From contig NW_003314302.1 of NCBI RefSeq assembly GCF_000143415.4, forward strand, positions 1 to 16,633: 16,633 bases of DNA, in the 5' to 3' direction. This document shows positions 1-16,633 of the stretch, one piece after another. This DNA comes from Selaginella moellendorffii. Taxonomy: Eukaryota > Plantae > Lycopodiophyta. The translations under genes were made by a program, and so were the position numbers. Each line of letters begins with the position of its first letter. The stretch's first letter is position 1. Under the pieces are notes generated by a model. That model did no database searches. It was not told the origin of the DNA and worked only from the letters and a program-made list of their open reading frames with translations.

Positions 1-3
1 TAC

Positions 4-951
4 CATATAGTTTCTTCCACAGTTTCCATGAAGGAGTCACGGGTCAATTTACCTGCAAAGGGAAAGAAATCATCTCAAAGCTGCCGAAAAGAAGATTCTT
101 ACCATAAACAATTATGGGCTGGACACCTGGGTCTTTGATGAAAACTACTGCCGGTGCCAACTCTAATCCAAGCCTGCTTCACACGCAAAAGCATGAATCA
201 ATTCACGTGATTATCACTAAAACTACCGGCTTTTCCAAATCGAGCCTCCCTCTTGCCTCCACAAAACACATCCGAAAGACGTCAACTCGGAGTACTTCTT
301 GGCCGCTTCTCTTACAAATGGAAGTGCATGCTCTCCTGTGTCAGAAAAAAGAATAACTTTCACCTAAAAAGAAGTGCAAAAGAGAGAGATTTTGATTAGC
401 ATCGTAGGATTTTGTTTATGTTACTATACCAGCACCTTATGCGGTCCAGATTTTTGAATGAACTTGGGTATCTGTGTGACTTTAGTCAGTACTTGTTTTA
501 GAATTTAGTGAAAATTGTGGCTACCAAGTTCTGGAAGAATAATAACGAATGCGAGGAAGATCGAGAAGCAGCATTGCTGTCCCAGTCCAGTATAGAATCG
601 TAGCTGAGGCCTTTGGAGTACCTACAGTGTTCGTCAGGAAAAGCGGAACAAGGCTTCATGAATTTACCGAATCAGGCATTTTAATTTCCTACACCCCAGT
701 GGCTTGGCAACAAGAGATGGAATCCCTGAAGAAAAAAATGAAAGAAAATGAAAGAAAATAGGAGGTTTACGTGTTTACCATGGCGTCTGATCCACCTCTT
801 TCCTGCCAAGAGCTTTGCGAGTTGAACTTCTCCTAGTTCGACTCTCAAAAGATTAACTTGGCCTTCGAGAACTTCCGCTGGAACCACGAACAGCATGGCT
901 GGAAAAAACACGAACATGCAAAGCATTACCCAGCCTTTCCCACACTGGTGA
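4..951 (-). pseudogene. 5'-truncated DNAJC16-like (Arabidopsis At1g18700-like DnaJ/thioredoxin-fold) gene fragment, no J-domain; runs off the left edge
   Basis: Phase-consistent GT-AG exons ~951-930, 877-779, 725-668, 621-525, 471-436, 363-227, 173-103, 52-4. Translation: SPVWERL/AEVLEGQVNLLRVELGEVQLAKLLA..GIPSLVAKPLGCRKLKCLIR..IPKFIQKSGPHK/VKVILFSDTGEHALPFVREAAKKY..VLWRQE..APAVVFIKDPGVQPIIVYG. This matches the recalled plant DNAJC16-like sequence (LELGDVQL..GLPSI..DCLIR..KVKVILFSKTGERA..APAIVIMKDPG). Confidence 0.8.
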
Positions 952-1011
952 GATCACAAACTTGGAAACGCAAATGAATTCGCGAGTTTAAAACCAGCAC
1001 AATGTATGTAC

Positions 1012-1589
1012 CTGTGTCCAGAATATAAACGTCGTTTAGATAGGCATTACCAGCATCCTCGCCACCCATGACAACGAAACAGTTCTTATAAAAAGAGCAG
1101 GTATGGCTATCCTGAGGAATAGGCGAGACTCCAGTGGTAGAAATCTTCTTCCAGACAAAAGTATCTACAGGAAAAAAAAAGTTTAGAAGAAAACAAGGAA
1201 AGATAACAGGATATTACTCGTGTTCAAAACATGGAGGTCATTGTAGTACTACTCCTCTGAGGGATCGCTGGATTTCCCACATCCCCCAAACACAAACAGG
1301 TTGTCACCGATGAGAGACGCGCTATGTCCTTCTCTCAGAGCAGGAACATCACCAAAAACGTCAGGTTTCCCCCAGGTGTTGGTAGCTGCATCAGGTGATA
1401 AGAACAAGAAAAAAACAATCGATAGAACTCGGAGCTTACCAGTATCCAAAACAAAGAGATCGTTGAGCGGGCTGGTTCCATCGGTACCACCAAACACATA
1501 GAGCTTAGACTTGACGGCCGTTGAGCTGTGGCTGTCTCGAGGAGAAGGGTGCGTTCCTTTCATCACAGGCTTGCTCCAGGTGTACGTCC
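1012..1589 (-). pseudogene. Kelch-repeat beta-propeller gene fragment (At1g18610/At1g74150-like) with an in-frame stop, truncated at both ends
   Basis: Exons 1589-1440, 1385-1218, 1164-1012 (introns 54 and 53 bp). Kelch motifs PRDSHS..LYVFGG, REGHSA..LFVFGG, QDSHT..VVMGGED..YLNDVYILDT. TAG at 1249-1251 interrupts SEE*YYNDLHVL. Confidence 0.9.
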
Positions 1590-1797
1590 CTGCGCAATCC
1601 CACCAGAAGAGTGAAGAACCGATGACAACGTGAATCCCCTCGTAATCCAATCTGCAAAGCATACATAAGCAAAGCATTCCCTCCCAGTCGATGGAGCGGT
1701 TGCAAATCTAGAATTGAAACAGTGCCTCCCATATTGCCATCTTGGCCGTCTATATCAATCTTCACAGATTTGGATAGTCGGATTAATCATACTCCCT

Positions 1798-1887
1798 TAT
1801 TTAAACGTGCTATTGGCATATGGCATCCGGCGTCTTTTATTCCATTTTTAGAATATTATTTCTGAATATGCTTATAATCTAACGGTT
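1798..1887 (-). promoter_or_regulatory. Possible core promoter: TATA-like TTTAAATA, CCAAT and an MSA-like MYB3R site
   Basis: On the - strand, TTTAAATA at 1798-1805 and CCAAT at 1812-1816. On the + strand, TCTAACGGTT at 1878-1887 fits the YCYAACGGYY MSA consensus. These motifs are short and could occur by chance. Confidence 0.25.
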
Positions 1888-2014
1888 GAAATTGAAAAAA
1901 TTCAAATAGATGGAATAGATCAAAGTGCCAAGGGGTGGCAACTCTTCAAATTTGAATTTGATGACCCTCCAAATCAAGTGAAACTTTTAGGGAGATCGAG
2001 CAGATTGTGAGCTG

Positions 2015-2018
<4 letters not shown>

Positions 2019-2108
<90 letters not shown>
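2019..2108. repeat. (CT)45 / (GA)45 microsatellite, followed by a degenerate (GTGTCT)n tail to ~2132
   Basis: Perfect dinucleotide run directly visible in the sequence. Confidence 0.99.
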
Positions 2109-2112
<4 letters not shown>

Positions 2113-2172
2113 CTGTGTGTCTGTGTGTCTCTGTGGTGGTGAACGCAGCAGCGGGAGTGTGCATACCCTTTG

Positions 2173-3118
2173 CAAAAGGCTGGATCGTTGATTGTTCATC
2201 GCCATTCACAACACACGCACAGGTCAATGGCGGACAGTCTGAAGAATACGATCTCCAGCTCTGTGACAACTTCCCCACTGGTTGATGCTCCCGGATTTCT
2301 CACCCTGTCACGGATTTCTCCCGGATTTCTCTTGATCTCTGATGCTAACGTGGTTTCTGTTGCACAGGAGCGAGTAACAGAGGGCTGTTTGGGAGTTCAA
2401 GAATTTTTTTTCTTTTGCTCGTGTCCAGAAAACCAACGACTTTTGGGGTAAACACTCTAAAGCCGTGTATCTAAACTCTCGGGATGCTATTAGAAAGATT
2501 CATGAGCGCATGTTTAGTCTGATGACTTCTCCAGTTTTCTTGCTTGTTTGAAATGCAGATTCAAATTAGTGGCGAGAAACTGAATCCACCATTTTCAGCC
2601 TGTCAAATCTCTTGGTTTTGGTGGCAGAAACAAAAGGCTGGATCGTTGATTGTTCATCGCCATTCGCGACACATGCACAGGTCAATGGCGGACAGTCTGA
2701 AGAACACGATCTCCAGCACTGTGACGAGTTCCCCACTGGCTGATGCTCCCGGATTTCTCACGCTGCCACGCCAAGTGCTTGCAACACGATTCCCAGCGTG
2801 CAAATGGCTGAACTCTCATTTCTCTTGATCTCTGAGGCTAACTTGGTTTTTGTTGCGCAGGAGCGAGTAACAGAGGGCTGTTTGGGAGTTCAAGATTTTG
2901 TTTCTTTTATTCGTGTCCAGACAACCAATGGCCTTTGGGCTAAACACTCTAAAGTCGTTTATCTAAACTCTCGGGATGCTATTAGAAAGGTTCATAAGCC
3001 TATGTTTAGTCTGATAACTTCTCCAGTTTTCTTGTTTGTTTGAAATGCAGATTCAAACTAGTGGCGCGAAACTGACTCCACCATTTTCAGCCTGTCAAAT
3101 CTCTTGATTTTGGTGACA
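2173..3118 (+). repeat. Diverged tandem duplication, period 458 bp (copy 1 2173-2630, copy 2 2631-~3118)
   Basis: Both copies begin CAAAAGGCTGGATCGTTGATTGTTCATCGCCATTC and end ..CCACCATTTTCAGCCTGTCAAATCTCTTG(G/A)TTTTGGTG, with scattered substitutions. Copy 1 lacks the segment at ~2771-2818 of copy 2 and has a local CGGATTTCTC duplication instead. Confidence 0.95.
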
Positions 3119-3546
3119 CAGGAAGGCAAGTTTTTTCATAGTCGTTTCTTAATTATGGGATTAAAAAGCCTTTTTGTGATGCAAGTGTACAATCCCTCCT
3201 GTTCGCCATGTTGTGTGTGCCATACAAACTTGTCAAAGGAAAAATATTTATACCCAGTCAATGGTCATGTCATTGTTTGATACGACTTTGGAAGATCAAG
3301 AAACTGCAAATTTTATGGTACGTTTTCTCTTTCTTGTGTTGTTCTTGTTGACGATTTCTTTAGGTCAGAGATATGCTGGAGGTTTGGAGGTGACAGTGTT
3401 GTCAAGACATGATGCAGCTGCAGACCTGGTTCAGATGTATGCATATTCTCAGTGCTTCTTTACATGTGCATATTTTACTGCCTCTTATTATGTACAACAA
3501 GGACTACGTGCTTGGGCAGCTCATATATGATCAAGCAACGAAGAGA

Positions 3547-3621
3547 CTGCCTGGTGCTCCTGGATCTCTCATCCTGTCGCGCCAAGGGCTTGCAACAAGA
3601 TTCCCAGCGTGCATATGGCTC
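3547..3621 (+). repeat. Third, partial and more diverged copy of the duplicated unit (homologous to 2736-2810)
   Basis: CTGCCTGGTGCTCCTGGATCTCTCATCCTGTCGCGCCAAGGGCTTGCAACAAGATTCCCAGCGTGCATATGGCTC aligns without gaps to 2736-2810. Confidence 0.85.
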
Positions 3622-4174
3622 GAGGTGGTAAAGCTGACTCACCCTTGTTTTACCTGTAGTGCCGTTTTTGTTTTGTTGTGTGGATCAACTGCTAAGGCGT
3701 TCTTAAGGTGTCAGAGGATGATTATTCAGTGAGTGTGAGACAGATGAGCAAGAAAAACGGAAGCGCCTTCACAAGCATTGGATCCAAGAGCAGACACACC
3801 AAAAAAAATATTCTCTGGCATTTACATTATCTGGAGATGAGGTCAGACACACACCTACAGCTTACCCCTGCATTTGCAAAAGCCCCATTGGAAATGGCGA
3901 CAAGAAATGTGTCAAATAGCACAAGAGAATGATACAGCTAACTTCCAAAACAATCATTCATTCATATGTAGGCCTTTGATGTTTTGAAAAAATGAGAGAT
4001 GAAAACAAGAATAGAAAGAAGTTTTGAAAAGCTATGTCTTTAAAGCTTCCACTCCTTTTAAAGAAATACACACTCAAATATATCAAAACATTCTCCCAAT
4101 TTTACAAAACACTTCAAAAACTAAACTGCCACCTTTTGCAAGCATTATATATGAAAAAAGATCCTTGTTACAAC

Positions 4175-4545
4175 CACCAAACTCCTGTGCCGTCTGCAAA
4201 GCAGTGCTTAGATCTCAGTACATTCGACAAGCTACCAGCAGACTCTCTCACTCCTCTTGCCCAGCATCCCCTTGGAATCCTTAAGCTTCCCGGCCCTTGC
4301 AAACACATGCTGCTGAAGCGATCTGCAGTGAGATTCAAGCCATTGCTGCAGACTCCAAGAACTGCCACACGTTCACGAAAGCGATCTCCTCCTATTTCAA
4401 GGCCATGGCATGGAAGAGCTCTAGAGCTTCCCGTCCTTGTCTAGAGAGCAAAGCCCATCACCATGGAGTTTCACATCATTTACATGGGCCTCTTGTACTT
4501 TGCCTGCTCAAGCTTGCCATCGTGCCATCATAGAGAGCCATGATA
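4175..4545 (-). pseudogene. Heavily decayed PLS-class pentatricopeptide repeat (PPR) gene remnant including the E-domain start
   Basis: Blocks in shifting frames but in canonical order: GKLEQAK (4518-4498), NSMVMGFAL (from 4470), QGREALELFHAMAL, VFARAGKLKDSKGML, SLLVACRMY*DL. Multiple stops, frameshifts and deletions. Confidence 0.75.
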
Positions 4546-5069
4546 TTGAGTTTCTCCCTGGCCATCTTGCCAAAAGGGATTCACCCTCTGTAATCTTTTA
4601 ACCCGGGCTATCATATCGGTATGTCTCTGTAATTTTTTATCCCCAAGTCCAATGATTCTGCCCCAAATGAAAAACTGAATGACAGAAAAAGCTGTGGTAA
4701 AACTCTTTACTGTCAAAGGCTTTTCGAGAGTGTACCTAAACAGACACGTAGGCTAAGAAAAACTGTTTCAAATCATAGAAAAAAGGACTGCACAATTAGG
4801 TTGCTTTCGCATTTGTCAAGAGGTAATTTTGTTTCTATGTTTTCTGAGCTTTGTTTTTCCCGGCTTTGTAATGTTGTTCTGCTCCAAAATATAGGGACCC
4901 CAAGCATCATATTAAGGAGCTGTGCTTCTGCCAGCACTTTGTTTCAGTGTGCTTCTATTTTCTTGTGGTTTGGCTATTAGTCTATTTACTTATTTTCACC
5001 ATCTAGAGCCTGCACACGCTGTCTAAGCTTCTATTTTCTAAAAGAGATTGTAAAATCTCCTACAGATCA

Positions 5070-8000
5070 ATGGGTGGCAAAAGAAAGAGGAAAACATGTG
5101 ATCTAATTTTACATGAAGGCTGTATAATAAAAAAAAGTTCAACAACTTTGAATTCATCTCTATATATGAATAGAAGCATGGATGTAAGTGTGAGAAACCT
5201 GGTATCCTTTGAAGAACCCCCAACAATTCCAAGATTGATACCCATAGAAAAGACTTTTAGAAACACTGTTGAAATTATTACCCTACCTGTTAATGAAGTA
5301 AATCTTGGAAATGGAATTGAAAGCATGGAAAACACTAAACATTTAGGACTCTTGCAAAACAACATAGACGGTAAATGTAAAGTAGATTATATTGGACTCA
5401 TGGACAAACATTGTGACTATTGTAAAGCTTTTCTTTTTGCTTCAGAAACACAATCACAATGCTGTCATGGTGGACGTGTGTCTATAGAAAAACAAATTGA
5501 GTTCCCTGAACTGATTCGTAAATTATTAGATGGAACAGACCAACGAGGAAAATTCAAAGAATTAATTCGAAATTATAACAGTGCTTTGGCATTTGCATCT
5601 ATGGGGGCAAATATTGATGAAATGATTGGCAATGGACCATATTATTTTAAAATTCATGGACAAGTATACCATTCAATTGGCAGTTTCCGTCCTAAGCAAG
5701 GTCATGATGCAAAATATTCTCAACTTTATATTTTAGACACACTAGAAGCTACAGAAACAAGAATGAAAAGTAAATATAACAGTAAATGTGATACAACACT
5801 AATGAATGAATTAGATGCTTTATTACGAGAAATTAATCCATATGCAAAGGCATTTAAAATGCTAAAAGATGTGGAAGATGAGCTTCATATGACAAGTTCA
5901 AATATAAATAATGGACTACATAATATTGTAATGTATATAAAAGGTGAAAATACAATAGATCCAAGAAGATATAATGCACCAAATTCAAATGAAGTTGCTG
6001 CAGTGTTTACAAACCCTACTGGGGAGCCTCCGTTTAACCGTAGTATTGCAATACATCCGAAAGGTGAAAGTATGCAAGAGATATCAATTGTGACATCATG
6101 TTGTGATCCTATGGTATATCCACTGCTTTTTCCAAATGGAAATGAAGGCTGGTCACCAAATTTAAAATACACAGACAAGGGTTTGTCTTTAAAAAGAACT
6201 AAGATAACAATGATGGAGTATTATCGCTACAAGTTTGCTATTCGTGGTTTGATAAGAGATAGTTTTAAGATTATTGAATTCAATTCAGTTTTAATGGGTG
6301 GAAAATTATCCCAACAATACATGGTTGACATGTACACTAAAGTAGAGGGTGGTCGTCTCGATTGGATAAAAAACCATCAACGAGAATTAAGAGCTGAAGC
6401 ATACGGAGGTCTTTCTGATTTTGTTATAAACAGAGCAGAACAACAAGGGATACGTGCTGGAAAACTTGTGATTTTGCCATCAGGATTTATCGGTGGACCG
6501 AGAAATATGAATCAAAATTATCAAGACGCTATGAGTTTAGTAAGAAAATATGGAAAACCTGATTTATTTATTACGATGACGTGTAACCCAAAATGGCAAG
6601 AGATAACTGAGAATTTATTACCAGGACAAAGTTCTTCAGACAGACCAGATTTGGTAGCACGTGTTTTCCATGCTAAAAAACAAAAACTTATAGATGACAT
6701 ATACAAAGAAGAAATATTTGGAAAAGTTAATGCATATGTGTATGTAATTGAGTACCAAAAACGAGGACTACCACATTGTCATCTACTTGTAATTCTTAAA
6801 AATGAGAATAAAATCAAAACTGTAGATGATGTAGACAACATTGTTAGTGCAGAAATACCAGACCCAAACAGTGATCCTGAATTGTATGAACTTGTGAAAA
6901 AACATATGATACATGGTCCATGTGGTCCTGGATTTCCTGAAAGTCCATGTTACAAAAAAGGTGAATGTAAATCTCGATATCCACGAGATTACTGTGAAGA
7001 GACAAAAAATATCAGTGGCCAATTCCCAGAGTATAAAAGACGTTATGATAGTCATAAAATCTACATTAAAAATAATGAAATTGACAATAGGTTTGTTGTT
7101 CCTTATAGTAAGTATCTTTTGCGTAAATATAAAACTCATATTAATGTAGAGGTTTGCTCAACTGTGAAAAGTGTGAAATATATTTTTAAATATATATATA
7201 AAGGCCATGATTGTGCAGAGATACATTTTCACAAAGAAGGAAACATAGAGAACGAGAATATTCTTGATTGGAATGAAATAAATGCATTCAGAAATTGCCG
7301 TTATGTATCAGCTGCTGAAGGAATGTGGAGGTTATTTGGATATGATTTACATGGAAGATCACATTCAATTGAAAGATTAGATGTGCACTTACCAAATTTG
7401 CAAAGTGTTTACTTCAATGAGGGTGAAGAAGAAATTGCATTAGAGAAAGGTCATAGAACAAAACTTACTGAATGGTTTGAATTGAATAAAAGAGATGAAT
7501 TTGCAAGAACATTGACATATCCAGAAATTCCGGAATGGTATATTTGGAATGCAAAAACTAAAACATGGGTAAAAAGACAACGAGGTTGGAAAGTTATAGG
7601 TAGAATGTACACTGTACCACCGAAAGATAGTGAACGATTTTATATGCGATTATTATTGTTGTATAATAAAGGTGCAACAAGTTTTAAACATTTACGTAAT
7701 TGGAAAAACATACAATATGATAGCTATCGAGAAGTTGCACAAACGATGGGATTATTACAGGATGACCAAGAATGGGATAGATGTCTGGAGGAGTCTCTCA
7801 CATTTCAAATGCCTTCTAAAATTAGATATTTATTTGGAATAATGTGTCTCTTTTGTGAGGTTAATGATCCTAAGAAATTATGGAATAAATACAAAGTAGA
7901 TATGTGTGAGGATTTAATACGTAAATACAATGATGAGGATGTAGCATATGCACATGCACTTCAAGAGTTGTCTCTTTTACTAGAACAACATGGGAAATGC

Positions 8001-9509
8001 CTTTCAGATTATGATATTACTATACCATGTACTACATATCTAGAAAATAATAAAGAAAGAACCAATATATATGAGGATGAAATGTTTGAATACCAAGATA
8101 TTGAAAGAAACAAATTGTTACTGAATAAAGATCAACAATATGTCTTTGACAAAGTATGTAAAGCATTGGATGATAAAAATGAACCACAAATATTTTTTAT
8201 CGATGGTGTAGGAGGAACAGGAAAATCATTTCTATTCAATACATTAATAACACATTCACGAGCACTTGGAAGAAAGACTTTGTCTGTAACATGGACAGGA
8301 ATTGCAAGCACACTATTAATTGGTGGTCGCACAGTACATTCTACATTTAAACTACCTGTACCAGTCACTGAAACATGTACATCTGATTTAAGGGAAAATT
8401 CAAAGGAGGCTGATGAAATTAGAAAAACAGACTTACTAATTTGGGACGAAATAAGTATGGTTCCAATACATGCATTTAATGCTGTAGAACGTGTAATACG
8501 TGACATTAAAGGTTGTTCTGATAAATTTGGTGGTATAACTGTTGTAACTGGTGGTGATTTTAGACAAACACTACCTGTGCTTAAAAGAGCACGACGGGTT
8601 CAAATTGTACAAAATAGTGTTAAGTCAAGTTTTATATGGCCCTTTGTAGTGAAATATACACTTACAGAAAATATGCGTGTTAACAAAGATGAAAAGGAGT
8701 GGTCAGAGTGGTTAATTAAACTTGGAAATGGTAATTTACCAAGACTTGATGGATATGAAGATGATATAGTAGAACTACCAAAAAAATGTACAACCAAGAA
8801 TTCCATGATAGATGTTGTATTTGGTCAAAAAGTGTTACCTTCTATAAGTAACTCACAAAAAGCAATCTTAACTACATTGAATGATCATTCGTTAGATATA
8901 AATGAACAAGTTCTAACAAGGATGTCAGGAAGACTGTTTTCTTTTAAAAGTGTGGATACAATTGATAGTGATTCCTTTGAAGAAATACTGGACTACCCAG
9001 TAGAATATCTAAATTCCATAACACCATCTGGGATGCCTCCGCATAACTTAAATATAAAAATTGGAAGTATTGTGATGCTTCTACGAAATCTTGATGTAAA
9101 AAAAGGTTTATGTAATGGTACTAAGTTAATGATTACATCAGCGTTACAAAATGTAATAGAAGCAAAAATATTACATGGAGATAGAGAAGGAAAAAAAGTC
9201 TTACTACCAAGAATCATACTAAAACCTACAGATGGTGACATGCCATTTGTATTAAAAAGACGACAATTTCCTTTGAGACTTGCATTCTCAATTACAATAT
9301 GCAAATCACAGGGCCAAACTTTAAATAATGTTGGAATCTTCTTACCACGTCCTGTTTTTGGACATGGGCAATTGTATGTTGCACTATCACGATGTACCTC
9401 TAAAGACCGAATAGTTATATGCGTAGAGGAATGTAAGAACCAAGGTAAACTTAAAAAGAGACCACAAATTACATACACAAAGAATATAGTCTACAAGGAA
9501 ATTTTATAG
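5070..9509 (+). CDS. RepHel: Helitron Rep/helicase transposase (HUH Y2 endonuclease + PIF1-like SF1B helicase), 1479 aa, intronless and intact
   Basis: N-terminal KRKRK and a Zn-finger-like CDYC..QCCHGG. Rep motifs DLFITMTCNPKW (~6561), EYQKRGLPHCH (HUH, 6774-6782), KYIFKYIYKG (~7176). Helicase motifs GVGGTGKS (8205), WDEISM (~8442), GGDFRQTLPV, LTENMR, KSQGQT, HGQLYVALSR. Confidence 0.98.
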   Translation: MGGKRKRKTCDLILHEGCIIKKSSTTLNSSLYMNRSMDVSVRNLVSFEEPPTIPRLIPIEKTFRNTVEIITLPVNEVNLGNGIESMENTKHLGLLQNNIDGKCKVDYIGLMDKHCDYCKAFLFASETQSQCCHGGRVSIEKQIEFPELIRKLLDGTDQRGKFKELIRNYNSALAFASMGANIDEMIGNGPYYFKIHGQVYHSIGSFRPKQGHDAKYSQLYILDTLEATETRMKSKYNSKCDTTLMNELDALLREINPYAKAFKMLKDVEDELHMTSSNINNGLHNIVMYIKGENTIDPRRYNAPNSNEVAAVFTNPTGEPPFNRSIAIHPKGESMQEISIVTSCCDPMVYPLLFPNGNEGWSPNLKYTDKGLSLKRTKITMMEYYRYKFAIRGLIRDSFKIIEFNSVLMGGKLSQQYMVDMYTKVEGGRLDWIKNHQRELRAEAYGGLSDFVINRAEQQGIRAGKLVILPSGFIGGPRNMNQNYQDAMSLVRKYGKPDLFITMTCNPKWQEITENLLPGQSSSDRPDLVARVFHAKKQKLIDDIYKEEIFGKVNAYVYVIEYQKRGLPHCHLLVILKNENKIKTVDDVDNIVSAEIPDPNSDPELYELVKKHMIHGPCGPGFPESPCYKKGECKSRYPRDYCEETKNISGQFPEYKRRYDSHKIYIKNNEIDNRFVVPYSKYLLRKYKTHINVEVCSTVKSVKYIFKYIYKGHDCAEIHFHKEGNIENENILDWNEINAFRNCRYVSAAEGMWRLFGYDLHGRSHSIERLDVHLPNLQSVYFNEGEEEIALEKGHRTKLTEWFELNKRDEFARTLTYPEIPEWYIWNAKTKTWVKRQRGWKVIGRMYTVPPKDSERFYMRLLLLYNKGATSFKHLRNWKNIQYDSYREVAQTMGLLQDDQEWDRCLEESLTFQMPSKIRYLFGIMCLFCEVNDPKKLWNKYKVDMCEDLIRKYNDEDVAYAHALQELSLLLEQHGKCLSDYDITIPCTTYLENNKERTNIYEDEMFEYQDIERNKLLLNKDQQYVFDKVCKALDDKNEPQIFFIDGVGGTGKSFLFNTLITHSRALGRKTLSVTWTGIASTLLIGGRTVHSTFKLPVPVTETCTSDLRENSKEADEIRKTDLLIWDEISMVPIHAFNAVERVIRDIKGCSDKFGGITVVTGGDFRQTLPVLKRARRVQIVQNSVKSSFIWPFVVKYTLTENMRVNKDEKEWSEWLIKLGNGNLPRLDGYEDDIVELPKKCTTKNSMIDVVFGQKVLPSISNSQKAILTTLNDHSLDINEQVLTRMSGRLFSFKSVDTIDSDSFEEILDYPVEYLNSITPSGMPPHNLNIKIGSIVMLLRNLDVKKGLCNGTKLMITSALQNVIEAKILHGDREGKKVLLPRIILKPTDGDMPFVLKRRQFPLRLAFSITICKSQGQTLNNVGIFLPRPVFGHGQLYVALSRCTSKDRIVICVEECKNQGKLKKRPQITYTKNIVYKEIL

Positions 9510-10801
9510 ATTTTCAACTCTAAACAACAAATTATTAAATGTGAACTTAAAAATTCTAAATTAAAATTTATCAAAAAAACTTACTTTTCTGTCTACAAAT
9601 TCAAACATATTAGTGATACACATACACAAATGCATTTATCCTAGAATAGTGATTCACACATAAGTGAAACTAAAATAAATAATTTATTAAATAAAGAGAT
9701 AACTTGGAATGGTTGCCAAAAAAAAAAAAAAGGTGACTCCTAAAATAAAAAAACAAATGTATAATATTTAATCACAAAGAAATGTAATTGTCTAGAGAGG
9801 CTAGAAATAACACCTTAGAATTCCCATGCTGTTATGTTGAGGCAGTGTGTGATAGCCAAATCTGGCCACAAACAAATTTGGTTCTGCCATTTTTTGTAGA
9901 AACCATGCTTCATCGAAATCTATTGTTTGAACTAAAGGTTTCCTTTCTGTATTGACTGTCTTGAAAATCATGGGTATAAGGATATTAACGACTTTGTAAC
10001 TGTAAATTTGCTTGATTTCGAGCACCCTTATCTCTATCTTCCTTAAAAGCTATTCCAGCAGAGTTGCCCAAAAAATGGTCACCAAAGGAGAAACTGAAAA
10101 AAACAATTTGCCTCCTAGAAACCATATTTGCACTACTCACATGGTTGATAGTTGTCTGGGCAAATCCACATGCTACAGATTTATTTGTTGTGACAGGAAT
10201 TACTAACAGCTCAAATTGGGTGGTTTGCCATAGGAGCCAATGTCCAATCACTACAGTCTATTGCAAGGTAAAGGTTACTCACCATCAAATCAAGGTGTTG
10301 GACAGGTAACAATCAAATGCCACAGACAAAACTCCAGAAAAATGTGACACAGTTGGGAAGAAATGTCAAATAGATGTAGTAGTTGGTAAATCGTCCCCAA
10401 GAAAAAGCCAGAACATAAAATGAATTAGTTGCCAAAGCCAATAAGCATGGTTTGATGACTTTGGTGATTACATGATACTTGCAAATTTTTAGTTACGAAT
10501 TCCAAGTTTTTGAAACTTCCTTCAAAGCATCTTTCTCTTGGACTCCATGCTGATCTTGAAATTTCAGAACAGCTTTTTAAAAAAAAAAATATTCACATCG
10601 CTTGAATGAATTACAAATCTTATATGACTTTGCGTAATTTTGGAATCCACAGAGCAAGCAATCCTCGTATCTCGTGCAAACAGAGCTGCCAAAAGGACAT
10701 TTATGGGCCTTCTTTTCCATTTTAGGTCAAAAAGAGACAATACTAAATGGGAGAGGAGTATCAAAGCGAATATAATATTATGAGACGATAATGTAACTGC
10801 T

Positions 10802-12210
10802 TTAAAACATATAATCCAAAAAAGATACATCCAGGGATTTAGTCAAAGTTTCTGATTCCGACTTGCATGCAACCCACACAGTGCATAGTGGAACTTCCAA
10901 TGTAAATTTTTTAGTCATGACACCATATGTTCTTCCATCATAGCAATACTCCTGTACACTAATTTATCATCTATATAATACCAAGTAAAGATTCTTACCT
11001 CTTGAGAACCAAACCATATGCTAAATTTGTGCAAAAGAGTATCATTGACATTACTTTTTGACTTGTGTGATGCACAAAGGTATATGTTGTTGTACAGTGA
11101 GAGGTATTCTGAATCTATGCATATAAATGCTACATATGTAAACTCATCACTGGCAAAGGATGACAACTCCGGTATTGGTACACAACCATGCTAAAGGACA
11201 TAGACACAATGAATTAACAAAGAACAAACTGGTAAAGCCTTACATGATACAGACTATTTGCTGCCAAACCACCTTGAAATATAGCTTTAATGGGGTTTTG
11301 AATTAAACAAGATTTTCCAGTATGCAGATTAGATGAAAGCTTTGCAAGCCAGCAAATGAGTGACATCTCACCACGAACAGATATAGGTGTACACAGCATA
11401 ACTTCAGAATTGAGTCTGAAATCTTTTGAAGTTATGAAAATATCACCTGTTCAACCAATTACTAATGAGACTTCTTTAACGTTCAGTCTACATTACCTGA
11501 ATGAACATTTATAAAGTAAATTTTCGAAGCATCCAATGAGCAACCAAATGATACCAAGTTAGCAGGGAAACAAGGCACAGATAATCTCAAGTCTATGGTG
11601 AACGAGCAAATCTCTCGGAGTGAAAGTAATTTCGAGCATACAAATGTATTGCAGGTCCAATAAGTACCAATAAAACCTCTGTATTCTTGATGCTGTAAAC
11701 CACTGATGATACAATTTTCAGGCTGACCGTCCATAGAAAGCAGTAGACATCTTAAAGAATTTGGAAAGTTGACATTCAAAATTGCCTCCGCTTCATTTAT
11801 GACGTTATTTGGTAAACCTTTGGTTGACATGTACTCAAAACCTTTAAATCTGAGGAAGCTTTGTATTTTAAGGCACAGCTTTCTGGTTACAGAGGTAATA
11901 TTATAATTGTAGCGTTTGAACACATTGAACCAACTCTTGTAAGTTTCCTGTAGCAAAATTTGACATTTTTTTAAAGCAAATCAGTGAAAATACAAACCTT
12001 GTACGTTCTGCAGCGTCTACCTTCGTAATCTGTACACATGTAGACAGAAAAATCCTGTTCACAATGCAATTGCCAAATTCTATCACTTTGAAATTCCATG
12101 TAAAATTCTTTAGCTATACATGAAAACACTGCGCTACAATAGCCATTGCTTTCTGCAATTCTGAAAACTACATCTCTGGGTAGATTGGGGGGAACAAAGC
12201 TCTTTTCCAT
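10802..12210 (-). CDS. SKIP16: Divergent SKIP16-like F-box protein (F-box + SMI1/KNR4-like + degenerate ApaG/DUF525), 5 exons, 402 aa
   Basis: Exons 12210-11998, 11947-11497, 11446-11244, 11190-10999, 10951-10802 total 1209 nt with no stops. GT-AG introns of 50, 50, 53 and 47 bp. F-box LPRDVVFRI..SCIAKEF..SDRIWQLHCEQDF; SMI1-like INEAEAILNVNFPNSLRCLLLSMDGQ..GFIGTY..LLSLREI; VPIPELS; C-terminus LDYMF* (recalled SKIP16 end: PDYIF*). A homologue, probably not the orthologue. Confidence 0.85.
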
Positions 12211-12243
12211 GTGAAACTGGTAGTTAGGTTTAGGTCAAATAGA

Positions 12244-12641
12244 ATGAATTTTTCATTCATTCTTCGTCCTTTCCACTTCTGCAAAGGCGTTTGGTTGACG
12301 GTATGTATGCGTGTTGTATTTTATATTTTGTAGAAAAAATATTTGAAAACCACTAGCAGTTTCCAAACGAATTGACAAGAAAAACTATGGAAGACTGTTT
12401 CCACTGCAACAATCAAAACATTATCTGTGTGTTCGATGAAACATCTGAATTCATGTTCAAACTGTGCTCTGGTACAAACAACGACAACATATTTGAGACC
12501 GATACAAACTGGCAGATATTCTTAAAGAATCATGGAAGTGAAATCGGAGACATATGCACTATAAACATAGATAAAGATGGAGATCTCACTGCTTCAGTGC
12601 AAAAAATTGATAAAGACCCTGGAAGCAGAACACCACTGTAG
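12244..12641 (+). CDS. Single B3 DNA-binding-domain protein (REM/VRN1-like), 2 exons, ~112-113 aa
   Basis: Exon 12244-12300 (MNFSFILRPFHFCKGVWLT), intron GTATGT..TAGCAG (12301-12356/12359), exon 12357/12360-12641 (FPNELTRKTMEDCF..IICVFDETSEF..NWQIFLKNHGSEIGDICTINIDKDGDLTASVQK). Fits the B3 pattern F..L.P.H....L..P..and W..F...H....GD.C. Confidence 0.7.
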
Positions 12642-12828
12642 ATTCATAGGAAAAAAGAAAGAAGTGTTGCTTCATGCTTATGTTTTTTATAAGATAAAAA
12701 AGGTAAATGAAGGAACAGCCCATGTGATATGTATATAACAGCTCTGAAAAAATGAGTGGAGCTATGAGCAACAAAATGTATAGTGCCGCTGTGAACCACA
12801 TTGTGCCAATCTGGACCCATTTTGAAAG

Positions 12829-13173
12829 CTAGCCAACGTTAATAGCATCCCGGTCCAGTGAGCAACATAGCCAAGTAGATACTTGCAAAAGATAAAAGAA
12901 TGAGGAGATGTACGTGACAAGACGGTGCTGGGACGGCTTCTTTACTTCGTTGAAGTCGTGCTCAGATCCAGTGCTGCTTAGTTTGTTGCTGTTTTTGAAA
13001 TCTCTCCTTGAGAGCAAAGGTTGCAAAGGAGCTTCTGGAAGAAGAATTGAGTAGAAAAATCACAACCTTGCTCTAATGTTACCTTCCTTGCGATGAGGAG
13101 CTGGCAGAGACAGGAAAGTGGTCAAAGACTCTGAAGAATATATCACGGAGATAAGTGTGGTGGCCATTCCCAT
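12829..13173 (-). CDS. Possible small spliced gene or gene fragment of unknown function (~98 aa)
   Basis: ATG 13173, exon to 13083, 48-bp GT-AG intron with a polypyrimidine tract (13082-13035), then in frame with ORF 13026-12829. No recognised domain. Confidence 0.3.
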
Positions 13174-14031
13174 GACTCCGATTCAATTGTAGTCTCACGG
13201 CTCGCTTGACAATGCGCTGTAGCATAATTACATGCAATAGAGCGCTATCACCGAAGCAGGGAGGGGTAATACCACCAAATAGTGGTGATGAGATGTTTTT
13301 TAAAACCTTAGTTTACGTTTAATTATTTTTTACCCTTAGTTTACGTCTAAATATGTTAATGTTAACATCATGTTCCTTATAGCAAGTATATGTGGAATTA
13401 ATCATCCTATAAACAAGCATATATTTATATTTAATAAATATATATACCTATTTATAGCATGAAAGATCATGAAGAACATTGAGGTTGGGAACACAAAAGG
13501 CCAAATAAAATTTGATTGAGCAAAAAGTGTTAGGTGTGACGAATATAGATTCAAATATTAAATAATTAACATAAAATATTTATTAATTAATATGTACAAA
13601 ACATGTACTACTATATTAATTAAGAACTGAGCTAGCAGAAACCTAAAAACTGCTATGCCACAACAGGCAAACATCTACATCTTTTTATTGTAACAAAGCT
13701 CACTACTCTCACCAGAGCTTGCAAGAAATCTACTACGAATACTAGCCTTTTAAGAACAATATGTCATTACAGAAACATTGGTATATAAGAATCTGCTATA
13801 TACCAGAACCACCATATTCCGATCAAAGAATGTAAAGCATCCAAACAAGACCATTCATCTGTAAAAAAAAATTGCAAAGCTTCAATCATGTTGATGATAA
13901 CTTTACGAATTTAGACAACGTCCAAAACTTAAACATACACTGTCCAAACTGTAACGTATGCAGCAGATGACGTGTCATAAGTAAAAAAAATGAAAAGACA
14001 TGTACTTACATATCTAGGTCATAGCGGCAAC

Positions 14032-14806
14032 ATGAGTGAAGCACAAGAGATACAAATGGGGGAAGATGAAAAATGGGAAGAAGCACTGAAAAATTTGAAT
14101 GACAAGGCAAAAGAACGAAAATGGAATCGTGACACAAAAATAAACCAAAGGTGTGATATTATACTTTGATGTATGATTCATATTGTTCTCTTTCCTGTAG
14201 GTTCTATCCTAATGATAAACAGGTTAGATACCTAAACGTCATGGGATGCGCACCAGAAGATTATATTTATGGTTTTGACAGAAGACAAGGCTGTTCTAGG
14301 CTCATAGATGAATATGAAAGAAAAATTCGACGTTTCCGCAAGTTCCATAGAAATGAAGATGTCGCTTCAGGTAATTATTGAACATTAACATTTATTGAAT
14401 TCCGAAACTGGCAACTAACTTCACAGGCCTGGCGGTTGTCATAGCTGAAAAATTAAGCAGCAAAAGAGTTAGAAAAAGAAATGAGCTTCCAAAGAAAAAT
14501 GAGATCCAGAGGATCTATACAACAAAAACCAACGGTATAATGCAGTACACCTTCACCACACTGCACTATGGTTTTGGAGTCCCCATTAAGACTTGTTGCC
14601 GCATGAATCGAAACATGTCGGAAAAGCTCCTAGAGAGACTAACGGATTTACATCAGAAAATAAATCCTAGAGAATGGCATCCAATTCGACTAGAAGGAAT
14701 AGCGATGCAAATTGATCCAAATCATGCTGAAGTAATTTTCGACTACAATCCGTTTAAAGATGCCATGGAACTCTTAGAAATAGCTTTAAAAGGAAAGCTG
14801 ATGTAA
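14032..14806 (+). CDS. Orphan 3-exon gene, 222 aa, basic NLS-like patch, no recognised domain
   Basis: Exons 14032-14150, 14201-14370, 14427-14806 (669 nt, open). GT-AG introns of 50 and 56 bp, the second with a CTAAC branch point. Joins ORF-track pieces 14166-14381 and 14540-14806 in phase. Confidence 0.75.
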
Positions 14807-14910
14807 AAGCATAATTCTGAAGTCAAAATCACTTTATTGAGACAATGGATAGAAACCATGATCTTTGTTCAAATAACTACAGACTCAAAAAATTCCATGT
14901 CCATGTCCAT

Positions 14911-15692
14911 GTGTATGTCGTAGAACTGGCCCTTAGACATAAACAGGTAACTAGAGAAGTTTGAGAACTTCTTGGCATTGTAGAAGTTGGTCCATTAGCA
15001 AGCCGACAACATTACGTAAGCAATAAGGATGTAACCCATGATGACGTTTGCGATGATGAAGAATAGAGGACAAGAGGATTTCCGTCCAGATCCCAGCCGA
15101 GGCCAAGCTTCTGGAAGCCCAACCTGAGACACTGTGCCAGGACCGAGTTGGAGAAGGCCCAGCAAACCCAGGGATGGAGGAGAGAATGCTGAGGAAGTAG
15201 CACGGGAGTGCGTAGTACGCAAAGACAAAGGAGAGGAAGAACTAGATCCTTGACAGGTCCTTAACACTTAGCTTGTCATGCAAAGTCCTGTCGAACACGC
15301 AAGATAGTATTCACGCGAGATAGTAGCTCCACCAGATTCTTTCGCAAAAGACCAGCCCATCCAAGTTGACTTCGATCAAAACACTTCAAAGGAAAGCAAG
15401 CAAGAAAAGCTTGTTTTCTTACCTGAGTGGTGATCACCAGCAAGAGCCCATGTAGAAATGGAACTTCATCCTGTAGAAAGTTATGGTAAGTCGATGATGA
15501 AGACCGCGTAAACACCACCATTCCCAGCTGCGTAGCCAACATTGGTGAAGATGGTGATGAAGACGCTCCTTCTTGATGAAGAGTCCTGGATTGAGTGAAA
15601 AACCCTGAGCCCGTGTAGTAGACCCTGGTGGGCAATAGTGCAGCCATGAAGCGGCCAATTGGCAACGCTGCAATCTGGGCCGATGTATACAA
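14911..15692 (-). pseudogene. OPT: Internal fragment of an oligopeptide transporter (OPT family, OPT4-like) with frameshifts and stops
   Basis: Ordered blocks across frames: SAQIAALPIGRFMAALLP, FSLNPGLFIKKE, VFITIFTNVGYAAGNGGVYAV, LLLVITTQ|intron|GWAGLLRKNLVE, RTLHDK..LSRI*FF..FAYYALP, WVCWAFSNSVLAQ, IANVIMGYILIAYVM..*WTNFYNAKKFSNFSSYLFMSKGQFYDI. Confidence 0.9.
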
Positions 15693-16007
15693 TGCTCACC
15701 CATAAAATACAAAATTCAGCCAAAGTATACATTTAGTTCGGGCCAAAGTATTGACCATATACCTCATTAAAGTGTATCTCAGCCGTAAAATACAATATCC
15801 TTCCTTTCATCCGAGTGATCCACCTAGACAACAACTGCCGAACTCATTTGTTGATCGTCTAATGAATTGCCATCTCTAGATACCTTTCACATTTGTCCAA
15901 ATATTTTTAATTTTAAAAGAGGGATTTATTTTTAGGTCAGGTAACCATAAAGAGATGGAAAGAGACACTCTTGGTTTGTACACACATTTCCAAAGTTATT
16001 TTTAAAG

Positions 16008-16590
16008 TGCTTGGACCTTCAAAGGCACCAAGAAGAGCAATCGAAAGAGGCTTAAAGACACATTGACCACAATTCCTCCGATAAATGATGTTGACGAAGG
16101 TATTTTCTTTATTAGTTTGTCTGAATTTCCAGGGATTGCATTGAAGAATGCACAGCTGAGGTTCAAAGAAGAAAACACAAAGCACCTATTAGAGTTGCTC
16201 TACCAAATGAACCATGTGAGATGGAAATTGAGAATATGCAAGGAAAAGGTAGAACAATATTACACTTGTTCTTCATTTTTCATTTTTTTGTTTTCCTAAA
16301 AGTTTTTAAATTCCTACAGACCAATCTGAATCAAAAAAGGCAGATACTACCATCATCAATGAAGGTTACAAAGCAAAAAAAATTGACTTTACTATTTTTT
16401 CTAAACACTTGCAATCTTTCTTTTTTCAATGTTACAGAACCATGTCAGGAAGACACCAGCATTGTTAATGAAGGTACAAATTGCAAAAAAAAAGTTATTT
16501 TAAAGTCCATCCAAACATTTTTCTTACTTTCTATGTTTTTTTAATGACAATTAGATTGTCTGAAATCAAGAGCATTAGCTACTGATGGAG
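16008..16590 (+). CDS. Partial multi-exon gene of unknown function with symmetric phase-1 micro-exons; continues past the window, 5' end unresolved
   Basis: Exons 16008-16099, 16156-16248, 16320-16364, 16438-16473, 16555-16590 splice in frame (AWTFKGTKKSNRKRLKD../AEVQRRKHK..NEPCEME../DQSESKKADTTIINE/EPCQEDTSIVNE/DCLKSRALATDG). Introns are GT-AG. Confidence 0.55.
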
Positions 16591-16633
16591 GTATGCTATG
16601 TTTTAGCTAAGAATAATTAAATGTAAAATATGT

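What the first reader, a model, noticed from the sequence alone, without database searches (positions are those of the whole stretch)
5070..14806. Candidate Helitron accessory-gene system: intact RepHel next to intact F-box, B3 and orphan genes
Seen: two classes of non-RepHel genes. (a) AT-rich, tightly packed, fully spliceable, stop-free but highly diverged genes (SKIP16-like, B3, 222-aa orphan). (b) GC-richer, broken host-like fragments (Kelch, DNAJC16-like, PPR, OPT). Established: plant Helitrons usually carry dead gene fragments and sometimes an RPA70-like gene; some TEs and viruses encode counter-defence proteins (VANDAL VANC anti-silencing proteins, polerovirus P0 F-box, and Clink, the F-box protein of rolling-circle nanoviruses). 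Inference: class (a) genes are long-term residents under element-level selection and may form a host-manipulation kit of an SCF substrate adaptor, a sequence-specific DNA binder and an unknown nuclear protein.
Basis: partly seen in the sequence, partly recalled or inferred. Interest (0 to 1): 0.85.

Follow-up and report, generated by a model that had tools for sequence, protein, structure and literature searches.

The report
Giant Helitron with conserved three-gene cargo
A very large rolling-circle transposon (Helitron) of the spikemoss Selaginella moellendorffii carries, besides its intact transposase, three whole genes (an F-box/SUKH protein, a small B3-like protein and an orphan). A second, anciently diverged Helitron lineage keeps the same trio, so they are long-maintained transposon cargo rather than dead host scraps, but what they do is still unknown.

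Summary
The core observation holds. ORF 5070-9509 is an intact 1479-aa RepHel. Downstream lie three stop-free genes with 47-59-bp GT..AG introns: an F-box+SUKH protein (402 aa, minus strand), a B3-like protein (112 aa) and an orphan (222-236 aa). The host is Selaginella moellendorffii.

The genes lie inside a canonical Helitron. Its 5' end (A|TCATACTCCC) is at 1787, and three copies have three different upstream flanks there. No 3' hairpin+CTAG occurs in the window. Two other copies stay homologous for at least 8 kb past the window end, through a MORC-like gene to an RPA70-like gene.

A second lineage (L006/L007) holds the same trio in the same order and orientation at 38-57% amino-acid identity. 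Synonymous sites are saturated (pS 0.71-0.78) and pN is 0.35-0.41, which indicates long-term purifying selection. Recent copies decay, as RepHel itself does.

Not supported: SKIP16 membership (no ApaG domain, no sequence hit), most class (b) labels, any expression (no RNA evidence), and the counter-defence role, which remains inference. A related RepHel+RPA element (L010) lacks the trio.

HELIANO (2024) already lists B3 and F-box-associated domains as stable Helitron cargo. First-stage notes report a similar cassette on other pieces of this genome.

The parts
1..1786 (.). Left flank, outside the element. It is other Helitron-derived repeat DNA with a Kelch gene fragment (929-1707, minus strand).
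   Evidence: Pfam Kelch hits at 2e-26 and 6e-12. Positions 963-1805 are 92-93% identical to L006 3678-5229. Not homologous to L004 or L005.
1787..1810 (+). 5' terminus of the family-1 Helitron: A|TCATACTCCCTTATTTAAACG.
   Evidence: Homology among the window, L004 and L005 starts exactly here, with three different upstream sequences. Sister elements show the same 5' motif directly after a hairpin+CTAG 3' end.
1787..16633 (+). Body of a giant autonomous Helitron. Its 3' end lies beyond the window, and the total length is at least about 23 kb.
   Evidence: L005 matches 1783-13806 and L004 matches 8863-16633 at 95-97%. L004 and L005 remain 96-98% alike for at least 8 kb further. No hairpin+CTRR terminus on either strand of the window.
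3180..3527 (+). SDG2_C-like host gene fragment in the GC-richer 5' part of the element.
   Evidence: Pfam SDG2_C 7e-07, 29 bits against a cut-off of 27.
5070..9509 (+). Intact RepHel transposase gene: single exon, 1479 aa.
   Evidence: GC3 is 0.20.
10802..12210 (-). F-box + SUKH (SMI1/KNR4) protein gene with 5 exons, 402 aa. The C-terminal roughly 180 aa have no recognisable domain.
   Evidence: Gene model. SMI1_KNR4 scores 1.7e-4 here and 2.6e-6 (28.5 bits, above the 25.4 cut-off) in the family-2 copy. The exon-1 profile hits the GID2 F-box best, at E about 0.03. No ApaG.
12244..12641 (+). Small B3-like protein gene with 2 exons, 112 aa. It lies head-to-head with the F-box gene, with the start codons 33 bp apart.
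   Evidence: Gene model. Pfam B3 scores 20.0 bits here and 16.3 bits in family 2, both below the cut-off of 30.1. Atlas feature neighbours are B3 clusters at 0.94. The fold search was inconclusive.
12743..13260 (.). Nested, separately repeated sequence between the B3-like and orphan genes.
   Evidence: Contig word depth is about 9,000-11,000 against about 700-2,400 around it, with loose ends at both borders. Present in L005 and mostly absent from L004.
13990..14806 (+). Orphan gene with 3 exons: 236 aa from the ATG at 13990, or 222 aa from the ATG at 14032.
   Evidence: Gene model. 98% identical to SELMODRAFT_403004. The family-2 homologue is 41-45% identical. No Pfam, Atlas or PDB match.
15670..16633 (+). 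Probable start of a further conserved cargo gene, annotated as a 501-aa product at the homologous place in L004. The start coordinate is approximate.
   Evidence: L004 gene 11618-13976 lies in the stretch aligned to window 13175-16633. A family-2 homologue is in L006 18043-20019. A C-terminal CxxC...CxxC piece is conserved.

Best explanation
The window holds the first roughly 15 kb of a giant (at least 23 kb) canonical Helitron of Selaginella moellendorffii.

Shown:
- The 5' end is A|TC at 1787 and the RepHel at 5070-9509 is intact.
- Between RepHel and downstream MORC-like and RPA70-like genes (both beyond the window) sits a three-gene module. It comprises an F-box+SUKH protein, a small B3-like protein transcribed divergently from it, and an orphan protein.
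- The module is part of the mobile unit and is old. A second Helitron lineage in the same genome keeps the same three genes in the same order and orientation, with synonymous sites saturated and proteins 38-57% identical.
- It has therefore been under purifying selection while carried by Helitrons. Individual inserted copies then decay neutrally, as RepHel does.

Inferred, not shown:
- The F-box+SUKH protein docks onto the host SCF ubiquitin ligase and marks a bound protein for degradation.
- The B3-like protein binds DNA, possibly the element's own sequences.
- Together with the orphan they help the element replicate or escape host control when it is active.
- At present the copies appear to be transcriptionally silent.
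For: - Host and extra copies: (S. moellendorffii scaffolds GL377565, GL377600, GL377802 and GL377896).
- Continuous homology at 95-97% across RepHel, the module and beyond.
- A precise shared 5' terminus with three different flanks. The family termini were learned from CTAG|TC junctions. No 3' terminus anywhere in the window.
- Copy state: all three genes are intact in the window; two are intact and one has a single stop in L004; all are degraded in L005, whose RepHel is also dead.
- Family 2 has the same trio, the same head-to-head arrangement and conserved intron positions. Between families pS is 0.71-0.78 and pN 0.35-0.41.
- In L006 the trio is followed, on the same strand, by RepHel-2 fragments and a hairpin+CTAG end.
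- phmmer of the SUKH exon against 1.84 billion representatives finds only two clusters, both from these Helitron loci.
- DNA contigs of the species cover 9000-14950 in 180 pieces of three identity classes, at similar depth over RepHel and the module.
- GC3 of the module (0.34-0.43) lies between RepHel (0.20) and host ORFs (about 0.36-0.68).
Against: - The 3' terminus of this copy was not reached, so 'internal' rests on homology among copies and on analogy with L008 and L010.
- L010 carries a RepHel 92% identical in DNA to the L006 fragment, plus an RPA-like gene and a 3' end, yet lacks the trio. Linkage to RepHel is therefore not obligatory, and the module may move between elements.
- Between young copies dN/dS is 0.5-1.2 for the F-box gene, on very small counts.
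- There is no transcription evidence. Two raw RNA runs gave 0 reads (no positive control) and about 20 RNA contig sets held a 0.00 share of words.
- Domain calls are weak: B3 is below threshold and the F-box has E about 0.03.
- Only five loci were examined. True copy number and the share of intact copies are unknown.
Confidence: 0.7

Rival explanations
1. Passive cargo. The trio is an ordinary host gene cluster picked up by 3' read-through and copied along with the element. The protein-level conservation was produced in a host locus, and each Helitron lineage captured it separately or exchanged it by recombination.
For: Helitrons capture host DNA routinely, and this element also holds SDG2_C, MORC-like and other fragments. 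L010 shows that closely related elements can lack the trio. No expression was detected. Young copies decay freely.
Against: No stand-alone host copy or orthologue was found among 1.84 billion representative proteins. The only two clusters are the Helitron-borne ones. Both diverged versions sit among RepHel, RPA-like genes and Helitron termini. Two independent captures of the same three genes in the same arrangement are unlikely. The genes are whole, with introns, unlike the shredded fragments.
Confidence: 0.17
2. Segmental duplication. The shared 12-23 kb blocks are duplicated or allelic chromosome segments that happen to include a Helitron, so the neighbours are not part of the transposon.
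For: The public assembly holds both haplotypes, and L004 and L005 share more than 20 kb. The 3' boundary was not seen.
Against: The left boundary falls exactly on a canonical Helitron 5' end in three copies with three unrelated upstream sequences. The copies differ by about 3% and by large internal deletions. DNA contigs show many variants at high depth.
Confidence: 0.08
3. Counter-defence kit in the strict sense proposed by the first reader. The F-box protein degrades a host silencing factor (as polerovirus P0 does) and the B3-like protein acts as a sequence-specific anti-silencer (as VANC does).
For: This rests only on analogy and on the long-term maintenance of the genes on a transposon. 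SUKH domains are known adaptor or immunity modules used by viruses (PMC3113570 abstract). A MORC-like gene, from a family of host silencing factors, lies in the same element.
Against: No target, no expression and no phenotype are known. The domain calls are weak. The trio is dispensable for a related RepHel-bearing element.
Confidence: 0.15

Closest known systems
Helitron-like elements with stably captured extra domains (HELIANO survey, PMC11417382)
   Same: [quoted passage not shown] The layout here is the same: RepHel, then cargo genes, then RPA-like.
   Different: Here the cargo is a linked three-gene module of whole, intron-bearing genes (F-box+SUKH, not FBA_3) conserved between two deeply diverged lineages in a lycophyte. 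I could not check whether Selaginella was in that survey, because no supplements are held.
Plant Helitron RPA-like gene (PHRPA; Mothra study, PMC4683698)
   Same: It is an accessory gene maintained on plant Helitrons downstream of RepHel. Semi-autonomous derivatives keep the accessory gene but lose RepHel, as L004 does here.
   Different: That study found PHRPA only in monocots and dicots. Here RPA-like genes (REPA_OB_2, Rep_fac-A_C) sit in Selaginella Helitrons, and the module in question is not RPA.
SKIP16 / FBXO3 (F-box + SUKH + ApaG proteins; SUKH superfamily, PMC3113570)
   Same: An N-terminal F-box-like motif is followed by a SMI1/KNR4 (SUKH) domain.
   Different: No ApaG domain was detected. 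phmmer finds no SKIP16 or FBXO3 protein. The protein may be a very diverged derivative or an independent fusion.
VANDAL VANC, polerovirus P0 and nanovirus Clink (counter-defence or host-manipulating proteins of transposons and viruses; from general knowledge)
   Same: They are encoded by a mobile element, and two of them use an F-box-like motif to hijack SCF.
   Different: There is no sequence relationship and no functional evidence here. The comparison is only a hypothesis about how the module might work.

Membership tests
Canonical Helitron (HLE1) | RepHel with HUH, two catalytic Tyr and a PIF1-type helicase | tested here: met
   Pfam hits. GLPHCHLL at 566, YIFKYIYK at 704 and GVGGTGKS at 1046.
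Canonical Helitron (HLE1) | 5' end TC, preceded by host A | tested here: met
   TTAA|TCATACTCCC at 1787 in the window and in L005. The boundary of homology in three copies falls here.
Canonical Helitron (HLE1) | 3' end with a GC-rich hairpin about 10 nt before CTRR, followed by host T | tested here: inconclusive
   Absent from the window and from the fetched parts of L004 and L005. Present in sister elements: L008 14250, L010 14095 and L006 5322 on the minus strand. The end of this copy lies beyond the DNA I could fetch.
Canonical Helitron (HLE1) | Copies at different genomic sites | tested here: met
   Window, L004 (GL377565) and L005 (GL377600) have different 5' flanks. Multi-variant DNA contigs also point to many copies.
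Stably captured Helitron cargo (HELIANO criterion) | Same gene at the same position in most copies of a family | tested here: met
   The F-box/SUKH and B3-like genes are at the same place in 3 of 3 family-1 loci, and the orphan in 2 of 3. The trio is in 2 of 3 family-2 loci and absent from L010. The sample is small.
SKIP16 / FBXO3 | F-box | tested here: inconclusive
   No Pfam hit on exon 1. A two-family profile hits three GID2 F-box chains best, at E 0.026-0.035 over the F-box region. The LPxxVxxRI...SCxxKxF...W pattern is conserved.
SKIP16 / FBXO3 | SUKH (SMI1/KNR4) domain | tested here: met
   Family-2 copy scores 28.5 bits (cut-off 25.4). The window copy scores 22.6 bits, E 1.7e-4.
SKIP16 / FBXO3 | C-terminal ApaG (DUF525) domain | tested here: not met
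   No Pfam hit at E<=1 on the C-terminal 150-170 aa of P0130 and P0131 or on single exons. The profile against PDB gave no hit at E<=10.
SKIP16 / FBXO3 | Detectable sequence relationship to SKIP16/FBXO3 proteins | tested here: not met
   phmmer of exon 2 against 1.84 billion representatives gave only two Selaginella Helitron-borne clusters.
B3 DNA-binding domain | Pfam B3 at or above the gathering score | tested here: not met
   20.0 bits (window) and 16.3 bits (L007) against a cut-off of 30.1. B3 is the top family in both.
B3 DNA-binding domain | B3 pseudobarrel fold | tested here: inconclusive
   The AF2 model has pLDDT 60. Foldseek gave no hit with E<0.09, and B3 structures appear only at ranks 9-30 with TM about 0.25-0.29. 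Atlas feature neighbours at 0.94 include B3 clusters.
Transposon- or virus-encoded counter-defence proteins (VANC, P0, Clink) | Expressed, and interferes with host silencing or the cell cycle | not testable with these tools
   The only data are negative for RNA: 0 reads in two runs without a positive control, and a 0.00 share of words in about 20 RNA contig sets.

The most novel reading that the evidence does not exclude
The F-box+SUKH, B3-like and orphan proteins form a Helitron-encoded host-manipulation system, possibly working with the MORC-like and RPA-like cargo of the same element. The F-box protein would recruit SCF to destroy a host restriction or silencing factor. The B3-like protein would recognise the element's own DNA. 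It would be a lycophyte counterpart of VANC or P0, carried by a rolling-circle transposon.
Probability: 0.15. Interest if true: 0.85.

Novelty: new variant of a known kind. Interest (0 to 1): 0.55.

Why it matters
Helitrons are known mainly for carrying dead gene fragments. Beyond RPA, OTU and the endonuclease, little is known about genes they keep for their own use.

A whole, intron-bearing three-gene module conserved across two anciently split Helitron lineages gives a concrete and testable candidate for transposon-encoded accessory functions in plants, involving ubiquitin-ligase hijacking and DNA binding.

It also shows that giant, gene-rich Helitrons with RPA-like genes exist in a lycophyte, earlier in plant evolution than a published analysis of Helitron RPA genes concluded.

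If the genes prove to be neutral hitchhikers, the case still documents how whole genes survive on a transposon for a very long time.

Tried and rejected
- Exact look-up of RepHel returned nothing on record.
- Three metagenomic loci with the nearest RepHel relatives (45-47% identical) have no homologue of the module, so they gave no cross-species support.
- I first suspected foreign origin from the roughly 50-bp introns and the animal-like RepHel hits. I dropped this once the host proved to be Selaginella, whose Helitron genes all show such introns. The RepHel tree shows a long separate branch, not a recent transfer.
- RNA evidence: two raw RNA runs gave 0 reads and the RNA contig sets held none of the sampled words. 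There was no positive control and no second read-laying run, so silence is suggested but not proven.
- The depth could not be turned into a copy number, because no single-copy baseline was laid.
- The AF2 models of the B3-like exon (pLDDT 60) and the orphan exon 3 (pLDDT 56) were too weak. I did not search with the orphan model.
- PDB profile searches for the B3-like protein, the orphan and the F-box protein's C-terminus gave nothing useful.
- I tried to reach the 3' end through RPA-like proteins. L008-L011 turned out to be other lineages, and the look-ups were then exhausted.
- Whole spliced proteins could not be submitted to the search or fold tools because there is no reference for joined exons. 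Exons and annotated partial models (P0129-P0132) were used instead.
Full report
**What is in the window.**
The window has an AT-rich block from about 5000 to 15000 (GC 0.28-0.39) between GC-richer flanks of 0.41-0.48. A single ORF at 5070-9509 encodes 1479 aa. Its Pfam hits are Helitron_like_N (5e-61), PIF1 (2e-58) and Pif1_2B (1e-18). It also has an HUH motif (GLPHCHLL, 566), a two-tyrosine motif (YIFKYIYK, 704) and a Walker A motif (1046).

**The three gene models.**
I rebuilt the three neighbouring genes.
- The F-box/SUKH gene lies on the minus strand and has five exons: 12210-11998, 11947-11497, 11446-11244, 11190-10999 and 10951-10802. It encodes 402 aa.
- The B3-like gene lies on the plus strand and has two exons: 12244-12300 and 12360-12641. 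It encodes 112 aa. Its ATG is 33 bp from the ATG of the first gene, head to head.
- The orphan lies on the plus strand and has three exons: 13990 or 14032 to 14150, 14201-14370 and 14427-14806. It encodes 236 or 222 aa.

All seven introns are 47-59 bp with GT..AG ends.

**Host and further copies.**
- The orphan's last exon is 98% identical to SELMODRAFT_403004 of Selaginella moellendorffii.
- The SUKH exon was searched with phmmer against 1.84 billion representative proteins. It found only two clusters, both hypothetical proteins of S. moellendorffii.
- Fetching the loci of these proteins gave two more copies of the same unit.
  - L004 (GL377565) matches window 8863-12777 and 13175-16633 at 95-97%.
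  - L005 (GL377600) matches window 1783-13806.
- L004 and L005 remain 96-98% identical to each other for at least 8 kb past the window's end. That stretch runs through a 501-aa gene, a 224-aa gene and a MORC-like gene (Morc6_S5 2e-9) to the start of an RPA70-like gene (REPA_OB_2).
- DNA contigs of the species laid on 9000-14950 gave 180 pieces in three identity classes. Word depth was similar over the RepHel 3' end (about 2100-2400) and the module (about 700-1800), with no step between 9509 and 10800.
- A separate high-copy repeat is nested at 12743-13260.

**Borders.**
- Homology among the window, L004 and L005 begins at exactly the same base, window 1787. The window and L005 read ...TTAA|TCATACTCCCTTATTTAAACG. 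In L004 another Helitron's end (hairpin CCCAGCGTAGCTGGG, 11 nt, ending in CTAG) abuts TACTCCC.
- L008 and L009 show the same hairpin+CTAG directly followed by TCATACTC or TACTC. This gives the termini used by these Selaginella Helitrons: canonical 5' TC and 3' hairpin+CTAG.
- A scan for such 3' ends found none on either strand of the window, nor in the fetched parts of L004 (3000-20775) and L005.
- In sister elements with both ends visible, the RPA-like gene lies 2-4 kb before the 3' end (L008 5352-14275; L010 3' end at 14095-14120). By analogy, everything between RepHel and the RPA-like gene is internal to the element.
- The 3' end of this copy itself was not reached.
- The Kelch fragment (929-1707) lies left of the 5' end, in DNA shared with another Helitron-rich locus (L006).

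**Selection among young copies.**
- The window copy has all four genes open.
- L004 has lost most of RepHel. Its F-box/SUKH and B3-like genes are open, with no indels even in their introns, and its orphan has one stop.
- L005 is dead. Its RepHel has at least 9 nonsense changes and a 5-bp insertion. The F-box gene has a 1-bp deletion and has lost its start. The B3-like gene carries deletions and the orphan is deleted.
- Window against L004 gives dN/dS of 0.61, 0.11 and 0.24 for the three genes. The pooled value is 0.35 (p = 0.003), from 15 synonymous and 21 nonsynonymous differences.
- Other pairs give 0.5-1.2 for the F-box gene. RepHel itself gives 0.53 between the window and L005.
- Young copies thus behave as transposon copies usually do, decaying after insertion, and they do not discriminate between the hypotheses.

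**Selection between families: the decisive evidence.**
- L006 (GL377802) and L007 (GL377896) carry a diverged version of the same trio. The F-box/SUKH gene lies head to head with the B3-like gene, with start codons about 30 bp apart, followed by the orphan on the B3 side.
- Amino-acid identities to the window are 39-57% by exon for the F-box/SUKH protein, 38% for the B3-like protein and 41-45% for the orphan.
- Synonymous sites are saturated (pS 0.71-0.78) while pN is 0.35-0.41. All compared pieces are open in at least one of the two copies.
- Introns 1, 3 and 4 of the F-box gene are at the same positions in both families. Intron 2 is absent in family 2.
- These loci also hold RepHel fragments 60-62% identical to the window's, RPA-like genes, and on the module's strand in L006 a hairpin+CTAG end shortly after the orphan and the RepHel fragments.
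- The trio has therefore been kept as coding sequence over a long time in Helitron company.

**A caveat on linkage.**
L010 carries a RepHel 62-65% identical to the window's, and 92% identical in DNA to the L006 fragment. It also has an RPA-like gene 90% identical to L006's and a proper 3' end, yet no trace of the trio. The module is not an obligatory part of these elements and may have been lost or exchanged.

**What the proteins are.**
- SUKH: the SMI1_KNR4 hit passes Pfam's cut-off in family 2 (28.5 bits against 25.4) and is just below it in the window copy (22.6 bits).
- F-box: Pfam does not call it. A profile of exon 1 from both families hits three F-box protein GID2 chains best (E about 0.03) over the F-box region, and the conserved pattern fits an F-box.
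- C-terminus of the F-box/SUKH protein: the last roughly 170 aa show no ApaG or any other domain. No SKIP16 or FBXO3 protein is found by sequence. The protein has the F-box+SUKH half of the SKIP16/FBXO3 architecture but is not demonstrably a member.
- B3-like protein: B3 is the top Pfam family in both families but below threshold (20.0 and 16.3 bits against 30.1). Language-model neighbours at 0.94 include B3 clusters. The AF2 model was weak (pLDDT 60) and the fold search inconclusive.
- Orphan: no match anywhere, and its model is a low-confidence helical one.
- Composition: GC3 is 0.20 for RepHel and 0.34-0.43 for the module. ORFs of neighbouring host genes range from 0.36 to 0.68, mostly above 0.5.

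**Expression.**
No read from two raw RNA-seq runs (about 12% of each was read) lay on 9000-14950. No positive control was possible. About 20 RNA contig sets of the species held none of the sampled words of the F-box/B3 pair. The copies look silent in the sampled material.

**Comparison with the literature.**
- The HELIANO survey reports 20 domains stably included in Helitron-like elements. They include RPA, B3 and the F-box-associated FBA_3, mostly in separate ORFs at conserved positions, with RPA downstream of RepHel in HLE1 (PMC11417382). The general idea is therefore known.
- New here are a linked module of three whole genes, its conservation across two deep lineages, and the lycophyte host.
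- The Mothra study concluded that Helitron RPA genes occur only in monocots and dicots (PMC4683698). The Selaginella RPA-like Helitron genes seen here extend that range, though I did not test their phylogenetic position.
- The SUKH superfamily, including FBXO3, SKIP16 and viral members, was defined in PMC3113570 (abstract only).
- First-stage notes of this scan describe a similar F-box/B3-like cassette, giant gene-rich Helitrons, a Helitron-borne MORC and CTAG|TAC junctions on other pieces of this genome. These are unchecked notes, consistent with what I saw.

**Verdict.**
The functional part, a host-manipulation kit, remains an inference with no direct evidence and no detected expression.

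Noticed in passing
L005 1-412; L006 14213-16511; L007 9595-10605; L010 10001-12186: RPA70-like genes (REPA_OB_2, Rep_fac-A_C) sit in several Selaginella Helitron lineages, 2-4 kb before the 3' end where that end is visible. A published analysis (PMC4683698) found Helitron RPA genes only in monocots and dicots.
   Followed up: partly
L004 2941-2990; L008 5323-5372; L009 5169-5215; L006 about 5297-5322 (minus strand): A Helitron 3' end (hairpin + CTAG) is joined directly to a Helitron 5' end (TCATACTC, or TACTC with the first bases missing). This indicates head-to-tail stacking or insertion into the 5' tip of another Helitron.
   Followed up: partly
window 4901-5072 vs L005 17041-17212: The 172 bp holding the RepHel start codon are inverted in place in L005. 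L005 also lacks 9 bp and 24 bp at the two borders; the 24 bp encode the basic N-terminal residues.
   Followed up: partly
window 12743-13260: A roughly 520-bp repeat with about ten-fold higher contig depth than its surroundings is nested between the B3-like and orphan genes. It is present in L005, and L004 has other sequence there.
   Followed up: partly
L004 16447-18436; L005 3481-5207: A MORC-like gene (HATPase_c_3 + Morc6_S5, annotated as 364-387 aa) is part of the same repeated unit, downstream of the window. MORC proteins are host transposon-silencing factors.
   Followed up: no
window about 15670-16633; L004 11618-13976; L006 17800-20019 (minus strand): A fourth cargo gene is conserved between the two Helitron families. 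It is annotated as 501 and 438 aa and has a C-terminal CxxC...CxxC piece but no Pfam hit. It starts inside the window, beyond the finding's range.
   Followed up: partly
window 5070-9509: The nearest RepHel relatives in the protein collection are only 45-47% identical and come from metagenomes and animals. Angiosperm RepHels are 37-38% identical and form a separate, well-supported clade. The Selaginella protein sits on its own long branch.
   Followed up: partly
window 2173-3118: Two copies of a roughly 490-bp tandem unit (91-93% alike) and a (GA)n tract at about 2010-2110 lie in the GC-richer 5' part of the element.
   Followed up: no
window 11447-11496 vs L006 10118-10804: Intron 2 of the F-box/SUKH gene is present in family 1 but absent in family 2, where exons 2 and 3 form one 229-aa ORF. 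This is an intron gain or loss within a transposon-borne gene.
   Followed up: partly
window 9000-14950 (run X4, organism B): A run labelled as a second organism holds low-depth pieces of the RepHel 3' end, the F-box gene's 3' exons, the B3-like gene and the orphan. They have few differences (about 1-3 per 200 bp), and some are joined to other sequence.
   Followed up: no
L007 2306-3640 (minus strand): An LTR-retrotransposon gag ORF (445 aa, zinc knuckle) abuts and truncates the family-2 orphan gene in L007.
   Followed up: no

What the first reader, a model, noticed from the sequence alone, without database searches (positions are those of the whole stretch)
10802..12210. Hidden intact SKIP16-like F-box gene with a remodelled substrate-binding (ApaG) domain
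Seen: five exons give a 402-aa open frame ending DYMF*. The F-box and SMI1/KNR4-like parts remain alignable by eye. The ApaG region keeps only anchor points (VPIPELS, QEEYCYD, DYMF) and lacks the RHW and G-x-(A/G)-V-I-G motifs I recall for ApaG domains. Inference: SKP1 docking may be retained while target specificity has changed, as expected of a selfish-element E3 adaptor or decoy.
Basis: partly seen in the sequence, partly recalled or inferred. Interest (0 to 1): 0.75.

Follow-up and report, generated by a model that had tools for sequence, protein, structure and literature searches.

The report
Helitron-carried F-box/SUKH gene in spikemoss
An intact five-exon gene beside the transposase of a spikemoss (Selaginella moellendorffii) Helitron encodes an F-box-like head, a SUKH binding domain and an unassignable tail; two old Helitron lineages have kept it readable, so the transposon probably uses it, but descent from the plant's SKIP16 gene could not be shown.

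Summary
Five GT..AG exons on the minus strand (12210-10802) give 402 codons ending DYMF*.

The gene is not fully hidden. The public model SELMODRAFT_419093 covers exons 2-5 but uses a different 5' exon that omits the F-box-like head.

The gene lies in a Helitron with an intact 1479-aa RepHel. A 97% identical copy that is colinear over more than 21 kb (L002) carries a broken version.

A deep paralogue (L003, 46% aa identity) keeps all coding blocks, three intron positions and the start-codon position. pN is 0.35 against a saturated pS of 0.76, and the value is alike in all three protein parts. The family has therefore been under purifying selection, including the supposed "remodelled" tail.

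- **SUKH/SMI1_KNR4:** supported, at 22 bits in the window and 28.5 bits (above Pfam's cut-off) in the paralogue.
- **F-box:** weak evidence only. Pfam finds nothing; the best PDB matches are the GID2 F-box at E about 0.03.
- **ApaG:** no support from any test.
- **SKIP16/FBXO3:** none appeared in four large protein searches. The family is known only from S. moellendorffii.

"SKIP16-like" therefore rests on domain architecture alone. This scan had already noted the same Helitron F-box cargo on other DNA of this genome (s1-341475, s1-375011).

The parts
11998..12210 (-). Exon 1: ATG plus the F-box-like head (LPRDVVFRIAES..SCIAKEFY..RIWQLHC), 71 codons, phase 0
   Evidence: Translation. The paralogue L003 is 42% identical here, and its Met sits at the same position, 9 residues before LP. 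pN/pS is 0.47. The exon-1 profile has the GID2 F-box as its best PDB matches, E 0.027-0.036. Pfam gives no F-box hit.
11497..11947 (-). Exon 2: linker plus the core of the SUKH-1 (SMI1/KNR4) domain
   Evidence: Pfam SMI1_KNR4 scores 22.2 bits, E 2.4e-4, below the 25.4 cut-off. The L003 equivalent scores 28.5 bits over profile positions 7-103 of 125. The exon is 100% identical to public model P0003.
11244..11446 (-). Exon 3: end of the SUKH region plus a helical linker
   Evidence: Translation. It is 57% identical to L003, where exons 2 and 3 form one uninterrupted frame. This confirms the register of the intron-2 splice.
10999..11190 (-). Exon 4: first half of the strand-rich C-terminal region (HGCVPIPELSSF..)
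   Evidence: Translation. It is 40% identical to L003. No Pfam or PDB match.
10802..10951 (-). Exon 5: second half of the C-terminal region, ending VSFLDYMF plus TAA
   Evidence: Translation. It is about 50% identical to L003, and a further lone copy lies in L003. No Pfam or PDB match.
5070..9509 (+). Intact Helitron RepHel ORF (1479 aa), tail to tail with the F-box gene
   Evidence: Helitron_like_N E 5e-61, PIF1 E 2e-58, Pif1_2B E 1e-18.
1787..1788 (+). Probable 5' TC terminus of the element, just after a host A
   Evidence: The window and copy L002 become alike at TTAA|TCATACTCCC, and their left flanks are unrelated.
12244..12300 (+). First exon of the divergent B3-like neighbour, 33 bp from the F-box ATG
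   Evidence: Sequence. The same head-to-head layout, 29 bp apart, is found in L003.

Best explanation
This is an intact, intron-containing cargo gene of a large Helitron of Selaginella moellendorffii whose RepHel ORF is intact. It encodes a roughly 45-residue F-box-like head, a SUKH-1 (SMI1/KNR4) protein-binding domain, and a strand-rich tail of about 115 residues that matches no known family. Shown here: the gene model; its place inside a multi-copy element; a family of four copies in two deep lineages, each with one intact and one broken copy; and purifying selection on all three parts. Inferred: the protein serves the element. The most likely mode is as a substrate adaptor that docks on host SKP1 through the head and brings a host protein, held by the SUKH domain and tail, to an SCF ubiquitin ligase. 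The alternative mode is a stoichiometric binder of that target. An old capture of an FBXO3/SKIP16-type gene is the simplest origin for this architecture, but it is not demonstrated.
For: Gene model and intactness. The public model P0003 uses the same introns 2-4. The locus equals the window. Helitron context: the RepHel domains; copy L002 is 95-98% identical and colinear from window 1783 across RepHel, the F-box gene, a 152-aa gene and MORC, next to an RPA70-like gene, with unrelated left flanks. In L002 both RepHel and the F-box gene are broken, as expected for a dead copy, and pN/pS against the window is 0.85. Deep paralogue L003: about 46% aa identity, every coding block open, introns 1, 3 and 4 conserved, the same start position, RepHel fragments and an RPA70-like gene nearby. 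Between the two lineages pN is 0.345 and pS 0.756, ratio 0.46 (bootstrap 0.39-0.53). By part the ratio is 0.47 for the head, 0.44 for SUKH and 0.49 for the tail. Identity by codon position is 58/71/42%. SUKH. F-box-like: the three best PDB matches of the exon-1 profile are GID2 F-boxes aligned in register, SC(l/V)(a/S)K..(f/W) and RiW.l.C. Zhang et al. 2011 (PMC3113570) place SUKH domains in the substrate-recognition position of F-box E3 subunits and record their recruitment by DNA viruses.
Against: No Pfam F-box hit at E up to 10, and the PDB matches are only E about 0.03. No SKIP16 or FBXO3 protein was found in any search. The tail matches no family. The structure models were too poor to use (pLDDT 39 and 49). 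No evidence of transcription, splicing or SKP1 binding was available. Only four copies could be examined, so selection acting on the element cannot be separated from selection in some host context. L003 keeps the gene intact although its RepHel survives only as fragments.
Confidence: 0.55

Rival explanations
1. SUKH binder without a ligase link. The N-terminal helices are no longer, or never were, a working F-box. The protein acts alone as a tight binder or inhibitor of a host or element protein, as bacterial SUKH immunity proteins and herpesviral US22 proteins do.
For: Pfam finds no F-box and the PDB matches are marginal. SUKH is the only domain with solid support. SUKH proteins are versatile binders that selfish elements and viruses have recruited (PMC3113570).
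Against: The head is as constrained as the rest (pN/pS 0.47). It keeps L-P, R-I-A, S-C-x-x-K-x-F and W-x-x-H-C in both lineages, in register with the GID2 F-box.
Confidence: 0.2
2. Neutral passenger. This is a host gene picked up by the Helitron with no role for it, and the window copy is intact only because it is young.
For: Helitrons often carry host gene pieces. Two of the four copies are broken. The window against L002 looks neutral (pN/pS 0.85).
Against: Two lineages with saturated synonymous divergence still keep 393 alignable codons open, with pN/pS 0.46 and conserved splice sites and start codon. A passenger would have decayed.
Confidence: 0.1
3. Two separate captures. The two lineages picked up two already diverged host paralogues, so the signal of constraint was laid down in the host and not on the element.
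For: Only two lineages were seen. Their flanks differ beyond the gene and the B3-like exon.
Against: No Helitron-free family member exists among the public proteins. All four lie beside RepHel, RPA70-like or MORC sequences, or on tiny repeat scaffolds. Both lineages share the odd head-to-head B3-like exon about 30 bp away. The canonical host SKIP16 is too distant to be detected.
Confidence: 0.1
4. A host gene, perhaps domesticated, that merely lies next to Helitron sequence.
For: L003 has an intact gene next to only fragments of RepHel.
Against: The gene lies between RepHel and the MORC/RPA70 cargo inside a block duplicated at 95-98% with a sharp 5' TC boundary. Its G+C of 36% matches the element (RepHel ORF 33%), not the 44% flank left of the 5' boundary.
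Confidence: 0.05

Closest known systems
FBXO3 / SKIP16 / CEHC1 family (F-box + SMI1_KNR4 + ApaG/DUF525 SCF adaptors)
   Same: The order of parts is the same: a short N-terminal F-box-like helix bundle, a SUKH-1 domain, then a strand-rich tail of about 115-125 residues. The SUKH domain matches PF09346. The nearest Atlas structure cluster is an FBXO3 cluster, at only TM 0.51 from a weak model.
   Different: No detectable sequence similarity to any FBXO3 or SKIP16 protein. The tail fails every ApaG test. The gene is multi-copy and carried on a Helitron, whereas the family is described as vertically inherited without lineage-specific expansions (PMC3113570). The host has a separate canonical orthologue.
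F-box proteins encoded by plant viruses and pathogens that hijack host SCF (polerovirus P0, nanovirus Clink, Agrobacterium VirF); this comparison comes from my own knowledge and was not tested here
   Same: A parasitic genetic element encodes a short, divergent F-box that standard profiles barely recognise, joined to its own target-binding part.
   Different: Those are viral or bacterial proteins with known targets (AGO1, pRB, VIP1). This one is a transposon cargo gene with introns, a SUKH domain and no known target.
Helitron gene capture, and the RPA70-like and MORC cargo of the same element family
   Same: A host-type, intron-containing gene sits between RepHel and the 3' part of a plant Helitron, together with other cargo.
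   Different: Most captured genes are fragments that decay. This one is complete and under purifying selection in two lineages.
SUKH (US22-type) proteins of herpes-, pox-, irido- and adenoviruses
   Same: A selfish replicator has recruited a SUKH binding domain (PMC3113570).
   Different: The viral versions belong to the SUKH-3 group and have no F-box. This one matches SUKH-1 (PF09346).

Membership tests
FBXO3/SKIP16 | N-terminal F-box (PF00646/PF12937) | tested here: inconclusive
   No Pfam match for exon 1 of the window or of L003 at E up to 10. The profile of three exon-1 sequences has GID2 F-box chains as its three best PDB matches, E 0.027-0.036, aligned in register. The AF2 model of exon 1 shows four helices but has pLDDT 49, and Foldseek found nothing.
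FBXO3/SKIP16 | Central SUKH-1 / SMI1_KNR4 domain (PF09346) | tested here: met
   Window exon 2 scores 22.2 bits, E 2.4e-4, just under the 25.4-bit cut-off. The paralogue L003 (exons 2+3) scores 28.5 bits over profile positions 7-103 of 125.
FBXO3/SKIP16 | C-terminal ApaG / DUF525 domain (PF04379) | tested here: not met
   No Pfam hit for exon 4, exon 5, P0001, P0002 or P0003 at E up to 10. PDB profile searches gave nothing. hhalign and BLASTP against E. coli ApaG gave nothing. An HMM of 81 enterobacterial ApaG sequences scored -2.1 bits, and 18% of shuffles did as well. The Atlas gave nothing for residues 240-359. The GRYW and GEGVVG motifs of E. coli ApaG are absent. These tests are weak for a very diverged domain.
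FBXO3/SKIP16 | Significant sequence similarity to bona fide members | tested here: not met
   phmmer with exon 2 against 1.84 billion representatives found only two proteins, both of this Selaginella family. Three searches of 5.8 billion proteins, two of them at E up to 10, returned only P0001-P0003. A direct comparison with the host SKIP16 (XP_002979125.1) was not possible, because no tool supplied that sequence.
FBXO3/SKIP16 | Binds SKP1 and assembles into an SCF ligase | not testable with these tools
   No complex prediction or experiment was available.
Helitron (autonomous, with cargo) | Rep endonuclease plus PIF1-type helicase in one ORF | tested here: met
   ORF 5070-9509, 1479 aa: Helitron_like_N E 5e-61, PIF1 E 2e-58.
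Helitron (autonomous, with cargo) | 5' TC end after a host A; multiple copies with unrelated flanks | tested here: met
   The window and L002 share sequence from TTAA|TCATACTCCC (TC at 1787), and their left flanks are unrelated. They are colinear at 95-98% over more than 21 kb.
Helitron (autonomous, with cargo) | 3' CTRR end with a hairpin just upstream | not tested
   The 3' end lies beyond the window and beyond the fetched loci.

The most novel reading that the evidence does not exclude
The Helitron family carries its own SCF substrate adaptor as part of an anti-host toolkit, together with the MORC copy and the B3-like gene. The F-box-like head plugs into plant SKP1, and the SUKH domain with its novel tail delivers a silencing or DNA-repair factor for degradation. 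This would be a transposon counterpart of viral F-box suppressors such as polerovirus P0.
Probability: 0.15. Interest if true: 0.85.

Novelty: new variant of a known kind. Interest (0 to 1): 0.5.

Why it matters
Plant transposons with proteins that act against host control are rare and mostly known from Arabidopsis VANDAL elements. A Helitron that has kept a complete F-box/SUKH gene under selection for a long time, next to a copy of the silencing gene MORC, gives a concrete and testable candidate for a transposon-encoded ubiquitin-ligase adaptor. It would also be a lineage-specific expansion of a SUKH lineage that is described as single-copy and vertically inherited. The practical result is a corrected gene model: the public annotation (SELMODRAFT_419093 and its three relatives) lacks the conserved F-box-like head, and in three of the four models also part of the SUKH domain.

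Tried and rejected
**Structure**
- AF2 on the public model P0003 with the family alignment gave pLDDT 39, and on exon 1 gave pLDDT 49.
- Foldseek on these models returned MHC/CD1 chains at TM 0.12-0.16, or nothing. These results are meaningless.

**ESM Atlas**
- The whole protein gave SUKH clusters by features (0.87, lead level).
- By structure the top row was an FBXO3 cluster at TM 0.51, barely ahead of plain SUKH proteins at 0.49-0.50.
- The tail alone gave nothing.

**ApaG**
- I fetched E. coli apaG and 80 enterobacterial relatives. hhalign, BLASTP and a local HMM with shuffles all gave nothing.
- By eye, E. coli PGEEYQYTSG resembles the window's SQEEYCYDG, but the paralogue reads QEQYIWDG. 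No statistic supports the match, so I treat it as a lead only.

**More relatives**
- A1 against the metagenomes matched 265 pattern sites, none of them a relative.

**Literature**
- Searches for Selaginella + Helitron + F-box, and for a transposon-encoded F-box, found no precedent in the library held here.

**Left out by rule**
- The joined 402-codon spliced model was never assembled, searched or folded.
- Exons were used one by one by reference. The public protein P0003, identical to exons 2-5, stood in for the joined part.

Full report
**What is there**

Read on the minus strand, the stretch 12210-10802 splits into five exons with GT..AG borders:
- Exon 1: 12210-11998, 71 codons
- Exon 2: 11947-11497, 451 nt, ending in phase 1
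- Exon 3: 11446-11244, 203 nt
- Exon 4: 11190-10999, 64 codons
- Exon 5: 10951-10802, 49 codons plus TAA

The four introns are 50, 50, 53 and 47 nt, and each interrupts the frame if it is kept. Exons 4-5 hold neither RHW nor G-x-G-V-V-G, whereas E. coli ApaG has GRYW and GEGVVG.

**Rule followed**

Exons were used one at a time by reference. For the joined part I used the public protein P0003, which is letter for letter exons 2-5 of this locus.

**Organism and public annotation**

- The only relatives of exon 2 among 1.84 billion representative proteins are two Selaginella moellendorffii proteins.
- Further searches added P0003 and P0004.
- P0003 (EFJ19412.1, SELMODRAFT_419093, 359 aa) is 100% identical to window exon 2. 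Its locus L001 on scaffold GL377606.1 is the window itself: window 802-16633 is 100% identical.
- So the gene is annotated, with the same introns 2-4. The public model starts at another ATG in another frame (MAIVAQCFH) and splices out 66 nt or so, which removes the F-box-like head.
In the deep paralogue L003 the same stretch is open and 42% identical (PFLPFELVYRIATTRGYNNAIFSCLSKQFY..), and its Met lies at the same place, nine residues before L-P.

**Context: a Helitron**

- ORF 5070-9509 (+) is an intact 1479-aa RepHel: Helitron_like_N E 5e-61 and PIF1 E 2e-58. The F-box gene lies tail to tail with it, 1.3 kb away.
- A second locus, L002 on GL377600.1, is 95-98% identical and colinear with L001 from window 1783 through RepHel, the F-box gene, a 152-aa gene and a MORC gene. 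An RPA70-like gene lies beyond. The colinear block exceeds 21 kb.
- The two copies become alike at TTAA|TCATACTCCC (TC at window 1787) after unrelated left flanks, which fits a Helitron 5' end after a host A. The 3' end lies outside the DNA I hold.
- The exons have 36% G+C. The RepHel ORF has 33%, and the flank left of the 5' boundary has 44%.

**Four copies in two lineages**

- L002 is a dead copy. Its RepHel is split into ORFs of 174-420 aa. A 58-bp deletion (window 12208-12265) removes the ATG, one base is missing in exon 3 (window 11407), and the last base of exon 2 is changed. Against the window it shows 3 synonymous and 10 non-synonymous differences, pN/pS 0.85, which looks neutral.
- L003 (GL377802.1, P0002) is a deep paralogue with 40-57% identity per exon. 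All coding blocks are open, introns 1, 3 and 4 sit at the same positions and phases, and the stop follows DYLY.
- Intron 2 is absent from L003, so exons 2 and 3 form one open frame there. This independently confirms the register of the window's intron-2 splice.
- L003 also holds two RepHel fragments (about 60% aa identity) and an RPA70-like gene.
- L085 (GL377896.1, P0004) is a 96.8% copy of L003 with a stop codon in exon 2.
- The broken copies probably explain why three public models (P0001, P0002, P0004) skip half of the SUKH domain.

**Selection**

Window against L003, over 393 aligned codons counted exon by exon:

| Part | pN/pS |
|---|---|
| Whole gene | 0.46 (bootstrap 0.39-0.53) |
| Head (exon 1) | 0.47 |
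| SUKH (exons 2-3) | 0.44 |
| Tail (exons 4-5) | 0.49 |

- Overall pN is 0.345 and pS 0.756. Because pS is saturated, the ratio is an upper bound on dN/dS.
- Identity by codon position is 58/71/42%.
- The tail is therefore not a decaying relic. Whatever it is, it has been kept.

**Domains**

*SUKH*
- Pfam SMI1_KNR4 scores 22.2 bits in the window, just under the 25.4-bit cut-off.
- It scores 28.5 bits in L003 over profile positions 7-103 of 125. That span includes the segment the public models splice out.

*F-box*
- Pfam gives nothing.
- A profile of the three exon-1 sequences has three GID2 F-box chains as its best PDB matches, at E 0.027-0.036. They align in register through SC(l/V)(a/S)K..(f/W) and RiW.l.C.
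- This is weak evidence, but it points to a specific fold.

*ApaG*

Nothing came from any of these tests:
- Pfam
- PDB profiles
- E. coli ApaG by hhalign and BLASTP
- an HMM of 81 enterobacterial ApaG sequences, which scored -2.1 bits, and 18% of shuffles did as well
- the ESM Atlas on residues 240-359

*Structure*
- The AF2 models were too poor to use (pLDDT 39 and 49), and their Foldseek matches are noise.
- The weak model has strands through most of the tail, which fits a sandwich fold but does not demonstrate one.

**Is it SKIP16-like?**

The evidence is architecture only.
- Zhang et al. 2011 (PMC3113570) describe the plant and animal FBXO3/SKIP16 lineage as F-box + SUKH-1 + an Ig-like DUF525 domain, vertically inherited and without lineage-specific expansions.
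- The same paper notes an independent F-box-SUKH fusion in fungi. The architecture alone is therefore not proof of descent.
- No FBXO3 or SKIP16 protein reached the reporting thresholds in any of four large searches.
- The Atlas structure search put an FBXO3 cluster first, at TM 0.51. That came from a model with pLDDT 0.48 and sat level with plain SUKH proteins.
- Sun et al. (bioRxiv 10.1101/2024.03.22.586359) list a canonical S. moellendorffii orthologue, XP_002979125.1.
- I could not obtain that sequence through a tool, so the direct comparison remains to be done.

**How it most likely works**

- Shown: this is a complete gene kept readable in two old lineages of a Helitron family. It has a bona fide protein-binding SUKH domain, flanked by a conserved F-box-like head and a conserved tail.
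- Inferred: the element benefits from it.
- The most economical mechanism is an SCF adaptor. The head binds SKP1, and the SUKH domain plus tail bind a host target.
- The main alternative is a head that no longer binds SKP1, which would make the protein a plain binder or decoy.
- The neighbouring cargo (a MORC copy, a B3-like gene, an RPA70-like gene) suggests an anti-host or replication role, but nothing here identifies the target.

**Earlier notes of this scan**

- The same cargo gene was already noted on other DNA of this genome (s1-375011, and the follow-up on s1-341475). My results agree with those notes and add three things: the per-domain selection test, the corrected first exon, and the negative ApaG and SKIP16 tests.
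- The organism name first came from note s1-430250, and the protein names confirmed it.

**Verdict**

This is a new variant of a known kind: a captured gene retained as Helitron cargo, with an F-box/SUKH architecture. It is of moderate interest.

Noticed in passing
window 12208-12300; L003 9795-9880: The F-box gene and a B3-like gene start head to head, with ATGs only 33 bp apart (12210 on the minus strand, 12244 on the plus strand). The same layout, 29 bp apart, is kept in the 46%-identical paralogue L003. In the dead copy L002 one 58-bp deletion (window 12208-12265) removes both start codons. The two transcripts must overlap at their 5' ends.
   Followed up: partly
window 4901-5072: This 172-bp segment ends with the RepHel ATG. 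It is inverted relative to copy L002 (17041-17212, 99.4% identical), while both sides of it are colinear. Only weak inverted repeats flank it.
   Followed up: partly
window 963-1805; L003 3678-5229: The Kelch-gene flank left of the element is 93% identical to a stretch in L003, and the similarity ends at the very same GATTAA| junction. L003 then begins a different Helitron-like end (TCGTATCTACC, against TCATACTCCC in the window). Two diverged elements at the same site of near-identical flanks is unexplained.
   Followed up: partly
window 11447-11496: Intron 2 (50 nt) exists in the window and L002 lineage but not in L003 and L085, where the frame runs straight through. This is a clean intron gain or loss inside a transposon cargo gene.
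   Followed up: yes
L003 12105-12242: A lone extra copy of the last exon (QYIWDNKTYVVMTKKFSLEV..VSFIDYLY*) lies about 850 bp downstream of the L003 gene. It belongs to yet another family variant.
   Followed up: no
window 13806-16633 (and on to L001 4082): Inside otherwise colinear copies, this stretch of about 4.2 kb replaces 1.3 kb of L002.
   Followed up: no
window 2019-3118: A long (CT)n run (about 2019-2100) is followed by two tandem units of about 455-490 bp (2173-2626 and 2631-3118) that are 85% alike. They also occur in L002, in the 5' part of the element.
   Followed up: no
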